From positions 4,306 to 68,305 of the forward strand of contig JAPPJZ010000047.1 of the NCBI GenBank assembly GCA_028874365.1: a DNA stretch of 64,000 nucleotides. Direction: 5' to 3'. How positions within the stretch are numbered: position 1 is the first letter of the stretch; each line of letters starts with the position of its first letter. The translations under genes were made by a program, and so were the position numbers. Positions 1-64,000 of this stretch are shown here, one piece after another. This DNA is from Chloroflexota bacterium (GTDB lineage: Bacteria; Chloroflexota; Dehalococcoidia; Bin125). The notes below the pieces were generated by a model. The model was not told the DNA's origin. It ran no database searches and was given only the letters and a program-made list of their open reading frames with translations.

Positions 1-20
1 GCGCTCCCCGTTGCGTATGA

Positions 21-41
21 GTCGTCGTCAGACTCGACGAC
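21..41 (-). terminator. 7-bp stem-loop just downstream of the esterase
   Basis: GTCGTCG-N7-CGACGAC; no U-tract, so terminator role is uncertain. Confidence 0.3.
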
Positions 42-52
42 ATGATTTGCTC

Positions 53-1591
<1,539 letters not shown>

Positions 1592-1681
1592 TGGTTGGTC
1601 CTTTCCCGACGTTTGGCGACGCTGTTTGGATTGGCGATAGCCTGCGCGGGCAGGCTGGCAGTCATGATAAGGCGGGGCGAC

Positions 1682-2713
1682 ATGGCAATCGGACAGGTCG
1701 GGCTGGGTCTGGATTTCTCCCTGGGAATGACGTTCGAGGACCAACAGACGCTGGCACGCGAGGCCGCCGATCTGGGTTATCAGTCGCTATGGACGCCAGA
1801 GGGCGCCGGTCTTGATTCGTTCCACCTCTGCGCGCTGCGCAACCAGGCCAGCGGGCTGGCGACCGGCATCGGCGTCTGCCCGATCTCATATCGGTCGCCG
1901 GTCGCGTTCGCAATGTCTGCGGGGACGGTGTCGGCGATGAGCGGCGGCAAGTTCTCGCTGGGGATCGGTTCGGGCGGCATCTACCGAGCAGATGCGCGAC
2001 GGCAACTGGGCTTGCCGCGCCGTTCAACGCTCGGCGTGATGCGTGAGTACACGGCGGCCGTGAGGGGGCTGCTGGCAGGTGAGTCGGTCAGCATCCAAGG
2101 CGAGGCGTTCCAGTACGACGGCGTGCAACTCGGATTCAGACCGCCGCCGACGCCTGTGTTGGTCGGCGCGTTGGGGCCGAAGATGATCCAGCTCGGCGCG
2201 GAGGTGGGCGATGGCGCGGTGCTCAACTGGTGCGATCCCGAGCGGGTGAGCTGGAGCCGCGATCGACTGAACGAAGGCGCGGCCAGGGCCGGCAAGCGAC
2301 CCGAGGACGTGCGGTTGGTCGAGTACATCCGCATCTGCGTCGACGACGATGTAGAGACAGCGCGGATGTCGTATGCGAAGTCGATGCTGGGCTACGCGCT
2401 CGGTCAAGAGGTGCCATCGGAGCGGTTGCGCAAGTTCGCCTACCGGGCTCATTTCGAGCGGATGGGCTTCACCGATGAGTTGGCGTCGCTCGACGACATG
2501 CGCCGCAGTGGGGCGTCCGCGGACGAGGTCGCAGCGGCCGCATCGGAGGAGTTGCTGACGAGGGTCGGCTACTACGGCAACGCCTCTGGAGCGAAGGCAG
2601 CATTCGAGGCACTGGCGGACGGTCTTGACACGGCAATCGTGCGTGTCGTCGCGGCCAAGCCGGGATTGGACGCGGTCCGGGCAGTCATGCGCGCATGCGC
2701 GCCGGATGGTTAG
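1682..2713 (+). CDS. Luciferase-like (LLM) flavin/F420-dependent oxidoreductase, 343 aa
   Basis: C-terminal part of ORF 1067..2713 from MAIGQVGLGL; GYQSLWTPE, GKFSLGIGSG, VLVGALGPKMIQLGAEVGDG are LLM-type motifs. Confidence 0.85.
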   Translation: MAIGQVGLGLDFSLGMTFEDQQTLAREAADLGYQSLWTPEGAGLDSFHLCALRNQASGLATGIGVCPISYRSPVAFAMSAGTVSAMSGGKFSLGIGSGGIYRADARRQLGLPRRSTLGVMREYTAAVRGLLAGESVSIQGEAFQYDGVQLGFRPPPTPVLVGALGPKMIQLGAEVGDGAVLNWCDPERVSWSRDRLNEGAARAGKRPEDVRLVEYIRICVDDDVETARMSYAKSMLGYALGQEVPSERLRKFAYRAHFERMGFTDELASLDDMRRSGASADEVAAAASEELLTRVGYYGNASGAKAAFEALADGLDTAIVRVVAAKPGLDAVRAVMRACAPDG

Positions 2714-3618
2714 GCGCTATCGCTTGACAGCTCAGACAGAGACTTGACGGCGTTGTCGACTAGCACCGGGTGTGTGCCGCGCGGCAGGTAGTAGGCGATC
2801 TGGATGACGGCGATCGACAGCGCCCAGGCGCGACCGCGTGCCCAGGTGTGCTGATCGATTTCTGCCGCATCGCGCAGTACTTCTCGAGCGTCGGGCGTCG
2901 CCCAACCCCAGGCGACATGCAACTCGGCGGCCGGATCGCCAGCTCCGGCCATGCCCCAGTCGATCACGGCGCTCAATCGGCCGTCCAAGGCGAGCATGTT
3001 GCCCGCATGGAGATCGAAATGGCACCAGCGCGGTGGTTGCTCGTACTCCGGGAGCCTCTGGGCGTCGTCCCAGATGCGCTCCAGCCGAGGGAGCTCGAGC
3101 AGATCGTCGAGCTGAGGCATTGCGGCCATCGCGCGCAACGCACGGCGCGTGAGGCCGTCGCGCGCGCAGAGCGGCAGCCCTCGCCCGCCGGTCTCCGGTC
3201 CGCTTCGCGGAGCGTCCGAGGCATCGATCCGGCGAAGCGCGAGCAGGAACTCTCCCAGCGTCGCGGCGGCGACCAAGGGGTCGGCGAGACGGTCGAGTGA
3301 CGCTTCTTCGCCATCGATCCAGTCCACCACTGACCAGACCCAGGGAAAGCCGGCTGCCGGCCGACCCTCGCCCAGGATGCGCGGGACGCGCAGCGGTAGA
3401 TGCGGCGCGATCCGAAGCAGCCAGTACTGCTCCTTGGAAATGTTCGGCACCGCGCGAGCGATCTGCGGCACGCGGACGCACATGTCATCGCCCAGGCGAA
3501 ACATGATGTTGTCTGTGCCGTCGGACGGGACCGGCCGCAGCGGCAACTCGGCCCACTGCGGAAACTGCGCTGCCAGGAGCCTGCGGACGAGGGCGTGATC
3601 GATCGGCTGATCGCTCAC
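2710..3618 (-). CDS. Aminoglycoside phosphotransferase (APH) family kinase
   Basis: GTDNIMFRLG, HFDLHAGNML (Brenner-like motif), VIDWG. Confidence 0.85.
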   Translation of the reverse strand: MSDQPIDHALVRRLLAAQFPQWAELPLRPVPSDGTDNIMFRLGDDMCVRVPQIARAVPNISKEQYWLLRIAPHLPLRVPRILGEGRPAAGFPWVWSVVDWIDGEEASLDRLADPLVAAATLGEFLLALRRIDASDAPRSGPETGGRGLPLCARDGLTRRALRAMAAMPQLDDLLELPRLERIWDDAQRLPEYEQPPRWCHFDLHAGNMLALDGRLSAVIDWGMAGAGDPAAELHVAWGWATPDAREVLRDAAEIDQHTWARGRAWALSIAVIQIAYYLPRGTHPVLVDNAVKSLSELSSDSA

Positions 3619-3649
3619 GGTGGACTCGTGGCCCGTTTACAGGACGCGA

Positions 3650-4621
3650 TCAGGCGCAGGCCTCGTCGTCTAGCGACCAGCGGTTGTATTCGGGGTCTGG
3701 CTGATCGGCGAGGGCGGCTCGGGCGTCGAGCCACATTTGCCGCCACCTCGAGGCGTCGTGGAGCACGGCGTCGGGGTCGCGTTGGCTGCGGGCGACGAAG
3801 CCAGGGAAGGCGTCGCGGCCGGTCGGCTGACCGGGCGGGTGATAGCGGAGGTCAAAGCTCCAGCGGATGCGCTCGCTCAGGTTGGGCAGTGCTGCGTGGA
3901 TCGTCTTGCGGTGCAGGAAGAGGCAGCCGCCGGCGGGCAGCGGCACGGCCCGCTCGGTGTTTTCGCCGGGCAGGATCGTGGAGGGGATGTTCAGGCCCTG
4001 CACGCCGCCGCAGTGGGTCAGCACTTCGCCCCGGTGGGAGCCGGGGATGACCCGCAGACAGCCGTTCTCGGCGTCGGTGTCCATCAGCGGGAACCAGACC
4101 GTGAGCATGTCGGTGTCGTCGGCCGAGGCGTTGACCACACCGGAGTCCTGGTGCCAGGGCGTGGCGCCGTAGATCACGTTGCCGTCGGCGTCGCGAGGCG
4201 CGATCGACTCGGGCACCTTGACCCGCACGTGTTGAACCGGATTCGAGTAGATCTCGGGACCGATGAAGCACTCGACCGTGTCGAGCAGGCTGGCGTTGGT
4301 CAGCGCGTCGAAGACGGCGGGGCCGGCCCAGAATGGCGTGTCTGCCTTGATCCCCTTCTGCGGCAGGGAGAAGTCGAAGTACTGGGCGTGAACCTTCTGC
4401 GACTCGACGTAGACCTTTGAGACTCGCTCTCCAAACGGCAAGCCTGAGTACGGGTCGGCGATGATGCCCTGAGCGTGGAGGTCATGGGCGAGCGTGTCGA
4501 GCACCTCGGCGTATTCGTCCATGACCGGATCGATCACTTCCTCGGGATCGAAGACCTCGTCGACGGCGAGGAACCCGAAGGTTTCGAAGTGGTCGAGCTG
4601 TTCGGCGGTCAGGGTCGGCAT
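3650..4621 (-). CDS. Phytanoyl-CoA dioxygenase (PhyH) family Fe(II)/2OG dioxygenase
   Basis: PWHQD, TVWFPL, NGCLRVIPGSH, distal H in IHAALPN, R in RWSFDLRY. Confidence 0.88.
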   Translation of the reverse strand: MPTLTAEQLDHFETFGFLAVDEVFDPEEVIDPVMDEYAEVLDTLAHDLHAQGIIADPYSGLPFGERVSKVYVESQKVHAQYFDFSLPQKGIKADTPFWAGPAVFDALTNASLLDTVECFIGPEIYSNPVQHVRVKVPESIAPRDADGNVIYGATPWHQDSGVVNASADDTDMLTVWFPLMDTDAENGCLRVIPGSHRGEVLTHCGGVQGLNIPSTILPGENTERAVPLPAGGCLFLHRKTIHAALPNLSERIRWSFDLRYHPPGQPTGRDAFPGFVARSQRDPDAVLHDASRWRQMWLDARAALADQPDPEYNRWSLDDEACA

Positions 4622-4682
4622 GGGCGCTCTCGCGACGTTCGCTGGCGTTCGGCGGTGTTCGGGCTTACCCGAAGCTTAACGG

Positions 4683-4725
4683 CTCCGAGCGGGGTGACGG
4701 ACGCGATGTCCGGCCCCGCTCGGAG
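4683..4725 (-). other. Two-tier stem-loop in the 3' UTR of SBP1
   Basis: Perfect 12-bp inverted repeat CTCCGAGCGGGG/CCCCGCTCGGAG enclosing GGAC-GCGAT-GTCC. Confidence 0.6.
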
Positions 4726-4748
4726 TTGGTCTCGTCCGGGTGGACGGC

Positions 4749-6692
4749 TTAGGTCTTGAGCTTCTGGATCGCGGTCAGGCTGCCCTCGCCGCGAAGCTCG
4801 GCCGGGCCGACCGGCCAGTTGATGCTGGCCGCCGTGGCCGACGCTGAGGAGACCTCGGTCAGGAAGATCCACGAGAAGTTGTCGTAGAAGGTGACGTAGA
4901 AGTCTTCGAGCAATGCGGCCCGTTCGCCCGGATCCATTGCCTGGTTCTGCGCGATGTACAGCTCCTGGATATCGGTCTCGGGGTAAACGGAGACGGCGTA
5001 GAAGCCTTCCTCGTTGATCTCGGAGCCGATCACGGTCTCCGGCTCGGCGATGCTGTTGGTGAAGAACCAGAACAGGCCGGGCTTCGAGAACGTGCGCACT
5101 TCGGCGAAGTACTCGCTGGAGAGGTACTCAACGATCTTGGTGCGGATACCGACCGCCTCGAGGTCTTCCTGAATGACCAAGGCCATGGTCGGCACGATGA
5201 CCTGGAAGTCGGTCACGATGTGCAGGTCGACATCGATGCCGTCCGGATAGCCGGCTTCAGCCAACAGAGCCTTGGCGCGCTCCGGGTCGTACCCGTGATA
5301 GCGCGACTCGAGTGCGTCCTTGGGGAAACCGATGGTGCCCTTGTAGGGACCGTATGACGGTTGCTCAGATCCGGTCAGCAGACCCTCGATGATCGCCTCG
5401 CGGTTGATGGCCAGGTTGGCCGCTTCGCGCACACGGATGTCGAGGAACGGGTTGGGTACGCCGTCGACCTCGGCCACCGACTCATGGGTGTTAAACATGA
5501 TGTGGTGGGTCGGATTACCGGCCGGCCCGTAGAGGATCTTGAAGTTCTCGTTGTCCTCGTAGGGGACGACGATGTCGGTCGGCAGGTTGTAGGCCACATC
5601 GACTTCGCCGGCCTCGATGCCCGCGAGCTGCGCGAGCGGCTCCGGGCGAATCTTCACGTCGAGGTCCTTGTACCACGGCAGTCGCGGCAGGACCAGGCCG
5701 TCGCGGCCGCGGCGGTACTGATCGTTTCGAGTCCAGTTGAAGCCGACATCTGGCGTGTGCGACTGGAAGACGAATGGACCGGTACCCATGGCCTGCTCGG
5801 TGTCGACGTAGCCGTCACCGTGCTCCTCGACGAACGCCTTGGACATGTGGCGCACGGCGCCGGACATGATCGATCCAGCCAGCGAGGCGTTCGGCGCCGG
5901 CGTCTCGACGCGGAAGGTCAGGTCGTCAACGACGCTGTAGCTGGCGAAGTTCCCCGTGCCGAATGTCCCCCGTGCGGTGCCCCATCCATTCGGATGATCG
6001 CTCGTCTCGCCGCCTGAGTGGTACTCGGCTTCCGACGCCACGCGTTGGAAGTTGAACTCGAGGTCGTGCGCCGTGTACTGAGAGCCGTCGTGGAACAGCG
6101 CGTCATCGGTGACGTGCATGATCAGGTTGGTCGGGTCGACGATTTCGATCGCCGCCACGAGGTTCGGCTCCAGCGCAGCGGTCTCCGGGTGGTTCGACAT
6201 GCCCGCCTCGAAGGTGCAGGCGCCGTTGATGTAGTTGGTCTGTGACCCGGAGCGCTGCGGGTCGAGGCCGGCCGTGTAGCGCGACGTGGCAACGTAGAGC
6301 GTCGCTTCGGTGTCGATCTCCGGCTCGGCCGCCTGCACGTCCTGTTGGGCCTGGTCGCGCTCGATCGCTTCGACCGTGCCTTCCTGGGCCTGCTCCTGCT
6401 GCTCGACCTGTTGGGCTTGCTGCTCAGCCTGCTGCTCGGCCTGCTCCTGCTGCATGGCCTGCTGCTGTTGCTGTTGCTGCTCCGGCTGCTCGGCCGCCGG
6501 TTGCGGCTGTTCCTGCTGCTGCTGCGGTTGCGCCTGGGCGACCGCCTGCTGCTGGTCGTCGTCATCGTCATCGCCACAGCCGACGAGCGCGAGACCGGCC
6601 GCACCGACACCGGCGCGCGAGCTTGCTCGCAGCAGGGCCCGGCGTGACAGGCGCCGGCGACTCATCCGAGTCCAGTAGTTTCGCTTGTGCAT
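4749..6692 (-). CDS. Family-5 ABC substrate-binding lipoprotein (Tat), paralog 1
   Basis: SRRALL twin-Arg, LVGC lipobox, D-run and Q/E/A linker, AMGTGPF, DIRVREAANLAINREAI, LAEAGYPDG. Confidence 0.92.
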   Translation of the reverse strand: MHKRNYWTRMSRRRLSRRALLRASSRAGVGAAGLALVGCGDDDDDDQQQAVAQAQPQQQQEQPQPAAEQPEQQQQQQQAMQQEQAEQQAEQQAQQVEQQEQAQEGTVEAIERDQAQQDVQAAEPEIDTEATLYVATSRYTAGLDPQRSGSQTNYINGACTFEAGMSNHPETAALEPNLVAAIEIVDPTNLIMHVTDDALFHDGSQYTAHDLEFNFQRVASEAEYHSGGETSDHPNGWGTARGTFGTGNFASYSVVDDLTFRVETPAPNASLAGSIMSGAVRHMSKAFVEEHGDGYVDTEQAMGTGPFVFQSHTPDVGFNWTRNDQYRRGRDGLVLPRLPWYKDLDVKIRPEPLAQLAGIEAGEVDVAYNLPTDIVVPYEDNENFKILYGPAGNPTHHIMFNTHESVAEVDGVPNPFLDIRVREAANLAINREAIIEGLLTGSEQPSYGPYKGTIGFPKDALESRYHGYDPERAKALLAEAGYPDGIDVDLHIVTDFQVIVPTMALVIQEDLEAVGIRTKIVEYLSSEYFAEVRTFSKPGLFWFFTNSIAEPETVIGSEINEEGFYAVSVYPETDIQELYIAQNQAMDPGERAALLEDFYVTFYDNFSWIFLTEVSSASATAASINWPVGPAELRGEGSLTAIQKLKT

Positions 6693-6866
6693 CTTCGCTC
6701 CTTCACAATGCGACGCACACGGACTCGCCGTCCGCGCACGTTCGGCAAAGTTTAGGCGATCACGAACTATTCGGTCTACGGCTTATGTCGCAAGCGCAGC
6801 GTCGACGGCCCCCGGGGGGTGGAGACCGCTCTCGGGCCCGCTGATCATGTCTCGTGCAGGCGGGTT

Positions 6867-6906
6867 GCGAGCGGAACTCAGGAGCGATCTCCCTCGTCCC
6901 GCTCGC
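6867..6906 (-). other. Two-tier stem-loop in the 3' UTR of SBP2
   Basis: GCGAGCGG/CCGCTCGC arms enclosing GGAG-CGAT-CTCC; same architecture as 4683..4725. Confidence 0.55.
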
Positions 6907-6930
6907 GTGCGCCTAGTCTGCGGCGGCCCG

Positions 6931-8880
6931 CTAGGCCGTCTTCAGCTTCTGGATCTTCGAGAGCGTGCCCTCGCCGCGCAACTCTGCTGGTCCGACCGGC
7001 CAGTTGATGTTCGCCGCCGTAATCGATGCCGCTGAGATCTCAGTGAGGAAGAGCCACGAGTAGTTGTCGTAGAACAGGGTGTAGAGCTGCTCGATCAAAT
7101 CCGCGCGCTCCGCAGGCACCATCGCCTGCTTCTGGGCGAGGTAGAGCTCGTGAATCTCGGTCTCGGGGTAGACCGACACCGAGTAGAACCCGGTCTCGCT
7201 GATCTCGGCGCCAATCACCGACTCCGGCTCCGCCGAGGCGTTGCTGAAGAAGTAGAACATGCCCGGCTTTGAGAATGTCCGCACCTCAGCGAAGTACTCC
7301 GAGCTGAGGTATTCGATGATCGTGGTGCGGATGCCGACCGCTTCCAAATCCTGCTGCACGATCAGCGCCATGGTCGGGACGATGACCTGGAAGTCGGTCA
7401 CGATGTGCAGATCGACGTCAATCCCGTCTGGGTAACCGGCCTCGGCGAGCAATTGCTTGGCTCGCTCCGGATCGTACGGGTGTTGGCGTGCACGCAACGC
7501 TTCGCCGGGGAAGCCGATCGTGCCCTTGTAGACGCCGTAGGACGGTTCCTCTACGCCGGTCAACAGACCTTCGATGATCGCCTGGCGGTTGATCGCGATG
7601 TTCGCGGCCTCTCGCACGCGGATGTCGAGGAAGGGGTTGGGTACGCCGTCGACCTCATCCACGGCGTCATGCGTGTTGAACATGATGTTGTGGGTGGGGT
7701 TGCCCGACGGTCCGTAGAGCACCTTGAACCGGGGATCGCCGTCGTACGGCGCGACCACGTCGGTGGGCAGGTTGTAGGCGGCGTCGATCTCGCCTGCTTC
7801 GATACCGGCGATCTGGGCCAGCGGTTCGGGGCGCAGCCGAACGTGCAGGTCCTTGTACCAGGCCAGGCGCGGCCCGGCGAGGGCGTCGCGATCCTTGTGA
7901 TACCCCTCGTAGCGGGTGTAGTTGAAGCCGACGTCGGGCAAGTGCTCCTGGAACACGAACGGCCCGGTCCCGACCGCCTCGACCGTGTCGACGTACTCGT
8001 CGCCGTTGGTCTCGACGAACTCCTTCGAGTGCTGTACGACGGCGCCGCCCGTGATCGACGCAACCAGCGAGGCATTCGGCGCCGGCGTCTCGACGGCAAT
8101 GGAGTAGTCGTCGATCAGGTTGTAGCTGGAGAAGTTCTCCGTGCCGAACGTCTGTCGGGCCGAGCCCCAGCCGTTCGGGTGATCGCTGGTCTCGCCGCCC
8201 TGGTGATACTCAGCCGCCGACGAGACACGTTCCCAGTTGAACTGCAGGTCGTGCGCCGTGTAGGGCGTGCCGGAATGGAAGTTGATACCCTGCGCCACGT
8301 GGAAGATCAGATTCGTCGGATCGATCAGCTCGACGGTCTCGACCAGATTGGGCTCGAGAGCTGCCGTTTCGGGGTGATTGTTCATCGCGGAGTCGAACAC
8401 CGTGGATGAGTTGACGTAGTTCGTCTGCGATCCGGAGCGCTGGCCGTCGAGTCCGGCGGTGTAGCGTCCGGTGGCCAGGTTGAGCGTCGCTTCGAGGTCG
8501 ATCTCGGGCTCGGCCGCTTCGACGTCTTGCTGCGCCTCTTCGCGCTCGATCGCCTCGACCGTTCCCTGCTGGGCCTGCTGTTCCTGCTGCTCGACCTGTT
8601 CGGCCTGTTGCTCAGCCTGCTGCTCGGCCTGCTCCTGTTGCATGGCCTGCTGCTGTTGCTGCTGTTGTTGCGGCTGTTCTGCAGCGGGCTGGGGTTGTGC
8701 TTGCTGCTGCTCCTGAGGTTGCGCCTGTACGACAGTCTGCTGCGCGTCGTCATCGTCGTCGCCGCAACCGACCAGCGCAATGCCGGCCGCGCCAACACCG
8801 GCGCGGGCTGAGGCACGCAACAGGGTTCGTCGCGACAGCCGTCGATGCCCCAATCGTTTCCAGTAGTTTCGTGTTGACAT
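6931..8880 (-). CDS. Family-5 ABC substrate-binding lipoprotein (Tat), paralog 2
   Basis: Same motifs as paralog 1 and highly similar sequence. Start reset to ATG 8880 (MSTRNYW) with GGAG upstream. Confidence 0.92.
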   Translation of the reverse strand: MSTRNYWKRLGHRRLSRRTLLRASARAGVGAAGIALVGCGDDDDDAQQTVVQAQPQEQQQAQPQPAAEQPQQQQQQQQAMQQEQAEQQAEQQAEQVEQQEQQAQQGTVEAIEREEAQQDVEAAEPEIDLEATLNLATGRYTAGLDGQRSGSQTNYVNSSTVFDSAMNNHPETAALEPNLVETVELIDPTNLIFHVAQGINFHSGTPYTAHDLQFNWERVSSAAEYHQGGETSDHPNGWGSARQTFGTENFSSYNLIDDYSIAVETPAPNASLVASITGGAVVQHSKEFVETNGDEYVDTVEAVGTGPFVFQEHLPDVGFNYTRYEGYHKDRDALAGPRLAWYKDLHVRLRPEPLAQIAGIEAGEIDAAYNLPTDVVAPYDGDPRFKVLYGPSGNPTHNIMFNTHDAVDEVDGVPNPFLDIRVREAANIAINRQAIIEGLLTGVEEPSYGVYKGTIGFPGEALRARQHPYDPERAKQLLAEAGYPDGIDVDLHIVTDFQVIVPTMALIVQQDLEAVGIRTTIIEYLSSEYFAEVRTFSKPGMFYFFSNASAEPESVIGAEISETGFYSVSVYPETEIHELYLAQKQAMVPAERADLIEQLYTLFYDNYSWLFLTEISAASITAANINWPVGPAELRGEGTLSKIQKLKTA

Positions 8881-8981
8881 CGCTCGTCTCCAAACCTGAC
8901 GGGTACGTCCCGCCAAAGATTGGCTCCGATCGTAAGAAGTCCCAGACGCCCTATTGGTACCCGTGATGACGTTCCGTTACG

Positions 8982-9881
8982 TCAACCGAGGTTGCGCAGG
9001 CGGGGATCGAGCAGGTCGCGCAGCCAGTCGCCGACGAGGTTGCCACTGAGCGCGACGAGCATGAGGGCGAGACCGGGCATCCACATCACCCACCAGGCCT
9101 GGGTCAGGTAGTTGCGCGCCTCGGTGATCATCCGGCCCCAGGTCGCCTGTTCAACGGGGGCGCCGACGCCGAGGAAGCTGAGCGAGGCCTCGGCCACGAT
9201 CACGACCGGCACTTGCAGGGTCATGATCACGACGATCGTGTTGAAGACGTTGGGCAGCAACTGCTTGCGCATGATCCAGAAGCCGCTGCCTCCTGCTGCC
9301 ATGGAGGCGATTACGAACTCGCGCTCCTTGAGCGAGAGCACCTCGGCGCGAACCAGACGCGCATATCCGGCCCAGGTCCAGAACAGGAGGATCAGCACCA
9401 CGTTCCAGATCGAAGCTCCCAGGGCGGCGCCGAGCAGGACGGCAAACACGATGGCCGGTAGCGCAAGCTGGACATCGACGTAGCGCATCAGAGCCTGACC
9501 CAGTTTGCCGCTGCGCCAGCCCGCGATCACCCCGACTGTGCTGCCGAAGAGCGCTGCACCGGGAACGACGATCGCGACCACAATCAGCGAGATGCGCGCG
9601 CCGTGGACGATGCGCGTCCAGATGTCGCGGCCGATGTGATCGGTCCCCAGCAAGCTCTCGCTGGTTCCGCCATCGAACACCGGACGGGCCAGCTTGTTGA
9701 GCACGTTGGTGTCGCCCGGGTCGCCAGGAGCGATGATGTCCGCGAAAATCCCGAAGACGAAGAACATCAGCATGATCGTCAGCGGAGGTACGAGCAGCAG
9801 TGAACGTCGGATGCGACGCGGTCGGCGTATTCGCCACCTGCTTCGCGTCTCAATCGCGGTGTCGGCAATCCGCTCGCTCAT
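8982..9881 (-). CDS. dppC: Peptide/nickel ABC permease, DppC/OppC-like
   Basis: LLGTDHIGRDIWTRIVHGARISL, EFVIASMAAG (EAA loop), LSFLGVG...WGRMI. Confidence 0.88.
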   Translation of the reverse strand: MSERIADTAIETRSRWRIRRPRRIRRSLLLVPPLTIMLMFFVFGIFADIIAPGDPGDTNVLNKLARPVFDGGTSESLLGTDHIGRDIWTRIVHGARISLIVVAIVVPGAALFGSTVGVIAGWRSGKLGQALMRYVDVQLALPAIVFAVLLGAALGASIWNVVLILLFWTWAGYARLVRAEVLSLKEREFVIASMAAGGSGFWIMRKQLLPNVFNTIVVIMTLQVPVVIVAEASLSFLGVGAPVEQATWGRMITEARNYLTQAWWVMWMPGLALMLVALSGNLVGDWLRDLLDPRLRNLG

Positions 9882-9883
9882 GA

Positions 9884-10819
9884 CTAGAGCTCCGCCGCCT
9901 GGATGCGCGGGTCGATGAATCGGTATGAGATATCGACCAGCAGGTTGCCCATGGCGATCGAGAAGGCGATCACGGCCACTCCGGCCTGCACCGTGGGGAA
10001 GTCATCCTTGAGAATCGATTCGATCATCAGCCGTCCCAGTCCCGGCCAGGAGAAGACGACCTCGATGATCACCGACCCGGCGATCAACGTGCCCAACTCC
10101 AGTCCAAGGATGGTCGCGACCGGGATCATCGCGTGACGCAGCGCGTGGCGAACGATCACGGTTCGCTCGTTCAGTCCCTTGGCCCGAGCTGTGCGGATGA
10201 AGTCGGTGTTCATCACGTCGATCATGCCTGAGCGGGTCAGCCGCATGAACCCGGCGGCAGAGAGCAGACCCAGCGAAACGGCCGGCAGCACCAGCGCGCG
10301 GAAGCCCTCCGCTCCAGCGGTTGGGAACCAGTCCACACGCACCGCGAGGAAAAAGATCAGCATCAATCCCAGCCAGAAGCTTGGCGTCGCCTGACCGAAG
10401 ACCGCGATCAGCCGGGCGAGCCAGTCATATGGGGAGCCGCGCGTCAGCGCAGCCAGGATGCCGAGTGGGATGCCCAGGCCGATGGCGACGACCAGCCCAG
10501 CCGCGGTGAGCTTGACCGTCGGCAGAATCTTGTCGGCGACGATATCGATGGCAGAGCCGGCCCGAATAAAGGAATAGCCCAGATCGCCTTGCACGGCATC
10601 CTTCAGGAAAATTCCGTACTGGGTATAGAGCGGCTTGTCGATGCCCAGGCGCTCGCGGACCTTCTCGTAGTCGGCCTCGGTCGTGTCGAAGGGAGGCAGC
10701 AACGCAGCCTCTGGGTTGCCGAAGATTCTCGCGACCACAAACACGATGGTGACCACGACCCAGATCACGAAGATCGTCTGAATCAAGCGGATCAGCAGCA
10801 GGCTGATGAATTGCATCAC
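9884..10819 (-). CDS. dppB: Peptide/nickel ABC permease, DppB/OppB-like
   Basis: LGIDKPLYTQY, DFIRTARAKGL, IIEVVFSWPGLGRL. Start GTG 10819 or ATG 10816. Confidence 0.88.
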   Translation of the reverse strand: MMQFISLLLIRLIQTIFVIWVVVTIVFVVARIFGNPEAALLPPFDTTEADYEKVRERLGIDKPLYTQYGIFLKDAVQGDLGYSFIRAGSAIDIVADKILPTVKLTAAGLVVAIGLGIPLGILAALTRGSPYDWLARLIAVFGQATPSFWLGLMLIFFLAVRVDWFPTAGAEGFRALVLPAVSLGLLSAAGFMRLTRSGMIDVMNTDFIRTARAKGLNERTVIVRHALRHAMIPVATILGLELGTLIAGSVIIEVVFSWPGLGRLMIESILKDDFPTVQAGVAVIAFSIAMGNLLVDISYRFIDPRIQAAEL

Positions 10820-10894
10820 TCACTCCGCGGCGCACGATCAGGCGAGCGTCGCTGTACGCGGCATTCTAGCCAGACGATATCTGTGTGTGCAGCC

Positions 10895-13800
10895 CTACCA
10901 GCTATCGATGTAGGGCCGTCTGCCTTCGCGGATCGGTTCGGAGTTGGGCACGGCGTCGAGCAGTCGCAGGATCCACTGGCGTGTCTCGGCCGGGTCGATC
11001 ACGTCGTCCGATTCGAGCACCGTGGCGGCGTTGAAGGCGTTGCCGCGCTCGTAGGCGTCGGCGACCATTTCCTCGTAGACGCGGGTTCGTTCTTCGAGGT
11101 CCTCAATCTGTTCGAGCTGCGCTCTCGCTCCCAGTTTGACACCGGCTTCGAGGTTCATGCCGCCGTACTCGGAGGTCGGCCAGCCAACGTTGAACAGGCC
11201 GGCCTCGGTGCTCCCGGCGAGCATCGCCAGCCCGCCGAGTCCGTAACACTTGCGCAGGGTGATCGTCATCTTCGGCGTGGTCAGGTTGGCCAGCGAGACG
11301 AAGACTCGGTGGCAGTGGCGGACGAGGGCGGTCTTCTCGACCTCTGGACCGACCATCATGCCGGGCGTGTCGACCAGCGTCAGCAGCGGGATGTTCCAGC
11401 AGTCGCAGATCTGCGCGAAGCGAGCCAGCTTGTCCGAGCCGTCGCTATCGACCGCGCCTCCGAGATGCATGTTGTTGTTGGCGATCACGCCAACCGGCCG
11501 ACCTTCAATCCGAATCAACGACGTCACGACGCCGATGCCGAACTCGGGTCGCAGTTCCAACACCGAGTCGTGGTCGGCCAACAGATCGATGACCTTGCGC
11601 ACGTCGTAGGTGCGCAACCGGTTCTCGGGAATGACGTGGCGCAAGAGCCGCTGATCCGGTGCGGTCCACTCCGCAAGCCGTCCCTGGAAGTAGGAGAGGT
11701 ACTTCTTCACCGCGGCCATCGCTTCCTCTTCGTCCTTGACGAAGATGTCTACGACGCCGTTCGGCACCTGCTGCGACATTGGGCCGAGTTCCTCGGGCAG
11801 GAACAGCCCCAGCCCGCCGCCCTCGATCACCGCCGGACCGCCCATGGCGATGTTGGAGCCCTCGGTCGCGACGATGATGTCGCACATGCCGAGCATCGAG
11901 GCGTTGCCGGCGAAGCAACGACCGGCAGTGATCGAGACCATGGGCACCTTCCCCGAGAGCTCAGCGAGCCGCTCGAACGTGCGAACGTTTCGCGCCGCGA
12001 CGCGGGTGTATGCCCAGTCGGAATCTCCCGAGCGGCCGCCTGCGCCTTCGGCGATGAAGACCAACGGTGTCAGCAGGCGATGTGCCGTCTCGACCATGCG
12101 GTCCGTTTTCTCGTGACCGCGGCCACCCTGGGTGCCGGCCCAGACCGTTTCGTCGTAGGAAATGATCGCTGTGCTGGCCACGTCGTTCTCAAACAGGTCA
12201 GCGTTGACCGTGCCGATCCCGCAGATCAGGCCGTCGGCCGGCGAGACCACCCGCAGTTCTTCCCATGATCGCTTGCGCCGTTGCGCCGCAACACCGAGCG
12301 GCATGTACTCATTCCAAGTCCCGCCCTCGACGAGCTGGGTGATGTTCTCGCGCGCGGTCCGCTTGCCCTTGGCGTGGCGCCTGGCGACCGGCCCCGGCCG
12401 GGCGTCGTCCAGCAACGCCTCGTGCAGGTCGATGTTGTGCTGCAGGTCGGGGCGGATGTAATCGAGGTCAATCTCACCCGAGCCGCCGTCGACGGCCGGA
12501 CCAACGTCGGCCGGCTCGATGAACACGAGCGGGTGACCCTCCCAGATGATGTCGCCGATCGAGACGGTGATCTCCTGGACGATTCCGCCGATATCGGCCT
12601 GGAGCACGTGCTCCATCTTCATCGCGTTCATGATGATCACGTCCTGGCCGGCGACCACGCTGTCCCCTTCACCAACGAGGATCTCAATGATCGTGCCCTG
12701 GATCGGTGCGCGCAGCGGCTCGGTGCCCGGCGGCCCGATGATCTCCGGCGCGGGGAACCCGGCGCGATCCTCTTCCAGCCCCCGGTTGACATCGAGCGAC
12801 GCCGCACCGGCGCCCTGGCGGAAAAAGTCGAGCGCGGCCAACGGGTCCGTGACCTGGTTCTCAACCTGGGCACCGGCCCAGGCCGACTGTCCTCCGGCGG
12901 ACGCGCCGTTGTCCGATGTCGCAGCCAGTTCGCCGATACGCTCGTCGATCCAGCGCGTGTGGACGTTGCCTGCGATGAACTCCGGATGACTCAGGATGTT
13001 GCGCAGGAACCCGATGTTCGAGTCCGGTCCCTCGAGTTGGAACTCGTCCAACGCCCGCTGAGCTCGACGAACGGCGTCGTTGAAGTTACCGCTCGGATGG
13101 CGGGTGACGACCTTGGCGATCAGGGAATCGAAGTTCGGATTGGCCGCATATCCGGCGTAGCCATAGGTGTCGACACGTACGCCGGGACCGGCGGGCGGAC
13201 GGAACGTGCGCAGCGCGCCAGCGGCCGGACGTACGTCGCCGTCTTCGCGCATCCGCTCGAGGTTGACCCGGGACTGGATGGCAAACCCGCGTAGCGCTGG
13301 CGGAGCGTCGATGCCCAGGTCGGCCAGGGCCGCGCCTTCGGCGATGCGAATCTGGCACTCGACCAGGTCCAGTCCGGCGACCTCTTCGGTCACGGTGTGT
13401 TCGACCTGCAGCCGCGCATTGGCCTCGATGAAGGCGAAGTCGTCGTTGGTGTCGGCGTCGACCAGAAACTCGAACGTGCCGAGATTGGAATAACCGCCGG
13501 CCGCAGCCAGTTCAACCGCGGCCGTGGTGATTCGCTCGCGCAGATCGTCGCTCAACGTCGGTGACGGCGCGATTTCGATCAGCTTCTGGTAACGGCGCTG
13601 GATCGTGCATTCACGCTCCCCGACATGGGTCACAGCGCCATGCTGGTCACCGACAATCTGCACCTCGATGTGTCGCGCCCGGGGAATGAATCGCTCGACG
13701 AAGAGAGCCCCATTGCCGAACGCCGCCTGAGCCTCGCGCGTGCAGCGTTCGAAGGCGTCCTCGATCTCGGACGATTCGTTGATCGCGCGCATCCCGCGCC

Positions 13801-14293
13801 CACCACCACCACCGATCGCCTTGATCACCATTGGTCGGCCGCCGAGCTGCTCGAAGAAGGCGCGAGCCCCGTCCAGGTCGACCGCGTGGTCCGTGCCGGT
13901 CAGGACCGGAACACTGCGCGCTCCGGCGAGCGTGCGAGCGCGGGCCTTGTCGCCGAACAGGGCCAGGGCGGCCGGAGACGGTCCAACGAACGTGATTCCC
14001 GCTTCTTCGCAGGCGCGAGCGAAGTCAGCGTTCTCGGCGAGGAAGCCGTAACCGGGGTGGATGGCGTCGCATTCGTGCTCTTGCGCACGTTCAATGATTT
14101 GGGCGATATCGAGGTAGGCCGCCGGTCCGATCCCCTCCAGTGCGATGACGGTGTCAGCGTGCCGAACGTGGTCAGATGCGCCATCGTCGGACGAGTGGAT
14201 CGCCGCCGTGGCAACTCCGAGTTCAGTTGCAGTCCGCAGGACGCGGACGGCAATTTCACCACGGTTGGCGACGAGCAGGCGTTGAATGGGCAT
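10895..14293 (-). CDS. Single-chain acyl-CoA carboxylase (biotin carboxylase + BCCP + carboxyltransferase), 1132 aa
   Basis: LVANRGEIA, IHPGYGFLAEN, ARLQVEH; biotin motif AMKM; CT motifs GTQG, EGAGGR and DTPGMMVGP. Confidence 0.92.
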   Translation of the reverse strand: MPIQRLLVANRGEIAVRVLRTATELGVATAAIHSSDDGASDHVRHADTVIALEGIGPAAYLDIAQIIERAQEHECDAIHPGYGFLAENADFARACEEAGITFVGPSPAALALFGDKARARTLAGARSVPVLTGTDHAVDLDGARAFFEQLGGRPMVIKAIGGGGGRGMRAINESSEIEDAFERCTREAQAAFGNGALFVERFIPRARHIEVQIVGDQHGAVTHVGERECTIQRRYQKLIEIAPSPTLSDDLRERITTAAVELAAAGGYSNLGTFEFLVDADTNDDFAFIEANARLQVEHTVTEEVAGLDLVECQIRIAEGAALADLGIDAPPALRGFAIQSRVNLERMREDGDVRPAAGALRTFRPPAGPGVRVDTYGYAGYAANPNFDSLIAKVVTRHPSGNFNDAVRRAQRALDEFQLEGPDSNIGFLRNILSHPEFIAGNVHTRWIDERIGELAATSDNGASAGGQSAWAGAQVENQVTDPLAALDFFRQGAGAASLDVNRGLEEDRAGFPAPEIIGPPGTEPLRAPIQGTIIEILVGEGDSVVAGQDVIIMNAMKMEHVLQADIGGIVQEITVSIGDIIWEGHPLVFIEPADVGPAVDGGSGEIDLDYIRPDLQHNIDLHEALLDDARPGPVARRHAKGKRTARENITQLVEGGTWNEYMPLGVAAQRRKRSWEELRVVSPADGLICGIGTVNADLFENDVASTAIISYDETVWAGTQGGRGHEKTDRMVETAHRLLTPLVFIAEGAGGRSGDSDWAYTRVAARNVRTFERLAELSGKVPMVSITAGRCFAGNASMLGMCDIIVATEGSNIAMGGPAVIEGGGLGLFLPEELGPMSQQVPNGVVDIFVKDEEEAMAAVKKYLSYFQGRLAEWTAPDQRLLRHVIPENRLRTYDVRKVIDLLADHDSVLELRPEFGIGVVTSLIRIEGRPVGVIANNNMHLGGAVDSDGSDKLARFAQICDCWNIPLLTLVDTPGMMVGPEVEKTALVRHCHRVFVSLANLTTPKMTITLRKCYGLGGLAMLAGSTEAGLFNVGWPTSEYGGMNLEAGVKLGARAQLEQIEDLEERTRVYEEMVADAYERGNAFNAATVLESDDVIDPAETRQWILRLLDAVPNSEPIREGRRPYIDSW

Positions 14294-14342
14294 GGTCAGA
14301 CCCTACGAACTGTGCATTTCCGGGACGGGACAAACGTGGACA

Positions 14343-15437
14343 TCAACCGCTGGCAACGGCGTCGGCGATCAGACTGCCCAGCGCTTCCGTACTGAGGGAA
14401 TCCTCGCCGTCGCCTGCGAGGTCAGCTGAACGATGACCGGCGGCGAGGGTGTCGATAACCGCCTCTTCGATCGTGCTCGCTTCGTTCTCAAGGCCGAGCG
14501 AGTAACGGAGCATCAGAGCAGCGCTGAGGATCATCGCCATCGGATTGGCGATCCCCTGGCCGGCGATGTCGGGCGCGGTGCCGTGGATCGGCTCATAGAG
14601 GCCCAGCGTCGAGCCGTCTTCGGATGCGCCAAGCGAAGCCGAGGGCAGCATGCCCATCGAACCGGCCAGCATTGACGCTTCGTCGGTCAGGATGTCGCCG
14701 AACATATTCTCGGTGACGATCACGTCGAAGTAGGACGGATGGCGAATCAGGTCCATCGCGCAGGCGTCGACGAGGCGGTGTTCCAGGGTGACGTCCGTAT
14801 AGTCCTTCGCGACTTCGTCGGCGATTTCGCGCCACATGCGAGAGGTATCGAGGATGTTGGCCTTATCAACCGAGGTCAGCAGCTTGCGTCGCGACCGAGC
14901 CGTCTCAAAGCCAAGCCGCACGATGCGCTCGACCTCGTGCTCGGAGTAGGCGAGCGTATCGACGGCCTTGCGCTGTCCGTCTTCCTCCCAACGACGCTGC
15001 GGCTCGCCGAAGTAGATGCCGCCGGTCAGTTCGCGCAGCACGACCATGTCAACGGCTTCGACGGTCTCACGCTTGAGCGGTGTGGCGTTGGCGAGGATCG
15101 GCAGCATCTTCACCGGTCGGATATTGGCGAACAGGCCGAGGCCCTTGCGCAGGCCGAGGATCGCCTGCTCCGGCCGAACCGACGCCTTGGGGTCGTCCCA
15201 TTTCGGCCCGCCGACGGCGCCAAACAGGACCGCGTCCTGTGCCTGGCACATGGCCAGCGTCTCGTCGCGCAGGGCGACGCCGTGCGCGTCGATCGACGCG
15301 CCGCCGACCAGGTCCTCGCTGTACTCGAAGGAGTGATCGAATCGGCCGCCAACTGCGTCGAGCACGCGAACCGCCTGCCCGATGACTTCGCCGCCGATTC
15401 CGTCACCGGGCAACAGGGCAATCCTGAAATGAGCCAT
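14343..15437 (-). CDS. leuB: 3-isopropylmalate dehydrogenase
   Basis: LPGDGIGGEV, FGAVGGPKWD, RELTGGIYFG, VDKANIL, ENMFGDILTD, YEPIHGTAPDIAG. Confidence 0.96.
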   Translation of the reverse strand: MAHFRIALLPGDGIGGEVIGQAVRVLDAVGGRFDHSFEYSEDLVGGASIDAHGVALRDETLAMCQAQDAVLFGAVGGPKWDDPKASVRPEQAILGLRKGLGLFANIRPVKMLPILANATPLKRETVEAVDMVVLRELTGGIYFGEPQRRWEEDGQRKAVDTLAYSEHEVERIVRLGFETARSRRKLLTSVDKANILDTSRMWREIADEVAKDYTDVTLEHRLVDACAMDLIRHPSYFDVIVTENMFGDILTDEASMLAGSMGMLPSASLGASEDGSTLGLYEPIHGTAPDIAGQGIANPMAMILSAALMLRYSLGLENEASTIEEAVIDTLAAGHRSADLAGDGEDSLSTEALGSLIADAVASG

Positions 15438-15449
15438 ACCTGTCAGTTC

Positions 15450-15656
15450 CTAATCGTCGCTGGAGCGCTCACCCGGAGCGCGTTCTGGAGACACTCAACA
15501 GCCTGGATCGCCGTAGTTGCCACAGCAGATCTGTCGCTCTGTCAGCCTATTCCACCAAATGGCGAGCACCCCGGTGACCAGTCGCCAACCGCTGCGGCCT
15601 TCGGCGCGCAGGTTGGCAATCGCGTCGAGGAATGAGGGTTTCGGGTGCTTTAGCAT
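15450..15656 (-). CDS. Small Cys-rich protein, copy 2; candidate selenoprotein (53 aa to UGA, 68 aa with UGA=Sec)
   Basis: Hand translation MLKHPKPSFLDAIANLRAEGRSGWRLVTGVLAIWWNRLTERQICCGNYGDPGC-[TGA 15497..15495]-VSPERAPGERSSDD-TAG. Not in the ORF track. Paralog of 15762..16013. Confidence 0.7.
15465..15481 (-). promoter_or_regulatory. Candidate bacterial SECIS hairpin (copy 2)
   Basis: mRNA GCGCUC-CGGGU-GAGCGC at +14..+30 after UGA. Confidence 0.6.
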
Positions 15657-15761
15657 CTGAACGCTCTCAGTTGCATCTATCGAACCGCCGAGGCCGCGGT
15701 GTTAGGCGTCAATCGCCACCCATCTTCAACCCGGGCCGCAAGATCGCCACTCCCGGAACCA

Positions 15762-16013
15762 TTAATGTCCATGATCGTGGTGGTGGTTGCGGCGGTGATC
15801 GTGATCGTGGTCTTCCGTCTCCATGCGCTCGGCCCGAGCGCGCTCACCGGACACTCAACAACCCGGGTCACCGTAGTTGCCGCAGCAGTTGTCGACATTC
15901 CGCAGCTTGATCAGATTGTTCTTGATCAGACCGTAGATGGCATGACGCCTACCGATCGATCGGCGCAGGTTGGTAATGGTGTCGCCAATGGTCGGCCTTG
16001 GATGCTGGGGCAT
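15762..16013 (-). CDS. Small Cys-rich protein, copy 1; candidate selenoprotein with His-rich tail (52 aa to UGA, 83 aa with UGA=Sec)
   Basis: MPQHPRPTIGDTITNLRRSIGRRHAIYGLIKNNLIKLRNVDNCCGNYGDPGC-[TGA 15857..15855]-VSGERARAERMETEDHDHDHRRNHHHDHGH-TAA. Confidence 0.7.
15825..15841 (-). promoter_or_regulatory. Candidate bacterial SECIS hairpin (copy 1)
   Basis: mRNA GCGCUC-GGGCC-GAGCGC at +14..+30 after UGA; possible lower stem GUGUCC/GGAGAC (5 of 6 pairs). Confidence 0.6.
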
Positions 16014-16077
16014 GGCATGCTTCTGTCCAGTGGGCCTGGTTCTTGATTGCAAACAGGATAGGGAGCTAGTGACTAAC

Positions 16078-16719
16078 TCAGCGCCAGACTCTCGTCAGGT
16101 CGACGATCAGGCCCTCGGCCACGTCTTCGCCGCTCAGCGAATCTGGACGCTCTAGTCGCTCTGGTTCGGAATCGCCCTGCCGATACACCCAGACTTCACC
16201 TTCCTCGGTGTAGACGTCGATCAACCAGCCGAGCCGAGCATCGGAGGCCATCCACTCCTGCATCTTCTCTTGCTGCTGTTGAGCGCTCTGCGATACCGAA
16301 CGCAACTCCACGATTAATTCAGGGCAGATTGGCCAAAAGCCTTCATCATCCGGCTTCGTGTTCTCGAGCAAGCTTCCACTCGCCCATGCCGCGTCGGGAG
16401 AGCGCACTGCGCTGTTGGGCAGTCGGAAGCCAGTACCTGAGTCGAAGACCTTACCGTCTTGAGTTTTGGCCCACCAAATGTACAACTGGCCGGATAGGTG
16501 AAGAGAGCGGCTGCCGCCGACAGAACCAGTTGGAACAGAAATTTCGAGCGCTCCTTCCGCGTTGCGCTCGAAGCGCCAGAAATCGTTGAGACCACTAATG
16601 GCCAACAGCAACTCGTCGGTGAGGAGGCCCGATGGAAACCGGACAACGAGGGGCCCGGCAGCGGCCTGGGAGTCAGGAGATCCTGTCGTCTGCTCAGTCT
16701 TGATTGCTGCCTGGACCAT
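16078..16719 (-). CDS. Uma2 family (DUF820) PD-(D/E)XK endonuclease-like protein
   Basis: RFERNAEGALEI, DSGTGFRLPNSAVRSPDAAW, CPELIVELRS, ARLGWLID. Confidence 0.9.
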   Translation of the reverse strand: MVQAAIKTEQTTGSPDSQAAAGPLVVRFPSGLLTDELLLAISGLNDFWRFERNAEGALEISVPTGSVGGSRSLHLSGQLYIWWAKTQDGKVFDSGTGFRLPNSAVRSPDAAWASGSLLENTKPDDEGFWPICPELIVELRSVSQSAQQQQEKMQEWMASDARLGWLIDVYTEEGEVWVYRQGDSEPERLERPDSLSGEDVAEGLIVDLTRVWR

Positions 16720-16728
16720 AGGTTGATC

Positions 16729-17319
16729 CTAGAGTGTTACCGGTTTGGTCGACGGTCGTTTGGACTCGTAGTCCGAAATGAGGTCGTCGTGCTCGAGGGT
16801 CAAGGAGATGTCATCAAGGCCGTTGAGCAGGCAGTGTTTGACGAACGGGGCGATGTCGAAGGACCGTACCCAGCCCCCGGGCGCGCTGACGGTCTGGTCT
16901 TCGAGGCTGACCGTGATCGGCGTGTTGGACTCCGACTCGACCATGCGCATCAGCTCTTCGACATCTGGCTGCGGAAGCTGGATCGTGAGTAGGCCCATCT
17001 TGGCCGAGTTATTGCGGAAGATGTCGGCGAACCCGGGTGCGATCACCGCTTTGACGCCCATCCCCTGAATTGCCCAGACGGCGTGTTCGCGGGAGGAGCC
17101 GCAGCCGAAGTTGGGGCCGGCGAGCATCACGCTGGCGCCCTGGTACTGCGGCTGGTTGGTGACGAAGTCGGGATCCTTGGCCCAGGCCTCGAACGCGAAC
17201 GGACCGTAGCCCGTCCGCTCAATCCGCTTGAGGTACTTGGCTGGAATGATCTGGTCGGTGTCGACGTCGGCGCGGTCGAGCGGCAATCCTGTACCGCTGA
17301 AGGTCGTGACGGGATCCAT
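16729..17319 (-). CDS. leuD: 3-isopropylmalate dehydratase small subunit
   Basis: DVDTDQIIPAKYLK, NFGCGSSREHA, FADIFRNN, LLNGLDDI. ATG 17319 has GGAG upstream. Confidence 0.96.
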   Translation of the reverse strand: MDPVTTFSGTGLPLDRADVDTDQIIPAKYLKRIERTGYGPFAFEAWAKDPDFVTNQPQYQGASVMLAGPNFGCGSSREHAVWAIQGMGVKAVIAPGFADIFRNNSAKMGLLTIQLPQPDVEELMRMVESESNTPITVSLEDQTVSAPGGWVRSFDIAPFVKHCLLNGLDDISLTLEHDDLISDYESKRPSTKPVTL

Positions 17320-17346
17320 GGACTGCTCCAATCGGTCTGGGGGATG

Positions 17347-17387
17347 CCCCCTCTGCCTTCGGCATCTCCCCCCCTGCGCGGGGGAGA
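17347..17387 (-). repeat. REP-like palindromic element family A, copy 1
   Basis: Minus strand TCTCCCCC-loop-GGGGGAGA-TGCCGAAGGCA-GAGGGGG; near-identical to 18284..18328 and 56221..56265. Confidence 0.85.
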
Positions 17388-17393
17388 AATGGA

Positions 17394-18281
17394 TTAGGCG
17401 AAGAATTCTTTGAGCGCGGCTTCTGTTCGGTCGGGCAGTTCCTCAGGCAGGAAATGGCCGCACGGCAGGCCGACGCCGGTGACGTCGGTCGCCCAACGAT
17501 GCCACGTCGCCATGAATCGGCCGCGGCGGTTCGGCTGGCGCGCCGCGCCCCAGATGACGAACAGCGGGCAAGTGATCTGCTTGCCTTCCGAACGGTCGGC
17601 GCGGTCCAGCCGCAGGTCGAAGCGAGCGCCAGAACGGTAGTCCTCGCACCAGCTTCGGACCGTTTCCGGATCGTTGGCGGCGGCCAGGTACTCGGCCATC
17701 GCAGCATCAGTGAAGACGGTCTGGTCGTCCTCGCCGGCCCACGATCCAAGCATCCGTTTGAGGAAGAAGTCTGGAGCGCCGTTGATCAGGGTTTCCGGCA
17801 GCGGCGCAGGTTGAGCGAGGAAGTACCAGTGGAATCCGCCCAGGCCGCCGGCGATGCCCATCTGCTCGAATTGCTCGGCGGTTGGAACGATGTCGAGCAA
17901 CGAGAGCCGCTCGACCCGTTCGGGATGGTCCAGCGCCAGTCGATAGGACACGCGGCCGCCACGGTCGTGACCCGCGAGTGAGAAGGAATCGAAGCCGAGG
18001 TCGGCCATCAGGTCGACCATGTAGCTCGCCATCGCGCGCTTCGAATACGCTTCGCCTCCGCCATCGCCGGGCGGCGAGTCGCTGGCGCCGTAGCCGAGCA
18101 GATCGGCAACGACGACCGTGTGCTCTTCTGCCAGACCGGGCGCGATCTTATGCCACATCGCGCCCGTCTGCGGATAGCCATGAAGCAGCAACAACGGCGA
18201 TCCCGAACCGCCCACGCGGGCGAAGATTGGGCCGGTCTTGTGCTCGCGGAATCCGGGGAACAGGGTCTCGGTGTCGGGCAT
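17394..18281 (-). CDS. Haloacetate/fluoroacetate dehalogenase-like alpha/beta hydrolase
   Basis: LLHGYPQT, GHDRGGRV (Asp nucleophile plus two Arg), LDIVPT, FHWYF, EDYR, GHFLPEE. Confidence 0.85.
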   Translation of the reverse strand: MPDTETLFPGFREHKTGPIFARVGGSGSPLLLLHGYPQTGAMWHKIAPGLAEEHTVVVADLLGYGASDSPPGDGGGEAYSKRAMASYMVDLMADLGFDSFSLAGHDRGGRVSYRLALDHPERVERLSLLDIVPTAEQFEQMGIAGGLGGFHWYFLAQPAPLPETLINGAPDFFLKRMLGSWAGEDDQTVFTDAAMAEYLAAANDPETVRSWCEDYRSGARFDLRLDRADRSEGKQITCPLFVIWGAARQPNRRGRFMATWHRWATDVTGVGLPCGHFLPEELPDRTEAALKEFFA

Positions 18282-18283
18282 GG

Positions 18284-18328
18284 CCCCCCTCTGCCTTCGG
18301 CATCTCCCCCCGCTGCGTGGGGGGGAGA
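18284..18328 (-). repeat. REP-like palindromic element family A, copy 2
   Basis: Same motif; ends 2 nt before the dehalogenase ATG. Confidence 0.85.
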
Positions 18329-18338
18329 GGAACTCTGG

Positions 18339-19088
18339 TTACAGCGCGACGGTGCCGCTGATCGCTGGCTGCAGAGGGTCGCAGATGTAGCGAATCTTGG
18401 GCAGCGTAATGTTGGCAGTCGTGTAGCTGGCAATGATTGGATACACGGGCCGCAAATCGGGGGCGTCCCAGAAGTTGCTGTCGAACGCGTCGATCTGGGC
18501 GGCGCCTCGGTCGGCGCGGCTCACCTCGAAGTCCGGGTCAACCTGCACAAGCCAGGGCTTCGTTTCACCGTCGCGTTCGACGTTCGCGACGTGCATCCCG
18601 GCCGTGTAGAGCAGGTCGCCGTTGCCGATCGGCACGGGGTCGACGAGCTGCGCCGAGAGCACGGCGACGTTGCCGTCATTGACCTCAATCGACTGCCGGT
18701 CGTAGCGCTCGCGCAGGACCGGTTCGCCGACGGTTATCGGGAAGCCCCAACGCTCTTCCAGAGCGGTCGCCGCAGCGCCTTCGGTGCATACGGCGCGGGT
18801 CGGCAGTCCGCGCGGCCGAACCGCGGCCCGGCAGCCGACGCGCACGGAGGCCAACGTGAACGCGCCCAGAGGGCCTTCATCGGCGCGTAGTCCGATTACA
18901 TGCATCGTGGGCGGAATCGTCGGATGCAGGGCCGGCGGCAGCAACTCGGCCATGACCGAGTCGTCGATCTCGTAGATAACCTGCAGCACCTTAACGTTCG
19001 GCAGGGTCAGCGCCTCGGTGTCGAGGTTCGGCATCGTCGGCGCATATCGAGTCAGTTGACCTGGGTCGGCGTTGCCATTGATTGGCAT
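18339..19088 (-). CDS. Acetoacetate decarboxylase-like (ADC superfamily) protein, 249 aa
   Basis: From MPINGNAD (ATG 19088, GAAAGG upstream); LLPPALHP and ERWGFP resemble ADC-family motifs. Confidence 0.65.
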   Translation of the reverse strand: MPINGNADPGQLTRYAPTMPNLDTEALTLPNVKVLQVIYEIDDSVMAELLPPALHPTIPPTMHVIGLRADEGPLGAFTLASVRVGCRAAVRPRGLPTRAVCTEGAAATALEERWGFPITVGEPVLRERYDRQSIEVNDGNVAVLSAQLVDPVPIGNGDLLYTAGMHVANVERDGETKPWLVQVDPDFEVSRADRGAAQIDAFDSNFWDAPDLRPVYPIIASYTTANITLPKIRYICDPLQPAISGTVAL

Positions 19089-19158
19089 TAGCGGCCTTTC
19101 ATTGCGACGTGTCGCGCCGCGCTGGAGTCGCGCTGGAGTCGCGCTTGCGTCTGCGGGG

Positions 19159-20310
19159 CTAGTCGCCGCCGGCAGCCGCAGACGCGGCGAGTTCGCGCGG
19201 CTCGGAGGTGGTCGCCGGCTTGTCGTCGACGAAGTGCGGCATGACCTCCTCGCCGAAGAGGCGCAGGCTGTCGAGCACCTCTTGCTGCGGGATCGTCTCC
19301 AGCGCGTTGAGCAGGAAATTGATCTGGTCAACGCCGCAGGACTCCCACTTCTTGATCTCTTCGACCAGCCGGTCGGGGTTGCCGATGCAGACGCCCTCGG
19401 GCGCGGACATGCCCTCGCCCGGATTCTGTGCGGCCTGCTGACGGGTCGCCGCGAGCAGACCGGGGTTCGGGTAGCTGCGCGTCGGGTGTACTTCGCGCAC
19501 CGGCAGGAGCTGAGCGGCCAGGTAGCCGAACGACCCGGTCAATCGGCTGCCGGTCTTGATCCCGGTCTCATTGTCGGGGTGGCAATAGAGGAAGTTGACC
19601 GTGGCGACGCGCTCGTTGACGAACAGTCCGGCCGGCTCGCAGTCGCGGATCCGGCTGCGGTATCGGTCAACCTTTTCCTCCTGCTCGGCGAAGCCGCCGA
19701 AGGTCAGGCCGAGCGAGCCCATGCCGCGCTCGGCCGCGTCGATCTCGGTGCCGGGCGAGGAGACGGCGACCCACATCGGCGGGTGCGGCTTCTGGTACGG
19801 CTTGGGCAGCACAGCGCGGGTCGGCATGCGGAAGGCGCGGCCCTCGTAGCCATAGCGCTCGTTGGTCCACATCTGCGGGATGGTGCGCGTGTACTCGTCC
19901 CAGGTTTCCTTGGTCTCGTCCGGGTTGGCGTCCATACCGCCCAGTTCGGTCCAGGTCGCCGAGCGTCCGGTGCCGAACTCGAGGCGCCCGTCGGAGAGGA
20001 TGTCGAGCACGGCCGCGCGCTCGGCGGCGCGGATCGGATGGTTGAACTGGGGCACGCAAACGACGATCCCGTGTCCCACGCGGATCTGCTTGGTCTGCAT
20101 CGCGCAGGCGGTCAGGAAGAGCTCGGGCGCGGAACAGTGCGAGTACTCCTCGAGGAAGTGGTGCTCGACGGCCCAGACCGAATGGAAGCCCATTTCATCC
20201 GCCACTCGCACCTGCTCAAGGCAACGGTGATACACCTCATGCTCAATGTCGTTCTCCCACGGTCGGGGAACGGAGATCTCGTAGAAGATGCCGAATTTCA
20301 TGGCGTCCAT
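19159..20310 (-). CDS. LLM class flavin-dependent oxidoreductase
   Basis: MKFGIFYE, VWAVEHHFLEEYS, HPIRAAERAAVLDILSDGRLEFGTGR, PKPYQKPHPP. Confidence 0.9.
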   Translation of the reverse strand: MDAMKFGIFYEISVPRPWENDIEHEVYHRCLEQVRVADEMGFHSVWAVEHHFLEEYSHCSAPELFLTACAMQTKQIRVGHGIVVCVPQFNHPIRAAERAAVLDILSDGRLEFGTGRSATWTELGGMDANPDETKETWDEYTRTIPQMWTNERYGYEGRAFRMPTRAVLPKPYQKPHPPMWVAVSSPGTEIDAAERGMGSLGLTFGGFAEQEEKVDRYRSRIRDCEPAGLFVNERVATVNFLYCHPDNETGIKTGSRLTGSFGYLAAQLLPVREVHPTRSYPNPGLLAATRQQAAQNPGEGMSAPEGVCIGNPDRLVEEIKKWESCGVDQINFLLNALETIPQQEVLDSLRLFGEEVMPHFVDDKPATTSEPRELAASAAAGGD

Positions 20311-20460
20311 CCTGTCAGGCGCTGGTTCAAAGGCGATGGTAGCGGACGGGGTCGCCGTGTCCGATCTGCTCGCTGCCGACCCGGGATGGGCACGGCAGCG
20401 TGGAAATTCCGGCTTGATTGGGCGGAAACGGCGCTGTGGGCTGGGAATTCGGGCGACTTC

Positions 20461-20500
20461 TGTCCGAATCTGTCCAGATTTGTCCAGATCTGGCTAGATG
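20461..20500. repeat. Four tandem 10-bp direct repeats
   Basis: TGTCCGAATC TGTCCAGATT TGTCCAGATC TGGCTAGATG. Confidence 0.6.
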
Positions 20501-20618
20501 ACGCTCGATTCGGTGAGTGTTAATCCGGGTGTGACCGGGTGATTCTGGAGAAGTCCAAGTGATGTGCGCGGTCATGATCAGGTCCCTCGGATGCGTGCCT
20601 GGTTATCGAGCGCAGCCG

Positions 20619-20647
20619 ATTGTATACGAACATGTCTTCGATGTTCG
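20619..20647 (-). promoter_or_regulatory. Candidate LexA (GAAC-N4-GTTC type) box next to a -10-like TACAAT
   Basis: CGAACATGTCTTCG (one mismatch) at 20627..20640; minus-strand TACAAT at 20624..20619; CGAACAT/ATGTTCG inverted repeat 20627..20647. Confidence 0.45.
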
Positions 20648-20688
20648 CGGAATCCTGGAACGGAGTGTCGTGAGAGACAGGCAACGGT

Positions 20689-21027
20689 TCAGGGCGATGA
20701 CGGAGTGTCCTGGCCGACCTCTGAGAAGTTGGTGATCGCCACTTCGCCTTCCGGAAACTCGGCGACGACCTTCAATCGACCCCCGACGGCCTCGATGTAA
20801 TGGCGCAAGCTGGACACGTAGACATCGGCCCGCTGTTCCATCTTGGCAACGGCAGGCTGGTTGACTTGCAGCCTTTCGGCCAAGTCCTGCTGGGTGAGTT
20901 CGCGCGCCCGGCGCAACTCGTGCAGACGCATTTCGCGCAGCAGTCGACTCTTCTCTTCGTCGATCCGCTTTCGTCTCTCCGGAGAGAAGTCCTTGGTCAG
21001 TTCGCTGAATGGTCGGTGGCCAGCCAT
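20689..21027 (-). CDS. XRE/HTH antitoxin (HigA-like)
   Basis: LHELRRARELTQQDLAERLQVNQPAVAKME HTH; ATG overlaps the toxin TGA (TGATG). Confidence 0.88.
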   Translation of the reverse strand: MAGHRPFSELTKDFSPERRKRIDEEKSRLLREMRLHELRRARELTQQDLAERLQVNQPAVAKMEQRADVYVSSLRHYIEAVGGRLKVVAEFPEGEVAITNFSEVGQDTPSSP

Positions 21028-21386
21028 CAAATCAGTCCTTCCTGTCGCAGCTCTCTCAGATAGTCGTCATAGAGCTTGTCGGCCAACGGCACAAACTCCT
21101 CGTAGAATCGGTCGTTGCCCGTCTTGTCTCCGCCAATCAGCAGAATCGATGTACGCCTAGGGTCGAACGCATAGAAGATCCGAATCGGGCTGCCGCCGCT
21201 CTGCACTCGCAACTCGCGCATGCCGCCGTGTCGCGAGGACCGAACGCTTGACGAATGCGGATACGGAAGATTCGGCCCCTGCTCCTCAATCAACTCAACC
21301 TTGGCTGTGACGCTCCCCTGTTGACGCTCAGAAAGTTGGAGCCACCAATGCTCGAACTCATCGGTGTACTCCACCTCCCATTCCAT
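21027..21386 (-). CDS. RelE/HigB-superfamily toxin (Gp49/DUF891-like)
   Basis: GPNLPYPH, MRELRVQ, IRIFYAFDPRRTSILLIGGDK; toxin precedes antitoxin. Confidence 0.88.
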   Translation of the reverse strand: MEWEVEYTDEFEHWWLQLSERQQGSVTAKVELIEEQGPNLPYPHSSSVRSSRHGGMRELRVQSGGSPIRIFYAFDPRRTSILLIGGDKTGNDRFYEEFVPLADKLYDDYLRELRQEGLI

Positions 21387-21529
21387 ACGTCGAGAGTATG
21401 CCGTTGATGGAATGAAGGCAAGCCTGCGACACGGGCGCGACCTCAGGCCGCGACCCCTCGGCCAACAGCAACTCCCCTTGCGCAGGCGACCGGTAACACC
21501 AGTGACAGCGGACGCCTCGGCTCTCGCGG

Positions 21530-24001
21530 CTAGGTCCGCTGGCCGAATTCTCGGCTGGTGTCGACGACGGCGATGGCGGCGATTCCCTCTTCGGACGACA
21601 TGACTTTGACGCCCTTCGAGGAGCGGCCGACCTGGCGGATCTGCTGGATCTCGGTGCGCAGGATCTTGCCTCCGGCGGAGATCACGACCAGCTCTTCGTC
21701 GCCGCGGACGACCGCCATCCCGACGACCGGACCGGTGTCGTCGGACACCTTGTGACCGATCATGCCCTTGCCGCCGCGACCCTTGGTCGAGTACTCAGAC
21801 TCAGACGTGCGCTTGCCGAACCCGCCGGCGGTCACGGTCAGGACCTCGGTATCGGGGTCGATGGTCTGCAATCCGATGAGCGCCCCGCGAACCGGGATGT
21901 TGATGCCTCGGACCCCGCCACTGATGCGTGAAGCCTCACGCAGAGAGTCGATCGCAAACCGGACGGTGCGGCCATCCGAGCCCGTAACGATCACGTCATC
22001 GCCTCTGTGGGCGAAGGTTGCCTCGACCAGTTCGTCGTCGTCGCGCAGGTTGAACGCGATCAAGCCACTGCGTCGGACGTTCAGATAGTGCCGCAGTTCA
22101 GTCTTCTTCACGTAGCCCTGTCGCGTGCCGAGGATGATGTAGTCGTCCTCGAACGATTCGACCGGGATGATCGTGGTCACGTGCTCGTTGAGCTGGAGGT
22201 CCACGACGTTGCGCACCGGCAGCCCTCGCCACTCCCGGGAGCGCGCCTCAACCTCGTGGGCCTGCAGACCGTAGACGCGACCGCGCGAGGTGAACATCAG
22301 CAGGTGGTCGTGGGTATCGCAAGCGATCAGGCGGTGCGGCGCCTCGACCGAGGTCGTACCGTTCTTGCGCTCGATCCCCTTGACGCCCTTGCCGCCTCGC
22401 CGCTGCGAACGGAACGCGTCGACCGGCTGTCGCTTGATGTAGCCGTGACGTGTGAGCGTGACGACCGACGACTGGTGCGGCACCAGGTCAGCCGGACTGA
22501 AGTTGTCGACCGACCGCTCGATCACGCGAGACTTGCGATCCTCGCCGTAGGTCTCGACCAGCTCGTCCATGTCCTCCGCGATCAAGCCGTCGATCAGCTT
22601 CGGGTTGGCGAGCAGACTTTCGAGGTATTCAATCGTTTCGCTCAGGTCGTCATACTCCTCCTGCAGCTTGGCGCGCTCGAGTTGCGCCAGACGCCGAAGT
22701 TGCATTTCCAGGACGGCCTGCGCCTGTCGCTGCGACAGATCGAACGGGTTCTCCTGCAGGCGGTCTCGCGCCGCCTCGGCCGACTCCGCGGCGCGAATCG
22801 CGGCAATGATCGCGTCGATGTCGTCAATCGCCTTGAGCAGGCCCTCGACGATGTGATGGCGTTCCTTCGCCTTCTCGAGTTCGAACTCGGTCCGCTTGGT
22901 AATGATGTTGCGGCGGTGCCGAATGTACTCCCGCAGCAGTTGATACAGCGTGAGTGTCCGCGGCTGGTTATCGACCAGGGCCACGAAGTTGCCGTTGTAC
23001 TGGGTCTGCAGCGCAGTCGACTTGTACAACTGCGCCAGAATCGTCTGGTAGTGGCCGTCGCGAGTCAGCTCCACCACCAGCCGCATCCCGTGACGGTCCG
23101 ACTCGTCGCGCAAGTCTCGGATGCCTTCGATCTTCTTGTCGCGGACCTGTGCGGCAATCTGCTCGATGATGCGCACCTTGTTGGTCTGGTACGGAATCTC
23201 GGTGAACACGATCTGCATGCGGTTGCCGGTCGAGGTCTCTTCGAGATGCTGCTGGGCTCGGACGGTGAATCCACCTCGACCGGTTCCATAGAGTCGGCGC
23301 AGGTCTTCGCGATTCTCGCCGGCGAAGATGTTGGCCGCTGTGGGGAAATCCGGTCCCTTGACGTGCTGAAGGATGTCCTCCAGCGTGGCCTCCTCGTTCT
23401 CCAGGATGGCCTTGACCGCCCCGGCGAGCTCGGCCAGGTTGTGCGGCGGAATGTCGCAGGCCATCGCCACAGCGATGCCGGTGGCCCCATTGAGTAGCAG
23501 ATTGGGGGCGCGGCCGGGCAGTACCGTTGGCTCGTTCAGCGATTCATCAAAGTTGGGTACGAAGTCGACCGTGTTCTTGTCGAGGTCGGCAAGCATCTCC
23601 TCGGCGATACGCGAGAGCCGCGCTTCCGTATAACGCATCGCGGCGGGGGGATCATTATCAATCGAACCAAAGTTACCCTGACCATCAACTAACGGATGAC
23701 GCAAGGAAAAGTCTTGCGCCATACGTACCATTGCGTCATATACGGGTTGATCAGAGTGTGGATGATACTTACCAAGTACTTCACCGACGATCCGTGCAGA
23801 CTTGCGATGCGGTTGATTGGCCCGCATGCCCAGATCGTCCATTGCATAGAGTATGCGGCGCTGTACAGGTTTAAGGCCGTCCCGCGCATCGGGCAACGCT
23901 CGGGATACGATGACGCTCATCGCGTAGTCGAGATAAGACGAACTCATCTCCTCGACGAGGGTACGCGTGGGCTGTTGTGGCGCTGTTTGCTCAGTAACCA
24001 A
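21530..24001 (-). CDS. gyrA: DNA gyrase subunit A
   Basis: [30 protein letters not shown] catalytic Tyr, GyrA-box QRRGGKG in the CTD; TTG start with GGAG. Confidence 0.96.
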
Positions 24002-24035
24002 GCGGGGCTCCGAGGGCTTTGTCTATTGCCTCACT

Positions 24036-24731
24036 CTAGCACAATTCGGCCATATTGTTGGGCTCAATGCGCCGATGTTCGGGGTCGCGCGGGACCACCT
24101 GCCAGCCCGCAGGAATTGGGTTCGGACGCACCTCTGAGTTGTCAATCTCCAGCTCAAATTGTTGTAGGCGCTGCTGGCTGTGCACGTCCAGCCATGTCGG
24201 CGATTCACCGTCACTCAGCAGCGAGTCGAACCACCATGCATAGAGCGTGGCCGGCGCCCGCCAACGGGACGAGATTCTGACCCTCGATGCCAGGTCACGA
24301 CCGCCGACCAGGGCGTAGCGAGAGCCCTCGGTCGACGAGATGATGTCGAGCTGTTCGGCAGTCAGCCACTGGATCCAGGTCAGGCAGACGGCGCCGGGAC
24401 GAGCAGCGAGGCTGACCGGCATGTAGCCCTTGCTGGACCGCACCGGGCAAAACGCGACATCGAAATCGCTGAGCAGCGCCGGGATCAGGGGCACGCCGTG
24501 CAGGTCGGCTTCGGTGCCGGCCAGCTTGTCGGAGAGTTGCCGCGGGTAACCGTTGCTGCCCACCGCGAGCAGCGCAGTTCGCCCCTGCGTGTTCACCGCG
24601 GAGGTCAACGCAAAGGATTTGCCTGCCCGATACAGCAGCGGATACCGGTTCCGGCGATTCCTCGCGTCGGGATAGAGCTGCGGCACGTCGGACAGGCTGG
24701 GCCAGGTGCGAACGTGGACAGGCGTCGTCAT
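24036..24731 (-). CDS. Hypothetical protein, possible gamma-glutamylcyclotransferase-like fold
   Basis: LLAVGSNGYPRQL resembles the GGCT AYGSN loop; start at MTTPVH is my choice. Confidence 0.45.
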   Translation of the reverse strand: MTTPVHVRTWPSLSDVPQLYPDARNRRNRYPLLYRAGKSFALTSAVNTQGRTALLAVGSNGYPRQLSDKLAGTEADLHGVPLIPALLSDFDVAFCPVRSSKGYMPVSLAARPGAVCLTWIQWLTAEQLDIISSTEGSRYALVGGRDLASRVRISSRWRAPATLYAWWFDSLLSDGESPTWLDVHSQQRLQQFELEIDNSEVRPNPIPAGWQVVPRDPEHRRIEPNNMAELC

Positions 24732-24815
24732 GCAGACACGGTACCCGCGCCGACTGTCGCTAGTCGGATTCGCAACTAGGCTCAGGAGGATCAGGATGAA
24801 GAGGAGGCCGGATCC

Positions 24816-25814
24816 ATGATGAGATATCGAAAGCTGGGGCGGACGGGACTGATGGTCTCGGAGATCGGTCTGGGCGGCGGCGGCATTGGGCATGTCTGGG
24901 GCGAGACGACGGACGAGGAGATCGGTGAAACGATTGCGCTGGCAATGCGCGAGGGGATCAACTTCTACGACGTCGCGCCGTCATACGGCGACGGCGCGGC
25001 CGAGCGAAACCTGGGACGGGCGCTGCTCGAAGCCCCGGAACACCGCGGCGAGCACATGCTGGTCGCCACCAAGGTGTCCCTGAGCGAGGACGATCTGGCC
25101 GACATCCCGGCCGCTGTCGAGCGCGGCATTCACGAGTCGCTCGAGCGACTGCGCCGAGAGCGGGTCGATGTCTTCCAGTTGCACAACACAATCACACCCC
25201 AGCGCGGCGTGTACCGCCGGTCGGTCGCGGTCGCCGATGCGATGCTCGCGGTCGAAACCCTGCATCGTCTCAAGCAGGACGGCCTCACGCGATTCGTGGG
25301 CATCACCGGCATGGGCGTCGCGAGCTCGGTGCGCGAAGTCGTCCGGGCGGGCGAACTCGACACCGTCCAGTGCTACTACAACCTGCTGAACGACTCGAAC
25401 GCCCGGCTGCTGCCGCAGGCGTCGTCGCTGCATGATCACGGTCAGCTGCTGTCCCTGGCGGCTGAGTTGGGGATCGGTGTGATCGGCATCCGCAATCTGG
25501 CTGCCGGCTCGCTGACCGATTCCATTGATCGGCCGGTCGTCGATGACACGCTGGTCGCGCTGGACTACCGCCGTGCTGAGTCTCTGCGCTTCCTCGAAGA
25601 GGACGGCACGCCGTTGTCCCAGTGGGCCGCGCGCTATGCGCTCGAGCAGCCGACGATCTCAACGGTCGTGCCGGGAGTGAAGAACGCAGCGGAGTTGTCC
25701 GACCAGATAGCAGCCGTGGACCTGCCGCCGCCGTCAGACGAGCAATTGGCTCGAATCGACGGACTGCGTGAGAATGATTTTGGCGTCCGAGAACCGGCTG
25801 ACCACGTGTTGTGA
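24816..25814 (+). CDS. Aldo/keto reductase
   Basis: YRKLGRTGLMVSEIGLG, NFYDVAPSYG, VATK, VDVFQLH, TVVPG; strong GAGGAGG RBS. Confidence 0.92.
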   Translation: MMRYRKLGRTGLMVSEIGLGGGGIGHVWGETTDEEIGETIALAMREGINFYDVAPSYGDGAAERNLGRALLEAPEHRGEHMLVATKVSLSEDDLADIPAAVERGIHESLERLRRERVDVFQLHNTITPQRGVYRRSVAVADAMLAVETLHRLKQDGLTRFVGITGMGVASSVREVVRAGELDTVQCYYNLLNDSNARLLPQASSLHDHGQLLSLAAELGIGVIGIRNLAAGSLTDSIDRPVVDDTLVALDYRRAESLRFLEEDGTPLSQWAARYALEQPTISTVVPGVKNAAELSDQIAAVDLPPPSDEQLARIDGLRENDFGVREPADHVL

Positions 25815-25907
25815 CGAGAGCAGGTCCGACGAGGGCGTCGTTTCACGGGAAACGGGCCAACGTCGGCATCGGTTGTAGCCTGATTGGACACATCGGAAGA
25901 GCGATTC

Positions 25908-26582
25908 GTGAACGACATCGAAATCCCGGACATCGTCATCCGGCGCCTGCCGCTCTATGCCCGAGAACTGGGCCTACTCGCGGGTGAGGACCGCGACTTC
26001 ATCTCTTCCCAGGAGTTGGGCACGCGCCTCGGTGTCACGCCGGCGCAGATCCGCAAGGATCTGTCGTACTTCGGACGGTTCGGCAAGCGCGGCCGCGGCT
26101 ATGAGGTGCTCGGCCTGCGCGACCGACTGCGCAGCATCCTGGGCCTGAACGGACGAGTCAAGGAGATGGTGCTCGTCGGCGTGGGGCAGTTGGGACGCGC
26201 GGTGCTCGGCTACGGCGGGTTTACCCGGGGTGGCTTCGAGGTCGTGCGCGTGTTCGACTCCGACCCGCAGCAGATTGGTCGAAAGATCGACAACCACCGC
26301 GTCGACGACGTAGCAACCCTCCCGCATTACCTGAAACGCACACGCGTGTCGATGGGCATCGTCGCCGTCCCGGCTGATGCGGCGCCGACCGTGATCAACA
26401 CACTCGTCGACGGCGGAGTGCGCGCGATCCTCAGTTACGCCCCGGTCTCAATGAGCGTGCCGCACGGGGTGCGATTGCGCCAGATCGACCCGGTGATGGA
26501 ACTCGAGAGCATGGCCTACTACCTCGAGGAACCGTTCGACGGCTACGTCGAAGACCACCAGGCCGATGCGGTCGCGAACTGA
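25908..26582 (+). CDS. rex: Redox-sensing transcriptional repressor Rex
   Basis: IRRLPLY, ISSQELG, AQIRKDLSYFGRFGKRGRGY, LVGVGQLG. Start GTG 25908 (alternative TTG 25884). Confidence 0.95.
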   Translation: MNDIEIPDIVIRRLPLYARELGLLAGEDRDFISSQELGTRLGVTPAQIRKDLSYFGRFGKRGRGYEVLGLRDRLRSILGLNGRVKEMVLVGVGQLGRAVLGYGGFTRGGFEVVRVFDSDPQQIGRKIDNHRVDDVATLPHYLKRTRVSMGIVAVPADAAPTVINTLVDGGVRAILSYAPVSMSVPHGVRLRQIDPVMELESMAYYLEEPFDGYVEDHQADAVAN

Positions 26583-26607
26583 GCACGTATCCCGGTGACC
26601 ACAGAAT

Positions 26608-27654
26608 TCAGCGGGCGTCGGCTCCGCTGAGCACGCTCTCCTGGGCAATCAGATTCGGCCCAACGATGTCGAGATTGTCGAGCGCTTCGGCGGCGCCGAG
26701 CGCGACCGCGTCCTCGGCGTTGTCGGCGATCGTGACCGGAATGCCGATCTGCTCTGCGAGATAAACATCGATCCCCTGCAGCCGAGCAGCCGCGCCGGTC
26801 AGCAGCATGCCTCGATCAATGATGTCGGCGGTCAGCTCGGGTGGCGTGCGCTCCAGGGTGCTGCGCGTGACCTCGACAAAGGTCTCCAGGACCTGCTGCA
26901 CCGAGGGAACCAGTTCATTCGCCGTAATCGCAACACTGCGGGGCATCCCGCTGGATTGATCGCGGCCCCTGACCTCAGCGCGGATCGGGTCGTCGATCGG
27001 GATGGCTGAGGCGGTCGAAAACTTCAGCTCTTCGGCGGTCGGCTCACCGATCACGAGGCTGTGACGACGTTTGACGTGCTCGGCGATCACTTCAGTGACG
27101 ACCTGTCCGCCAACCCGGGCCGACTCCCAGACGACGACTCCGTACATGGACAGCACGGCCGCTTCCGAACGTCCGGCGCCGAGGTTGCCGATCAACGCGC
27201 CGCGTGCGTCGCCCATCGGAACACCCGCGCCGATGGCGGCGGCGAGAGGATTGGCGATCAGGTGGGCCGGGCGTCTCCCACCTGCTTGTTCGGCCGCGTC
27301 GCGGACGGCGCGTTGCTCGACGTTGGTGACACCGGCGGGGGTGGCGATCATGACCTCGGGTCGGACCAGGTTGAAGCGCCCCACGACGAGCGACATGTAG
27401 TAACGCAGCAGCGCCTCGACGATGCGGTAATCGTCGATGACGCCCTCGCGCATTGGATTAATCACTGAAAGCGTTTCGGGCGCCCGTCCGACCATGTTGG
27501 CGGCATCGGAGCCGGCCGCCAACACCGCATTTTCCTGCGCAGAAAGGGTCACGACGGTTGGTTCGTCGATGACGATGCGGCCGCCGCGTCCTGGGACCGC
27601 GATGCGAAGTCTGGAGGTGCCGAGATCGATACCGAGTCGTTTGGTGAAGAGCAT
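26608..27654 (-). CDS. mreB: Rod shape-determining actin MreB/Mbl
   Basis: GIDLGT, INPMREGVIDD, NPLAAAIGAG, TPPELTADIIDRGMLLTG. Confidence 0.9.
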   Translation of the reverse strand: MLFTKRLGIDLGTSRLRIAVPGRGGRIVIDEPTVVTLSAQENAVLAAGSDAANMVGRAPETLSVINPMREGVIDDYRIVEALLRYYMSLVVGRFNLVRPEVMIATPAGVTNVEQRAVRDAAEQAGGRRPAHLIANPLAAAIGAGVPMGDARGALIGNLGAGRSEAAVLSMYGVVVWESARVGGQVVTEVIAEHVKRRHSLVIGEPTAEELKFSTASAIPIDDPIRAEVRGRDQSSGMPRSVAITANELVPSVQQVLETFVEVTRSTLERTPPELTADIIDRGMLLTGAAARLQGIDVYLAEQIGIPVTIADNAEDAVALGAAEALDNLDIVGPNLIAQESVLSGADAR

Positions 27655-27714
27655 GATCTCCGATTGATTCAATCGACGAAGTCAGCGTATCCGGAACGTC
27701 AGTGTATCGGCGGG

Positions 27715-28986
27715 TCAGACACGCTCAATGTCAGCACCCAGTGCGGCGAGCTGCGCCGGCAGGTCTGCGTAGCCCCGTGCGAGATGTCGCATCCCGTAGA
27801 CACGACTCTCACCCTCCGCGGCAAACGCAGCCACAATCAGCGCAGCGGTCGCGCGAATGTCGGTCCCGCGGACGACGGCTCCCGACAGGGCTGCCGGCCC
27901 GTTGATCGCCGAGACTGAGCCGCCCGCGACGATGTTCGCTCCGAGCTTGCGCAGCTCATTGAGGTGCTGCATGCGGTTCTCGAATACTCGTTCATGGACC
28001 ATCGACGTGCCGGCGGCCCCCGTCAGCAGGGCGGTGATCGGCGCCTGCAGGTCGGTCGCGAAGCCGGGATAGGGAAGCGCTTGCACGTTCGTCGCGGTCA
28101 GCGTGGCACCCGCATTGACGGTCAGCTCGAGTTCGTCATCGCCGCGTCGAACCTCGACCCCAATCTCGGCGAACTTCGAGAGCAGGGCTTCGAGGTGAGA
28201 CGGGCTCACTCCCGTCAGCCGCACGTCTCCCCTCGTGGCGGCGGCGGCGATCATCAGCGTGCCGGTTTCGATCCGATCGGGTATCAGCTCATGGACCACG
28301 CCGCTGAGCCGCTCAACACCGTCGACCGTGATCGTGTGGTGTCCGGCGCCCGAGATACGCGCGCCCATCGCGTTGAGCATGTCGGCCAGACAGCCGATCT
28401 CCGGCTCCATCGCCGCATTGACGATCCGCGTTCGACCGTTGGCCAAAACGGCCGCGAGCAACAGGTTCTCCGTGCCGAGCACGCTCGGGTAGTCCAGGAC
28501 GATCGTCGCGCCGCGTAAGCCCTCAGGAGCGTGCGCGATGGTACGCCCACCGACCGAATCGACCTGCGCGCCGAAGGCGCGGAATCCGGCCAGGTGGACA
28601 TCGAGTGGTCGTGCGCCGATCACGTCGCCACCGGGCGCGCCGCAACTGGCCTCGCCGGTCCTTGCAAGCATCGGTCCCATGACCAGGAACGACGCTCGCA
28701 ACGAAGCCGCCAGGTCGTCGGGCGGCGAACCGCCGCAGACGCCAAGGGGCCGAACAGCGACCTCGTTTTCCTGGAACTCCGCTTCGACGCCCAGCGTCTT
28801 GACGATTTCGATCAGCCGGTGGACATCCTCAATGTCGGGAACGCGCGTGATCCGAGAGGGCTCGTCGGACAGCAGCGCCGCGGCCAGACACGGGAGCGCA
28901 GCGTTCTTGGCGCCGTTGACGCGGATCTCGCCGGTCAGGCGTCGATGCCCCGCAATTCGAAGATATGGCTCGACGACAGCGCTCAT
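27715..28986 (-). CDS. murA: UDP-N-acetylglucosamine 1-carboxyvinyltransferase (Cys-to-Asp variant)
   Basis: GAKNAALP, RASFLVMGP, PGGDVIGARPLDVH, PDRIETGT, PYPGFATD, VFENR, TDIRA. Confidence 0.95.
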   Translation of the reverse strand: MSAVVEPYLRIAGHRRLTGEIRVNGAKNAALPCLAAALLSDEPSRITRVPDIEDVHRLIEIVKTLGVEAEFQENEVAVRPLGVCGGSPPDDLAASLRASFLVMGPMLARTGEASCGAPGGDVIGARPLDVHLAGFRAFGAQVDSVGGRTIAHAPEGLRGATIVLDYPSVLGTENLLLAAVLANGRTRIVNAAMEPEIGCLADMLNAMGARISGAGHHTITVDGVERLSGVVHELIPDRIETGTLMIAAAATRGDVRLTGVSPSHLEALLSKFAEIGVEVRRGDDELELTVNAGATLTATNVQALPYPGFATDLQAPITALLTGAAGTSMVHERVFENRMQHLNELRKLGANIVAGGSVSAINGPAALSGAVVRGTDIRATAALIVAAFAAEGESRVYGMRHLARGYADLPAQLAALGADIERV

Positions 28987-29023
28987 ATGGAGACTGTAGC
29001 CGTCCCTCAGGAGCGCAAGGGCC

Positions 29024-29467
29024 TTAGCCGGTAGGGCGGCTCATCTCGCGACCGCCGCCGCCTCGACGCCGGCGATGCTCCAGGACTCGCAGTCGCTGCA
29101 ACGAGCGGGCCAGCGCCGCCTGGGCGCGAGCGCGGTCGGCATCGGTGGCCTGTTCCAGGCGTTCAAGCGCACGCTGTCGCGCCGCTTCGGCCCGCTCAGC
29201 GTCGATTTCGCCACCGTGTTCGGCCGCATCGGCGAGCACGGTGACCTCGTCCGAGTGCACCTCAAGGAATCCACCGCCGATGTAGAACTCCTCCACGTCG
29301 TTGCCCGTCTTAACCCGAAGCTCGCCGGGGACCAGAGAAGTAATCAGCGGGGCGTGGTGAGGCAGAATGCCGAGTTCGCCGAGCGACCCGGGTGCGATGA
29401 CCTCGTCGACATCCTCCTGCCGCAGGAGTCGGCGTTCGCCGGTGATGATCTCGAGCGTGAGCGGCAT
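29024..29467 (-). CDS. atpC: ATP synthase F1 epsilon subunit
   Basis: GELGILPHHAPLIT, GGFLEV, operon position. Confidence 0.95.
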   Translation of the reverse strand: MPLTLEIITGERRLLRQEDVDEVIAPGSLGELGILPHHAPLITSLVPGELRVKTGNDVEEFYIGGGFLEVHSDEVTVLADAAEHGGEIDAERAEAARQRALERLEQATDADRARAQAALARSLQRLRVLEHRRRRGGGGREMSRPTG

Positions 29468-29499
29468 GGTGGCGTCCCCTCAGACGTCGTCATTCAAAC

Positions 29500-30933
<1,434 letters not shown>

Positions 30934-31611
30934 CTAGACCGCGCCCACCAGATTGGTGGACTGCCCTGACAGCCATGTCAGTTCGAATTGTGTCAGATCG
31001 TCGACCTGCCAGTCGGAGGCCAGGTCGAGGTGTTTGGTCAGTTCGCTGCGGACCAGCACCACCTTCATCCCCGCGGCGCGGGCGGACTCCACGCCTGCGG
31101 GCGCGTCCTCGACGGCGATGCAATCTTCGGGGTCGAATCCCAACTTCTCGGCCGCCCTGAGATAGATCTCCGGCGACGGCTTGCCCATCGCGACTTCATC
31201 GCCGGCGGTGGTCTGCTCGAAGTATTCGGCCAACCCGGCGCCCGACAGCGCGGCGTCCACCCACACTCGGTGCGACGAACTCGCCACGGCGATCGGCACA
31301 CCGGCGTCTTGTAGCTGCGCGGCCAGTTCGCGTGCCCCGCGAATCAGCGGCGCCCCGGCCAGGTACTGGTCGAGCACATCGGAGTTGTAGCGAGCTTCAA
31401 ACTGGTCGAACGGCATCGTAATCGGATAGCGCTCGCACAGGTCGTCCCAGGTGCTCGTCAGGGTCGTACCCAGGTAGCGGAAGTAGTCATCCAGCGGAAA
31501 CTCGACGCCCTGCTCTTCGAGGATCAGTCGCACGGCCTCGTAGTGCAGCGGCTCGGAGTCCAGCAGGACGCCGTCCATGTCGAAAATCACCGCTGTCGAC
31601 TGTTGCGCCAT
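30934..31611 (-). CDS. HAD-superfamily phosphatase (subfamily IA, beta-PGM/CbbY-like) inside the atp operon
   Basis: DMDGVLLDSE, ASSS, KPSPEIY, EDAPAG. Confidence 0.9.
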   Translation of the reverse strand: MAQQSTAVIFDMDGVLLDSEPLHYEAVRLILEEQGVEFPLDDYFRYLGTTLTSTWDDLCERYPITMPFDQFEARYNSDVLDQYLAGAPLIRGARELAAQLQDAGVPIAVASSSHRVWVDAALSGAGLAEYFEQTTAGDEVAMGKPSPEIYLRAAEKLGFDPEDCIAVEDAPAGVESARAAGMKVVLVRSELTKHLDLASDWQVDDLTQFELTWLSGQSTNLVGAV

Positions 31612-31614
31612 GAG

Positions 31615-32493
31615 CTAGCCCTTGAGCGCCTCGACGCCGCCGGTGATGTCCAGCAGCTCGGACGTAATCTGCTCCTGGCGGGCCTTGTTGTAGACGAGCG
31701 TGAGGTCGGCGATCATGTCGTTCGCCGCGTCGGTGGCGTTGCGCATCGCCACCATGCGGGCCGACTGCTCGGATGCGGCCGCCTCAAGCACGGCCTGGTA
31801 GACAAGCAGGTCGACGTAGCGCGGCAGCAGGTCGGCGAGAACCTCCTGCGGTGACGGCTCGAAGATGTACTGCGTCTCGCCCGACGACTCTTCGTCACTG
31901 GGCGGCGGTTCGACCGGCAGGATCGGCACGGTCACCGGAGTCTGCGTGACCGTGTTGACGAACGAGGCGTAGACCAGTAACACCTGGTCGACGTGACCCG
32001 CGGTGTAGTCGTCAATCGCGATGCGCGAGATCGGCTGCGTCTCGGCCAGGCCGGGGTAATCGCCGAGTTCCTGGAAGCTCGCCCGGAAGTTGATCCCGAA
32101 GCGCTGGAAGTAGTCGCCGCCCTTGCGGCCGACCGGAATCATCGAGATATCGCCGGAACCGCCGGCCTCGGGGCCGAGCACGATTTCGCCTGTGTGCCGC
32201 TCAAGGTTGGCGATCAGGCCGCCGCAGAGTCCGCGGTCAGGCGTGATCAGGATGACGGTCGTCTCGTTGATCTCGCGGCGCTCGAGCAGCGGGTGTGCGG
32301 TGTCCGGGTCGCCGGCGACACCGGAGAGGTGTCCAAGCACGGCCTGCATCTTTTCGGCGTAGGGGCGGGCCTGTAGCGCGCGGTCCTGGGCGCGGCGCAT
32401 CTTCGATGCCGCCACCAGCTGGATCGCGTTCGTGATCTTGGCCGTGTTCTCGACCGAGCGGATACGCCGTCGGATTTCGCGGGTGTTGGCCAT
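31615..32493 (-). CDS. atpG: ATP synthase F1 gamma subunit
   Basis: KITNAIQLVAASK, DRGLCGG, SEQSARMVAM, RQEQITSELLDI. Confidence 0.97.
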   Translation of the reverse strand: MANTREIRRRIRSVENTAKITNAIQLVAASKMRRAQDRALQARPYAEKMQAVLGHLSGVAGDPDTAHPLLERREINETTVILITPDRGLCGGLIANLERHTGEIVLGPEAGGSGDISMIPVGRKGGDYFQRFGINFRASFQELGDYPGLAETQPISRIAIDDYTAGHVDQVLLVYASFVNTVTQTPVTVPILPVEPPPSDEESSGETQYIFEPSPQEVLADLLPRYVDLLVYQAVLEAAASEQSARMVAMRNATDAANDMIADLTLVYNKARQEQITSELLDITGGVEALKG

Positions 32494-32549
32494 CGACCCT
32501 TACTACTCTCAGTTGTTCGCTGTTGCGCCCATAGTCCTCGCTGTCGGAC

Positions 32550-34076
<1,527 letters not shown>

Positions 34077-34098
34077 GATGCTGACTCCTTCGGTGTGG

Positions 34099-34638
34099 TT
34101 AACCCTGCGCGAGTGATCGGCGCATGCTGGACAATCGCGTGCGCACGGACCCGTCGATGATGCGGTCGCCAATCTGGACGACGGCGCCGCCAATGATCTG
34201 ACTGTCGACCGTTTCGCTGAGCGACACGGACTCGGCGTCGGTGTAACGCCGCACCGCCGCTTCCACCGCGGCGCGACCGTCGTCGGACAGCGGCACCGCG
34301 GTCGTCACAGTGGCCTCAGCGACGCCGCGGACGCTGTTTAATCGTCCCCGGAATGCGTCGATGATCTGCGGGGCCAGGTTGGCCCGGCGCTTGCGGACGA
34401 GCAGCTTGGCGAAGTTGCGCGCGTTGCTCTGCAAATCGGGCAACGCGTTGTCGAGGACCTGTTCCTTCTCGTCCTGCGAAACGCGGGTCGAGATCAGAAA
34501 GGCGTAGACCGTCGGCTCGCTGAAGAGCTGCGCGATATCACCCAGATCATCCAGCCAACGATCATGCGACGCCGTGTCGTGCGCAATGCCGAAGACGGCG
34601 TCGGCGTATCGTCGCGCGGCGGGATCGCTCTGCGGCAC
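34099..34638 (-). CDS. atpH: ATP synthase delta subunit
   Basis: [22 protein letters not shown]. Confidence 0.93.
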
Positions 34639-34657
34639 GCTGGACTCCTAGTTCTGC

Positions 34658-35158
34658 CTAATTCTGTTGGCCGTTGGACGATTCGGCCAGCACGTCCGCA
34701 ATCAAACGCTGGTGGTCATCGGCGTCGAGCGATTGTTCAATAACCCGCTCGGCCGCCGCAATTGCCATGCCGGCGAACTCGTTGCGCAGCTGCTGAACCG
34801 CCTGATCGCGTTCCTGCTCGATCTCTGAGCGGGCCCGCTCGATCAGTTGTTCAGCCTGGTCGACCGCGTTCTCGCGCGCTTCCGATTCGATCCGCTGCGC
34901 CAGCTCCTGGGCCTGGGCGACGAGGCGTTGCGCCTCCTCGCGGCCCTGCTGGATCTCGGCTCGAGCTTCGGCGCGCGATTCCTCGGCGGCTTCCTGCGCA
35001 CGCTCGGAGGCCGTCAGGCCTTCCTCGATGCGCTTGCGGCGCTCATCGAGCACGCGGCCGAGCGGCTTGTAGAGCAGGATGAACAGCAGCGCAAACAGGA
35101 TGCCGAAACTGACGAAATGCGTAATCAGTCCGGCGAGGTTGAGACCGAGTGCGTCCAT
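34658..35158 (-). CDS. atpF: ATP synthase F0 b subunit
   Basis: N-terminal TM, LYKPLGRVLDERR, coiled coil. Confidence 0.93.
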   Translation of the reverse strand: MDALGLNLAGLITHFVSFGILFALLFILLYKPLGRVLDERRKRIEEGLTASERAQEAAEESRAEARAEIQQGREEAQRLVAQAQELAQRIESEARENAVDQAEQLIERARSEIEQERDQAVQQLRNEFAGMAIAAAERVIEQSLDADDHQRLIADVLAESSNGQQN

Positions 35159-35212
35159 ACCGTCCTGCCAATCAGTCTTTCCGGTCTACCGACCCTGCTG
35201 GTCCTGCCAGCC

Positions 35213-35244
35213 GGCGCCGCGCGCTCAAGAGTGCGTGCGGCGCC
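35213..35244 (-). other. Stem-loop between atpE and atpF
   Basis: GGCGCCGC/GCGGCGCC arms with further inner pairing; possible mRNA-stability element. Confidence 0.4.
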
Positions 35245-35278
35245 GCTCGGATCGGTGTTGCCATCCGGTCGGTCCAAG

Positions 35279-35575
<297 letters not shown>

Positions 35576-35629
35576 TTATTCAGGCGGAAGCCCAACCGGT
35601 CGCCCGGGGTGGGGGTCCGCCGTCGTTCC

Positions 35630-37183
35630 TTAGTGTTCGGCCGCCTCGTCGTGGTGCTCGTCGTGATCGCCGACCGCGGTCGAAGCGAACACGAGCGTCA
35701 ACATGGCAAAGACGAACGCCTGGATGAAGCCGACGAATACTTCGAGACCGAAGAACACCGTCGGCACCACAAAGGCGACCAGGAACATCGAGATAAACAG
35801 CACCACCTCGCCGGCGAAGATGTTGCCAAACAGACGGAAGGTGAACGAGATCACGCGTCCGACCTCGGAGACAATCTCCAGCACTCCGACGAACACCCCC
35901 ATCGGTCCCTTGACGATTGCGTGCGAGCCGACGCCGATGTACTTGCCGAAGTTGGCCCCAACCCCCACCCCGCGCATGCCGAAGTACTGCACCGCGAGGA
36001 ACGACCAGAGCGCGAGCGCCAGCGGCAGGTTCACGTCTGACGCCAGAGCCCGGAAGATGGGGAAGATGTGGCCGACGGTCCCGGTCGTCTCGCCGGTCTC
36101 CTCGTCGACGTAGCCCTTCTCCTCCATCCGCAGGATGAAGCCAAGGTGCGCCGTGTTGACCGTGGTCGGTACGACCGCCGGCTCGAAGTCGCCGATCGCC
36201 GTCTCGCACTCGATCAGGCAGAGCTGCGCCACGCTGCCGTCCGCGGCTGGCTCAATCACGAGCGGTTCGCCAAACGCGTCGTAGGAAAAGTCGCGACTCT
36301 CGGCGAAGAGCGTACGTGGCGGAATGATCTTGAACCCGTCGCCGGAAAGAATCGGTCCCGTCGCTTTGACCAGTTCCGCGTCCCCGGCCACGATCGGCAG
36401 GTTGAAGACCATCGCGTACTCGAGTTCGTGGTGGCCTTCGTCGTGGATACCGGCCGCCTCGAGGCGGGTTTCGATCTCGTGGACCAGGTCCTCGGCCTTC
36501 GTGCCCTGGGGAATCGGGTTCGTCCAGAACTCGCTGCGGACAGCGAACTCGGTGTCGGTCAGGTGATGCTTGCGGATCTTGTGGATGATCTCGTCCGACT
36601 TGTCCTGCTTGTCGACCTTGAACGGAATCGGCTCGAAGAAGGCGTTGCCGAACGCGTCGTTGATCGCGTCGATCTCATGATCCGACAGGCTGCGCTCGCC
36701 GTGCTCAAGATCCTCGACCACCTCCATCACCGAGACTTCCATCTCGTGCAGATAGTGGTAGCGGTAGTTCTCGACCGGGCCGATCACGTTGTTCCAGGGG
36801 AACAGCGCAAACCAGTTGCCGATCAGCAGGAAGATGAAAATCGTGAAGACGAAGGGGAAGAACTTCTTCCCGTTGCGCTCGCCGCCGACCTGCTGGGCGA
36901 TGTTGAGGAAGGCCTCGTAGATCGCCTCGACCAGGTTCTGGAATCCCGACGGTACCAGCGCCTGCTCGACATCCTTGGTCCGCCGCCAGACGACGAACGC
37001 GGCGATCCCCAGCAGCACGATCACGACCCAGGCCGAGAGGATCGTGTTGGTGATCTCGTAGGAGCCGATCGAGACGACGGGCTCAGCGGCCAGAGCGATG
37101 ACCGGCGCGGGAGCGCGGACGACGAAGAAACCAAACACCGCGAACGCGAGCACCGCGAAGATGATCAGGCGTCTTCGGCTCAC
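35630..37183 (-). CDS. atpB: ATP synthase F0 a subunit with a ~235-aa insertion, 517 aa
   Basis: FQNLVE, NWFALFP, RALASDVN, SFTFRLFGNIFAGE, FIQAFVFAML; non-canonical block at about residues 137-370. Confidence 0.92.
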   Translation of the reverse strand: MSRRRLIIFAVLAFAVFGFFVVRAPAPVIALAAEPVVSIGSYEITNTILSAWVVIVLLGIAAFVVWRRTKDVEQALVPSGFQNLVEAIYEAFLNIAQQVGGERNGKKFFPFVFTIFIFLLIGNWFALFPWNNVIGPVENYRYHYLHEMEVSVMEVVEDLEHGERSLSDHEIDAINDAFGNAFFEPIPFKVDKQDKSDEIIHKIRKHHLTDTEFAVRSEFWTNPIPQGTKAEDLVHEIETRLEAAGIHDEGHHELEYAMVFNLPIVAGDAELVKATGPILSGDGFKIIPPRTLFAESRDFSYDAFGEPLVIEPAADGSVAQLCLIECETAIGDFEPAVVPTTVNTAHLGFILRMEEKGYVDEETGETTGTVGHIFPIFRALASDVNLPLALALWSFLAVQYFGMRGVGVGANFGKYIGVGSHAIVKGPMGVFVGVLEIVSEVGRVISFTFRLFGNIFAGEVVLFISMFLVAFVVPTVFFGLEVFVGFIQAFVFAMLTLVFASTAVGDHDEHHDEAAEH

Positions 37184-37467
37184 GCGCGCTCCTCCTCATC
37201 CTGTTCGTCGTCGGCCGGCGCGTCGTCGTTCGGAGGGCGCCGCTCTGCTTGTCGTTGCCGCGCTTGAGCGGCGAATAGGTCTTGCAACATCCGGTATCCG
37301 CCCCAGCCGGCAGTCGCCAGTCCGAGGGCGAGCCCGACGAGCGTGAGCGCGAATCCCGTGCCTAGCTCGTCGTCCAGCAGGACTCCGCCGACAACGCCCA
37401 GCACGATGCACGTGGCCACGTACCAGCCGATGCCCATGAGTTGCATGGCCGGCGGCCACTGTCTCAT
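37180..37467 (-). CDS. AtpZ/AtpI-family small membrane protein
   Basis: Two TM helices, GxxxGxLLD pattern, first gene of the atp operon. Confidence 0.85.
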   Translation of the reverse strand: MRQWPPAMQLMGIGWYVATCIVLGVVGGVLLDDELGTGFALTLVGLALGLATAGWGGYRMLQDLFAAQARQRQAERRPPNDDAPADDEQDEEERA

Positions 37468-37509
37468 GGAGGACTCCCCTGCTGGAGGTAAACCTCCTTG
37501 GCGGAAGCA

Positions 37510-37527
37510 ATGTGAAGGCTATCACAG
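37510..37527. promoter_or_regulatory. Candidate Rex operator upstream of the atp operon
   Basis: ATGTGAA-GGCT-ATCACAG matches TTGTGAA-N4-TTCACAA at 11 of 14 positions, about 40 nt before the first atp ATG. Confidence 0.55.
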
Positions 37528-37601
37528 GCTCCACTTGCGACAAGACACCGCCGCCACCGCCTGAACCGATTCCGAAGCCCGCGGATGTTGTGTAGTGCGG
37601 A

Positions 37602-38123
37602 TTACTCGAAGTCGTCCATGTCGAGCGACTCGATGAAATCGCGGAAGGCTGACATCTTCTCCAGCTCTTCCGGCTTCACCGGCTCCGGCCGGCCCTCCTC
37701 GTCGGTCGAGACCAGCCCTTCGTCGTCGAGCAACACCCCGGCCTGGTCAATCACCTCATCCTCAACAAAGATCGGCGCCTCCGCGCGCACGGCGAGCGCA
37801 ATGGCATCCGACGGACGCGAATCGATCTCCACCTGCTCGTTGTTCACGTCCAGGAACACCCGCGCGTAGTACGTGTCGTTGCGCACCTCGGTTACCACCA
37901 CCCGCGACACGCTCGCCCCGAGCTCCTGCATCACGTTCGTCATCAGATCGTGCGTCATCGGACGCTGCACCGAGACGTTCTGCAGACGAATCGCGATCGC
38001 ATCCGCCTCGGCCGCGCCGATGTAGATCGTCAGGTAGCGGTCGGCGTCCTTCTCCTTGAGCACCACCACACGGTTGTAGTTCATCAGGGAGACGCGAAGC
38101 GCTTCGATCGTGACTTCTTTCAT
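37602..38123 (-). CDS. Bifunctional nuclease (BFN/DUF151) family
   Basis: IYIGAAEADAI, RPMTHDL, IDSRPSDAIALA. Confidence 0.92.
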   Translation of the reverse strand: MKEVTIEALRVSLMNYNRVVVLKEKDADRYLTIYIGAAEADAIAIRLQNVSVQRPMTHDLMTNVMQELGASVSRVVVTEVRNDTYYARVFLDVNNEQVEIDSRPSDAIALAVRAEAPIFVEDEVIDQAGVLLDDEGLVSTDEEGRPEPVKPEELEKMSAFRDFIESLDMDDFE

Positions 38124-38234
38124 GTCGCGTTCCCCCTTCTACCTGCGCCGCTTCCAAGCGGTGCGCCGCCTGCCGTGTCAGATTAGCGTAGGCCGAGCAC
38201 GCGCCGAGCCAACCGTTCGCGCACGGCAAACTGT

Positions 38235-39569
38235 TCAGTCCGTCGACAACTCGGGCGGCGGACTCGTCGGCCCGCCGCGGCCGAGCCAGAGCGAGGCCAG
38301 CGTAAACACGAACAACCCTCCGCCGAGCAGGAACAGACCCTGTCGCACGCCCGCCGCGTCCGACACGCCGCCAACCAGCAGCAACGCCAGCATCGAGACC
38401 GCGTTGGCCAGCATCATCTGCGCCGAGAACAGCCGGCCGCGCATCTCCGGTGGCGAGCGCTCCTGCAGCAGCGTCTGCGCCGGCGCGTTCACCATCGCGT
38501 AGGCCAGACCCAGCGGAAACGCCATGATCAGCGTGGCGGCGAGCAACCAGTCCTGGGTCGAGCCGGTCGAGCGCAGGAAGTCCAGGACGCCAAACACCGT
38601 GACGATCACCGTGATCACCGCCAGCCCGAACGACGCCATGATGTTCATCGGGATGCGTTTCCCGATCCGCGGAACGAAGACCAGCGCGAGCAGCGCCCCC
38701 AGTCCCGTCGGCCAGAAGACGTACACCGCGTCCTCCTCCGCCCGGCCGAGCACGTCATGCACAAACTGCGGAACCAGCACGGCGAACATGAACAGCATCA
38801 TCACGCCGGAAATCAGCTGAATCAGCGCCAGCGCGGTCAGCCGGTCGCGCCAGACCAGGTCGCCCGCCGAGCGGATGTCGTGCAACGTCGTCGCGAACGC
38901 GGCCCGGATCTGCCCAAAGTCCTCCGATACGCGGTGCGGACTGCGGTCGAACGGCAGCAGCGCCGGCAGAAACCCGAGCAGCACAGCCGAGCAGATCAAG
39001 GCGACCGCGCTGACGATGTACGAAGCGTCGTAGCCGATCACCTTGAGCATGATCGGCGCCAGAATGACGAGCCCGATCAGCTGCGTCGACATGGTCGTGA
39101 ACTGAAACGCCGAGTTCGCCGAGAGCAGTTGTTGCCGCGCGACAAACCGCGGCAGCGCCGCCGCGCCCGCCGGTACCGCGAACTGCCCCGCCAGCGCCGT
39201 GCCAAACGCAACCGCATAGACCGCGCCGACCGAGACATTGTCCGCCAGCAACAGCAGCGCTGTGAGGCCGGCGCGAATGATCACGGCGACGATCATCACC
39301 CGCCGCTTGTCGAGCCGATCCAGCAACACCCCGGCAACCGCACCCGTGACCACCGGCGGCGCGGCCAGACAGATCACCAGCAGCGTCGAGGCGAACGGCG
39401 AACCGGTCTGTTCGAGCACCCAGATCAGCAGCACGAACTGGATCGCCGAGTTGATCGTCAGCTGAATCCCGGTCGCCGACCAGAGCGCCAGAAACGGCCG
39501 GTTACGGAACAGCGGACCGACCGCCGGCTCGGCAGTCGTCCCTGAGTCGGCGTCCGGCTCCGCAGTCAC
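38235..39569 (-). CDS. MFS transporter, 444 aa
   Basis: FRNRPFLALW, GVLLDRLDKRRVM motif A, about 12 TM; GTG start overlaps the pyrF TGA. Confidence 0.88.
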   Translation of the reverse strand: MTAEPDADSGTTAEPAVGPLFRNRPFLALWSATGIQLTINSAIQFVLLIWVLEQTGSPFASTLLVICLAAPPVVTGAVAGVLLDRLDKRRVMIVAVIIRAGLTALLLLADNVSVGAVYAVAFGTALAGQFAVPAGAAALPRFVARQQLLSANSAFQFTTMSTQLIGLVILAPIMLKVIGYDASYIVSAVALICSAVLLGFLPALLPFDRSPHRVSEDFGQIRAAFATTLHDIRSAGDLVWRDRLTALALIQLISGVMMLFMFAVLVPQFVHDVLGRAEEDAVYVFWPTGLGALLALVFVPRIGKRIPMNIMASFGLAVITVIVTVFGVLDFLRSTGSTQDWLLAATLIMAFPLGLAYAMVNAPAQTLLQERSPPEMRGRLFSAQMMLANAVSMLALLLVGGVSDAAGVRQGLFLLGGGLFVFTLASLWLGRGGPTSPPPELSTD

Positions 39570-40387
39570 GAAGCCGCACTCTTGGGATTCGCCGCATTCG
39601 CCGCGTCTCGCAGCTCTGCGGCGGCGGCCCGGATCTGGTCGGGCATTCCCGCATAGATGACCGAACGCGAGGCCGACACCAGCAATCCACGACCGCGCGC
39701 ATCGACGCCCGCTCCGACCGAGGCCTCGAGGTCGCCGCCCTGTGCGCCGATCCCCGGTAGCAGAATCGGCATCTCGGGACAGCGCGCCCTCACATCGGCC
39801 AACTCCTTCGGCCACGTCGCACCGACGACCAGCCCCAGATTCCGATGATGCGACTCGCCCCACTCGCGCGCCCTTTCGGCGACGCCGAGATACAGCGGCT
39901 CGCCATCGGCCATCGGCAGCGATTGCAGGTCGGACGCGCCGGGATTGGACGTGCGGCAGAGGGCGAACGCGCCGCGCTCAGGACGCTGCAGGAATGGCGC
40001 GACCGCATCGCCGCCCAGATATGGATTAATCGTCACCGCGTCGGCGTCGAACCAGTCGAATGCGCTCGAGGCGTACGCCTCGGCCGTATTGCCGATGTCG
40101 TTGCGCTTGGCGTCGAGGATGACCATCGCATCCGGCGCGAGCCTGCGAACCGTCGCGATCGTGTCCCTCAGCGCCTGCCAGCCCACATCCCCGGCCACCT
40201 CGTAGAAGGCCGATTGCGGCTTGAACGCGCAGACGAGGTCGGCGCACGCTTCGATCACTCGTGTATTGAACCGCAGAATCTCTTCCGGCAGCGTGCGCGC
40301 CGGCTGAGGATCGAGTCCAACGCAGATCAGGGAGTCGGCGGCGTCCATCGCCGAGACGAGGCGGTCGGCAAATGCTGAAGTCGCCAT
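39566..40387 (-). CDS. pyrF: Orotidine-5'-phosphate decarboxylase (type 2)
   Basis: ICVGLDP, AFKPQSAFY, LDAKRNDIGNT, RTSNPG, LLPGIGAQGG. Confidence 0.95.
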   Translation of the reverse strand: MATSAFADRLVSAMDAADSLICVGLDPQPARTLPEEILRFNTRVIEACADLVCAFKPQSAFYEVAGDVGWQALRDTIATVRRLAPDAMVILDAKRNDIGNTAEAYASSAFDWFDADAVTINPYLGGDAVAPFLQRPERGAFALCRTSNPGASDLQSLPMADGEPLYLGVAERAREWGESHHRNLGLVVGATWPKELADVRARCPEMPILLPGIGAQGGDLEASVGAGVDARGRGLLVSASRSVIYAGMPDQIRAAAAELRDAANAANPKSAAS

Positions 40388-40431
40388 GCTGCAAGGGTAT
40401 CCCCGACCCGGGCCCACCGTAGGCTGCAACG

Positions 40432-41205
40432 GTGTCAGATCCTCAACTTGACCGGCCTCCCGAGCTGGAGGTCTACATCCAGCCTCCACCTGCCAGCGCC
40501 CTGAACGGCGCGGCAGTCATCGTGCTCGACATCTTCCGCGCCACGACCGTGCACGCCGCTCTGTTCTCGGGCGGCGCCTCCGCCGTCTACCCGGTCGAGG
40601 ATTTCACTGCTGGCGTCGCCCTTCGCGACGCGGTGCCCGGCAGCCGATTGATCGGCGAGGTCGGAGCACTGCCACCTCCCGAAGCGGACTTCGGCAACTC
40701 GCCGACCGAGTTCGACGCGATGGACCTCACGGATTGGACGGTCGTACACGTGACCAGCAACGGCACCAGGGCCCTGGTCGGCGCGTCGCAGGCCGACTTC
40801 GTCCTCTCTGGCTGTCTGCGCAACATGTCCGCCGGCATTCGTCACGTGCTCGCGCAGCAAGCGCAGCGCGTGGCAATCGTCTGCAGCGGCGACCACGGCG
40901 GCACCGCGCCGTCGGTCGAAGACACGTTCGCGGCCGGAGCCCATGTCACCGCAATCAAGCGCATGGCGCCCGAGTCAGTCCTCAAGGGCGGCGCTCGCCT
41001 GGCGCTCAAGCTCTACCACGCCTACGGACGCTCGCCCTCGCGAGCCTTCGCCGATTCTCCGCACGGCGACCACCTGCAGAAGCTGGGATTTCAGGCCGAC
41101 TTCAAGTACGCCGGTGATATCGACGCGGATTCGACCGTGATCGAACTTGGCGCGGACGACTCAGGACGGCCCGTCCTTAAGCGCGTCCCAGCTCTGTTGC
41201 ATTGA
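40432..41205 (+). CDS. comB: 2-phosphosulfolactate phosphatase (ComB) family
   Basis: VLDIFRATT, FGNSPTE, TSNGT, GCLRN, VEDTFAAG. Confidence 0.85.
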   Translation: MSDPQLDRPPELEVYIQPPPASALNGAAVIVLDIFRATTVHAALFSGGASAVYPVEDFTAGVALRDAVPGSRLIGEVGALPPPEADFGNSPTEFDAMDLTDWTVVHVTSNGTRALVGASQADFVLSGCLRNMSAGIRHVLAQQAQRVAIVCSGDHGGTAPSVEDTFAAGAHVTAIKRMAPESVLKGGARLALKLYHAYGRSPSRAFADSPHGDHLQKLGFQADFKYAGDIDADSTVIELGADDSGRPVLKRVPALLH

Positions 41206-42624
41206 GTTCAACTCAGCCTGGCTCGGCTGCCGTCCGCCGTAGCGGAAGCTGCTGAACGCGCGCGAGATCCGCTTCGGCGTCGGGCTCTGGTAGACGCGCT
41301 CCAGCGCGTCGGCGAACTGCAGCGGCGTGCGATGAATCGCACGGATCTGACCCTTCGTCTCGGCATGTTCAAGCACATCGAAGTACAACTCCGCAATCGG
41401 AGCGTCGACCTCATGAACCTCTCGTGATCGCCGAAAACGCGAGCGAAGCCCGTCCAGGGCCGACAGGAGATCGCCCTTCAGGTCGGCCTCCGACCAGAGC
41501 GACTCGCGCAGCTCTTCGGTCTCCGACTGCCGCCTGAGGAATCGGCGGAAGAAATAGAAGGCCAGCAGCGCAAAGACCACGACCGCCACAATGCCACCGA
41601 ACACCCGCGAGACCACGATCCCCGCCGTCGGATCCGCCTCTTCGGTCGCTTCTTCCGGCTCCAGCTCCCTGCCGATGCCGCCCTCGGTAACTTCATTGGG
41701 AGGCACGATGTTCTCTGGATTGATCCACTCCCTCACCTGCTCCACGAGCCAGAACAGCGGCCAGAGGATGTAGGAGATCGCGGTAATGATCGCGCGCAGT
41801 ACGACCCCCAGGACATTGAGCACCGGCTCGACCGCCCCGGACCCGGCGATCAGTCCGACCAAGCCGGTCACGAGTAAGAGGAAGATCGCCACGCCGAGCA
41901 CGAGAGCAATCAGCGTCGCCGCGACCGATGCACCCGTCTGCGCAACGCCCAATCCCTGGACTTGGTCCGAGTTGGCGGCGTTCTTCAGCGCGATCGTGAT
42001 CAGTCCCGTCACCACCCAGACGATCGCCAGCGTGCGAACGTGATCCTCGATCCCCGCGTTGTCCGCCATAGGAAACGAGGCAACCAGCACGAACAGGCCG
42101 AACAGCGCGTAGTTGGAGAAGGATCGATCCATCAACGCGCTGCTGCCCAGCGCGACCCCGCGGAACCAGATCGGGATCAGCATCAGCGCTGCAAACAGCT
42201 GGTCGATCTCGCCCGCAATCACGGTCCCGTCTTCGAGCACCACCTGCTCGCGCCAGACCAGGCTGGACGGCCGTCCTAACTCCAGCACCCAGGACATGTT
42301 CCAGATCCGAGCGTCTTCCGACAGGTCGACCGAGCCGATGATCTGCAGCACGACCAGGGTGATCCCCAGCCCCCACCAGAAGCGCTGCTTCATGCTCAGC
42401 TCGCGGCTGCCGAGCCAGCGCGAGACGAGGAAGCCCAACGCCAGCGTCCCCCCGACCGCCCAGACCGAGAGCGTCTCCCCCGCGTCGTACGAGATCAGCC
42501 GCGGGATTAGCTTGGCCAGAAGGACCAACAGGACGGCCTCGCCGATCAACAGCGAGATCGTGTACGCCCACTCCATCCGCTCGCGGGAAGCGCCGCGCGT
42601 CAAGGCCTGTGCCGCAGCGCTCAC
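41161..42624 (-). CDS. Multi-TM protein with C-terminal DUF4129-like domain
   Basis: Many TM segments; TPLQFA...FRYG tail; follows the MoxR-DUF58 pair. Confidence 0.7.
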   Translation of the reverse strand: MSAAAQALTRGASRERMEWAYTISLLIGEAVLLVLLAKLIPRLISYDAGETLSVWAVGGTLALGFLVSRWLGSRELSMKQRFWWGLGITLVVLQIIGSVDLSEDARIWNMSWVLELGRPSSLVWREQVVLEDGTVIAGEIDQLFAALMLIPIWFRGVALGSSALMDRSFSNYALFGLFVLVASFPMADNAGIEDHVRTLAIVWVVTGLITIALKNAANSDQVQGLGVAQTGASVAATLIALVLGVAIFLLLVTGLVGLIAGSGAVEPVLNVLGVVLRAIITAISYILWPLFWLVEQVREWINPENIVPPNEVTEGGIGRELEPEEATEEADPTAGIVVSRVFGGIVAVVVFALLAFYFFRRFLRRQSETEELRESLWSEADLKGDLLSALDGLRSRFRRSREVHEVDAPIAELYFDVLEHAETKGQIRAIHRTPLQFADALERVYQSPTPKRISRAFSSFRYGGRQPSQAELNSMQQSWDALKDGPS

Positions 42625-44207
42625 GACTGACGGTCCGGTCTCGACCAGGGGCTATCCGGCTGCGCCGCCCCCGACGGCATGGACGACGGCATGGTTGACG
42701 GCACGGACGAAGGCGTGCTGGTTGCCAGTTCCGGTTCCCGGTCGAGCCGGTCGAGGGCGCCGTCCGCATCGTCCGCACCGACGAACGAGGGCAAATCGAC
42801 GTCCTCGACGGGGTCCGGCGGTCGCGCGGTGGCGTACAAACGGTCCGTCCGAGCCCACGGTCCGGCTTCGCCGACCCGCTCGTAGTGCAAGCCCTCCAGC
42901 GCGCTGCGAACGTCGTAGACGGGCGAATCGGCGAACCTCGCAGGCGGGTCCTCGATCCCGACGTAAATCAGCCCGATCTGTGCGCCGTGCCGCTTGAGCC
43001 GCAGCAAGGATGACTCCAAAGCCGGCGTCAGCACCGCCGTGACCAGCGCCAGCGTCGAGCCGTAGGTCAGCCGCTCCTCACTCAGCATCCGCTCGATCCT
43101 GACCAGGGTGAACACGTCCGCCATCGCCAGCGCTTCGAGAATCTTGGTCATCTGCCCCGGCGATCTGGACGCCGGCACGCGAATCGCCGTGTCGTGCCCG
43201 GGCCACGTGCAGTTGGCCAGTAGTCCGACCGGCACTCGGTCGTCGGCAAAGTCGTTCGCCAGCGACGCCGCGACCGAGACAGCGCGCTCGAAAATATCCC
43301 CGAAGAATCCCTGCCAGGCATGCGGCAGCGTCGAAACGTTGAGCGCGACCATCGCAATCAGGTCGCTGGACGGGTCGTAAACGCGCGACTGCAGTTCCTG
43401 CCGTCGCGCCGTCGCCTTCCAGTCCACCCGCTTGAGCGGGTCGCCGGGGCGGTAGTCGCGAATGGTCTGCAAACGGGTTGGGTCCTCAAACAACCTCTGA
43501 CCACCGCGCTGCTCTCCCTGCGGGCGCATCCTGGGCACGCCCAGGCGCTCGAGTGCGATTACCTCCGGGTACACCCAGAGCGTGTGCTCGGTCTCGTCGG
43601 TGCGCTCGCGACGATAGATCCCGAACAGGTCGCCCGACTTGAGGTCGATCCGCGCGAGCTGGAAGTGACCGCGGGTGATCAGCGGAATGTCGAATGACCA
43701 CGTCAGACGCTCGTACCAGCGCATCGACGTGCTGCGAACCACGACCCCTTCCTGCGGCGCCGACTCGTGCAGCCGGCTGAACGGCTGGTTGGACGGTTCG
43801 AGGATCTCCGGCAGGTTGATCCGAACCTGCAGCGCCGTCAGCGGAACGATCTTACGGTTCTCCAGGCGCAACGTCAGGCCCAGCGTCTCGCCGACGAAGG
43901 CGTGGGTCTGCGAAATCTCAACCTTCGAGATCAGTCGTTCGAGCGCGTAGCGGGTCCAGACCCAGGCGGCCCAGCCCGCGACCAGCACGGTCGCGGCGAC
44001 CAACGAGACGATGATCTCCCCCACCGCAATCCCCAGCAGCACCACGACCACCGTGATCGGCGCCCAGATGGCGCGCAGGATCCGGTTGTCGTGGCGGAAG
44101 CCCCATTTGCCCGCCGCGATCTTCTGCTCTTGTTCGTCGCGCCGCGTCTCCGCCTCGATCTCGGCAAGCAGACCGCCGCCAAGTCCCGCGCCGCCCAACA
44201 TCGACAT
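42621..44207 (-). CDS. DUF58 (VWA-like) MoxR partner
   Basis: RDYRPGDPLKRVDWKATAR, FERAVSVAASL. Confidence 0.88.
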   Translation of the reverse strand: MSMLGGAGLGGGLLAEIEAETRRDEQEQKIAAGKWGFRHDNRILRAIWAPITVVVVLLGIAVGEIIVSLVAATVLVAGWAAWVWTRYALERLISKVEISQTHAFVGETLGLTLRLENRKIVPLTALQVRINLPEILEPSNQPFSRLHESAPQEGVVVRSTSMRWYERLTWSFDIPLITRGHFQLARIDLKSGDLFGIYRRERTDETEHTLWVYPEVIALERLGVPRMRPQGEQRGGQRLFEDPTRLQTIRDYRPGDPLKRVDWKATARRQELQSRVYDPSSDLIAMVALNVSTLPHAWQGFFGDIFERAVSVAASLANDFADDRVPVGLLANCTWPGHDTAIRVPASRSPGQMTKILEALAMADVFTLVRIERMLSEERLTYGSTLALVTAVLTPALESSLLRLKRHGAQIGLIYVGIEDPPARFADSPVYDVRSALEGLHYERVGEAGPWARTDRLYATARPPDPVEDVDLPSFVGADDADGALDRLDREPELATSTPSSVPSTMPSSMPSGAAQPDSPWSRPDRQS

Positions 44208-44236
44208 GCTGGACTCCCTCGGTGTTGTGTTCGGGA

Positions 44237-45220
44237 CTAGCTGCCGGCGGCAGCGGCTTCGATCGGCACCGGCACGCGGCTGAGCATCTGCTCGAGCAGC
44301 GATTCCGGCGTCGACGAGCGCAGACGCGCGTCGGCCGAGAGCATCAACCGGTGCGGCAACACGACACGCGCCATTTCCTGCACGTCGTCGGGCAAAACGA
44401 AGTCCCGTCCGCGGATCGCGGCCAGCGAACGCGTCGTCCGCAACAGGGCCAGCGAAGCCCGCGGCGACGCGCCCAGCTCGAACGCCTTCTCTTCCCTGGA
44501 TGCCTGCACGATCGACACGATGTAGCCCCGCACCGCTTCACTGACCCGAACCTGCTCGACCGTCTTCACCATCTGTCGGAGCCGTTCCGATTCAACCACC
44601 GGATTGAGCTCCTCAAGCGGCTGAGCCCGCTCGAAGCGAAGCAGAATCTGGTCCTCTTCGGCCGCGTCCGGATAACCCATGCGCAGGCGCAGCAGGAAGC
44701 GGTCGAGCTGCGCCTCAGGCAACGGGAACGTGCCCTCGAGCTCGACCGGATTCTGCGTCGCGATCACGAGGAACGGACGCGGCATCGCCATCGTCTCGCC
44801 CTCGACCGTGAGCTGCCGCTCTTCCATCGCCTCCAGCAACGCCGCCTGCGTGCGCGGCGAAGCGCGGTTGATCTCGTCGGCCAACACGAGCTGGGCCAGC
44901 AAGGGGCCGGCTCGAAACTCGAACTCGCCGGACTTCTGGTTGTAAATGTTGACCCCGGTCACATCCGACGGCAGCAGGTCGGGCGTGAACTGGATCCGCC
45001 GGAACGAGCAGCCGATCGAGCGCGCGAACGACTTGGCCAGCATCGTCTTGCCCAGCCCGGGCACGTCGTCGAGCAGGATGTGTCCTTCGGAGAGGATCGC
45101 CGCCAGCGTGTAGTCCAACACTTGCTCGCGGCCCACGATCACGCGGCCCACGTTCTCGCGTACACGAGCTGCCACGTCGGCAACGTCGGAAAGGGTCGGG
45201 GGCAACCCGGAGGTAGTCAC
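44237..45220 (-). CDS. moxR: MoxR family AAA+ ATPase
   Basis: DVPGLGKT, RIQFTPDLLPSD, DEINRASPRTQ, ATQNP, LPEAQLDRF. Confidence 0.95.
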   Translation of the reverse strand: MTTSGLPPTLSDVADVAARVRENVGRVIVGREQVLDYTLAAILSEGHILLDDVPGLGKTMLAKSFARSIGCSFRRIQFTPDLLPSDVTGVNIYNQKSGEFEFRAGPLLAQLVLADEINRASPRTQAALLEAMEERQLTVEGETMAMPRPFLVIATQNPVELEGTFPLPEAQLDRFLLRLRMGYPDAAEEDQILLRFERAQPLEELNPVVESERLRQMVKTVEQVRVSEAVRGYIVSIVQASREEKAFELGASPRASLALLRTTRSLAAIRGRDFVLPDDVQEMARVVLPHRLMLSADARLRSSTPESLLEQMLSRVPVPIEAAAAGS

Positions 45221-45322
45221 CAGAGCAGCGTATCAGCAGGCTATTGGCCGTCCGCGTGCCGCTGGCGAGTACCATCTGACCGACGCGGGCACAGCGAACA
45301 ACCTCAGCGGAATGGGGGCGAA

Positions 45323-46588
45323 ATGCGGGCGGAAATCATCAGCATCGGCACCGAAATCCTGATGGGCGAAATCCTCGACACCAACGCCAACTTCATGGCT
45401 CAGCGCCTGCCCTCGATGGGCATAGATCTCTACTTCATGCACCAGATCGGCGACAACAGGGAACGCCTCGTCGAGCTGATCCAGACGGCCAGGCAACGTT
45501 CGGACGTGGTCATCCTCACCGGCGGTCTCGGCCCCACCGAGGACGACATCACCCGCGACGCCATCGCCGAATCGGTCGGCGAAGAGGCCTACGTCGTCCC
45601 CGAGCTCGAATCGCATCTGCGCAACTTCTTCGAGCGCCGCGGCGGACGCATGCCCGAGCAGAACGTCAAACAGGCGACGATCATCCCGTCCGGCGAATCG
45701 ATCCCCAACCCGCGCGGTACCGCCCCCGGTTGGTGGGTCGAGAAGGACGGCGCGATCATCGTCGCCATGCCCGGACCGCCCGCGGAGATGACCGGCATGT
45801 GGACCAACGACGTCGCTCCGCGCCTCAAGGCCCGATCCGACGGCACGGTGCTCATCTCTCGAACACTCAAGACCACGGGCCTCGGCGAGTCGATGCTCGA
45901 CGAACTCCTCGGCGACCTGCGCTTCGCCGAAGATCCGACCGTCGGCGTCTACCACAAGGCCGACGGAGTCCACGTGCGCCTCGCCTCCAAGGCGATGTAC
46001 GAGGACATCGCCCGAGACCGGATCAAGCCCGTCGAGCAGGAGATCCGCTCCATGCTCGGCGAAGCGATCTGGGGCGCCGATGACGACACCTTCCAGGAAG
46101 CGGTTGGCTCATTGCTCAAGGACCGTGGCCTGTCGATCGCCGTGATGGAGTCCTGCACCGGAGGCCTCCTGGCCAGCACGATCACCGACGTGCCCGGCGC
46201 CAGCTCCTACTTCCGCGGCGGCCTCGTTTCCTACACCGCCGAAGCGAAGATTCAGTACGGCGTCGACGCCTCCGTGATTGAAGAGCACGGCGTCGTCTCC
46301 AACGAGACCGCCACCGCCATGGCCGGCGCCGTCCGACGCCAGTTCAACGCCGACATCGGCGTCGGCATCACCGGCGTGGCCGGCCCCGAACCGCACGGCG
46401 GCCAGCCAGTCGGCGCCGTCTGCCTCGGTATCGAGACCCAGGATGAGAGCTACGCGACCGGCTACACCTTCGCCCAGACTCGCGCCGCCATCAAAGCCCG
46501 CGCGGTCACCTCCGCCCTCACCCTGATCCGCCGCGCCGCCCTCGGCGAGCTGATGACCGGCTCCTCAGGCGTCTACCGCCGCCTGTAG
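45323..46588 (+). CDS. cinA: CinA (MoCF domain plus NMN deamidase PncC domain), 421 aa
   Basis: IGTEILMGEILDTN, GGLGPTEDDIT, PGPPAEM, ESCTGG, GITGVAGP. Confidence 0.93.
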   Translation: MRAEIISIGTEILMGEILDTNANFMAQRLPSMGIDLYFMHQIGDNRERLVELIQTARQRSDVVILTGGLGPTEDDITRDAIAESVGEEAYVVPELESHLRNFFERRGGRMPEQNVKQATIIPSGESIPNPRGTAPGWWVEKDGAIIVAMPGPPAEMTGMWTNDVAPRLKARSDGTVLISRTLKTTGLGESMLDELLGDLRFAEDPTVGVYHKADGVHVRLASKAMYEDIARDRIKPVEQEIRSMLGEAIWGADDDTFQEAVGSLLKDRGLSIAVMESCTGGLLASTITDVPGASSYFRGGLVSYTAEAKIQYGVDASVIEEHGVVSNETATAMAGAVRRQFNADIGVGITGVAGPEPHGGQPVGAVCLGIETQDESYATGYTFAQTRAAIKARAVTSALTLIRRAALGELMTGSSGVYRRL

Positions 46589-46591
46589 GCC

Positions 46592-47098
46592 ATGAACGCG
46601 CTCGATCCTGATCGTCGGCAGCCGGCCCAGAGCGAAACAACGCTCAGCGTTGCTGCGTGGCACCTGCAGGTGTTGCTCTCGGCCCTTGCCAATCTCGACA
46701 CCAAGATTATGTTCGTGACGGCTCTCAATGTCGCTGGCTTGAGCGCGTTGATCGGTGTCACCGTCACAGCCAATCCGGTCAACTGGCTGTTCTGGCTCGG
46801 TCTCGTTGCCTCGGGCCTGGCCGTGCTGTTGGGTTTTGCTCGACTCTAGTCAGCGGAATCGGAACAGTTCCCATCTCCGATTGAGGCGTTCCGAACATCC
46901 GTAGCGGTAATGAACAGTGTGCCTTCTGAGCTTCAGGAGTCTCGAGAAAGGATTGAGAACTTCCATACCATTCAGGCAGCGAGCTACAAGCTCACTCAGG
47001 ATCTCCGACGACGACACTGGTTGTTGAGAGCCTTGATGCTCCTGAGCGCCCTATCGCTCACGATCGCCGCCGCTGCCACGGTCACAGCGTTGGCGTGA
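46592..47098 (+). pseudogene. 3-TM membrane protein interrupted by one in-frame TAG (46847..46849)
   Basis: ORFs 46592..46849 and 46910..47098 share a frame and the 20 intervening codons are open; 168 codons in total. Lower GC than the flanks. Confidence 0.65.
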
Positions 47099-47107
47099 CG
47101 TGAGGGG

Positions 47108-47248
47108 CTAGGTAACGGTCTTGCCAGGCTTTCCGTGGGTCGGTAGGGACGCGACGAATGTCTCGTACTCGGCGCGCATTTTGCTCGTCTCTCGACCGAA
47201 GGCGTACCACAGCACCACTTCCACCGCGTTCTTCAACCAGGCCTTCAT
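47108..47248 (-). CDS. Small hypothetical protein, 46 aa (not in ORF track)
   Basis: GGAGG 5 nt before ATG; MKAWLKNAVEVVLWYAFGRETSKMRAEYETFVASLPTHGKPGKTVT; starts 15 nt after the MBL stop. Confidence 0.5.
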   Translation of the reverse strand: MKAWLKNAVEVVLWYAFGRETSKMRAEYETFVASLPTHGKPGKTVT

Positions 47249-47263
47249 CTCGTCCTCCGATAC

Positions 47264-48295
47264 TTAGGGTAACCGAATCGCCAACAACCCATCGACATCC
47301 TCCTCAACCGCCTCACCGCTCACCACGAGCGCATCGATGTGACCCGTCACCTCCGCCAGAGCCTGCCACAACCGCCGATCCGGCAGCCGACTGAACATCG
47401 TCATCAATAGCTCATACGGCGTCCGCGGACCCTCGCCGAGCATCTCGCGCAGTTGACCCTGCCGCTTGCGATGATGGCGTCGCACCCGCTCAATCTCCTC
47501 CGCCACCTCGTCCGACGGCTCACGATGACCCGGGTACAGATGCTCCACATCGAGCGCCTCGATCCGATCGAGCGAGTCGGCGAACGCCGGCAGGCTGCGG
47601 AAGCGTTCCGGCGGCTCTGCCGAGATGTCCCAGTGCCAGCCCGGGTTGGAGTTCAGCCCCGGAATCACCTGATCCCCGCTAAACAGCGCCCCGGTCTCAG
47701 GCTCGAAGAAGACGCAGTTCCCCGGCGTGTGGCCCGGCGCCGAGACCAGGACGATCCTCCGATCGCCCAGCCGGATCTCGGCCCCGTCCGACAACTCCTC
47801 GTCGGCGCGGAAGGGCGTACCGCGAATCAAGCCCGGCCAGCGCTCGCGTCTGACGCCGCCGCCCGCGTTGTCTCCCGAGCGGTAAGCCCGGCGCATCTTC
47901 TCGCGCGCCTCAATGAAGCCCGTGATCCGCTCCTCCGGCACCCCGACCCGGCGCATGTGTTCAAACACGTACTGCGTCTGGTAACCGATGATGTTGCGCC
48001 CATGCAGGAACGACTGAGCCTCCAACTCCGAGGCCACAACCGATACGCCCCCCTCCTGCCAGCGAAACGCGAGCCCGCAGTGGTCGATATGAGCGTGCGT
48101 GATCGCGACGTATCTGACGTCGCCGATATGCAGACCGGCCGCGTCGAGCTGCGCCGCGAGCGCATCCCACGCACCGTCGTAATCGGGACCGGCATCGATC
48201 ATGATCACGCCGTCCGAGGTCGGCAGCGCGTAGGCCCAGTTATCCCCCAGCGCAATCGGCAGAACGCCGTGCTCCGTGATCATCGAGTCCGACAC
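47264..48295 (-). CDS. MBL-fold metallo-hydrolase
   Basis: THAHIDHCG, APGHTPG, FSGD, PGH. Confidence 0.9.
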   Translation of the reverse strand: MSDSMITEHGVLPIALGDNWAYALPTSDGVIMIDAGPDYDGAWDALAAQLDAAGLHIGDVRYVAITHAHIDHCGLAFRWQEGGVSVVASELEAQSFLHGRNIIGYQTQYVFEHMRRVGVPEERITGFIEAREKMRRAYRSGDNAGGGVRRERWPGLIRGTPFRADEELSDGAEIRLGDRRIVLVSAPGHTPGNCVFFEPETGALFSGDQVIPGLNSNPGWHWDISAEPPERFRSLPAFADSLDRIEALDVEHLYPGHREPSDEVAEEIERVRRHHRKRQGQLREMLGEGPRTPYELLMTMFSRLPDRRLWQALAEVTGHIDALVVSGEAVEEDVDGLLAIRLP

Positions 48296-48299
48296 CCGG

Positions 48300-49691
48300 T
48301 CAGGCCTGCGGCCGGTCGTTTTGCTCGGTTGGCGTCGGTGGCTCGTCTTCGGACTCGCTGCTGCGGGTCGTGGACTCCAGTCCCGGAATGTTCTTGATGC
48401 TGCCCACGATGTCGATGCCGGTCAGCGACTCGATCACCTCGGGAACCTGCGCCACTGTCCGCGTGATGTCGCGGGTCAGGTTGCTGGCGCCGGTCCCGCC
48501 GTCACCGCCACCGCCGAACATCACAATCCGGTCCGTGCGCGACAACGGCTGCGCGACCGCCTCGGCAACTGCCGGCAACGTCTCTAGCACCTGCTGCACA
48601 ACTGCAGCCTCGCCATATTGCTTCCAGGCTTCCGCCTTCAGCTGCATGGCGGCGGCTTCGGCAGCGCCCTTGGCCTCGATCGCTTCGGCCTCGGCCTGTC
48701 CGGTGAGGCGGATCACCTCGGCCTGCGCCTCGCCCTGACGGCGCGTCGCTTCGGCGTCGGCCGTCGCTTGCGCCACGACTGCGTTGCGCTCGCCCTCGGC
48801 CAGAGTCTCGATTCGGTAGCGTTCCGCCTCCGCTGGTTTGCGCACCGTCGCTTCCAACTCCCGCTCGCGGCGCTGGATCTCCTGTTCCTGCAACTCGATC
48901 TGCTTGGCGCGCTCAACGACATCGATCTCGACCTCTTCGCGACGGATCTCCTGCTGCGTCTTCGCTCGCTGTAGTTCATCGGCCAGCTCAGCCTCCGCTC
49001 GGCGCGCATTGACCTCCTGGTCATACGCCGCCTTCTGCACGTTGTAGCCGCGCTCCGACTCCGCAATTCGCGTCTCCGCCTCGAATGTCGCGGCCTCCTG
49101 TTCGCGCTTGGCTTCCGCCGAACGGATCCCGGCATCACGTTCTGCCTCAGCCTGACCGATCGTCGCATCACGACGGACCTCAGCCGTTCGTCGCACCCCG
49201 AGCGCATCGAGATAGCCGCCCGGATCCTTGATGTCGCGGATCGTGAACGACACAATCTCCAGACCCATGCCGGCCAGGTCCGGCGAGGCGACGGTGCGTA
49301 CCTGCGACGCGAACTTCTCCCGATCCTGGTAGATGTCCTCCATCGTCATCGTGCCCAGGATGGCTCGCTGGTGGCCCTCCAGCGTTTGCAGCGGCACATC
49401 CATGACCTCGATCTCGGTCTTGCCCAGGAACTGCTGTGCCGCCGTCCGGATCGCCTCCTCCGAGCGCGCCACCTTCACCTGCGCCACACCGTCCACCGAC
49501 ACCGCCACGCCTTCGCCCGTGTACACGTTCTCGGTCTTCACATGTAGCGTCATCACGCTCAACGGGAGCCGCTGCGATCGGTGAAATATCGGCATCACGA
49601 TCGTCCGCCCGCCGACCACAACTTTCGGCTGCTCGCCCCCTCCCGAGCGCACCAGCGCCTCGTTCGGTCCAACAGTTTGAATCACGCCCAT
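48300..49691 (-). CDS. Flotillin (SPFH) family protein
   Basis: GPNEALVRSG, LEGHQRAILGTM, EAE/AEA coiled-coil repeats. Confidence 0.93.
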   Translation of the reverse strand: MGVIQTVGPNEALVRSGGGEQPKVVVGGRTIVMPIFHRSQRLPLSVMTLHVKTENVYTGEGVAVSVDGVAQVKVARSEEAIRTAAQQFLGKTEIEVMDVPLQTLEGHQRAILGTMTMEDIYQDREKFASQVRTVASPDLAGMGLEIVSFTIRDIKDPGGYLDALGVRRTAEVRRDATIGQAEAERDAGIRSAEAKREQEAATFEAETRIAESERGYNVQKAAYDQEVNARRAEAELADELQRAKTQQEIRREEVEIDVVERAKQIELQEQEIQRRERELEATVRKPAEAERYRIETLAEGERNAVVAQATADAEATRRQGEAQAEVIRLTGQAEAEAIEAKGAAEAAAMQLKAEAWKQYGEAAVVQQVLETLPAVAEAVAQPLSRTDRIVMFGGGGDGGTGASNLTRDITRTVAQVPEVIESLTGIDIVGSIKNIPGLESTTRSSESEDEPPTPTEQNDRPQA

Positions 49692-49692
49692 G

Positions 49693-51111
49693 TCAGTCTT
49701 CCCTTCGTTGCCTGATCAAGTGTGCCAGCGAGAATCGCGTCAAGCGATCTCGCCACGAGCGTCCCGCCAACTCCGACGGGGCGTCTTCCGGGTCGACCAC
49801 CTTCAGGACGCCGCCGGCGTAGACGCCGGTCACGACGACCGGCTCGCCGGCGCCGATGTTGTCGCCTTCGGTCATCGCTGTGAATTGCTCCCCGTCGACG
49901 AGGATCTCACCGCTCGGATTGAGGATATCGACGACCGTACCCTGCTGAGCGATCAGCCGCCGCTCGTGCTCCGGGATGAACGCCTCGGACTTGCCGCCGC
50001 CTCGACCCAGGATCCAGAACACGGCGATCACGGACACCGTCACAGCTCCGAACAACGCCAGCACCCAGCGAGAAATCTCAAGCGGATCGTCGAGCGCCGT
50101 CGGCTCGGGGAAGATCTCGCCGAACAGCAGGAATCCGGCAAGCACCCAGCAGATGACGGCTCCGATCCCCGCCCAGCCGAAGCCGTCCAACTGCGACTCC
50201 AACAGCAACAGCAGAATCCCGGCCACCAGCAAGATGACGCCCGTGAAGTTGACCGGCAGCAGACCGATCCCGGCAAATCCCAGCACCAGCCCTAGCACGC
50301 CAAGCACACCGGGACCAAAGTTGCCGGGATCTCGGATCTCGTAGATCACCCCGTACGTACCCAGCAGGATCAGCGCATAGGTCACGTTCGGATTGGTCAG
50401 GATGTCGAGGAAGCGCTCGACCAGGGAACGTCCAAGCTCGTCGATCTGAGCGCCCGCGGTTCGCAGCGTGCGCGTGCCCGCCGTGGTCGCAATCGATGTC
50501 CCGTCGACCTTGTTGAGCAGCGAATCCAGGTCGACCACCACGTGGTCGATCACGTCGAGGGCAAGCGCCTCGTCGGCGGTGTATGCCTTGGCCTCGAGCA
50601 CCGTTCGTTCGATCGCCTCATAGTTGCGACCGCGCAGGCCGGCGATGCTGCGAATCAGCGCCGTGATGTCTTCGTCGACCTTCTTGCGCAGCGTGGACGG
50701 CAGATCCTCCCCAGTGCCCGTGACCGGCGCCGCGGCCCCGATGTTGGTCGCTGGCGCCATCGCGGCGATGTGCGTCGCGATCGTCACGATCGTCCCCGCC
50801 GAGGCCGCCTGCGCGCCCGACGGCCAGACGTACGCGACAGTTGGGACCGGCGAGTTCAATAACTGTTCGGCCAGATTGCGCATCGAACTGATCAGGCCGC
50901 CAGGAGTATCGATGCGAATGACAAGCGCCTCTGCACCGCGTGATTCGGCCTGGCCGATCACCCGCGAGAGATAGCGCTCGGTGATCGGCTCGATCGGTCC
51001 GTCAATATCCATGACCAGGACCAGTGGCGGCTCGTCTTCCTGTGCCACGGAGTCATGCGGCAGCGACAGTGCGAGCACGCCGAGCAGGACAACCGCCCAT
51101 AGCCAGCGCAC
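49693..51111 (-). CDS. nfeD: NfeD (long form: ClpP-like protease + TM + OB domain)
   Basis: IDTPGG, AASAG, NIGAAAPV, C-terminal OB domain; adjacent to flotillin. Confidence 0.9.
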   Translation of the reverse strand: MRWLWAVVLLGVLALSLPHDSVAQEDEPPLVLVMDIDGPIEPITERYLSRVIGQAESRGAEALVIRIDTPGGLISSMRNLAEQLLNSPVPTVAYVWPSGAQAASAGTIVTIATHIAAMAPATNIGAAAPVTGTGEDLPSTLRKKVDEDITALIRSIAGLRGRNYEAIERTVLEAKAYTADEALALDVIDHVVVDLDSLLNKVDGTSIATTAGTRTLRTAGAQIDELGRSLVERFLDILTNPNVTYALILLGTYGVIYEIRDPGNFGPGVLGVLGLVLGFAGIGLLPVNFTGVILLVAGILLLLLESQLDGFGWAGIGAVICWVLAGFLLFGEIFPEPTALDDPLEISRWVLALFGAVTVSVIAVFWILGRGGGKSEAFIPEHERRLIAQQGTVVDILNPSGEILVDGEQFTAMTEGDNIGAGEPVVVTGVYAGGVLKVVDPEDAPSELAGRSWRDRLTRFSLAHLIRQRRED

Positions 51112-51129
51112 AACCCACCGTCCGTTTCG

Positions 51130-52056
51130 TTAGCCGGTCTCAGCCCGGATCGCATCGTGGACGATCCCAAGCTGCTCGATCATGGCGTCGATCGAACGGG
51201 CTCCCGCAACAAAGATGCCGGTCACATTGACCGCGGCCCATCCGAAACCGGCCTCCTGCGCCCCCGCGGCGACCGCGGCGACATCGGCAGGCTGGGCCCA
51301 GAAATCGCGGGTTGAGGGATCGCCGGCGCGCGGTGGCATCGCGAGCTGGCACTGGAATCCGAGCGCATCAGGATCGCGTCCGGCTTTCTCCGCCTCGCTC
51401 TTGACCACGCCGATTGCTTCGACCGCTTCGTCGCCGAGCACTCCAGTGGCCATCCAGCCGTCTCCAAGCCGGCCGGTGCGCCGCAGGGCGGCCTTCGACA
51501 CCCCACCGATCCAGACGGGGATGTCTCGACCTTCGACGATCTGCAGCGGCTTCGGTTCCATCGCCATCGCCTTGGAGACGAAGTGATCGCCCTCGAAGTC
51601 GATTGAGGAGTCGGTCCAGCATGCCTTCATCAAGGCAATCGCTTCGTCCATCGCGGCCCCGCGCGTGTGGTAGTCCATGCCCAGGGCTTCGTACTCCGAA
51701 TCCTGCCAGCCAACGCCGACACCGACTCGGACACGTCCACCGGAGAGGGTGTCGAGCGTGCTGAACTGCTTGGCGACCAGAACCGGCTGCCGCTGCGGGA
51801 GGACAAGCACTTCGGTCCCCAGGCCTACACGCTCCGTCACGGCGGCGACGTAACCAAGCGTGATCAACGCCTCGAGAATCGGCATGTTCGACGGATACGG
51901 TCCCGACTCCCGGCCGGCCTGGGGATGACCCATCACGACGTGGTCGAACATGTCAATCTCGTCGTAGCCGATCTCTTCGATCGCCCGGGCCAGTCGCGAG
52001 ATCTCGGCCGGTCCGTTGCGGTGAACGACGGAGGGGAAGTCAACGGTCAGCTTCAT
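51130..52056 (-). CDS. LLM class, probably F420-dependent, oxidoreductase
   Basis: MFDHVVMG, LVAKQFSTLDTLSGGRVRVGVGVGW, PVWIGG, RLGDGW. Confidence 0.88.
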   Translation of the reverse strand: MKLTVDFPSVVHRNGPAEISRLARAIEEIGYDEIDMFDHVVMGHPQAGRESGPYPSNMPILEALITLGYVAAVTERVGLGTEVLVLPQRQPVLVAKQFSTLDTLSGGRVRVGVGVGWQDSEYEALGMDYHTRGAAMDEAIALMKACWTDSSIDFEGDHFVSKAMAMEPKPLQIVEGRDIPVWIGGVSKAALRRTGRLGDGWMATGVLGDEAVEAIGVVKSEAEKAGRDPDALGFQCQLAMPPRAGDPSTRDFWAQPADVAAVAAGAQEAGFGWAAVNVTGIFVAGARSIDAMIEQLGIVHDAIRAETG

Positions 52057-52184
52057 CTGAACAGCTCCCACGGTTCTAATGCAAAAGGCATCGGCGACGG
52101 GACGGTTGAGCCCGTCGTCCGGCGATTATGCTAACCGTGACCACAAGTCATCCAGAGCACCCTTCCAGAGCATCGGAGAACGCC

Positions 52185-52388
52185 ATGGCGGAAATCACGA
52201 TCAACGCGAACGGACCGATCCTGATCTCGACCGAAGGACTGACCCTGAAGGCGAATGATGGCTCGACGATCCCGAATCCCAAGGGGTCGATGGTCGCTCT
52301 CTGCCGCTGCGGTCAGTCCGACATGAAGCCCTTCTGCGACGGCTCCCACAAGGCCTGCGGCTTCGAGCACAACCCCTCAACGGCCTAG
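52185..52388 (+). CDS. CDGSH iron-sulfur domain protein, 67 aa
   Basis: LCRCGQSDMKPFCDGSH; GGAG before ATG 52185. Confidence 0.93.
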   Translation: MAEITINANGPILISTEGLTLKANDGSTIPNPKGSMVALCRCGQSDMKPFCDGSHKACGFEHNPSTA

Positions 52389-52427
52389 CTAAGTCCAATT
52401 GGCCTGCCCGCTCGATTGCGGAAGGCG

Positions 52428-52518
52428 CTCACCTTAGCCCTCTTCTCTGGCGAGAGGGAGTTGAGCACGACGAAACCTTCCGGTCCCCTCTCCCCCTGGG
52501 AGAGGGTTAGGGTGAGGG
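52428..52518. repeat. Inverted pair of REP-like elements, family B
   Basis: CTCACCTTAGCCCTCT...GAGAGGG (52428..52458) faces CCCTCTCCCCCTGGGAGAGGGTTAGGGTGAGGG (52486..52518). Confidence 0.75.
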
Positions 52519-52548
52519 CGTCGCCAAGACATCTCAGTGGACCCGGCC

Positions 52549-53757
52549 ATGTCTCCCAACCTCGTCCTCAACTGGCTGAACGAGTCGGTGATCGGCATCG
52601 AGGTCTGGCAATTCATCGGCCTCGGCGTGATGGCGGTGATCATCGTCATCCTGCGATTCGCGATCATCTTTGCGCTGAATCAGGCCATCACCAGGCGCAC
52701 CGCGCCTGAGCGGCACGAGTTCTGGCAGTTCGAACTCAAGCGCGTGCAGCGCCCGCTCCTGCTGCTGCTCGGCGCGGTGACGCTCGCCATCGGCTTCCCC
52801 GTCCTCGACTTCGATCCCGATGTCGAGAACGTGGTCGAGATCTTCTCCAACTTCGCATCGACCTTCGCCGGCGTGCTGTTCGGCTTCCGCCTGGTCGATG
52901 CAGCGGCCGATTACTGGCGGGAGATGGCGGCCGAAACCGACTCAAAGCTCGACGATCAACTGGTCCCGCTGGCGCGAACGTCTGGCAAGATCTTCGTCGG
53001 CGCGATCGGCGCCGTCTTCATCCTGCAGAACCTCGACGTCAACATCACCTCCCTGATCGCCGGTCTCGGACTCGGCGGCCTCGCCGTCGCTCTCGCGGCG
53101 CAGGACACGCTCAAGAACCTGCTCGGCGGCGCGACAATCCTCGCCGACAAACCGTTCCAGGTCGGCGACTGGGTGATCCTCGACGACATCGAAGGCACCG
53201 TCGAACAGGTCGGTTTCCGCTCCACCCGAATCCGCACCTTTGCCGACTCCCTGATCACCGTCCCCAACGCCCGAATGACCGACACCGCCGTCAACAACAT
53301 GGGCCAGCGCACCTGGCGCCGCTACTACACCACCGTCGGCATCGCCTATCACACAGACCCCGACCGCATCCAGGCCTTCGTCGAAGGCATCCGAGCGACC
53401 GTCCGCTCGAATCCGAACATGCGCCACGACTACTACATCGTCGAACTGCACAGCTTCGGCGACTCGGCCCTCAACATCATGGTCTACACCTTCATCGGCG
53501 CGTCGAACTGGAACGAAGAGCTGCGCACCCGGCACGTCTTCAACCTCGACATCATCCGTCTGGCCAACGAGCTCCAGGTTGAGTTCGCCTTCCCGACGCA
53601 GACCCTGCACCTCGCGAGCCGCGTCGAGGGCGCGCAGGAAATCCCCGACCTCCGCTCCCGCGAGAGCCTGGCCGAGACCGTCGACGACTTCGCGCCCGAC
53701 GGTGAGTCCGGACAACGCACCGACGACCCGATCACCCGGGGTTACGACAACGGCTGA
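52549..53757 (+). CDS. MscS family mechanosensitive channel
   Basis: AGLGLGGLAVALAAQDTLKN, PFQVGDW, VGFRSTRIR, VPN, EFAFPT. Alternative GTG start at 52537. Confidence 0.92.
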   Translation: MSPNLVLNWLNESVIGIEVWQFIGLGVMAVIIVILRFAIIFALNQAITRRTAPERHEFWQFELKRVQRPLLLLLGAVTLAIGFPVLDFDPDVENVVEIFSNFASTFAGVLFGFRLVDAAADYWREMAAETDSKLDDQLVPLARTSGKIFVGAIGAVFILQNLDVNITSLIAGLGLGGLAVALAAQDTLKNLLGGATILADKPFQVGDWVILDDIEGTVEQVGFRSTRIRTFADSLITVPNARMTDTAVNNMGQRTWRRYYTTVGIAYHTDPDRIQAFVEGIRATVRSNPNMRHDYYIVELHSFGDSALNIMVYTFIGASNWNEELRTRHVFNLDIIRLANELQVEFAFPTQTLHLASRVEGAQEIPDLRSRESLAETVDDFAPDGESGQRTDDPITRGYDNG

Positions 53758-53856
53758 GTCTCTCCCGTTGCGTCATCACCATTACCAAAGAGCGCCTGAC
53801 GATCTTCCTAGCCTCGCCGTGGCAGAGCGGTTCTGCGGGCGAAACGGAGGTCGACC

Positions 53857-55251
53857 ATGCTCGAACTTGCGGTCTTTCACAACGGCGCAGCGGACCTCCC
53901 GCTGACCACGACCCACGAAGGCGTGGTCGTCAACGACGGAGACCTCGAAGAGGTCCATGAGTCCGGCCGCCGAATCATCGCCAACCAGGTCCGTCAGGGC
54001 GTGCTCGCCGATCAGCTCGGCTTCAACTACTGGTTCATGACCGAGCACCACTTCCAGCCCGAGGGCGCAGAGCTCTCACCCGCCCCGCTCCAGACCGAAA
54101 CCGCAATCGCCGCGCTGACATCGCGCATCCGACTCGGCCAGATGGCCAACATCCTGCCCTGGTGGCACCCGATCCGCGTGGCCGAGTCCGCCGCCATGCT
54201 CGACGTGATGTCCGGCGGACGCCTCGAGTTCGGCGTCGGACGCGGATACCAACCCCGCGAAGCGGAGGTCCTCGGTGGAGCCATGGGCGCCACGATCCAG
54301 GACCAGGAGCGCAACCGCTCCTACTTCGAAGAGGCCTACGAGATCATCATGAAGGCCTGGACCGAACCGTCGTTCTCCTACCACGGCGAGTTCTACCGCG
54401 TCCCGCCCTCCTACACGAAGTGGAATCACAAGCAGACAATCGCCTACTTCGAGCAGGAGCGCACCAAGCACCCGGTCGACGACGTGCTCAACCTCGGCCC
54501 GCCCGACATGTACTCGATGGGCAGCCCGGTCCTCGCCTCGACCACCACCCTGCGCGAGATCTCGGTCATCCCCCAACCAGCGCAAAAGCCGCATCCGCAG
54601 GTCTGGCAACCGGTGACCTCGCCGCGCTCGATCGGCTGGGCGGCCGAGCGCGGTGTCAACTGCTTCACGGTGCCCGAACCCACCTCGCGGCTGGTCGGCA
54701 ACGTCGAGCGCTACTACGCCGATGCCGAGGCCGCCGGCTGGCCCGACCGACTCGATCGCGGACCCTTCAAGTTCGGCTGGGACTCCGAGAAGAAGCGCGG
54801 CTACGGCTGCTGCCGATACATCCACCTGCTCGATCCCGACAACCCCGACGCCGACATGGAACGCTTCAAACTCGGTCTCGAACTGCAGTGGGACTACTAC
54901 GGCCCGTTCGGCTTCGCCGCCGTGCTCGCCGACGCCGACGAAGACCCCTACCCGCTCGACATGCGCGTCACCGCCGACCTGCTGATCGACAAGCAGGTCG
55001 CCATCGTCGGAACCCCCGATCAGGTCGTCGAGCAGATCATGGCGGTCAAGGACGGCGTCGGCTACGAAGACTTCCTCTTCGCCACCTGGTTCGAGATCGG
55101 CGGCTACTCGCACGAAGAGGTCGAGCACCAGATGCGCTGGTTCGCCGCCGACTGCATGCCGCAACTCGCCGACGCTTGTGGCGGCATGGTCGTCAACCCA
55201 CCGGCCAACGCGGTCGCACCCGAGATCGCCGCCGCCGCGGCCGGCGACTGA
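53857..55251 (+). CDS. LLM class flavin-dependent oxidoreductase
   Basis: FMTEHHFQPEG, HPIRVAESAAMLDVMSGGRLEFGVGRG, PAQKPHP. Confidence 0.9.
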   Translation: MLELAVFHNGAADLPLTTTHEGVVVNDGDLEEVHESGRRIIANQVRQGVLADQLGFNYWFMTEHHFQPEGAELSPAPLQTETAIAALTSRIRLGQMANILPWWHPIRVAESAAMLDVMSGGRLEFGVGRGYQPREAEVLGGAMGATIQDQERNRSYFEEAYEIIMKAWTEPSFSYHGEFYRVPPSYTKWNHKQTIAYFEQERTKHPVDDVLNLGPPDMYSMGSPVLASTTTLREISVIPQPAQKPHPQVWQPVTSPRSIGWAAERGVNCFTVPEPTSRLVGNVERYYADAEAAGWPDRLDRGPFKFGWDSEKKRGYGCCRYIHLLDPDNPDADMERFKLGLELQWDYYGPFGFAAVLADADEDPYPLDMRVTADLLIDKQVAIVGTPDQVVEQIMAVKDGVGYEDFLFATWFEIGGYSHEEVEHQMRWFAADCMPQLADACGGMVVNPPANAVAPEIAAAAAGD

Positions 55252-55303
55252 CCTGCGCGGCTGAACAGCGCTCCATCACACAGATCCTGGAAAGGAAATC
55301 GAC

Positions 55304-56149
55304 ATGGGAATCAAGATCCACGGCATGCGACTCGGCGGCTTCCCCGTCCCCCTCGAGATGCTGTTCGACACCGGCGGCGCACGCACCACGCAGCGGCTCG
55401 ACGACGGCGACATCGTCGACGGCCTCTACCAGTGCCCATCGCTGTCCTACATCCTCGAGCACCCCGACGCCGGGCTGATCGCCTTCGAGACCGGCGTCTC
55501 GACCAACTGGAGCGAAGAGTGGCTCTCGGACTGGACCGACCTCGTCGACCTCTCCGCGATCACCCCCGAGGTCTGCATCGAGGAACAGCTCAAGACCAGG
55601 GGCTGGGGCCCGGAAGACATCGGCCACGTGATCCAGGGTCACCTGCACGCCGACCACGCCGGCGGCCTGCGTGTCTTCGAAGAGGCCGGAGCCAAAATCG
55701 TCGTCCACGAGGATGAGTGGCGGTACTGCGTCAGCAACATCGCCGACGCCGACGCCTTCTTCATCCGAGCCGACTGGAACTTCGTTTCCCGCGCGCCCCA
55801 GATGCTGGTCTACGGAGACCAGGAGATCTTCGAGGACGTCTGGACCATCTCGCTGCCCGGTCACACACCCGGCCAGATGGGACTCCTGGTCAGGCTCGAC
55901 TCGACCGGCTGGGTCTTCCTGACCTCCGACGCCATGTACTTCCACGACACCATCGGCGAACCGAACGCCACCTCCGTCGTCAACATGCTGCCCGAGGACT
56001 GGAACAACTCGATCGCCAAGATCGCCCAGATCGCCGCCGACCGAGACGCCTACCTGCTCCCCGGCCACGACCTCGTCGGCTCCCAGTACACCGAAGGCGT
56101 CGTCGAAGCCAAACGAATCGACTTCACCCCAGGCGCCGTCTACGAGTAA
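55304..56149 (+). CDS. N-acyl-homoserine lactonase (AiiA/AttM-like) MBL protein
   Basis: HLHADHAGG, PGHTPG, SDAMY, PGHD. Confidence 0.82.
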   Translation: MGIKIHGMRLGGFPVPLEMLFDTGGARTTQRLDDGDIVDGLYQCPSLSYILEHPDAGLIAFETGVSTNWSEEWLSDWTDLVDLSAITPEVCIEEQLKTRGWGPEDIGHVIQGHLHADHAGGLRVFEEAGAKIVVHEDEWRYCVSNIADADAFFIRADWNFVSRAPQMLVYGDQEIFEDVWTISLPGHTPGQMGLLVRLDSTGWVFLTSDAMYFHDTIGEPNATSVVNMLPEDWNNSIAKIAQIAADRDAYLLPGHDLVGSQYTEGVVEAKRIDFTPGAVYE

Positions 56150-56176
56150 AGCACCGGCCCCGCGCACTCGGTTCCT

Positions 56177-56265
56177 TTCTCCCCCCGCGCTGTCGGGGGA
56201 TACGCCGCCCTTGTTCCCTTTCTCCCCCCGCGCAAGCGGGGGGAGATGCCGAAGGCAGAGGGGGG
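56177..56265 (+). repeat. REP-like element family A, copy 3 (56221..56265) preceded by a degenerate partial copy
   Basis: TCTCCCCCCGCGCAAGCGGGGGGAGATGCCGAAGGCAGAGGGGGG; partial TTCTCCCCCCGCGC...GGGGGA at 56177..56200. Confidence 0.85.
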
Positions 56266-56418
56266 CACGTCAAACAACACCGCCACCGCTGCGTCTGGCG
56301 ATGCATACGACGTCCGTCGCTGCCCCCTCGTAGCGTCTCGTCCCGCTACTCGGGATGATGCCGACCACGTACCTACGAGTACGCTGCGCTCAACACACCC
56401 ACCTAGAGGAGCCCCACG

Positions 56419-57393
56419 ATGAAGAACATGCGCATCGGCGTTCACATCGCCCTGCAAAACATCCAGATGATGAACGCCCCCGCCCTAATCGACGGGATCG
56501 TCGCCGCCGACCGAGACGGACTCGACACCGCCTGGCTGACCGTCGGCGGACCCGCACCCGACCCGTTCGCCGTCTTCGTCGGCGCCGCCCTCTCAGGCGC
56601 GGAGCGGATCACCTTCGGCACCTCGATCGTGCCCACCTACCCACGCCACCCAATCTCCATGGTCCAGGGCGCCGCCTCCGTCGATCAGATGGCGCCGGGC
56701 CGCATGATCCTCGGCCTCGGTCCGTCCCACAAGCCGGCCATCGAAGGCACCTGGGGCATGCCCTTCCACAAGCCGCTCTCCCACCTGCGCGAATACGTCA
56801 CCATCTGCCGCGCGATGCTCGAAGAAGGTGAAGTCAACCACGAGGGCGAACTGATCACCGCCCGCGCCCAACTCCCCGGAGGCCCGACCCAGGTCCAGAC
56901 CATGATCTCCGCCCTGCGAGAGAAGGCCTGGTCGCTCAGCGGCGAAATCACCGCCGGCGGCATCTCCTGGATGTCGCCCTTGCCGTACATCCGCGATGTC
57001 GCCCTCCCCGCCCAGCAGGCGGGCGCCGACCTCGCCGGTCGCGACCGGCCGCAAATGGTCGTCCACACGCCCATCATCCTCAGCGAAGATCGGGACGCCA
57101 TCCGCGCCGCCGCCAAGCGGCAGTTCGGCTTCTACCAGCGCCTGCCCTACTACTCGCAGATGCTCCAGGACGCCGGCTACGACGAAGCCGCCGGCACCGA
57201 CTTCACCGACCGCATGGCCGACGCACTGATCATCTCCGGCTCCGAAGCCGAGGTCGGAGACCGAGTCCGAGCCATGCACGACGACTACGGTGTCGACGAA
57301 CTCCTCGCCGCCATCGTCGTCCTCGTCGACGACCCCGAATCCCACATCACCCGAACCCGAGCCTTCCTAGGAGAGCTCGCCCAGGCCGACTAA
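56419..57393 (+). CDS. LLM class, probably F420-dependent, oxidoreductase
   Basis: GTSIVPTYPRHP, GRMILGLGPSH, HLREYVTI. Confidence 0.88.
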   Translation: MKNMRIGVHIALQNIQMMNAPALIDGIVAADRDGLDTAWLTVGGPAPDPFAVFVGAALSGAERITFGTSIVPTYPRHPISMVQGAASVDQMAPGRMILGLGPSHKPAIEGTWGMPFHKPLSHLREYVTICRAMLEEGEVNHEGELITARAQLPGGPTQVQTMISALREKAWSLSGEITAGGISWMSPLPYIRDVALPAQQAGADLAGRDRPQMVVHTPIILSEDRDAIRAAAKRQFGFYQRLPYYSQMLQDAGYDEAAGTDFTDRMADALIISGSEAEVGDRVRAMHDDYGVDELLAAIVVLVDDPESHITRTRAFLGELAQAD

Positions 57394-58790
57394 GTCGCCC
57401 GCGGTTTCTGACCCTCCATCAACACGACCGGCGCGAGCCGGGCGGCAAACAGCGGACTGATCGCCGGACTCGGAGCGGTTCTCGGCTCGGACGGGACTGA
57501 TCGAGGCTCAGGTTCAGGCGGTCGTTCGCCGCCGAAACCGGCAATCGAGTAGGCCGCCGTCCCCGGCTCTGGCGGAATTCGCCGAGTCCGCGCCCGCGAC
57601 AGCGCCATCAGGATCGTCCCGGCCACCACCACCAGACCCACGATGTACAGCGTCTCCCGACCGCCGATCGCGTCCGCCACGATCCCCCACACCGGCGCCA
57701 GGATGCCCTGCAGCCCGAATGCCATGAACACCCAGCTGATCACCCGCCCGAAGTACTCGGGCCGAGTGTTCGTCATCATGATCGCCTGGTTCAGCAACAT
57801 CACAGCCGATCGCGCCCCGCCCGCGATCGCCGACACGATCAGCAGCACCGCATAGACCGGTGACCAGGCAGTCAACCAGATCCCGCCGGCCAGCGCCAGC
57901 GCCGAGAGGAAGAGCAGCGGCCAGGCCCAGCGTCCGCCGACCATCCCGGCCAGCATGATGTTGATCGGCAGCGCCGTCACCCCCCAGATCGTCCCGATGA
58001 TCAACGCCTCGCTCTCGGCCCGGCCGAATTCCTGGTCCAGAAGGCCGGGAACCAGCGTCTGCAGCGCGAAGCCGGTGACCACGATCAACGTCCAGAACAG
58101 CCACAGACTGCGCAGCTGCGGACGACTGGTCAGATAGCGCAGGCCGGCCGCCATTTCATTGGCCATCGGCTTGCGTTGCTCCGGCGGCGTCGCCCGACCG
58201 CTTCCGCTGATCATCAGCGTCAGCGGGATCACGATCACGAACGGCACCGCCACCAGCATGTACAGAATGCCCGAGTTGAGGCCCATCGAGACGACCAGGA
58301 TCGCAGCCAGCGCCGGCCCGATCACTGCCGCGATGTTGATCGACATGTTCTGCAACGCCACTGCATTCGGCAGCAGTCGCTGAGGCACCAGCTCCACCAC
58401 CCACGACTGTCGCGCCGGGCCCATCAAGGAGAACGTCCCGCCCATCAGGAAGGTCGAGCCGAACAGCAGCGGGATTGTGATGCTGTCGCTGACAATCAAA
58501 ATGCCGGTCGCGACGATGATCAAGCAGGGAATGATCTGGCTGCCCAGCACCAGCGGCTTCTTCTTGTACCGATCCGCGATCACCCCGCCGAACGGTCCCA
58601 GCGCGAGCTGCGCCACCATCCCGGCCTGGGCGAAGCCGGAGGCGGCATACGATCCCGTGATCTCGTAGGCAACGATCGGCACCAGGTAGAACGTGGTCAT
58701 GAAGGCCGTTGTGGCCATCAGCGACCCGACCCACAGCAGCCGGTAATCCCGCACCGCAAGCGAGGCAAAGGTGACCCGAAGTCGATTCAT
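57390..58790 (-). CDS. MFS transporter, tandem paralog 5
   Basis: GGVIADRYKKK motif A, GPARQSW, NTRPEYFGRV. Confidence 0.9.
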   Translation of the reverse strand: MNRLRVTFASLAVRDYRLLWVGSLMATTAFMTTFYLVPIVAYEITGSYAASGFAQAGMVAQLALGPFGGVIADRYKKKPLVLGSQIIPCLIIVATGILIVSDSITIPLLFGSTFLMGGTFSLMGPARQSWVVELVPQRLLPNAVALQNMSINIAAVIGPALAAILVVSMGLNSGILYMLVAVPFVIVIPLTLMISGSGRATPPEQRKPMANEMAAGLRYLTSRPQLRSLWLFWTLIVVTGFALQTLVPGLLDQEFGRAESEALIIGTIWGVTALPINIMLAGMVGGRWAWPLLFLSALALAGGIWLTAWSPVYAVLLIVSAIAGGARSAVMLLNQAIMMTNTRPEYFGRVISWVFMAFGLQGILAPVWGIVADAIGGRETLYIVGLVVVAGTILMALSRARTRRIPPEPGTAAYSIAGFGGERPPEPEPRSVPSEPRTAPSPAISPLFAARLAPVVLMEGQKPRAT

Positions 58791-58800
58791 TAGCCTCAGG

Positions 58801-60180
58801 CTAATCGCCGCCGGGCATCGCGAGCCTCGGCTTCTGTCCCTCCATCAGCACAATCGGCGCAACCCGAGCCGCGAACAGCGGGCTGTACGCCGGGCTCGGA
58901 GCAGTCCTGGGGTCGGATTCCGGCGGCGCAGCAGCCACCGATGCGGCGGGCGTACCGGCCTCCAGCGGCAGCCGCCGCGTCGTAATCCAGCCCAGGAACA
59001 TCAACGCCGTCGCCCCGACCACGATCACACCAACCAGGAACAGCGTCTCGCGACCCCCGATGATGTCCGCGATGATCCCCCAACCGGGCGCCGTGATCGA
59101 CTGCAGCCCGAACGCCATCAGCACGTACGCCATCACCCGACCGAAGTACTCCGGCTTCGTGTTCGACATCATGATCGCCTGGTTGACGAGCATCACCCCG
59201 GAGCGGCCCGCACCGGCCACCGCGCTCAGGATCAACACCAGCCCGTAAGTCGGCGCCCACGCCACCATCCACAGTCCGACCGCCATCAGGACCGCCGTCC
59301 CCAGCAACAGCGGCCAGGCCAGTCGTCCGCCGACCAGGCCCGCGAGCGGAACGTTGATCGCGAGCGCGGAAATCCCGAAGATCGCGTTGATCAGCACCGC
59401 TTCGTCGGACGAGCGCGAAAACTCCTGGTCGAGAATCCCCGGCATCAGCGTCTGGATCGCGAAACCGCAGATCACGATCACGAGCCAGAACACCCACAGG
59501 ATGCGCAGCCGAGGGTTTCGCCGCAGATAGTGGAACCCGTCTGCGAGTTCCCGCCGCGGCGATCGTCGCTCGACAACCTTCGGCATCGTGCGAGGCAACA
59601 AGTGGTTGAGCGGAACCACGATTAGGAAGACCAGCGAGATCCCCAGGTAAACCCCGCCGGCATTCACGTTGAATGCAACCACCGCAACCGACGCCAGCGT
59701 CGGTCCCAGCACCTGGGCAATGTTGATCCCCATCTGCTGAAGCGCGACCGCATTGGGCACCAGCCGTCCCGGTACCAGCTCCGCCACCCACGACTGCCGA
59801 GCCGGACCGGTGAGCGCAAACGTCGCGCCGCTGAGCAACGTTGAGGCAAACAGCAATGGAATCGTGATCAGGTCGGTGGCGATCAGCACACCAGTCCCAG
59901 CGATCACGAACAGGGTCGAGTACTGACCCATCAGCACGATCGGCTTCTTCGGGAACCGATCCGCCACCACGCCGCCGAGCGGCGTCAGGAACAGCATCCC
60001 CACGCCGTTGCCCATCGCGGCAAAGCCCGACGCCGCGTACGAACCGGTCAACTGATAGGCCACGATCGGAACCAGCACGAACGTCGTCATGAACGCCGTC
60101 GTCGCCAGCGTCGAAGCGATCCACTGACGTCGGAAGTTGGGCACCGCGAGCGCCGCGAAGGTGACGCTGAACCTGTTCAT
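58801..60180 (-). CDS. MFS transporter, tandem paralog 4
   Basis: GGVVADRFPKK, GPARQSW, NTKPEYFGRV. Confidence 0.9.
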   Translation of the reverse strand: MNRFSVTFAALAVPNFRRQWIASTLATTAFMTTFVLVPIVAYQLTGSYAASGFAAMGNGVGMLFLTPLGGVVADRFPKKPIVLMGQYSTLFVIAGTGVLIATDLITIPLLFASTLLSGATFALTGPARQSWVAELVPGRLVPNAVALQQMGINIAQVLGPTLASVAVVAFNVNAGGVYLGISLVFLIVVPLNHLLPRTMPKVVERRSPRRELADGFHYLRRNPRLRILWVFWLVIVICGFAIQTLMPGILDQEFSRSSDEAVLINAIFGISALAINVPLAGLVGGRLAWPLLLGTAVLMAVGLWMVAWAPTYGLVLILSAVAGAGRSGVMLVNQAIMMSNTKPEYFGRVMAYVLMAFGLQSITAPGWGIIADIIGGRETLFLVGVIVVGATALMFLGWITTRRLPLEAGTPAASVAAAPPESDPRTAPSPAYSPLFAARVAPIVLMEGQKPRLAMPGGD

Positions 60181-60189
60181 CGCTCGAGC

Positions 60190-61554
60190 CTAGTCGCCGC
60201 CCGCGACGGGCGTCGCCCGCCGTTTCTGCTCGCCCATCCGCGCAACCGGCGCAAGTCGCGCGGCAAACGCCGGACTCCGCCCGGATCGAGCCGACCGCTC
60301 AGTCGGCCCCGCTGCCGCGAGTGCGGCCGGCGTGCCGACCTCGAGCGGCATCCGTCGAGTCCGCCGCCAGGCGACAATGAGCAACCCGGTTGCGGCCAGC
60401 ACGATCATCCCCACCAGGAACATCGTTTCGCGCCCGCCGATCGCGTCGGCGCTAATCCCCCAGATCGGACCAAGCAGCGACTGCGCTGCAAACCCGAGCA
60501 CAACGAACGACATCACCCGCCCGAAGAACTCCGGTCGAGAGTTCGTCATGATCAGAGCCTGGTTGACCAGCAACACGCCCGTCGACGCGATGCCGACCAG
60601 GATCGCCAGCAGCATCATCGCGAAAAACGAAGGCGCCAGCCCGGCGAAGAAGAACACCAGCGCCAGCAGCCCCCCAAACGCGATCAGCAGCGGCCACGCG
60701 CGAGGTCCCGAGACCATCCCGGCCAACGGCACATTGGCAATCAGCGAGACCACGCCCACGATCAGGTAGAGCAGAAAAATGTCGCTCGCCGGCACACCGA
60801 AGTTGCGCTCGATGTAACCGGGCAGCAGCACCTGAGCCGCGAACCGGCAGATCGACACCACCATCCAGAAGCTCCACAGAATGCGCAGCCGAGGACTGCC
60901 CATCAGATACCTGAAGCCGGATGTCAGTTCGCCGACCACCGATCGTCGTGCTGCGGCGTCGCTCGCCCGAGCGTTCGGCAGCCACGTCGTGAGCGGCAGC
61001 GCCACCAGGAAGAATCCCGCCACCAGGAAGTACACCTGGCCCGACCCGAATGCAAAGACCAGCAACAGCACCGATCCCAACATCGGACCAATCACCAGCG
61101 CCAGGTTCTGAGCCACCTGCAGCAGCCCGACTCCGCCGCCCATCAACGATCGCGGGACCAACTCGCTCATCCACGCTTGCCGAGCCGGACCCATCAACGC
61201 GAAGCCAACGCCCATCAACAGGCTCGAAACAAACAGCATCCAGATCGTGATCAGCCCGCTCACCACCAGGATCCCGGTACCCAGGATCAACAAACCAGGG
61301 ATGATTTGGCCAACCAGAACGAGCGGCTTCTTCGCATACCGATCCGCGATCACACCGCCGATCGGTCCCAGCAGCAACATCGAGAGACCGCTGCCCATCT
61401 GCGCGATGCCGGACGCCGTATAGGACTCCGTGATCTCATACGCCACGATCGGCACCAGCAGGAAGCTGGTCATGAACGCCGTGGTGGAGAACAGCGTCCC
61501 GCCCCAGAGCAATCGGTAGTTCCGCGACCCGAACGCGGCGAACGTCCCCCGCAT
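60190..61554 (-). CDS. MFS transporter, tandem paralog 3, 454 aa
   Basis: Start reset to MRGTFAAFG (ATG overlaps the upstream TGA); GGVIADRYAKK, NSRPEFFGRV. Confidence 0.9.
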   Translation of the reverse strand: MRGTFAAFGSRNYRLLWGGTLFSTTAFMTSFLLVPIVAYEITESYTASGIAQMGSGLSMLLLGPIGGVIADRYAKKPLVLVGQIIPGLLILGTGILVVSGLITIWMLFVSSLLMGVGFALMGPARQAWMSELVPRSLMGGGVGLLQVAQNLALVIGPMLGSVLLLVFAFGSGQVYFLVAGFFLVALPLTTWLPNARASDAAARRSVVGELTSGFRYLMGSPRLRILWSFWMVVSICRFAAQVLLPGYIERNFGVPASDIFLLYLIVGVVSLIANVPLAGMVSGPRAWPLLIAFGGLLALVFFFAGLAPSFFAMMLLAILVGIASTGVLLVNQALIMTNSRPEFFGRVMSFVVLGFAAQSLLGPIWGISADAIGGRETMFLVGMIVLAATGLLIVAWRRTRRMPLEVGTPAALAAAGPTERSARSGRSPAFAARLAPVARMGEQKRRATPVAGGD

Positions 61555-62972
61555 CAGTCGCCGCCGGCCGCGAATCGCCCCAGTTCCCCATCCCCCGCCG
61601 ACGGCTTCTGCGCCCCCATCAACACGACCGGCGCCACCTGCGCCGCGAACGCAGGAACCGGCTGACGCGTCACTCGCGGACTCGACGCCCGCGCCCGTTC
61701 CGGCTCCTGATCGGCCGCAGCCGTGCCAACCTCGAGCGGCAGATGCCGCGTCCGCAGCCAACCCACGGTCGTAAACACCGTCGCCACCAGCGCCACCACC
61801 CCGACCGCGATCAGCGCCTCGCGACCGCCCAGCCACTCCGCCAGCCCGCCCCACACAGGCGCCATCACCGACTGCATCCCGTAGCCCAGCATGATGAACG
61901 ACATCACCCGGCCGAAATACTCGGCCCGCGAGTTTGTCATCATCAGCGACATGTTGATCAACATCACCCCCGACGTCGCCGCGCCCACCGGCAGAGCCAG
62001 CAGGATCAACGTCTCGAACGTCGGCGCGATCGCAAACGCCCACAACGTCACCGAAGACGCCAGCCCGAAGATCAGCAGCAGCGGCCAGGCAAACCGACCG
62101 CTCATCAACCCCGCCAGCGGAATGCTGATCAGTACCGAGGAAATGCCGAACGGCAGGAAGACGATGAACGCCTCCTGAGCCGACCGCCCAAACTCCCGAT
62201 CCATGATCCCCGGCGTCAGCGCGTTCACCGAGAACCCGCAAACGACAATCACCATCCAGTACAGCCACAGCAGACGCAGCCGTCGGTTCGATCGCAGGTA
62301 CGCAAACCCGTGGATCAGATCCCCGAACGCCGAGCGCCGCGGCTGATCGCCCTCCTGCCCCGGCGGCCGCGTTCGCGGCAGCATCGTCGTCAGCGGAACG
62401 ACGATCAGGAAGAACCCCGCCACCGACAGGTACAGCGCCCCCGACGACACCCCGAAGAACACCGCGATCGAACCCAGCATCGGCCCCAACACCCGCGCGA
62501 TGTTCTGCGACATCTGCTGCAGCGCCACCCCGTTGCCCAGCAGCCGGCGCGGGATCAACTCACCCAACCACGCCTGACGCGCCGGACCCATCAACGCAAA
62601 CCCGAAGCCCATCAGCAACGTCGCCAGGAACAAGAGCGGGATCGTGATCACGCCCGTCACGATCATGATCCCCGTAGCCACGATCAGCAGCGCCGGGAAT
62701 ATCTGACCCGCCAGCACCAGCGGCTTCTTCGGATACCGATCCGCGATCACCCCGCCCAGCGGGCCCAGGAAGAACATCGACAGGCCGCTGCCCATCTGCG
62801 CCAGCGTCGACAGCGCGTACGAGCCCGTGATCTCATACCCGACGATCGGCACCAGCAGGAACGTCGTCATGAACGCCGTCGTCGAGAGCAGCGAGCCGCC
62901 CCACAGCAGCCGGTAGTTGCGGTGTCCGAAGGACTCGAAGGCGCCGCCGAAGCGGCCCGACGTTCGGTTCAT
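61554..62972 (-). CDS. MFS transporter, tandem paralog 2
   Basis: GGVIADRYPKK, GPARQAW, NSRAEYFGRV. Confidence 0.9.
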   Translation of the reverse strand: MNRTSGRFGGAFESFGHRNYRLLWGGSLLSTTAFMTTFLLVPIVGYEITGSYALSTLAQMGSGLSMFFLGPLGGVIADRYPKKPLVLAGQIFPALLIVATGIMIVTGVITIPLLFLATLLMGFGFALMGPARQAWLGELIPRRLLGNGVALQQMSQNIARVLGPMLGSIAVFFGVSSGALYLSVAGFFLIVVPLTTMLPRTRPPGQEGDQPRRSAFGDLIHGFAYLRSNRRLRLLWLYWMVIVVCGFSVNALTPGIMDREFGRSAQEAFIVFLPFGISSVLISIPLAGLMSGRFAWPLLLIFGLASSVTLWAFAIAPTFETLILLALPVGAATSGVMLINMSLMMTNSRAEYFGRVMSFIMLGYGMQSVMAPVWGGLAEWLGGREALIAVGVVALVATVFTTVGWLRTRHLPLEVGTAAADQEPERARASSPRVTRQPVPAFAAQVAPVVLMGAQKPSAGDGELGRFAAGGD

Positions 62973-64000
62973 CGCCGAACCTTCTGTGGATCCATCAGCG
63001 CGACCGGCGCGAGCTGCGAGGCGAACGTCGTCTGCGGCTCGAGCCCGTTTGCCGAACCAGCCTCAGCCGGCCCCGGACGCTGCACCAGGGTCCCCACTCG
63101 GCGTCCCATGCTGGCCGCCGCGGTCCCCGCTTCCAGTGGCAGGTTGCGCGTCCGCAGCCAGCCGAACAGCATGATCACCGTCGCCCCCGCCGCGATCACC
63201 CCAATCAACGCCATCGTCTCCGGACCGCCGATCGCGTCCGCGATCCCGCCCCACACCGGACCAAACAGCGCCTGGAATCCAAACGCCATCATCGCAAACG
63301 ACATCACCCGGCCGAAGTAGGCCGGCTTCGTATTCGCCATCATCAACGACTGGTTGACCAGCATCGTCCCCGACCGCCCAGCCCCGATGAACGCGCCCAG
63401 GATCAGGAACATGCCATAGCTTGGCGCAATCGCCACCACCCAGAAGCCGACCGCCATCACCACACCCATGATCATCAGCAGCGGCCACGCCCATCGCCCC
63501 GAGACCGCCCCGGCCAGCAGCACGTTGATCACCAGCGACGACACCCCGAAGATCAGGAAGGTCGGTCCGACATCCGTCGGCGCCCGGCCAAACTCCTGCG
63601 CCAGCACGCCCGGCAGCAGTGTCTGAAATCCCCAGCCGCAGGCCACGATCAACGAGAAGTAAACCCACAGGTGCCGCAGCCGGGGGTTGCCCCGCAGATA
63701 GCGCAGCCCTTCGAGCAGTTCGACTCGCAGAGCGCGCCGCTCTTCGACCGGCTTGGCCGGCCCCTCGGTGCGGATCGAGGCCGTCAATGGCACCACGATG
63801 GCGAAGAACGAAGCGACGATCAGGAAGAGAATCCCCGTGTTAGGTCCCTCGAGCACGATGAAGACCGCGAAGACCGCGATCAGCGTCGGTCCGAGCACCT
63901 GTCCGGTGTTCATCGACATCTGCTGCAATGCGACGGCGTTCGGCAGCAACCGCCGAGGCACGATGTACCCGGTCCAGGCCTGCCGCGACGGACCCATCAG
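62969..64000 (-). CDS. MFS transporter, tandem paralog 1 (5' end outside the window)
   Basis: GPSRQAW, NTKPAYFGRV, same C-tail motif. Confidence 0.88.
   Translation of the reverse strand: MMGPSRQAWTGYIVPRRLLPNAVALQQMSMNTGQVLGPTLIAVFAVFIVLEGPNTGILFLIVASFFAIVVPLTASIRTEGPAKPVEERRALRVELLEGLRYLRGNPRLRHLWVYFSLIVACGWGFQTLLPGVLAQEFGRAPTDVGPTFLIFGVSSLVINVLLAGAVSGRWAWPLLMIMGVVMAVGFWVVAIAPSYGMFLILGAFIGAGRSGTMLVNQSLMMANTKPAYFGRVMSFAMMAFGFQALFGPVWGGIADAIGGPETMALIGVIAAGATVIMLFGWLRTRNLPLEAGTAAASMGRRVGTLVQRPGPAEAGSANGLEPQTTFASQLAPVALMDPQKVRR

Follow-up and report, generated by a model that had tools for sequence, protein, structure and literature searches.

Mammalian thioredoxin reductase carries a C-terminal Gly-Cys-Sec-Gly redox centre. 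Vicinal cysteines are also known from metal sites, e.g. the CC motif of Cox17, which binds Cu(I), and the CC pairs of MerA and MerT, which bind Hg(II).

A 2026 catalogue of prokaryotic selenoproteins comprises 119 families and gives a model accession for each (PMC13188914). Its CU-motif families include SaoC, SaoL, HgcA, MbdU, KCU-star and Csac_0668, and a CC/Se family is listed as well (PMC13188914). SaoC (NF040734, Cys-Cys-COOH), MbdU (NF045648, metal-binding double selenoprotein), KCU-star (NF033934) and the CC/Se motif family (NF041239), all from Haft and colleagues, resemble the proteins described here in size and in having Cys-Sec and/or vicinal Cys-Cys. They too are usually cut at the TGA in databases, and their Sec often lies near the true C-terminus. 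Metal or metalloid binding is the supposed role of these families and a possible one of the present family. At the level of the class, Dehalococcoidia MAGs carry 46-49 selenoprotein genes (BSepDB) and are among the most selenoprotein-rich bacteria, which supports the trait in this group (PMC13326102).

The window, i.e. the whole 64,000-nucleotide stretch of Chloroflexota DNA that was analysed, holds two neighbouring genes which, judged from comparative sequence evidence, very probably both encode small cytoplasmic selenoproteins in which a TGA is decoded as Sec via a SECIS element. Such decoding is ordinary bacterial Sec insertion. The two genes belong to a widespread, uncatalogued protein family, referred to as the CC…CU family, which looks new.

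Locus and gene models

Two tandem small ORFs are found on the minus strand between leuD (16729..17331) and leuB (14343..15437). The features of the locus are listed below.

15762..16013, minus strand: copy 1 (type A), predicted read-through coding sequence, 83 aa, MPQHPRPTIGDTITNLRRSIGRRHAIYGLIKNNLIKLRNVDNCCGNYGDPGC-U-VSGERARAERMETEDHDHDHRRNHHHDHGH, stop TAA (15764-15762)
ATG 16013 to TGA 15857-15855, minus strand: copy 1 short ORF, 52 codons
15855..15857, minus strand: copy 1 predicted Sec53 codon, an in-frame TGA, from family codon conservation and Cys homologues
15825..15841, minus strand: copy 1 SECIS-like hairpin, GCGCUCG-GGC-CGAGCGC, 7 bp stem, loop GGC
15765..15854, minus strand: copy 1 predicted post-Sec tail, 30 aa, acidic then His-rich, EDHDHDHRRNHHHDHGH
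15450..15656, minus strand: copy 2 (type C), predicted read-through coding sequence, 68 aa, MLKHPKPSFLDAIANLRAEGRSGWRLVTGVLAIWWNRLTERQICCGNYGDPGC-U-VSPERAPGERSSDD, stop TAG (15452-15450)
ATG 15656 to TGA 15497-15495, minus strand: copy 2 short ORF, 53 codons
15495..15497, minus strand: copy 2 predicted Sec54 codon, an in-frame TGA, on the same basis as in copy 1
15465..15481, minus strand: copy 2 SECIS-like hairpin, GCGCUC-CGGGU-GAGCGC, 6 bp stem, loop CGGGU
15438..15452, minus strand: leuB junction, where the stop TAG of copy 2 overlaps a Shine-Dalgarno-like AGGA
14343..15437, minus strand: leuB, 3-isopropylmalate dehydrogenase (TIGR00169, 486 bits vs a cutoff of 353)

An earlier note on this DNA had described two tandem minus-strand ORFs with related N-termini and a common CCGNYGDPGC. 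Both are re-derived here from the sequence: the N-termini are MPQHPRPTIGDTITNLR in copy 1 and MLKHPKPSFLDAIANLR in copy 2, and CCGNYGDPGC ends both short ORFs. Codon comparison of the motif (TGC TGC GGC AAC TAC GGT GAC CCG GGT TGT vs TGC TGT GGC AAC TAC GGC GAT CCA GGC TGT) agrees with the note that five of the ten codons differ, at synonymous third positions only. In view of the many homologues described below, the similarity of copies 1 and 2 is far beyond chance. The likeness extends past the TGA, first as an identical GTGTC and then as a conserved GCGCTC…GAGCGC stem, and no stop interrupts the frame for another 30 codons in copy 1 and another 14 in copy 2.

The gene model of the earlier note, with products of 52 and 53 aa, took the TGA as a stop and has to be replaced by one with products of about 83 and 68 aa. 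With the TGA read in that way, the Sec after the last Cys, the SECIS hairpin and the translated tails were overlooked. In the revised model, a SECIS stem-loop beginning about 13 nt downstream would help to decode the TGA after …CCGNYGDPGC as selenocysteine, and translation would run on into an acidic tail in copy 2 and an acidic and His-rich tail in copy 1. The earlier note had copy 2 as missed by its ORF track; the mechanical ORF list contains the short ORF of copy 2, and it gives the tail of copy 1 as a separate 30-aa ORF. A simple Sec filter applied to the 64-kb window passes five TGA sites, namely those of these two genes and three off-frame artefacts. ARAGORN did not find a tRNA-Sec (selC) in the window or in the family loci, and no selA, selB or selD was noticed there, short of a systematic screen of the ORFs.

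Family size and distribution

A profile of both peptides retrieves 37 close homologues of 51-57 aa from Chloroflexota MAGs, all of them unnamed. All but one (36/37) stop exactly at …PGC; P0027 alone runs on, as …PGC-C-VTTEHAIRE…. A scan of one genome per species gives 73 loci in Dehalococcoidia, other Chloroflexota and Dormibacterota, and an exhaustive HMMER search gives at least 246 clusters at 50% identity. In the HMMER set, …PGC is the exact end of approximately 168 of the 180 short representatives, and five members have …PGC-C followed by a tail. A metagenome scan seeded with divergent CCGH-type members, which is independent of the genomic set, yields more than 552 stretches; for codon counts, 80 of these loci were kept together with four context loci (L078-L081). 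Members occur in at least four phyla, the sources including Dehalococcoidia, Chloroflexia, Dormibacterota, Acidimicrobiia and Desulfurivibrionaceae. Every member is annotated as “hypothetical protein”, and each database copy seen either stops short at the Sec codon or has been translated under a wrong genetic code.

The N-terminus varies across the family, with MC as the first two residues in 36 of 228 members and a His-rich composition in some. It is followed by a body of about 32 residues with the consensus PS..(D)..NLR..P.P…KLRL..RNNWIKIRTRQ and a net charge of +5.2, and then by an invariant Gly/Pro-rich loop, C-C-G-[NH]-x-G-[EDQ]-P-G-C-(U/C). The tails comprise 0-30 residues and contain 6.5% His and 24.5% Asp+Glu, each about twice background. 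His-rich tails are a minority (at least three His in 21/159), and they recur among orthologues and also in Cys forms. The finding of homologues under coding constraint, with the Cys-rich motif kept, bears out the purifying selection that the earlier note had read from the two copies.

The family is absent from curated resources: searches of Pfam and NCBIfam and a profile search of PDB found no relative of the window peptides or of 90 diverse members. There is no match to those catalogued selenoprotein families that have Pfam or NCBIfam models, a comparison that leaves CDD-only entries outside, nor to the families of Haft and Tolstoy (2025), compared via their NCBIfam ids in the 2026 catalogue. 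The new families of deep-Sep differ from the CC…CU family, and the motif string was not found in the literature searched.

Codon after PGC and predicted tail

In the genomic set (73 loci and the window), the codon that follows PGC is TGA in 112 of 112 copies. In the metagenomic set, it is TGA in 74, TGT in 6 and TGC in 5 of 85 copies. Over both sets, TGA is thus present in 186 copies, TAA and TAG never occur, and a Cys codon is the sole alternative. The Cys homologues P0027, P0046, P0066, P0096 and P0128 show …PGC-C-tail at the aligned position. Acidimicrobiia MAGs (with P0046/P0184) are among the genomes with Cys forms, and OY730488.1, OY760135.1 and OZ241375.1 are among the complete chromosomes with TGA forms. 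A single position that tolerates only TGA or a Cys codon is the classic selenocysteine signature. The stops at the end of the tail are mixed in the 112 genomic copies (78 TAG, 17 TAA and 17 TGA). Genetic codes 4 and 25 were considered and ruled out, since TGA terminates 52% of the long ORFs in the same genomes.

The region past the TGA evolves as coding sequence, which leads to predicted products of 83 aa (Sec53) and 68 aa (Sec54). Substitutions by codon position (first/second/third) are 240/82/606 in the subfamily of copy 1 (type A), 741/746/1824 in that of copy 2 (type C), and 71/59/219 and 154/153/360 in the other two, so that the bias towards third positions is seen in four of four subfamilies. 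Seven codons are used for the Ser following Sec, with AGC and TCN both among them. The 14-aa tail of type C, VSPERAPGER(P/S)xDD, is conserved in length and sequence over approximately 30 orthologues. The tails of type A orthologues, VSGERARAERM… with a His-rich end, are likewise conserved as protein.

SECIS-like hairpins

[quoted passage not shown] Scoring was done by enumeration of local hairpins. Both hairpins of the window satisfy all four criteria, with a spacing of 20 nt from the UGA and -10.7 kcal/mol in copy 1, and 19 nt and -8.8 kcal/mol in copy 2. The pass rate is 77% and 59% of TGA forms in two samples, approximately 10% in controls and 0/10 in Cys forms. In 79% of 104 unique sequences of the genomic set, 6 bp or more pair without a break in a stem whose loop centre lies 21-29 nt from the U of the UGA; the same holds for 11% of random in-frame coding windows and 12% of windows after genuine stops. 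Mean folding energy is -10.6 kcal/mol in TGA forms vs -4.4 kcal/mol in Cys forms (p ~1e-6), and the loop contains GG or GU in 62 of 70 hairpins.

The same offset is occupied by about 38 distinct stem/loop combinations, e.g. GCGCUC/GAGCGC, GCGUUC/GAACGC, GACGCUC/GAGCGUC, CCAUCC/GGAUGG, GGCCGCC/GGCGGCC and CGUCCG/CGGACG. The hairpin is kept even where the tail has just 0-4 codons and is therefore not a by-product of tail coding. No T-runs were found downstream of the hairpins, so an intrinsic terminator was excluded. Other measures are less clear-cut. Counting pairs in a single register gives modest covariation, and controls slid by ±2 also score high because of GC periodicity. RNAalifold did not find a single consensus structure for 103 downstream sequences because the subfamilies use different registers. 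A search of Rfam gave no match at gathering thresholds or at E values up to 10. The hairpins of Dormibacterota have 4 bp only (GGCC-CGUGC-GGCC), and most copies there fail the energy criterion. The class-level literature support for the Sec trait does not extend to Dormibacterota, and the family members found in that lineage would suggest Sec use there.

Genomic context

Nearly all Chloroflexota loci examined have the gene between leuD and leuB, as a single copy or as two or three copies in tandem (paralogues of types A, B and C), and in nearly all of them the last copy directly adjoins leuB. The small genes have leuB downstream in nearly all Dehalococcoidia loci and also in L074, L078 and L080. 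The position between leuD and leuB is kept despite insertion of a Uma2 endonuclease gene or a methylase/HNH gene after leuD. At the locus of the Cys form P0027 the order is ilvBN-ilvC-leuA-leuCD-X-APH-leuB, with an APH (phosphotransferase) gene between the small gene and leuB. In the window, leuB is co-oriented with the small genes and immediately downstream of them, its ATG (first base 15437) lying 12 nt past the stop TAG of copy 2, and the TAGGAAC-N8-9-ATG pattern of this junction is conserved in orthologous loci. No terminator-like site was found in 15300-16800 and no promoter-like site between the small genes and leuB. The small genes of Chloroflexota are thus probably co-transcribed with leuB, given their common orientation and the lack of a terminator-like site in between.

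Elsewhere the surroundings differ. Dormibacterota members neighbour hisA-like, DUF3465, SDR, MFS and ilvE-type genes, and in other lineages the neighbours are unrelated housekeeping genes. A neighbourhood survey had been suggested in the earlier note; it finds leuB directly downstream in nearly all Chloroflexota loci examined and no conserved partner elsewhere. Clustering of the neighbourhoods of the loci did not find a partner gene shared between phyla, so context gives no firm functional clue.

Alternative explanations of the locus

The simplest alternative is that the two genes encode ordinary Cys-rich peptides of 52 and 53 aa that end at the TGA. The hairpin would then stabilise the mRNA or serve as a terminator, and it would be incidental that the frame behind it is open. 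TGA is indeed the commonest stop in these genomes (52%), the short form is what gene callers and NCBI annotate, and no Sec machinery was seen in the window. However, an ordinary stop does not fit a position at which 186 copies have TGA, none has TAA or TAG, and the only alternative is a Cys codon. Nor does it fit tail substitutions biased to third positions, a Ser codon that switches between AGC and TCN, a hairpin that is missing exactly where the codon is Cys, or hairpins that are not followed by T-runs. This reading is largely refuted by the comparative data and is very improbable. A further possibility makes the peptide secondary: the small ORFs would be cis-acting leaders or upstream ORFs that set leuB expression, e.g. 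by translational coupling dependent on UGA read-through. It would explain why a gene stands directly before leuB in nearly all Chloroflexota loci even where mobile genes have entered next to leuD, why the true stop TAG overlaps a Shine-Dalgarno-like AGGA with the ATG 12 nt on, and why terminator-like or promoter-like sites are absent in between. Yet the core of the peptide does not vary over at least four phyla, and the neighbourhoods in Dormibacterota, Acidimicrobiia, Desulfobacterota and sediment metagenomes are unrelated. In addition, there are up to three tandem paralogues of which the last alone adjoins leuB, and in L074 an APH gene separates the small gene from leuB. The peptides contain no run of Leu codons, and 15300-16800 has neither a terminator-like site nor an attenuator terminator; a Leu attenuator or leader peptide was rejected on these two grounds. 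A leader function of this kind is very unlikely. RiPP precursors, in which a conserved leader precedes a Cys/Sec-rich core modified by a maturase, would have a fitting size and layout, with a conserved N-terminal PS..D..NLR and a Cys-rich C-terminus, and Sec-containing RiPP-like peptides exist, e.g. the selenobacteriocin family TIGR04081 (PMC13188914). However, the surroundings of approximately 150 loci show no conserved gene for a radical-SAM enzyme, a cyclodehydratase, a lanthipeptide synthetase, a protease or an exporter, the neighbours are housekeeping genes, and the supposed core is invariant and not hypervariable. The RiPP explanation was rejected with the maturase absent from the neighbourhoods, and hardly any likelihood is left to it.

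Possible function of the CC…CU loop

The sequences show that the selenoproteins proposed here begin with a variable N-terminus and continue with a body of about +5 net charge, which a low-confidence AlphaFold2 model folds into two helices; the invariant loop and an acidic or His-rich tail follow. For the Cys form P0027, AlphaFold2 gives two helices and then an unstructured Cys loop, with low confidence (pLDDT 61). The Gly/Pro loop probably folds back, and the Cys-Cys and Cys-Sec pairs would then form one four-chalcogen site.

Binding of a soft metal at this site, aided by the His, Asp and Glu residues of the tails, may tentatively be named as the most likely role, at somewhat less than even chances. 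The earlier note had guessed at a metal- or thiol-redox-active mini-protein. This remains plausible for the Sec-containing products, and it is somewhat strengthened by the Cys/Sec-interchangeable site and the recurrent His-rich tails. The next most likely role, although an unlikely one, is that of a metal-free thiol/selenol redox relay, in which the loop of the selenoproteins would alternate between a vicinal disulfide or selenenylsulfide and the reduced form, by analogy with the GCUG tail of thioredoxin reductase or with eukaryotic SelS/SelK. Sec that is interchangeable with Cys is mostly found in redox sites (PMC13188914), the motif contains a Cys-Sec dipeptide, and many members place Sec 0-4 residues before the C-terminus, much like thioredoxin reductase. 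Against a relay, neither a thioredoxin-like nor a flavoprotein domain is present, the neighbourhoods show no reductase partner, and the recurrent His-rich and acidic termini are a better fit to metal binding. The remaining probability falls to other roles, among them one connected with the leu operon. A more specific proposal, namely a novel type of Se-containing metal centre, e.g. a Cys3Sec site for Ni, Cu or Fe, on a free-standing mini-protein whose read-through is perhaps coupled to leuB in Chloroflexota, is speculative and improbable. If true, it would link either the expression of an enzyme of leucine biosynthesis or care for the Fe-S isomerase LeuCD with the selenium or metal status. The fixed place before leuB raises the question whether the handling of selenium or metals is connected with the biosynthesis of branched-chain amino acids.

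The family would extend the catalogue of approximately 119, and the combination of a vicinal Cys-Cys with a Cys-Sec pair is an unusual motif. A Sec-aware NCBIfam or Pfam model could be used to repair hundreds of gene models. Such a model would also raise selenoproteome counts in Chloroflexota, including marine and sponge-associated Dehalococcoidia. The tiny protein is tractable for synthesis and for metal, redox, NMR and SECIS work.

Comparison with known systems

Thioredoxin reductase and the CC…CU proteins both have G-C-U on a flexible C-terminal segment and show Sec/Cys interchange among homologues. Unlike thioredoxin reductase, the CC…CU proteins lack a flavoprotein (pyridine-nucleotide disulfide oxidoreductase) domain and stand alone at 60-85 aa. 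Where thioredoxin reductase has Gly after Sec, the window copies have V and other members Q, E, T or M, and the family adds a vicinal Cys-Cys seven residues upstream. The analogy to Cox17 and MerA/MerT would be that a small scaffold, helical or flexible, carries a vicinal Cys-Cys. However, no homology is detected, and both the twin CX9C fold of Cox17 and the mer/cop gene context are absent.

The hairpins resemble the fdhF-type bacterial SECIS of E. coli (consensus in PMC13188914) in being a stem-loop within the coding region just 3' of the UGA. The loops of the window, 3-5 nt long and 19-20 nt from the UGA, with an early G and an energy below -7.5 kcal/mol, are also of this type. In contrast, the hairpins of the family have no sequence similarity to that of fdhF, and the stems of Dormibacterota are minimal, at 4 bp.

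SaoC, MbdU, KCU-star and the CC/Se family differ from the CC…CU family in that no sequence relationship is seen, and there is no sao/Hg/As-type neighbourhood around the CC…CU genes. Distinctive of the family are its CCGxxGxPGCU loop, a basic body of two helices and a tail that is acidic or His-rich.

Junction of the Small Genes With leuB

The motif TAGGAAC-N8-9-ATG is kept both in the window (15438..15452) and in the type C copies, the paralogues abutting leuB, of loci L016-L051, and therefore the true stop of the small gene, which ends its read-through tail, overlaps the leuB ribosome-binding site. TAG is the true stop in 78 of the 112 family copies, a preference that this overlap may explain. 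The arrangement also suggests, from sequence, translational coupling of the small gene with leuB.

Atypical Family Copies and Database Entries

Database translations place W, G or Q at the predicted selenocysteine position (P0159/P0203/P0204, P0142 and P0170; for example …PGCWQRADGSREGPSHDHDHNHDHWQVAPL). Where W or G is given, the gene-calling pipeline seems to have read TGA with genetic code 4 or 25; if so, the second W in such a translation would be the real stop. Four further entries (P0038, P0044, P0129 and P0165) have long or repeat-type matches to the family profile, which include long proteins of 1038-1471 aa matched in 7-14 stretches each and one 158-aa protein with degenerate tandem units (…RIQNCCGYYGSSCPGCKT…). 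These matches are probably repeat artefacts or members of an unrelated repeat family.

In the type B paralogue of locus L043 (about 9870-9900), a run of ~17 C immediately 3' of the TGA displaces the hairpin and the tail frame, giving the tail TPPPPPQTLRM…; the run reflects either an assembly error in the homopolymer or decay of this copy. Locus L069 (DASPYG010000019.1) is labelled as the archaeon Candidatus Nitrosopolaris, yet its gene, the tail (MTIAEARAAGLIK) and the synteny are all of the Dormibacterota type, and the contig is probably mis-binned. Locus L074, which carries a Cys form, also contains a hydrophobic 51-aa ORF (2982..3137) that separates ilvN from ilvC and does not belong to the family.

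Gene Neighborhood

The genes flanking the small genes and leuB in the window are as follows:

4749..10819 (-), Opp/Nik-type ABC transporter block, two substrate-binding proteins and two permeases
10895..14293 (-), fusion protein of 1132 aa that joins biotin carboxylase, BCCP and carboxyltransferase in one chain
16078..16719 (-), Uma2-family putative endonuclease (PF05685, E=5e-28)
16729..17331 (-), leuD (NF002458)
17394..18281 (-), alpha/beta hydrolase, upstream of leuD
18339..19331, acetoacetate-decarboxylase-like gene, upstream of leuD

The fusion, which resembles acyl-CoA/pyruvate carboxylases, lies downstream of leuB in 40 loci. The transporter block, whose top matches are nickel/oligopeptide systems (all sub-threshold), lies downstream of the gene for the His-rich selenoprotein, at a distance of a few kb.

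The Uma2-family gene lies between leuD and the small genes, a slot occupied in locus L080 by a methyltransferase/HNH gene, and in L074 an APH phosphotransferase gene separates the small gene from leuB. The leuD-leuB interval looks like a tolerated insertion site. Gene order at the window locus shows leuC to be absent directly upstream of leuD; leuC-leuD adjacency is retained in other Chloroflexota loci (L074, L078).

Follow-up and report, generated by a model that had tools for sequence, protein, structure and literature searches.

A family of small genes with an invariant in-frame UGA codon: probable and apparently new bacterial selenoproteins with canonical SECIS elements

Two small genes upstream of leuB share a motif that ends at UGA

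Does the UGA codon that closes two paralogous small genes upstream of leuB end translation, or could it encode selenocysteine (Sec)? The question arises from a locus within the 64-kb stretch of DNA analyzed here (the window), for which a preliminary description had proposed a new selenoprotein system. Its account of the locus itself was confirmed in every detail. Two minus-strand paralogous small ORFs have CCGNYGDPGC-TGA ends at the coordinates below, GTGTC follows the TGA directly in both copies, and the stem GCGCTC/GAGCGC recurs at +14 to +30 with loops GGGCC (copy 1) and CGGGT (copy 2). Likewise, the frames stay open beyond the UGA for 30 (copy 1) and 14 (copy 2) codons, and the extended copy 2 ends just before the ATG of leuB. 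The features of the locus, in the direction of transcription, are as follows.

16729..17331, minus strand: leuD, context gene
16078..16719, minus strand: Uma2-family gene, upstream neighbor; lies between leuD and the small genes as a variable insertion
15858..16013, minus strand: copy 1 core CDS up to the Cys before the UGA, 52 aa, MPQHPRPTIGDTITNLRRSIGRRHAIYGLIKNNLIKLRNVDNCCGNYGDPGC; reads MPQHPRP...NCCGNYGDPGC
15855..15857, minus strand: copy 1 UGA, proposed Sec codon
15825..15841, minus strand: copy 1 SECIS-like hairpin GCGCUC(G)-GGC-(C)GAGCGC, 14 to 30 nt after the UGA
15765..15854, minus strand: copy 1 post-UGA tail, 30 codons, His-rich, VSGERARAERMETEDHDHDHRRNHHHDHGH
15762..15764, minus strand: copy 1 proposed true stop, TAA
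15498..15656, minus strand: copy 2 core CDS, 53 aa, MLKHPKPSFLDAIANLRAEGRSGWRLVTGVLAIWWNRLTERQICCGNYGDPGC; reads MLKHPKP...ICCGNYGDPGC
15495..15497, minus strand: copy 2 UGA, proposed Sec codon
15465..15481, minus strand: copy 2 SECIS-like hairpin GCGCUC-CGGGU-GAGCGC, 14 to 30 nt after the UGA
15453..15494, minus strand: copy 2 post-UGA tail, 14 codons, VSPERAPGERSSDD
15450..15452, minus strand: copy 2 proposed true stop, TAG, overlapping the conserved GACTAGGAAC
14343..15437, minus strand: leuB (3-isopropylmalate dehydrogenase, PF00180), downstream neighbor

The start codon of copy 1 is common to homologs P0002 to P0006. The conserved GACTAGGAAC is likely the ribosome-binding site of leuB, whose ATG at 15437 lies 12 nt downstream of the TAG of copy 2, and leuB is probably cotranscribed with the small genes.

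The UGA codon is invariant across the family

GTDB species genomes and metagenomes were searched with a DNA pattern for CCGxYGxPGC in which the next codon was left free. TGA followed PGC in 133 of 133 distinct genome-derived and 118 of 118 metagenome-derived family sequences, as well as in both window copies; TAA, TAG, or a Cys codon occupied this position in none of the ~250 family instances. Six pattern matches with other codons (four from genomes and two from metagenomes) lacked the family N-terminus. The 133 genome sequences formed 54 clusters at 70% amino acid identity. Because TGA accounts for 43% of the stops in neighboring genes (TAG, 43%; TAA, 14%), uniform use of TGA as a stop in all 54 clusters would have a chance expectation of 0.43^54, or ~1e-20. 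The predicted proteins agreed with this pattern, 125 of 125 ending exactly at PGC; an apparent extension past PGC in one of them (P0188) was a gene-call artifact, and its DNA reads TGA.

Homologs with Cys aligned to the UGA, one of the signs by which the preliminary description proposed to recognize a selenoprotein, did not turn up among the ~250 DNA instances and 125 database proteins. New selenoprotein families are usually corroborated by Cys-containing homologs, a supporting rather than a defining criterion, and the absence of such homologs here argues that the selenium atom would be indispensable to the chemistry of the family. An alternative genetic code (UGA as Trp or Gly) was rejected, as TGA ends leuB, the Uma2 gene, and eight other long ORFs of the window at the expected lengths; the TGA stops in 43% of neighboring genes also contradict it.

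The reading frame continues beyond the UGA

A coding signature was conserved downstream of the UGA, in the frame of the UGA. The third-position excess and synonymous fraction were 0.48 in this frame versus 0.19 and 0.12 in the other frames for the Dormibacterota group, and 0.32 versus 0.13 and 0.17 for the group to which the window belongs. Of 136 members, 127 had 10 or more open codons in the UGA frame, compared with 77 in each of the other frames. His-rich motifs showed the same preference, with 27 in the UGA frame, 1 in the +1 frame, and 0 in the +2 frame; HxHxH or HDHDH tails followed the UGA in 21 of 137 members, and equivalent His-rich segments were N-terminal in others.

Comparisons of close relatives pointed in the same direction. 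Window copy 1 and its closest relative (L028) differ at many nucleotides of the tail, yet the tail has kept both its frame and its His-rich character; past the second stop, similarity collapsed. The tails of copy 2 orthologs read VSPERAP[GE]ER[PS][TS][DE][DE], with changes at wobble positions. A further example of a tail peptide is MTKDEARAAGLIK. Usage of the second stop was mixed across the family (TAG, 76; TGA, 39; TAA, 21). Because the tails of a few members comprise just 0 to 4 codons, the putative SECIS of these members would be outside the translated region.

The codon after the UGA was always ATG in the Dormibacterota-type subgroup, where a separate 13-codon ORF may begin at this ATG. 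Outside this subgroup, the codons at this position included GTC, CAG, CGC, AAA, GCG, and ACG, and a separate downstream mini-ORF was rejected as a general explanation for this reason.

A hairpin at a fixed distance from the UGA covaries in homologs

Taken singly, both window hairpins are within chance for a sequence of 65% GC. Compared with dinucleotide shuffles, their MFE values were -18.2 kcal/mol (z, -0.43) and -13.5 kcal/mol (z, +0.54). Single-sequence folding z-scores were uninformative here. Because the window hairpins alone fold no better than shuffles, any significance of the hairpin can come only from the comparison of homologs.

Published criteria for bacterial SECIS elements (bSECIS) specify a loop of 3 to 9 nt, a stem of at least 4 bp, a G in the first two loop positions, a distance of 16 to 37 nt from the UGA, and an MFE of <= -7.5 (PMC13188914). 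Both window copies comply with these loose criteria, as do 220 of 228 family members; however, 68% of ordinary stop-codon contexts in these genomes comply too. A stricter test (best hairpin with its loop beginning 19 to 24 nt past the UGA and G within the first two loop positions) selected 192 of 228 members (84%) versus 70 of 926 controls (7.6%). The same position test with G[GU] in the loop selected 188 of 228 members versus 35 of 926 ordinary stop contexts.

The covariation check proposed in the preliminary description came out in its favor: the position and loop type of the hairpin were conserved in homologs, and the stem sequences covaried. Across the family, 54 different 5' stem sequences were found. 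When 42 Chloroflexota-type sequences were aligned without gaps and anchored at the UGA, the stem was paired in 81% of cells, versus 26 to 53% with the partner slid. Double changes were seen in 28 cells, versus 8.8±2.9 in shuffles, and 0 of 500 shuffles reached the observed value. These pairs were counted without a covariance model, since a model-fitted alignment would bias the counts. When the downstream regions of all subfamilies were aligned with MAFFT, the loops were in register and the stems were out of register because loop sizes differ (3 versus 5 nt). As the stems misalign, covariation was counted within the Chloroflexota group only and not on a single consensus structure across subfamilies; the Dormibacterota subgroup has an upper stem of just 4 bp (GGCC/GGCC).

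No meaningful match emerged from Rfam, whether gathering or E-value thresholds were applied. The alternative of a terminator, named in the preliminary description, did not fit the hairpin: no terminator-like site was detected in positions 15300 to 16800, and the stems are followed by AUGGAGAC and UCCAGCGA, with no U-tract. An intrinsic (Rho-independent) terminator was rejected, the GC-rich hairpin having no U-run. The hairpin also persisted upstream of unrelated genes and at loci whose next gene is encoded on the opposite strand.

Sec machinery occurs in related carriers

One of the related loci (L016, MPNM01000004.1) belongs to the sponge MAG bin125 of Slaby et al. (2017) and has three family copies. 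The published COG table for bin125 (Table S4 of Slaby et al. 2017) gives SelA = 1, SelB = 1, and SelD = 1. A metagenome contig (L209) carries a family gene and SelB, the latter with all diagnostic Pfam domains, 5 kb apart. Dehalococcoidia MAGs with 46 to 49 selenoproteins have been reported (PMC13326102). With E. coli SelA, SelB, and SelD as queries, tblastn searches of the 64-kb window and ~1.6 Mb of related loci detected only the SelB of L209, and ARAGORN predicted no tRNA-Sec and no tmRNA in the window and all loci. In a database search with E. coli SelA, Chloroflexota SelA was absent among the best 120 matches listed, all of which were enterobacterial. Two heuristic scans of the window and loci for an in-frame TGA with a SECIS-like hairpin revealed no convincing other selenoprotein gene; the GC3 filter was weak in these scans because of high-GC antisense ORFs.

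The same cis signals would be seen if the hairpin aided recoding of the UGA to a residue other than Sec, either Cys via SelB and a noncanonical tRNA or Trp/Cys by near-cognate read-through. Cys delivery of this kind is described for some Desulfobacterales, and such tRNA(Cys)/SelB systems are cited in the literature (Vargas-Rodriguez et al. 2018). We consider recoding of this kind very unlikely. If Cys were the product, UGA-to-UGY changes should be tolerated and visible, and none was found; moreover, carriers have the Sec-synthesis genes SelA and SelD, and the hairpin geometry and G[GU] loop fit the canonical bSECIS.

A stand-alone gene family missed by annotation

The family was widespread in Chloroflexota (Dehalococcoidia/SAR202-like sponge symbionts and others), soil Dormibacterota, and some Actinomycetota (Acidimicrobiia), and it was also found in a few Desulfobacterota. 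Among its carriers are complete Dehalococcoidia chromosomes such as OZ241849.1, OZ241982.1, and OY282365.1. Six diverse members, searched as the core alone or as the core plus C plus tail, had no match in Pfam/NCBIfam at an E value of <= 10. A PDB profile search gave no relative, the family motif strings did not occur in the literature searched, and no match was found in the 2026 catalogue of 119 selenoprotein families (PMC13188914). Annotation pipelines miss the family because the database copies found so far are all truncated at the UGA and labeled "hypothetical." The family is real, and it is apparently a new bacterial selenoprotein family with a canonical SECIS.

An AF2 model of the copy 1 core (pLDDT, 70; pTM, 0.32; moderate confidence) predicted two helices (residues 9 to 19 and 23 to 42) and a flexible Cys-rich end, the C-terminus being coil with a pLDDT of ~56 to 61. 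The model is too small for a meaningful fold search. Conserved positions in the N-terminal two-helix part are N15, L16, and N32, and the mean net charge across the family is ~+5.5.

Clustering of the neighbors at 127 loci revealed lineage-specific housekeeping genes and no conserved partner genes. The label "system" in the preliminary description was thus an overstatement for what is a stand-alone gene family. The neighbor sets, which differ by lineage, comprise leuC/D/B; YajQ, hisA, DUF3465, and SDR; and an oxidative-stress cluster. The setting in one clade includes genes for SufBD, rubredoxin, rubrerythrin, ferritin-like, flavodiiron, and P-type ATPase proteins.

Small genes in two or three tandem paralogs, with an invariant C-terminal Cys-rich motif and a variable N-terminal part, could also be RiPP-type precursors, that is, tandem leader-plus-core peptides whose CCGxYGxPGC[U] core would be cleaved and modified. 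Selenium-containing bacteriocin-like peptides have been catalogued (TIGR04081, PMC13188914). This function is compatible with Sec insertion and competes with the roles proposed below on function only. We regard it as highly improbable: no conserved maturase, protease, or exporter is nearby at the 127 loci, where the neighbors are housekeeping genes that depend on lineage; the N-terminal two-helix part has conserved residues and a predicted fold; and the family is single copy in most lineages.

The small genes very probably encode selenoproteins

The UGA, the hairpin, and the post-UGA frame are conserved by comparison, and Sec machinery is present in related carriers; from these observations we infer actual Sec insertion. 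Each small gene very probably encodes a selenoprotein, of ~83 aa for copy 1 and ~68 aa for copy 2. The conservation of UGA, hairpin, and frame thereby lends support to the CCGNYGDPGC-U products with three Cys and Sec that had been deduced earlier from the window alone. In the proposed mechanism, the ribosome would reach the UGA directly after ...CCGNYGDPGC, and the hairpin 14 to 30 nt downstream would act as a bacterial SECIS, recruiting SelB with GTP and Sec-tRNA(Sec). Sec would be inserted at the UGA, and translation would go on through the SECIS-encoding stretch to the second, ordinary stop. The predicted product consists of a two-helix body that is strongly basic, a C-terminal C-C-G-x-Y-G-x-P-G-C-U knuckle that is flexible, and a short tail, either acidic or His-rich; the knuckle would present two vicinal chalcogen pairs, Cys-Cys and Cys-Sec.

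As to function, our best guess is that the protein binds or handles soft metals or has a redox role based on thiol/selenol chemistry, tied to oxidative stress and metal homeostasis. This guess draws on the Cys3Sec motif, on the His-rich segments that recur in tails or at N-termini, and on the oxidative-stress/metal neighborhood of one clade. Unlikely in our estimation is a basic, obligate-Sec mini-protein, lacking a Cys form anywhere, in which the Cys-Cys...Cys-Sec knuckle would carry or sense a soft metal or selenium and read-through might also gate the downstream biosynthetic gene. In the clade of the window, the proposed true stop overlaps the ribosome-binding site that probably serves leuB, and the region of this overlap pairs with UGA-proximal sequence in predicted folds. 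If true, SECIS read-through gating would couple expression of the leucine operon to selenium or redox status.

The same overlap, at the end of the copy 2 tail, could account for some nucleotide conservation if the UGA were an ordinary stop, the products 52- to 53-aa Cys-rich peptides, and the hairpin an element of mRNA stability, processing, or termination or of leuB translation. All members are annotated in this way by gene callers, and the window hairpins are no better folded than shuffles. We nevertheless rate an ordinary stop as very unlikely, as it leaves unexplained the lack of TAA and TAG in ~250 instances when neighbors use TGA in only 43% of cases, the codon-periodic substitutions in the UGA frame, the frame-specific His-rich tails, and the loss of similarity only past the second stop. 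As a terminator, the hairpin would be missing its U-tract; as a regulator of leuB, it would not account for the hairpins before unrelated or opposite-strand genes.

If the selenoprotein reading is true, the family would be a phylogenetically broad new addition to the ~119 catalogued selenoprotein families and among the smallest of them, without Cys-containing homologs found. Its ~54 natural stem variants share a fixed spacing from the UGA and make the family a compact natural model for testing how a SECIS works. The family also suggests that selenium is used in lineages, Dormibacterota among them, for which the literature searched did not discuss it, and its presence in an oxidative-stress cluster as well as within leu and his operons provides testable leads to function.

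Comparison with known systems

The HdrB/GlpC-type CCG domain (PF02754) is defined by a CXnCCGXmCXXC motif. The family similarly has Cys-Cys-Gly followed by more Cys, residues that might in principle coordinate a metal or an Fe-S center. An HdrB-type CCG domain was rejected on the basis of the lack of a Pfam match at an E value of <= 10, the different spacing, and the presence of one short motif only. His-rich tails are a feature of metallochaperones of the HypB, UreE, and SlyD type, which the family resembles in having HxHxH or HDHDH at either protein end; the likeness is one of composition only, without homology.

High-Mr thioredoxin reductase has a C-terminal Cys-Sec redox center, Gly-Cys-Sec-Gly. 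The predicted family products likewise would carry a vicinal Cys-Sec after Gly on a flexible C-terminal arm. Unlike this enzyme, they have no flavoprotein domain (the whole protein is ~70 aa), they contain a second vicinal pair (Cys-Cys) seven residues upstream, and the proposed Sec is followed by 0 to 50 further residues instead of Gly and a stop.

Catalogued proteins with a CU motif or C-terminal Sec include SaoC "Cys-Cys-COOH" (NF040734), KCU-star/DUF466 (NF033934), MbdU (NF045648), and UXX-star (PMC13188914 Table 1), families for which a role as metal or metalloid ligands has been proposed (PMC13188914). Our candidates resemble them in being small or tail located, with Cys-Sec near the C-terminus, and in being routinely truncated by gene callers. 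They differ from them in motif, taxonomic range, and gene neighborhoods, and no NCBIfam/Pfam model scored them, not even when C was substituted for U and the sequence extended through the tail.

The hairpin of the family departs from the known bacterial SECIS in its upper stem, down to 4 bp in Dormibacterota, and no Rfam model matches it. Another difference is that some members have their second stop inside or before the hairpin, so that the candidate SECIS is partly or wholly untranslated. In other respects, the arrangement is that of the bacterial SECIS (E. coli fdhF type; Zhang and Gladyshev model per PMC13188914): an in-frame UGA is followed by an immediate coding-region hairpin, the apical loop of 3 to 5 nt starts with G and then G/U, and the loop start at 19 to 24 nt after the UGA lies within the 16 to 37 nt of the model. 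The lower stem takes in the UGA in some family members. In several subgroups, the loop GU is located 20 to 21 nt after the UGA, which we take to be the place of G23/U24 in fdhF.

Gene organization of the locus

The two tandem small paralogous genes upstream of leuB, copies 1 and 2, are very probably genuine selenoprotein genes. Comparisons with homologs established three things: the cis signals of SelB-dependent selenocysteine (Sec) insertion are present, selection on coding extends through the UGA, and carriers possess Sec machinery. The minus-strand order in the window is leuD, a Uma2-family gene, small gene 1, small gene 2, leuB, and a gene for a fused biotin carboxylase/carboxyltransferase.

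Features of the locus (window positions)
17331-16729, minus strand: leuD, upstream of the Uma2-family gene
16719-16078, minus strand: Uma2-family gene (PF05685), between leuD and the small genes
16013 (start ATG), minus strand: copy 1 core, MPQHPRP...NCCGNYGDPGC, start chosen from homologs
15857-15855, minus strand: copy 1 UGA (TGA)
15764-15762, minus strand: TAA ending the copy 1 tail VSGERARAERMETEDHDHDHRRNHHHDHGH, in frame with the core
15656-15498, minus strand: copy 2 core, MLKHPKP...ICCGNYGDPGC
15497-15495, minus strand: copy 2 UGA (TGA)
15452-15450, minus strand: TAG ending the copy 2 tail VSPERAPGERSSDD, in frame with the core
15437-14343, minus strand: leuB, downstream of copy 2
10895-14293, minus strand: fused biotin carboxylase, biotinyl/lipoyl carrier, and carboxyltransferase in one 1132-aa polypeptide, directly downstream of leuB

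The copy 1 start at ATG 16013 was the most plausible because the homologous proteins P0002 to P0006 begin there. In both copies, GTGTC lies directly 3' of the TGA and the stem GCGCTC/GAGCGC spans +14 to +30, with loops GGGCC (copy 1) and CGGGT (copy 2); the second stop of copy 2 ends 12 nt upstream of the leuB ATG. The preliminary description of both copies (TGA, GTGTC, stem, loops, open frames, and 12-nt gap) was accurate throughout.

The Uma2-family gene lies between leuD and the small genes in the window and many relatives. It has the look of a variable insert in the leu cluster, because it is absent there in L028 (the closest relative) and L001, where leuD directly adjoins the small genes. 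A third tandem paralog lies between the two copies in loci L002 (6373-6576), L015, L027, L039, and L119; it reads ...SCCGRYGDPGC-UGA-TGPPDAQDERPTDE before its stop, with a compensatory change in its stem (GACGCUCA/UGAGCGUC), whereas in the window this place is occupied by a mere spacer of 105 nt (15657-15761). The fused carboxylase gene keeps its syntenic position among relatives. Long ORFs antisense to real genes are artefacts typical of high GC content, and they make simple GC3-based scans for more in-frame-TGA genes fail; one example is 14739-15635 on the plus strand, whose 298 aa lie opposite leuB and the small genes.

The TAG of copy 2 sits inside a conserved string, GACTAGGAAC (region 15438-15497, minus strand), which is probably the leuB Shine-Dalgarno sequence, and in predicted folds the UGA-proximal GUCUC pairs with GACGACU just upstream of this TAG. 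Because of this overlap and the predicted pairing, read-through of copy 2 might influence leuB translation.

Invariance of the UGA among homologs

A first protein search returned only six relatives, all from Chloroflexota MAGs, with syntenic loci (leuD-(Uma2)-small gene(s)-leuB) and, in every copy, TGA after PGC and then a conserved in-frame peptide. A single genome of each GTDB species was scanned with TGYTGYGGNNNNTAYGGNGNNCCNGGNTGY, a degenerate pattern in which the next codon was left free on purpose; this gave at least 120 matching stretches, and family counts cover the matches listed. Carriers among the matches listed were Chloroflexota (Dehalococcoidia, Caldilineae, Anaerolineales, Roseiflexaceae, Tepidiformaceae, and Limnocylindria), many Candidatus Dormibacterota, Acidimicrobiia and other Actinomycetota, and one Desulfohalobiaceae MAG. 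TGA followed the motif in 133/133 distinct family sequences among these listed matches (54 clusters at 70% amino acid identity); the only four genome matches with a non-TGA codon were chance ones without the family's N-terminal part. The same scan of JGI metagenomes added 118 family instances, all with TGA, and two chance matches.

Searching 5.8 billion proteins with a profile yielded 206 members of 42 to 81 aa, all annotated as hypothetical and without Pfam domains. The C terminus fell exactly at PGC in 124 of the 125 members fetched. The sole exception, P0188 (PGCWM; locus L130, 103-259, JGI 3300001536), was rejected as a genuine read-through or Trp form: its DNA reads TGA ATG ACT..., and the gene call had rendered TGA as W. 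Anyone looking for read-through or for Cys/Trp variants could be misled by such an annotation artefact. Homologs with Cys aligned to the UGA, for which the preliminary description proposed a search, were absent from the 133 genome and 118 metagenome instances and the 125 fetched proteins. That Cys forms are lacking altogether is unusual and suggests that selenium is essential to the family's chemistry.

Among conserved neighboring genes of these loci, the stop is TGA in 43%, TAG in 43%, and TAA in 14%. With TGA used at only this frequency, an ordinary stop would not remain TGA across at least 54 independent lineages (0.43^54, ~1e-20). An alternative genetic code was rejected, since TGA is the stop of leuB, of Uma2, and of eight further long ORFs in the window as well as of 43% of neighboring genes; the code in use is therefore the standard one.

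A conserved hairpin downstream of the UGA

Against dinucleotide shuffles, the two 53-nt stretches folded at -18.2 kcal/mol (z, -0.43) and -13.5 kcal/mol (z, +0.54), and the window hairpins alone were not beyond chance. The loose published bSECIS criteria were satisfied by 220/228 members, but contexts of ordinary stop codons in these genomes, which are rich in GC, also satisfied them in 68% of cases. The case was therefore made by comparison with homologs. The most stable simple downstream hairpin was compared with 926 contexts after ordinary stops in the same loci. In 192 of 228 unique sequences, versus 70/926 controls, the loop began 19 to 24 nt past the UGA and had G in its first two positions; when the loop was required to contain G and then G or U, the counts were 188/228 and 35/926.

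Stem sequence varied by lineage (54 distinct 5' arms) and position was kept; examples are GCGCUC/GAGCGC, GACGCUCA/UGAGCGUC, GCGUUCA/UGAACGC, GGGACUG/CAGUCCC, GAGACUG/CAGUCUC, GCCGUCCG/CGGACGGC, GAGCCCG/CGGGCUC, CAAUCCG/CGGAUUG, and GGCC/GGCC. For a non-circular covariation count, 42 distinct Chloroflexota-type sequences were placed in an ungapped UGA-anchored alignment, with the window hairpin as the structure. Pairing was seen in 81% of cells versus 26 to 53% with the 3' partner slid by 1 to 3 columns, and four of eight pairs had changes on both sides. Double-change cells numbered 28 versus 8.8 ± 2.9 in column shuffles (0/500 reached 28), and the covariation score was 0.172 versus 0.074 (shuffles) and ≤0.086 (slid controls). 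The hairpin position and G-rich loop are therefore kept and the stems covary, in line with the SECIS-like element initially proposed. The alternative of a terminator, also raised there, was rejected, as no U-run follows the stems and 15300-16800 holds no terminator-like or promoter-like consensus.

Dormibacterota have short stems and an ATG codon directly behind the UGA. Tails of 0 to 7 codons occur in loci L054, L011, L017, L107, and L209 (1406-1432). TGA is followed at once by TAG in L054, so that Sec would be the C-terminal residue, and in L209 the second stop falls within the SECIS loop. In such members the SECIS would act wholly or partly from untranslated sequence.

Coding selection beyond the UGA

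Pairwise differences over the first 12 codons after the UGA piled up at third positions of the UGA frame (by codon position, 1425, 1237, and 2900 in the Dormibacterota group; 1921, 2383, and 3485 in the window's group). In this frame, the synonymous fraction was 0.48 and 0.32, respectively, versus 0.12 to 0.19 in other frames and 0.54 to 0.57 in undisputed upstream coding sequence. The UGA frame was open for at least 10 codons in 127/136 members, versus 77/136 for each other frame. Downstream HxHxH-type stretches numbered 27 in the UGA frame, 1 in +1, and 0 in +2; His-rich stretches spread over at least nine different tail subfamilies, and the same kind occurs N-terminally in other members (e.g., MSDGGHHHEHEHGHHHEHH...).

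The window and L028 are almost identical in core and hairpin, with synonymous core changes only. Their His-rich tails, EDHDHDHRRNHHHDHGH (window 15765-15824, minus strand) and EDHDHHHGHDHGHGHDHH, show many CAC/CAT and GAT/GAC swaps and differ in length by one codon, yet the frame is kept and both tails stay rich in His and Asp; past the second stop, similarity is lost at once. This looks like a fast-evolving, repeat-driven, selected metal-binding tail. Second stops are mixed like ordinary ones (TAG 76, TGA 39, TAA 21). Periodicity, open frame, frame-specific His stretches, and the L028 comparison agree on conserved post-UGA coding.

Selenocysteine machinery in carriers

The window, which takes up nearly all of its contig, and the first 127 loci encode no SelA, SelB, SelD, or tRNA-Sec, and tRNA-Sec was seen in no family locus. 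Among relatives, L016 (MPNM01000004.1, "Chloroflexi bacterium bin125"), with three family copies between Uma2 and leuB (copy A 75% identical to window copy 1), belongs to MPNM00000000, a sponge-derived MAG (Aplysina aerophoba; completeness, 93%) (Slaby et al. 2017; PMC5649159, Table 2). Supplementary Table S4 of that study lists one each of COG1921 SelA, COG3276 SelB, and COG0709 SelD for bin125; all three are present in 9/9 Chloroflexi bins, and its authors report sponge symbionts to be enriched in SelA and SelB (PMC5649159). On metagenome contig Ga0316577_10000099 (L209), a 641-aa SelB with GTP_EFTU, Beta-barrel_SelB, SelB-wing_2, and SelB-wing_3, all over Pfam thresholds, lies about 5 kb from the family gene (MCSEKGNEG...CCGNYGEPGC-UGA-RAAPDTP, then a stop). 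Some of the MAGs richest in selenoprotein genes in BSepDB are from Dehalococcoidia, with 46 to 49 each (PMC13326102).

Protein features and genomic neighborhoods

Residues C43, C44, G45, G48, P50, G51, and C52 are invariant, and Y47, N15, L16, and N32 nearly so. The core is strongly basic (mean net charge, +5.5) and the tail slightly acidic (mean, -1.1; median length, 14 aa; range, 0 to 50). An AlphaFold2 model from a 125-sequence alignment (mean pLDDT, 70; pTM, 0.32) places helices at residues 9-19 and 23-42 and leaves the Cys-rich end unstructured.

The neighborhood is leuC/leuD-(Uma2)-X-leuB in Dehalococcoidia and relatives (X, family gene). In Dormibacterota it is YajQ-hisA-DUF3465-X, and an SDR gene lies on the other strand. 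One clade of Dehalococcoidia (L020, L032, L059, L069, L109, and L120) has SufBD and flavin reductase-rubredoxin ahead of the family gene and, behind it, ferritin-like, rubrerythrin, and flavodiiron proteins and then a heavy-metal P-type ATPase, forming an oxidative-stress and metal cluster. Because neighbors are lineage specific and no universal partner exists, the family gene stands alone.

Novelty and comparison with known systems

The family was unmatched among the 119 families/subfamilies of a May 2026 catalogue (PMC13188914). No NCBIfam 20.0 or Pfam model matches it, no relatives were found in Pfam, NCBIfam, or PDB, and its motif strings had no text match in the literature searched, subscription-journal papers lying outside that search. 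We therefore rate it, from sequence, as a new selenoprotein family decoded by a known mechanism. The candidate "new selenoprotein system" of the preliminary description thus holds as a probable new family, given the cis signals, the UGA invariance, and the lack of a catalogue match, but not as a system, the gene having no universal partner.

With Sec inserted at the UGA, the product would carry a ...C-C-G-x-Y-G-x-P-G-C-U motif, giving it a flexible arm on which a vicinal Cys-Cys pair and a vicinal Cys-Sec pair are separated by seven residues, with a short tail, acidic or rich in His, behind them. Metal handling or redox protection is favored by the His-rich ends that recur in the family and by the oxidative-stress/metal cluster of one clade. 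Metal binding or chaperoning may be the function, at somewhat less than an even chance; a redox role is the less likely of the two, and the remainder falls to something else. By analogy with three known systems, the arm could bind soft metals or cycle between selenenylsulfide/disulfide and selenolate/thiolate. Two of these are thioredoxin reductase, through its Gly-Cys-Sec-Gly arm, and MerA, through its C-terminal Cys-Cys. The third is the group of CU-motif selenoproteins, metal ligands in Haft's proposal (listed in PMC13188914). The decoding itself would be the same as in known bacterial Sec insertion.

Follow-up and report, generated by a model that had tools for sequence, protein, structure and literature searches.

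A histidine-rich tail behind an in-frame UGA in a Chloroflexota member of a candidate selenoprotein family

Tandem UGA-interrupted genes between leuD and leuB

The window analysed here, a 64-kb stretch of DNA with 65% GC, carries a small gene, copy 1, on its minus strand. The open reading frame has 52 codons (15858-16013; MPQHPRP...NVDNCCGNYGDPGC) ending in CCGNYGDPGC, followed by a TGA (15855-15857), 30 further in-frame codons (15765-15854; VSGERARAERMETEDHDHDHRRNHHHDHGH) and a TAA (15762-15764). Minus-strand translation of 15762-16052 accordingly reads ...MPQHPRPTIGDTITNLRRSIGRRHAIYGLIKNNLIKLRNVDNCCGNYGDPGC, a stop, the 30-residue extension and a second stop. We propose that the TGA is a selenocysteine (Sec, U) codon, which would place a Cys-Sec dipeptide (...PGC-U) within the product, and that the TAA is the true stop. 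The extension is made up of a linker, VSGERARAER, and an acidic, His-rich tail, METEDHDHDHRRNHHHDHGH, with a His/Asp core at about 15765-15815. The first-pass annotation of this DNA had counted 8 His in the last 15 residues and ended the frame at the TAA, and both statements hold for this minus-strand frame. Elsewhere in the window TGA serves as a normal stop, ending 23 of the 53 putative genes, and genome-wide reassignment of TGA is therefore excluded.

The part of copy 1 that precedes the UGA has homologs with invariant columns and is predicted to form two basic helices followed by an invariant CCGxYGxPGC loop. An AlphaFold2 model built from 113 sequences, of low confidence (pLDDT 63), likewise has two helices and then an unstructured Cys loop. 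Downstream of the UGA, at 15825-15841, the transcript can form a SECIS-like hairpin, GCGCUCG-GGC-CGAGCGC, whose stem spans +17 to +33 counted from U, with the loop starting at +24.

A paralog, copy 2, lies 200 nt downstream of copy 1. Its pre-UGA part (15498-15656, minus strand) comprises 53 codons, MLKHPKPSFLDAIANLR...ICCGNYGDPGC, and runs into an in-frame UGA (15495-15497) at the same CCGNYGDPGC-TGA junction as in copy 1. The extension of copy 2 (15450-15494) encodes VSPERAPGERSSDD plus a TAG and contains a SECIS-like hairpin of its own at 15465-15481, GCGCUC-CGGGU-GAGCGC. The copy 2 stop sits inside the sequence TAGGAAC, 12 nt upstream of the ATG of leuB (3-isopropylmalate dehydrogenase; 14343-15437, minus strand), the gene directly downstream, for which PF00180 is found in syntenic loci. 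Upstream of copy 1 lie a Uma2-family gene (16078-16719) and then leuD (16729-17331, same strand), and all genes flanking copy 1 are on the minus strand.

A first protein search returned six clusters, all of them "hypothetical proteins" from Chloroflexota metagenome-assembled genomes (MAGs) that end at PGC. The gene order leuD-(Uma2)-copy 1-(copy 2)-leuB is common to the contigs of these six clusters, where TGA follows PGC in both copies throughout and the in-frame continuation is conserved as V[ST]GERARAER in copy 1 and VSPERAPGER in copy 2. Around 24 Chloroflexota loci have a leuD-X-leuB arrangement, X being the family gene, with several tail types among them. The start of leuB is in frame with the upstream ORF in 23 of 26 loci, at spacings of 3-34 nt, which rules out that it is always so. 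Within the leuB-linked clade the acidic codons at the tail end coincide with GAGGA-type ribosome-binding sites, and these purine-rich codons may simply provide the ribosome-binding site of leuB.

Other members of the family have other neighbours, namely DUF520-hisA-(131-aa protein)-X in Dormibacterota, and QueF, PrpD-like and SDR genes elsewhere. Neighbour-gene clustering of the family loci found no gene partner conserved across phyla. Two further candidates for the nature of the locus were rejected. A leu-operon attenuation leader would need features that are absent, as neither ORF has a run of Leu codons and 15300-16900 contains no terminator-like site, and it also fails because the family gene occurs outside leu clusters. 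A RiPP precursor was dismissed because the recurrent neighbours include no maturase gene.

Conservation of the UGA and its downstream hairpin

To survey the family we used a degenerate DNA pattern for CCGxYGxPGC in which the next codon was left free, and this matched in at least 120 genome contigs. Among the matches listed, true members share an N-terminal NxR...P...N.W.K.R region and come from Dehalococcoidia, Dormibacterota, Acidimicrobiia and other Actinomycetota, Anaerolineales, Caldilineae, Roseiflexaceae, Tepidiformaceae and Limnocylindria. The codon after PGC is TGA in all 125 distinct family genes among the matches listed. In the same 125-gene set, extensions terminate with an ordinary mixture of stops (TAG 67, TGA 41, TAA 16). 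Carriers of the gene include complete chromosomes, among them OZ241849.1, OZ241982.1 and OZ242948.1. Chance matches of the pattern, in Gly/Cys-rich repeats of Streptomyces and in Firmicutes, have other codons at this position. Profile searches extended the family to 245 clusters at the 90% identity level and 533 clusters at the 50% identity level, all of them unnamed and without Pfam domains, and nearly all ending exactly at PGC. Beyond the U position the subfamilies have protein motifs of their own, such as VGPxxSGSD, PPGGGH and EARAAGLI.

Database comparison gave no existing name for these proteins. With U written as C, the window copies and 10 diverse members (12 sequences) had no NCBIfam match at E<=10, and the models NF040734 (SaoC), NF033934 (KCU-star DUF466), NF041114 and NF041211 (UXX-star) and NF041239 (CC/Se motif) were not matched by the same 12 sequences. 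Pfam returned sub-threshold noise only for the window copies and for read-through and Cys-form homologs; a profile search of the PDB found nothing (best E = 0.34), and Rfam at its gathering threshold had no match in the window. We found no description of a CCGxYGxPGCU family in the literature, and a 2026 review tabulates 119 families and subfamilies of which none has the motif.

Homologs in which the U position is occupied by an ordinary Cys codon are present but scarce. A metagenome scan for a Cys codon in place of TGA gave two contigs that read ...CCGHYGEPGC-C-E followed by a stop (L132 and L133, both TGC), and an exhaustive HMM search gave five clusters with Cys at this position (P0144, P0163, P0202, P0219 and P0265). 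All five are ordinary ORFs with hydrophilic tails that end in His-containing segments: P0265 reads ...PGC-C-VGPDGSGSDPHDHDHDH (given also as ...PGCCVGPDGSGSDPHDHDHDH), P0163 reads ...PGC-C-ISSGSHASGDAHPHDHQH, P0202 reads ...PGC-C-EGSSAKGHHHGEEEDVEK, and the tails of P0144 and P0219 end in ...GEHSH and ...GHTH. At the DNA level the codon is TGT in L137 and TGC in L138. P0152, which appears to have Trp here, was discounted because its codon is a TGA translated with genetic code 4. Alignments of Cys-forms with Sec-forms from their own subfamily extend to either side of the site, as in VGPDGSGSD... against U-VGPRGESGPDS... and U-VGPQPSGSDGS...; in the Sec relatives of P0265 the sequences are U-VGPRGESGPDSEGHTHNHDHDHDEGHED and U-VGPQPSGSDGSDTTPN. 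Cys homologs are numerous in most selenoprotein families, whereas here only about 6 of the best 150 representatives are Cys-forms. We regard these Sec/Cys pairs, on comparative grounds, as the decisive evidence for recoding.

The RNA downstream of the UGA was surveyed with RNAfold on the 63 nt from the UGA onward and by direct measurement of stems. RNAfold places a hairpin at much the same position in all subfamilies; in 111 of 125 genes its loop begins between +22 and +26. Stems of 6 or more contiguous pairs are formed in 74% of genes, compared with 20% of dinucleotide shuffles and 24% of the regions after the second stop. Family hairpins have 59 different 5' arms and loops that include CGUGC, GGC, CGGGU, GGA, GUU, CGUGA, GUG and GGUC. 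In an alignment of 35 distinct triloop hairpins, all 7 stem pairs covary, with double changes in 74 cells, compared with 19 for shuffled sequences and no more than 15 for slid partners; the sequences were chosen for having a hairpin, which biases the percentage paired and leaves the diversity of arms unaffected. All 35 loops begin with G. Measured in the same way, the E. coli fdhF UGA140 control has its loop, GGUC, at +22 to +25, and the geometry of the family hairpin matches that of the fdhF SECIS.

The window's own subfamily offers what we read as an example of selection at the RNA level: from GCGCUCA...UGAGCGC to GCGUUCA...UGAACGC in contig L073, a change that is Ala-to-Val in one arm and silent in the other. 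The first ten or so residues of the extension, VSGERARAER, owe their sequence mainly to the RNA hairpin. Single-sequence folding energies of the two window hairpins are no better than those of shuffles (z = -0.56 and +0.12), and the case for the RNA element therefore rests on position and covariation. In Dormibacterota the perfect stem has only 4 bp (GGCC-CGUGC-GGCC), and it is invariant down to synonymous sites.

No tRNA-Sec, selA, selB or selD was found in the 64-kb window or in about 1 Mb of flanking loci: ARAGORN detected no tRNA-Sec in the window or in 60 family loci, and tblastn with E. coli SelA, SelB, SelD and FdhF gave no relevant match in the window and the loci of about 1 Mb. The only tblastn match was SelB/EF-like and fell in a decoy Butyricicoccus locus. 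Contig MPNM01000004.1, on which the gene occurs as three tandem copies, is part of "Chloroflexi bin125" (MPNM00000000; Slaby et al. 2017), for which one SelA (COG1921) and one SelB (COG3276) are recorded (PMC5649159 Table S4). The same table records both proteins for each of the 8 Chloroflexi bins in this work on sponges. In a published listing, Dehalococcoidia MAGs rank with the bacteria richest in selenoproteins (PMC13326102), and Dehalogenimonas has selC together with genes for Sec synthesis and a Sec-specific elongation factor (PMC4918011).

Recurrence of the His-rich tracts and competing explanations

The His/Asp run of copy 1 is exceptional for this DNA. It is the sole 15-codon window with 8 His among the roughly 128,000 such windows in the six frames of the 64 kb, where His makes up 2.6% of six-frame translations. 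The runner-up, at 63431-63478 on the plus strand, has 7 His and is antisense to an MFS transporter gene. The tract of copy 1 coincides in part with a (GATCAC)x2.5 hexanucleotide repeat, and low-complexity expansion has for this reason contributed to it.

The check set out in the first-pass annotation, whether homologs retain the His tail in frame, came out in favour of its reading for the closest relatives. In relatives of about 96% identity copy 1 has an in-frame His/Asp tail (HDHHHNHHHDHGHGHDHR and similar); what distinguishes these tails is a 6-nt indel and exchanges between CAC and CAT and between GAT and GAC, and a 1-nt indel that breaks the frame is seen right after the second stop. Orthologs of 70-80% identity have no His tract and end in ...MSQEGE, ...IQEDDR or ...IDEDQD, which are acidic endings of 6 residues. 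Judged by this distribution, the His tract is a lineage-specific accessory module and no conserved feature of the orthologous gene.

Counted over the in-frame tails of the whole family, His codons number 187 when read in frame 0 and 7 and 37 when read in the two other forward frames; 31 of 125 members have at least 3 in-frame His, a number that drops to 0-1 in the alternative frames. In the part of the tails past residue 11, which lies behind the hairpin, H accounts for 23%, D for 20% and E for 10% of residues, and hydrophobic residues are nearly absent. His-rich tails occur in unrelated subfamilies whose linkers differ widely (LREVEPPGGGHHHH, QVYDEGLVQSHNHDHNHSHS, RGPDNDPGRSHHHDHQH, MTLEEARAAGLVNPHDHKPHDHKPHDHGK and QPANGPREGPHDGNNNNDHHHHHHHHHH). 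Five members (L058, L103, L105, L118 and L121) have a His-rich N-terminus instead and a tail that is His-free or 2 residues long. Tail length varies from 0 to 50 residues across the family, and some members have only U-R-R-stop. The tract acts as an exchangeable module, present in about a quarter of members, at either terminus, and partly a (GAT-CAC)n expansion; it is no part of the conserved core.

Several readings of the locus compete with translation of the tail through a Sec codon. That the UGA is a genuine stop, with a peptide ending at ...PGC, a hairpin acting as an attenuator, stability or processing RNA, and His codons left untranslated, would agree with all gene callers, which end the protein at PGC, and with the position of the gene inside amino-acid biosynthesis clusters (leuD-leuB, and hisA in Dormibacterota). 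We consider it very improbable, however, as it leaves unexplained why TGA is found in 100%, why the His/Asp composition is specific to one frame, why Cys-codon homologs have ORFs that run on and why subfamily protein motifs continue past the UGA; no terminator-like site is present in 15300-16900, and the hairpin is also found in unrelated genomic contexts. Recoding to something other than Sec, either SelB/SECIS-dependent insertion of Cys through a Sec-like tRNA or near-cognate decoding as Trp, Cys or Gly, is slightly easier to entertain and still improbable. It would fit the lack of selC, selA, selB and selD in the window and about 1 Mb of flanking loci, and the presence of the family in Dormibacterota, for which we found no published mention with selenocysteine. 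Against it, the hairpin geometry and G-containing loop match SelB-type SECIS elements, SelA, the maker of Sec-tRNA, is present with SelB in the MAG bin125, and homologs replace the codon by Cys and not by Trp or Gly. The first-pass annotation had also raised the alternative that the tail is a separate peptide of about 20 residues (METEDHDHDH...) made from an internal ATG at 15822-15824. This ATG exists in the window and its closest relatives, but it directly abuts the 3' arm of the hairpin, no Shine-Dalgarno motif is obvious ahead of it, orthologs have Ile or Leu in its place (ERIQEDDR, ERIDEDQD, ERIAGDDHRHQQ and ERLKAEED), and it has no counterpart in other subfamilies, whose His tails lack a preceding Met; the proposal has accordingly lost nearly all its credit. 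Least credible of all is a plus-strand gene at 15699-16046. Such an ORF does exist (115 aa, with the hydrophobic run MSMIVVVVAAVIVIVVF), but it is the mirror image of the His/Asp codons and overlaps a conserved minus-strand gene whose flanking genes are all on the minus strand, and the hydrophobic run is gone wherever the His tail is absent.

The main rival for the role of the His run accepts translation by Sec recoding and denies the run a metal function: it would be a neutral low-complexity expansion in a hydrophilic spacer, itself a remnant of hosting the SECIS and, in other copies, the ribosome-binding site. The missing tract in orthologs of 70-80% identity, its overlap with a (GATCAC)n repeat in which in-frame indels need no selection, tails of 0-50 residues down to U-R-R-stop, and acidic codons that double as GAGGA-type ribosome-binding sites in leuB-linked copies all speak in its favour. 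On the other side, His enrichment has arisen independently in many subfamilies in differing codon contexts and also in Cys-forms, N-terminal His tracts are found where the tail has no His, and the CAC/CAT and GAT/GAC swaps preserve composition. We give this neutral reading a serious minority share of our belief.

With these alternatives weighed, the His/Asp run of copy 1 is most probably the C-terminal tail of a selenoprotein of about 83 residues (52 aa, Sec, 30 aa). That the UGA is recoded and the tail is part of the protein had been the central proposal of the first-pass annotation, and it is well supported by TGA in 125 of 125 genes, the hairpin, the in-frame His and the Cys-forms. Together these data establish, to the degree that conservation patterns can, UGA recoding with a SECIS-type hairpin, translation of the tail and recurrence of the His tract.

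Relation to known selenoproteins and possible function

These data allow us to propose how the gene is expressed. The UGA at 15855-15857 would be decoded as selenocysteine by SelB and Sec-tRNA(Sec), recruited by the SECIS hairpin 17-33 nt downstream (15825-15841). The ribosome would then translate the hairpin into the linker VSGERARAER, continue through the low-complexity acidic/His tail and stop at the TAA. Under this model the hairpin constrains the linker, the remaining tail can evolve freely as a hydrophilic stretch of low complexity, in which His/Asp tracts may have been gained repeatedly.

The family shares with E. coli fdhF-type SelB SECIS genes an in-frame UGA and a G-loop hairpin (often GU or GG) about 22-26 nt from U, and with SelB-type selenoprotein genes in general translation through the hairpin and the existence of Cys-containing homologs. 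The protein is unrelated to that encoded by fdhF, and its Sec stands beside Cys near the C-terminus of a domain of about 50 residues. Unlike the fdhF type, some members stop 0-2 codons after Sec, so that the hairpin is left untranslated; the low share of Cys-forms sets the family apart from most selenoprotein families. Haft & Gwadz ask of a new selenoprotein family at least 10 members, 100% TGA, similarity through U and a G-loop SECIS stem, and each of these is found, at the level of sequence, in the present family. It appears to be an undescribed selenoprotein family that works by a known, canonical mechanism.

Closer parallels in architecture are the CU-motif selenoproteins, which comprise SaoC ('Cys-Cys-COOH'; NF040734), the KCU-star/DUF466 proteins (NF033934), SaoL, HgcA and MbdU (Haft & Gwadz; review PMC13188914). 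The SECIS of SaoC has a 7-bp stem and a GGU loop, and the CU motif has been described as rare and proposed to contact heavy-metal atoms (Haft & Gwadz; PMC13188914). Those proteins and ours have in common a C-terminal or near-C-terminal Cys-Sec in a small protein and database entries truncated at the UGA. There is, however, no sequence similarity between them, our family has no signal peptide and no SAO or Hgc neighbourhood, and the CCGxYGxPGCU loop with His-rich tails is specific to it. Mammalian thioredoxin reductase, a large flavoenzyme with a eukaryotic 3'-UTR SECIS, has a C-terminal Gly-Cys-Sec-Gly redox centre, and shares with the family a vicinal Cys-Sec that follows Gly on a flexible C-terminal segment (here Pro-Gly-Cys-Sec). 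The family differs in having a helical domain of 50 residues and an extra Cys-Cys pair 7 residues upstream, and any redox role is putative.

For the tail itself, the nearest likeness is to HypB, UreE, SlyD, CooJ and Hpn, which have terminal low-complexity His/Asp/Glu tracts that vary in length even among close relatives and that some orthologs do without; in Hpn, His runs occur together with Cys-Cys pairs. The resemblance of the copy 1 tail to these proteins is compositional only. No domain homology to chaperones of the HypB, UreE or SlyD type was found, the best Pfam match being ZrgA at a sub-threshold 15.5 bits (cut-off 27.4). Among the nearby genes (leuD, leuB, Uma2, hisA, DUF520, SDR, QueF and PrpD-like) there are none for nickel, urease or hydrogenase functions.

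The invariant CC-G-x-Y-G-x-P-G-C-U loop would bring together three thiols and one selenol in vicinal Cys-Cys and Cys-Sec pairs. There is an even chance, in our judgement, that this loop is a soft-metal, Fe-S or redox site and that the His/Asp tract serves it as an accessory arm for capturing metal, a classic role of His tracts in Ni/Zn chaperones. We favour a metal-handling reading because CU motifs have been proposed to make heavy-metal contacts and His tracts are arms of this kind; for copy 1 we thus prefer a small protein that handles metals or has an Fe-S/redox role, the His arm being optional, and hold this view with belief and doubt in about equal measure. Binding of Ni, Zn, Co or Cu by the tail, in cooperation with the Cys/Sec site, would be a plausible role. 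A change between a short and a long isoform with selenium supply would be conceivable, since RF2 competes for each Sec codon, but is speculative; to our knowledge, all bacterial selenoproteins terminate at the UGA when Sec is lacking.

A more far-reaching reading adds a regulatory role at the leuB junction. In Dehalococcoidia, Sec read-through of the last copy would deliver terminating ribosomes to the leuB start (3-12 nt away) and make translation of the leucine pathway responsive to selenium or Sec decoding, in an uncatalogued family of Sec-using CC-x7-CU metalloproteins with interchangeable His metal-capture arms. We regard this combination as speculative and rather unlikely. The CC-x7-CU family, as this reading delimits it, is spread over Chloroflexota, Dormibacterota and Actinomycetota.

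Returning to the preferred reading of a metal-handling or Fe-S/redox selenoprotein, the family is unusual in using Sec nearly always over Cys, in pairing Cys-Sec with Cys-Cys, and in its movable His-rich tracts, and this combination points to metal or metalloid handling. Gene callers either end the protein at the UGA or wrongly translate this codon under genetic code 4. If recoding is correct, hundreds of database entries (533 clusters at 50% identity) would be truncated at their selenocysteine codon, and a whole selenoprotein family would have been hidden in soil, marine and sponge-associated bacteria. Its possible role in metal or metalloid handling would then be a testable lead for trace-element biology in these poorly studied phyla.

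Architecture of the region around the UGA codon

In L015, L023, L028, L075, L095, L097, L100, L105 and L121 a stop codon lies 0-2 codons past the in-frame UGA, giving products of the form U-RR*, U-RS*, U-RG*, U-R* or U*, where U is the proposed selenocysteine. The SECIS-like hairpin of these short-tailed members therefore lies wholly in untranslated RNA, a location that is uncommon for bacterial SECIS elements.

His-rich tracts are also found at the N-terminus, at loci L058, L103, L105, L118, L121, L063, L080 and L098 and in proteins P0084, P0116 and P0055, as exemplified by MSDSGHQDHHHHHHHHSG... At the first five of these loci, the tail after the UGA is without His or consists of just two residues. 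Within the family, the His module thus seems not to be tied to one position. Opposite copy 1, a 115-aa antisense ORF (window 15699-16046, plus strand) starts with a strongly hydrophobic run, MSMIVVVVAAVIVIVVF. The run is no more than the His/Asp codons read in reverse complement (GTG/ATC), and might be taken in error for an Ile/Val leader or a membrane peptide.

Cysteine forms and a spurious tryptophan form

Homologs L137 and L138 carry a Cys codon in place of the UGA. The TGT-form L137 keeps a perfect hairpin, GGGUCCG-GUU-CGGACCC, at the SECIS position, and no hairpin was found at this position in the TGC-form L138. This pattern suggests Sec-to-Cys conversions of different age, recent in L137 and older in L138. 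An apparent Trp form, protein P0152 from locus L139, is spurious: a public gene call placed Trp at the Sec-UGA and again at the UGA that truly ends the ORF, evidently because genetic code 4 had been applied to the contig. The protein sequence P0213 likewise has W at the Sec position, which may be the same artefact.

Layout of the leu cluster and neighbouring genes

The window holds two copies only, with ~105 nt between the end of copy 1 and the start of copy 2. A third tandem paralog lies between them in L006, L019, L022, L036 and L050, with the junction ...CCGRYGDPGC-TGA-TGPPDAQDERPTDE. Between leuD and copy 1, the window carries a gene for a putative endonuclease of the Uma2 family (PF05685; 16078-16719, minus strand), which occupies the same place in L006-L011. 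Its absence from L001-L005, which are otherwise syntenic with the window, suggests that the gene was inserted into the leu cluster.

Downstream of leuB is a single 1132-aa ORF (window 10895-14293, minus strand). In syntenic loci its counterpart has domains for biotin carboxylase, biotin-lipoyl attachment and carboxyltransferase on one polypeptide, the make-up of a fused acyl-CoA carboxylase. Between gyrA and a luciferase-like gene are two small overlapping ORFs of 119 and 113 aa (window 20689-21386, minus strand), probably a toxin-antitoxin module; L009 likewise has a Gp49 (PF05973) and HTH_37 gene pair, which lies upstream of its luciferase-like gene.

The junction with leuB

On the minus strand of the window, the extension of copy 2 stops within a conserved TAGGAAC, and the leuB ATG lies 12 nt downstream (junction, 15435-15452). 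Corresponding junctions occur in other Dehalococcoidia, among them L001, L005, L006, L009, L017, L019, L036-L038, L047, L050, L065, L071, L092, L113 and L122. Of 26 cases outside the window, 24 have 3-12 nt between the tail stop and leuB, and the last tail codons make GAGGA/GGAGG-type sites. Ribosomes that pass the UGA would end translation on the leuB initiation region, which suggests that leuB may be translationally coupled to the upstream ORF in a manner dependent on Sec decoding.

Follow-up and report, generated by a model that had tools for sequence, protein, structure and literature searches.

Amelioration of horizontally acquired DNA was reportedly described by Lawrence and Ochman in 1997. 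Mosaic target genes, which are produced by interspecies homologous recombination, include penA and pbp genes as well as the gyrA/parC QRDR in streptococci, Neisseria and Campylobacter. There is further literature on such mosaic genes (PMC7650674, PMC7344827). Conserved, position-specific clusters of synonymous rare codons have been described by Chaney et al. (2017, PMC5438181), and variation of GC3 linked to recombination, or GC-biased gene conversion in bacteria, by Lassalle et al. (2015, PMC4450053).

The locus that we compare with these systems is a 225-bp patch of A/T-ending codons inside gyrA, found in a 64,000-nucleotide stretch of Chloroflexota DNA to which we refer as the window. The patch is a heritable, clade-specific silent-site anomaly and is neither an assembly error nor a recent foreign insert. 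Like the conserved rare-codon clusters, it consists of contiguous tens of non-preferred codons, away from the 5' end of the gene and at homologous positions in related species, even though preferred codons were available for the same amino acids. Unlike those clusters, its conservation ends at a genus-level clade, and neither outgroups whose protein sequence is the same nor GC-rich gyrA genes in general show it. It is also longer (about 75 codons) and deeper (GC3 0.40 against 0.83) than is usual for rare-codon clusters. With the mosaic target genes it shares the form of a short block whose composition, and perhaps genealogy, departs from that of the rest of a conserved drug-target gene in which intragenic recombination is proven. 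It differs from them in encoding the same protein as the G/C-rich alleles, with no resistance-type change, in having no known donor lineage, and in showing a composition shift without import-like decay. As in recombination-linked GC3 variation, intragenomic GC3 varies independently of the protein sequence and is tied to recombination history, but that variation has been described for genes or regions, whereas the patch is a short segment inside one recombining gene.

The gyrA gene and its A/T-ending patch

The gene for DNA gyrase subunit A was identified from the ORF list, its translation and Pfam. It lies at 21530..24001 on the minus strand and encodes 823 aa from a TTG start. The protein contains a DNA_topoisoIV domain (PF00521, residues 34-478, E = 4.9e-155) and five stretches of DNA_gyraseA_C beta-pinwheel repeats (PF03989) at the C-terminus, so that both the breakage-reunion domain and the C-terminal repeats expected of a GyrA are present. 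The catalytic-tyrosine motif AAMRY(124)TEARL and a recognition helix of the HPHxD type were found in an alignment with about 160 homologues.

The patch extends over 23651..23875 (minus strand), which corresponds to gyrA codons 43-117. The original prediction had counted 44 A/T-ending codons among these 75, and this count is exact, giving a GC3 of 0.41. For the same amino acids, the codon usage of the window itself leads to an expected GC3 of 0.83 (sd 0.042, z = -10), and none of 20,000 simulated codon draws was as low as the observed value. Amino-acid composition is thus ruled out as the cause of the dip. The deepest part, codons 58-117 (23651-23830) with a GC3 of 0.40, has the lowest value among the 15,687 sliding 60-codon windows in the 48 called genes (mean 0.83, sd 0.08). 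The next-lowest windows belong to the non-coding N-terminal extension of an MFS ORF, and the patch is the deepest coding GC3 dip in the 64 kb. No comparable dip is found in the genes for ATP synthase alpha and beta, MreB and MurA in the window. These results bear out the earlier claim that the rest of gyrA and the neighbouring genes are G/C-ending, and they show that codons seldom used in this genome are locally in significant excess.

It had also been claimed that the patch is centred on the QRDR and that the protein stays conserved and in frame across it. Both hold. The quinolone-binding helix motif of the family (23735..23764, minus strand; codons 80-89, equivalent to E. coli 78-87) lies within the patch, and the protein is in frame and almost invariant among relatives. 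Compared with the E. coli sequence HPHGDSAVYD, the motif carries G81S, S83Q and A84P, and it is itself coded with A/T-ending codons (CAT CCA CAC TCT GAT CAA). The motif is confined to this family and is present in 35 of the 120 nearest protein clusters.

One trivial explanation would be an assembly chimera joining reads from two organisms at a conserved region, as the original prediction had itself cautioned. The source is a metagenome-assembled genome, and k-mers of other organisms accumulate at 23551-23590 and 23907-23939. The probability of a chimera is nevertheless negligible. Run X1 has a 6,030-bp unitig over 23561-24200 and a 2,033-bp unitig over 23300-23589, and run X2, from a different study, covers 23567-23942, in each case with 0 mismatches. 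Unitigs from independent sponge metagenomes thus cross both borders and rule the chimera out. In addition, an 844-bp contig of the X5 sister strain spans 23300-23969, the metatranscriptome X6 also covers the patch, and the same dip is found in relatives assembled as complete chromosomes.

The dip is common to 15 genomes of a genus-level clade of sponge-associated Dehalococcoidia, which come from independent studies and include complete long-read chromosomes. This refutes the idea of a replacement private to one genome. The GC3 of the patch is graded from 0.40 to 0.78 among these genomes, with the window genome at the extreme end of the trend, and in L165, L004, L172, L006 and L168 the patch has moved back towards G/C. 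The borders and depth of the dip vary between lineages, and in some relatives it covers both sides of Tyr124. Outgroups that carry the same helix motif have no dip. In about 150 other gyrA genes, subtracting the GC3 outside the patch from that inside it gives values from -0.15 to +0.30, centred on 0, and in 31 unrelated GC-rich gyrA genes the ratio of observed to expected A/T-ending codons across the patch is 0.93-1.0. These comparisons rule out that the dip is a general property of gyrA or of GC-rich gyrA. The original prediction had named the same dip in related gyrA genes as a finding that would speak against it. Such a shared dip is largely what we see within the clade, but it is absent in the outgroups. 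Equally, rare codons are held at homologous positions beyond neutral turnover within the clade and not outside it. G/C-rich and A/T-rich alleles of the same protein coexist in nature, as L165 or L004 show when set against the window genome. The gyrA gene and the QRDR serve as phylogenetic and resistance markers, and composition screens for foreign DNA would wrongly flag the patch.

Homologous recombination within gyrA and a possible donor

The segment for the C-terminal domain (21533..22141, minus strand; residues 621-823) occurs in two allelic forms, which are spread incongruently among close relatives. This distribution is direct evidence of intragenic recombination in gyrA. In AU tests the patch, middle and C-terminal segments each reject the maximum-likelihood trees of the others (p = 0.010 down to 1e-9). 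The patch rejects the tree of the middle segment with p = 0.010 and the reverse test gives p = 4e-6, a comparison in which the patch tree can be biased by composition. The middle (p = 0.0046) and C-terminal (p = 1.6e-47) segments reject a monophyletic group of strong-dip genomes; the patch (p = 0.35) and codon positions 1+2 (p = 0.093) do not. A tree of codon positions 1+2 of residues 131-620 places seven of the eight strong-dip genomes together with L169 in one clade (82% support). L003 has a deep dip, yet it lies outside this subclade. All tree-based estimates are approximate because the trees are uncertain and gyrA is mosaic.

Between sister strains the contrast can be sharp. The X5 strain differs from the window by one base across 23651-23869 and by 4-5% in both flanks. 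For the X3 and X9 sister strains, low variation in the patch is partly explained by a divergent block at 22958-23530, and a clear contrast between patch and flanks is seen only in the X5/X7/X10-type strain.

The main rival to the explanation we prefer is an old import, in which about 250 bp in the ancestor of the strong-dip genomes were replaced by the homologous piece of a lower-GC relative within the family that has not been sampled (patch GC3 about 0.3). The allele would then have spread between species of the clade through homologous recombination and be drifting slowly back to the composition of the genome. We consider this doubtful, although several observations fit it. The gene is mosaic in the clade and its segments reject each other's trees; the middle and C-terminal segments reject strong-dip monophyly whereas the patch does not; and L003 has its deep dip outside the backbone subclade. 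The near-identity of the X5 strain in the patch, the lineage-dependent borders and depth of the dip, and a divergence in the patch that is lower in strong-dip genomes than in the rest of gyrA and in the aldo-keto reductase gene all point in the same direction.

The difficulty lies with the donor. Because the patch contains the helix motif, a donor can only have come from this GC-rich family, and all 21 family genes whose DNA was read have a whole-gene GC3 of at least 0.74. A donor was not found in 80 genome loci, 80 metagenome loci, 15 viral contigs and the phage and plasmid records, nor among the best 120 of 8,000 protein matches in a collection of 5.8 billion proteins. Phage and plasmid matches show about 70-73% identity over most of the patch and viral contigs at most 68% protein identity, and we reject a phage, plasmid or viral donor. 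Codon choice shared with low-GC gyrA genes at the same sites gives no signal of common origin (mean site probability 0.58, family average 0.56). Vertical descent accounts for most of the distribution, since codon positions 1+2 unite most strong-dip genomes in a single clade. We also considered an integrative element that had replaced the 5' end of gyrA and dropped the idea, as the order of the genes upstream is conserved in every relative and outgroup. The original prediction of recombination from a lower-GC donor has therefore held in part: the AU tests show intragenic recombination and the patch is less diverged, but a donor was not found and, as described below, normal decay fits poorly.

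Silent-site turnover in the patch

In the eight strong-dip genomes, sharing of A/T-ending states between genomes reaches a Dice value of 0.75 in the patch. Outside the patch the value for gyrA is 0.34, and no other 75-codon window of the gene exceeds 0.45. If the patch had turned over as the gene normally does, an ancestral A/T-ending fraction of at least 0.9, and often above 1, would be required for most deep pairs. A two-state maximum-likelihood model gives the patch a similar overall substitution rate and a lower equilibrium GC3, 0.62-0.67 compared with 0.82 for residues 131-620. An AT-rich root combined with the normal equilibrium of 0.83 is rejected under uniform rates (2dlnL = 11.0-11.5, 1 df), and stationarity is not rejected. 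With two rate classes, the test against normal decay is weaker on the patch tree (2dlnL = 4.3) and the parameters are unstable. Normal decay after an old import would need an ancestral GC3 of about 0-0.3, and amelioration at the host rate is not what we observe (2dlnL about 11 with uniform rates, the two-class test being weaker and unstable). The patch does resemble ameliorating DNA in being a compositionally atypical segment under strong G/C pressure, with some lineages (L165, L004, L168) returning to G/C. Unlike such DNA, its A/T-ending states in the strong-dip genomes outlast those elsewhere in gyrA, and the fitted equilibrium is below that of the rest of the gene.

Among strong-dip genomes, composition-neutral divergence, measured as within-class transversions at 4-fold sites, amounts to 0.158 for the patch. 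The corresponding values are 0.292 for the remainder of gyrA and 0.264 for the adjacent aldo-keto reductase gene. The patch has the lowest value in gyrA. It is about half that of the rest only among the strong-dip genomes, which also fits a younger allele spread by recombination, while the ratio of patch to rest is about 1 for the closest pairs and for near-saturated comparisons involving other groups. In the closest pairs (the window genome with L168, and L005 with L008) silent divergence in the patch is not reduced, contrary to what uniform constraint would predict. Between L001 and L004, G/C transversion divergence is equal in the patch (0.12) and the rest (0.12), and the excess in the patch is wholly directional: 23 sites are A/T in L001 and G/C in L004, and 5 are the opposite. 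This pair therefore needs no deeper coalescence, which counts against an old import. In a reconstruction the GC3 of the patch starts at 0.76 and descends in steps to 0.40 in the window genome, and the trend is reversed in other lineages; a count of singleton polarity is biased by ascertainment. The original prediction had also named a local mutational hot spot; in this respect, the substitution analysis favours a locally different silent-site regime.

Our best explanation, which we hold tentatively and with somewhat less than even confidence, is that the patch is a locally maintained silent-site regime, possibly a slow-codon cluster, that is inherited and shuffled within the clade. In one subclade of the sponge-associated Dehalococcoidia, codons from about 50 to 126, the winged-helix/QRDR segment, would be under a substitution regime of their own, and A/T-ending codons, once present, would persist much longer there than elsewhere in gyrA. 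This state would be passed on vertically and might sometimes be shuffled by homologous recombination within the gene. The regime is visible in the silent sites themselves, and from it we infer a selective agent, the most likely cause being selection on the nucleotide or codon sequence. A candidate agent is a slow cluster of rare codons with lower mRNA structure, at which ribosomes might be slowed as the N-terminal DNA-gate domain emerges. Predicted mRNA folding is weakest at the patch, with about -6.7 kcal/mol per 60 nt compared with -16 to -21 in L165 and L009. A short RNA-level target is an alternative candidate. In favour of a maintained regime, the A/T-ending codons that are chosen (GGT, CGT, GTA, GCA) form a specific set which differs from the general A/T-ending usage of the window, and three blocks with A/T wobble bases among their letters vary little or not at all within the clade. 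Against it, the protein fold is found universally, but outgroups and most GC-rich gyrA genes have no dip, and several clade members have lost the dip without visible harm. Both observations argue against a strong folding requirement.

It would be a further, rather improbable step if the silent sites of the QRDR segment carried a lineage-specific function at the nucleotide level and the allele also swept between sponge symbiont species. Such a function might be a programmed zone of slow translation that helps the gyrase DNA gate to fold co-translationally or to assemble. It might also be an unstructured, AU-rich site at which an RNase or small RNA lands and thereby sets the expression of gyrA. 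Selection would then hold specific A/T-ending codons, and short-tract recombination would spread the allele with zero amino-acid changes. If the patch has its own heritable silent-site regime across species, it would be a clean natural case in which 'synonymous' is not neutral, and local GC3 could not be read as a simple sign of horizontal transfer.

Another possibility is that selection on the patch is not needed. A force that retains G/C, such as GC-biased gene conversion or weak genome-wide selection, might act less on a short conserved segment, for example if recombination tracts rarely bring mismatches there. AT-biased mutation would then enrich A/T, and less foreign diversity would be imported. 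We think such neutral local relaxation quite unlikely. It would explain why the patch, with a similar overall rate, has a lower equilibrium GC3, why composition-neutral divergence within gyrA is lowest there and why the reconstructed GC3 declines gradually, and a link between recombination and GC3 in bacteria has been published (PMC4450053). A single transition also separates most of the A/T-ending codons in the patch from the G/C-ending codon that the family uses most (GGC to GGT, CGC to CGT, CCG to CCA). However, GTA and GCA are used more often than would be expected from transitions. A length of 225 bp is below that of the usual recombination tract, and gyrA clearly recombines around the patch. 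Moreover, equally conserved segments of the window, in ATP synthase and MreB, and outgroups with the same protein sequence are without a dip.

The catalytic-tyrosine block and overlapping elements

In the window genome the downstream edge of the patch is the block ATGCGTTATACGGAAGC around the catalytic Tyr124 (23622..23638, minus strand; codons 122-127), in which the tyrosine codon is TAT (23630-23632). The block is identical in 13 of 13 aligned clade genomes, and it lies at the position where GyrA inteins are inserted in mycobacteria and other bacteria. The coincidence of the edge with Tyr124, together with the dip on both sides of this residue in some relatives, raises the question whether the patch is a silent recoding against a homing endonuclease or the co-conversion scar of a former intein at the catalytic tyrosine. 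Evasion of a homing endonuclease was among the original suggestions, but it finds no support here, and we regard this as the weakest reading and a most improbable one. The 35 protein clusters that bear the motif are all 812-837 aa long, except for one partial record of 531 aa, and contain no intein. Around the insertion point, some 17 bases do not vary within the clade and have not been recoded; the recoding extends over 225 bp upstream of the intein site instead of being concentrated at it. A handful of changes in some 30 bp would suffice for evasion, compared with the 44 over 225 bp seen here, and a co-conversion donor would have to carry the family-specific helix motif.

An overlapping element that requires A/T at the wobble positions of gyrA, either an antisense protein gene or a structured RNA, is very unlikely as well. 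Two plus-strand ORFs run over the patch (23527-23874 and 23696-24280), one of the antisense frames has its second codon position at the wobble base of gyrA, and short nucleotide-invariant blocks exist. Yet stop codons interrupt both antisense frames in L001, L003, L163, L170 and other close relatives, which rules out an antisense overlapping gene. A conserved RNA structure is ruled out by the lack of covariation support, the consensus fold having a covariation term of -0.89 kcal/mol and a compensatory change in 1 of 62 pairs. The patch has no Rfam match at E <= 1, and no internal promoter-like site was found in it.

A second, milder GC3 dip lies at 23234..23320 (minus strand; codons ~228-256, GC3 0.50-0.56) and is also present in several clade members.

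Extent and authenticity of the A/T-ending patch

The minus strand at 21530-24001 encodes GyrA, an 823-residue protein in which Pfam recognises the DNA_topoisoIV domain and the C-terminal GyrA repeats. The original prediction described an A/T-ending patch in this gene, and a codon count bears this out as stated: exactly at codons 43-117 (23651-23875, minus strand), 44 of 75 codons have A or T in third position. The resulting G/C fraction at third positions (GC3) is 0.41, against 0.83 expected for the same amino acids with codons sampled from window usage (sd 0.042, z = -10). Across the 48 called genes, 15,687 sliding 60-codon windows average 0.83 (sd 0.08); codons 58-117 of gyrA have the lowest value, 0.40, and no comparable dip exists in the window's ATP synthase alpha, ATP synthase beta, MreB or MurA genes. 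The next-lowest windows fall in the N-terminal extension of an MFS ORF (60190-62268). Here GC3 is low over the first ~240 codons (61550-62268) and the MFS domain begins at residue 241; the real start is probably further downstream and the extension non-coding. The quinolone-resistance-determining region (QRDR) forms the centre of the patch, with codons 80-89 aligning with E. coli HPHGDSAVYD and the downstream edge of the patch at the catalytic Tyr124. A second, milder dip (0.50-0.56) at gyrA codons ~228-256 (23234-23320) is common to the related loci L003, L005, L007 and L008 and absent from the outgroups.

The source organism is a sponge-associated Dehalococcoidia bacterium. An assembly chimera, named at the outset as a result that would refute the patch, is itself refuted by independent sequencing runs. 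Run X1 gave a 6,030-bp unitig over 23561-24200 and a 2,033-bp unitig over 23300-23589, and run X2, from a separate study, covers 23567-23942, all with 0 mismatches. An 844-bp sister-strain contig from run X5 crosses both patch borders, the metatranscriptome X6 also covers the patch, and relatives with complete chromosome assemblies have the same dip. The patch is a real, heritable and clade-specific silent-site anomaly in the QRDR-coding part of gyrA.

Distribution among relatives and search for a donor

We compared gyrA DNA from 21 family members, taking patch GC3 over codons 58-117. It is 0.40 in the window genome, 0.45 in L003, 0.50 in L001, 0.53 in L002, L005 and L168, 0.62-0.63 in L167, L007 and L008, 0.67-0.68 in L169, L170 and L163, and 0.73-0.78 in L006, L172 and L004; the outgroups L162, L166, L009, L161 and L164 have 0.73-0.88, and L165, placed with L004 in trees, has 0.95. 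Outside the patch, gyrA GC3 is 0.75-0.88 in every family member compared. Across ~150 further gyrA genes spanning all compositions, the difference between patch and rest of the gene runs from -0.15 to +0.30, centred on 0. This distribution makes the dip a clade character that is strongest in the window genome. The original prediction was to be refuted by such a dip in related gyrA genes, and this outcome, largely observed, speaks against a replacement private to this genome. The observed/expected ratio of A/T-ending codons over the patch is 0.93-1.0 in 31 unrelated GC-rich gyrA genes, with a significant excess at four single codons only: I50 (23852-23854), G77 (23771-23773), D117 (23651-23653; GAT in 19 of the 31) and R123 (23633-23635), all minus strand. 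These sequences hint that the region has weak, universal codon preferences at particular sites.

The main rival explanation is that an unsampled relative of lower GC donated the segment long ago and that it then spread inside the clade; we regard this as possible but rather unlikely. The 10-residue quinolone-binding helix in the patch (codons 80-89, 23735-23764) is coded by A/T-ending codons, and among the 120 nearest protein clusters in a 5.8-billion-protein collection its motif is limited to the 35 clusters of this family, which excludes a donor from outside. Whole-gene GC3 is at least 0.74 in every family gyrA whose DNA was compared; only an unsampled low-GC lineage could serve as a donor within the family. 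No close donor came from phage and plasmid records, which match most of the patch at only ~70-73% identity, or from viral contigs, where protein identity is at most 68%. At 4-fold sites the choice of A or T does not track the one made at these positions in low-GC gyrA (0.58 vs 0.56 expected). Evasion of a homing endonuclease had also been proposed and finds no support: with the exception of a 531-aa partial record the motif-bearing clusters are 812-837 aa long, so an intein is absent from all of them.

Descent, exchange and silent-site dynamics

The gyrA genes of this clade are clearly mosaic. The C-terminal domain (residues 621-823, 21533-22141) has two markedly different allelic forms spread incongruently among close relatives, which is strong evidence of intragenic recombination; the related proteins P0001-P0004 share 95% identity with the window protein over residues 131-620 and 76% over 621-823; for P0018 and P0024 the pattern is reversed. 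Patch, middle and C-terminal segments reject one another's ML trees (AU p 0.010 to 1e-9). All codon positions of the middle segment (p = 0.0046) and the C-terminal segment (p = 1.6e-47) reject monophyly of the eight strong-dip genomes, those with a deep patch fall; the patch (p = 0.35) and middle-segment positions 1+2 (p = 0.093) do not reject it. The positions 1+2 tree places seven of the eight, with L169, in a single clade (82% support), with L003 outside. On this backbone patch GC3 declines in steps towards the window genome, from 0.76 down to 0.40, and climbs again in L165, L004, L172, L006, L007, L169 and L168. Vertical descent accounts for most of the dip's distribution, and some transfer of the patch between lineages is likely. 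The X5-type sister strain differs from the window at 1 base over 23651-23869 and by 4-5% in either flank; in the two closest genome pairs patch divergence is not reduced.

Between clade members, silent sites outside the patch are near saturation. The between-lineage correlation of A/T versus G/C state is 0.38 in the patch and 0.18 in the rest of the gene. In the strong-dip genomes an A/T-ending state is common to a second genome in 0.75 of cases in the patch vs 0.34 over residues 131-620, and this measure peaks at 0.45 in any other 75-codon window. In these genomes a composition-neutral clock, which counts G/C and A/T transversions at 4-fold sites, stands at 0.158 for the patch, 0.292 for the rest of gyrA and 0.264 for the adjacent aldo-keto reductase gene. 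With normal gene turnover, most deep pairs of these genomes require an ancestral A/T-ending fraction of at least 0.9, often above 1, to account for their present values. A two-state maximum-likelihood model gives an equilibrium GC3 of 0.62-0.67 in the patch and 0.82 elsewhere; it rejects an AT-rich root plus normal equilibrium (2dlnL = 11.0-11.5) and is compatible with stationary patch composition. With two rate classes, the test on the patch tree drops to 2dlnL = 4.3 and the estimates are unstable. L001 and L004, which are close outside the patch, have the same G/C transversion divergence (0.12) in patch and rest, and their patch excess is all directional (23 sites A/T in L001 and G/C in L004, 5 the reverse), a compositional shift in place rather than a deeper coalescence.

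A distinct local regime acts on these silent sites. Our preferred reading, held tentatively, is that it is maintained and retains specific A/T-ending codons (GGT, CGT, GTA, GCA, TAT, GAT). Predicted mRNA folding is weakest at the patch, and the selective agent would most likely be decoding speed or local mRNA accessibility. A neutral local loss of the force favouring G/C could also lower the equilibrium, but we consider it improbable. Conserved rare-codon clusters (PMC5438181), mosaic target genes and recombination-linked GC3 variation (PMC4450053) are among the closest described phenomena, and the patch is identical to none of them.

Overlapping elements, the binding helix and the downstream region

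An overlapping element is likewise unsupported or refuted. Both overlapping plus-strand ORFs hold stops in close relatives, which rejects an antisense gene. The consensus RNA fold is nearly without covariation (term -0.89 kcal/mol, 1 of 62 pairs compensatory), and the patch has no Rfam match and no promoter-like site. In 13 aligned clade genomes, two of three short blocks are invariant and one is nearly invariant, despite A/T wobble bases: ATGCGTTATACGGAAGC (23622-23638, around the catalytic Tyr), GGTAAGTATCA (23762-23772) and ATGGTACGTATGGC (~23716-23729).

The helix at 23735-23764 is non-canonical, with G81S, S83Q and A84P relative to E. coli. It is limited to this Dehalococcoidia family, the relatives L009, L166 and P0045 having HPHSDVPVYE, and does not co-vary with the codon patch. 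The variant may make the enzyme inherently insensitive to quinolone-like or natural gyrase poisons. Directly downstream of gyrA (20689-21386) lie a Gp49/HigB-like toxin gene and an HTH antitoxin-like gene. At this spot relatives have nothing, a 318-aa unknown protein, an HSDR_N protein or an amidohydrolase, which marks it as a variable insertion point.
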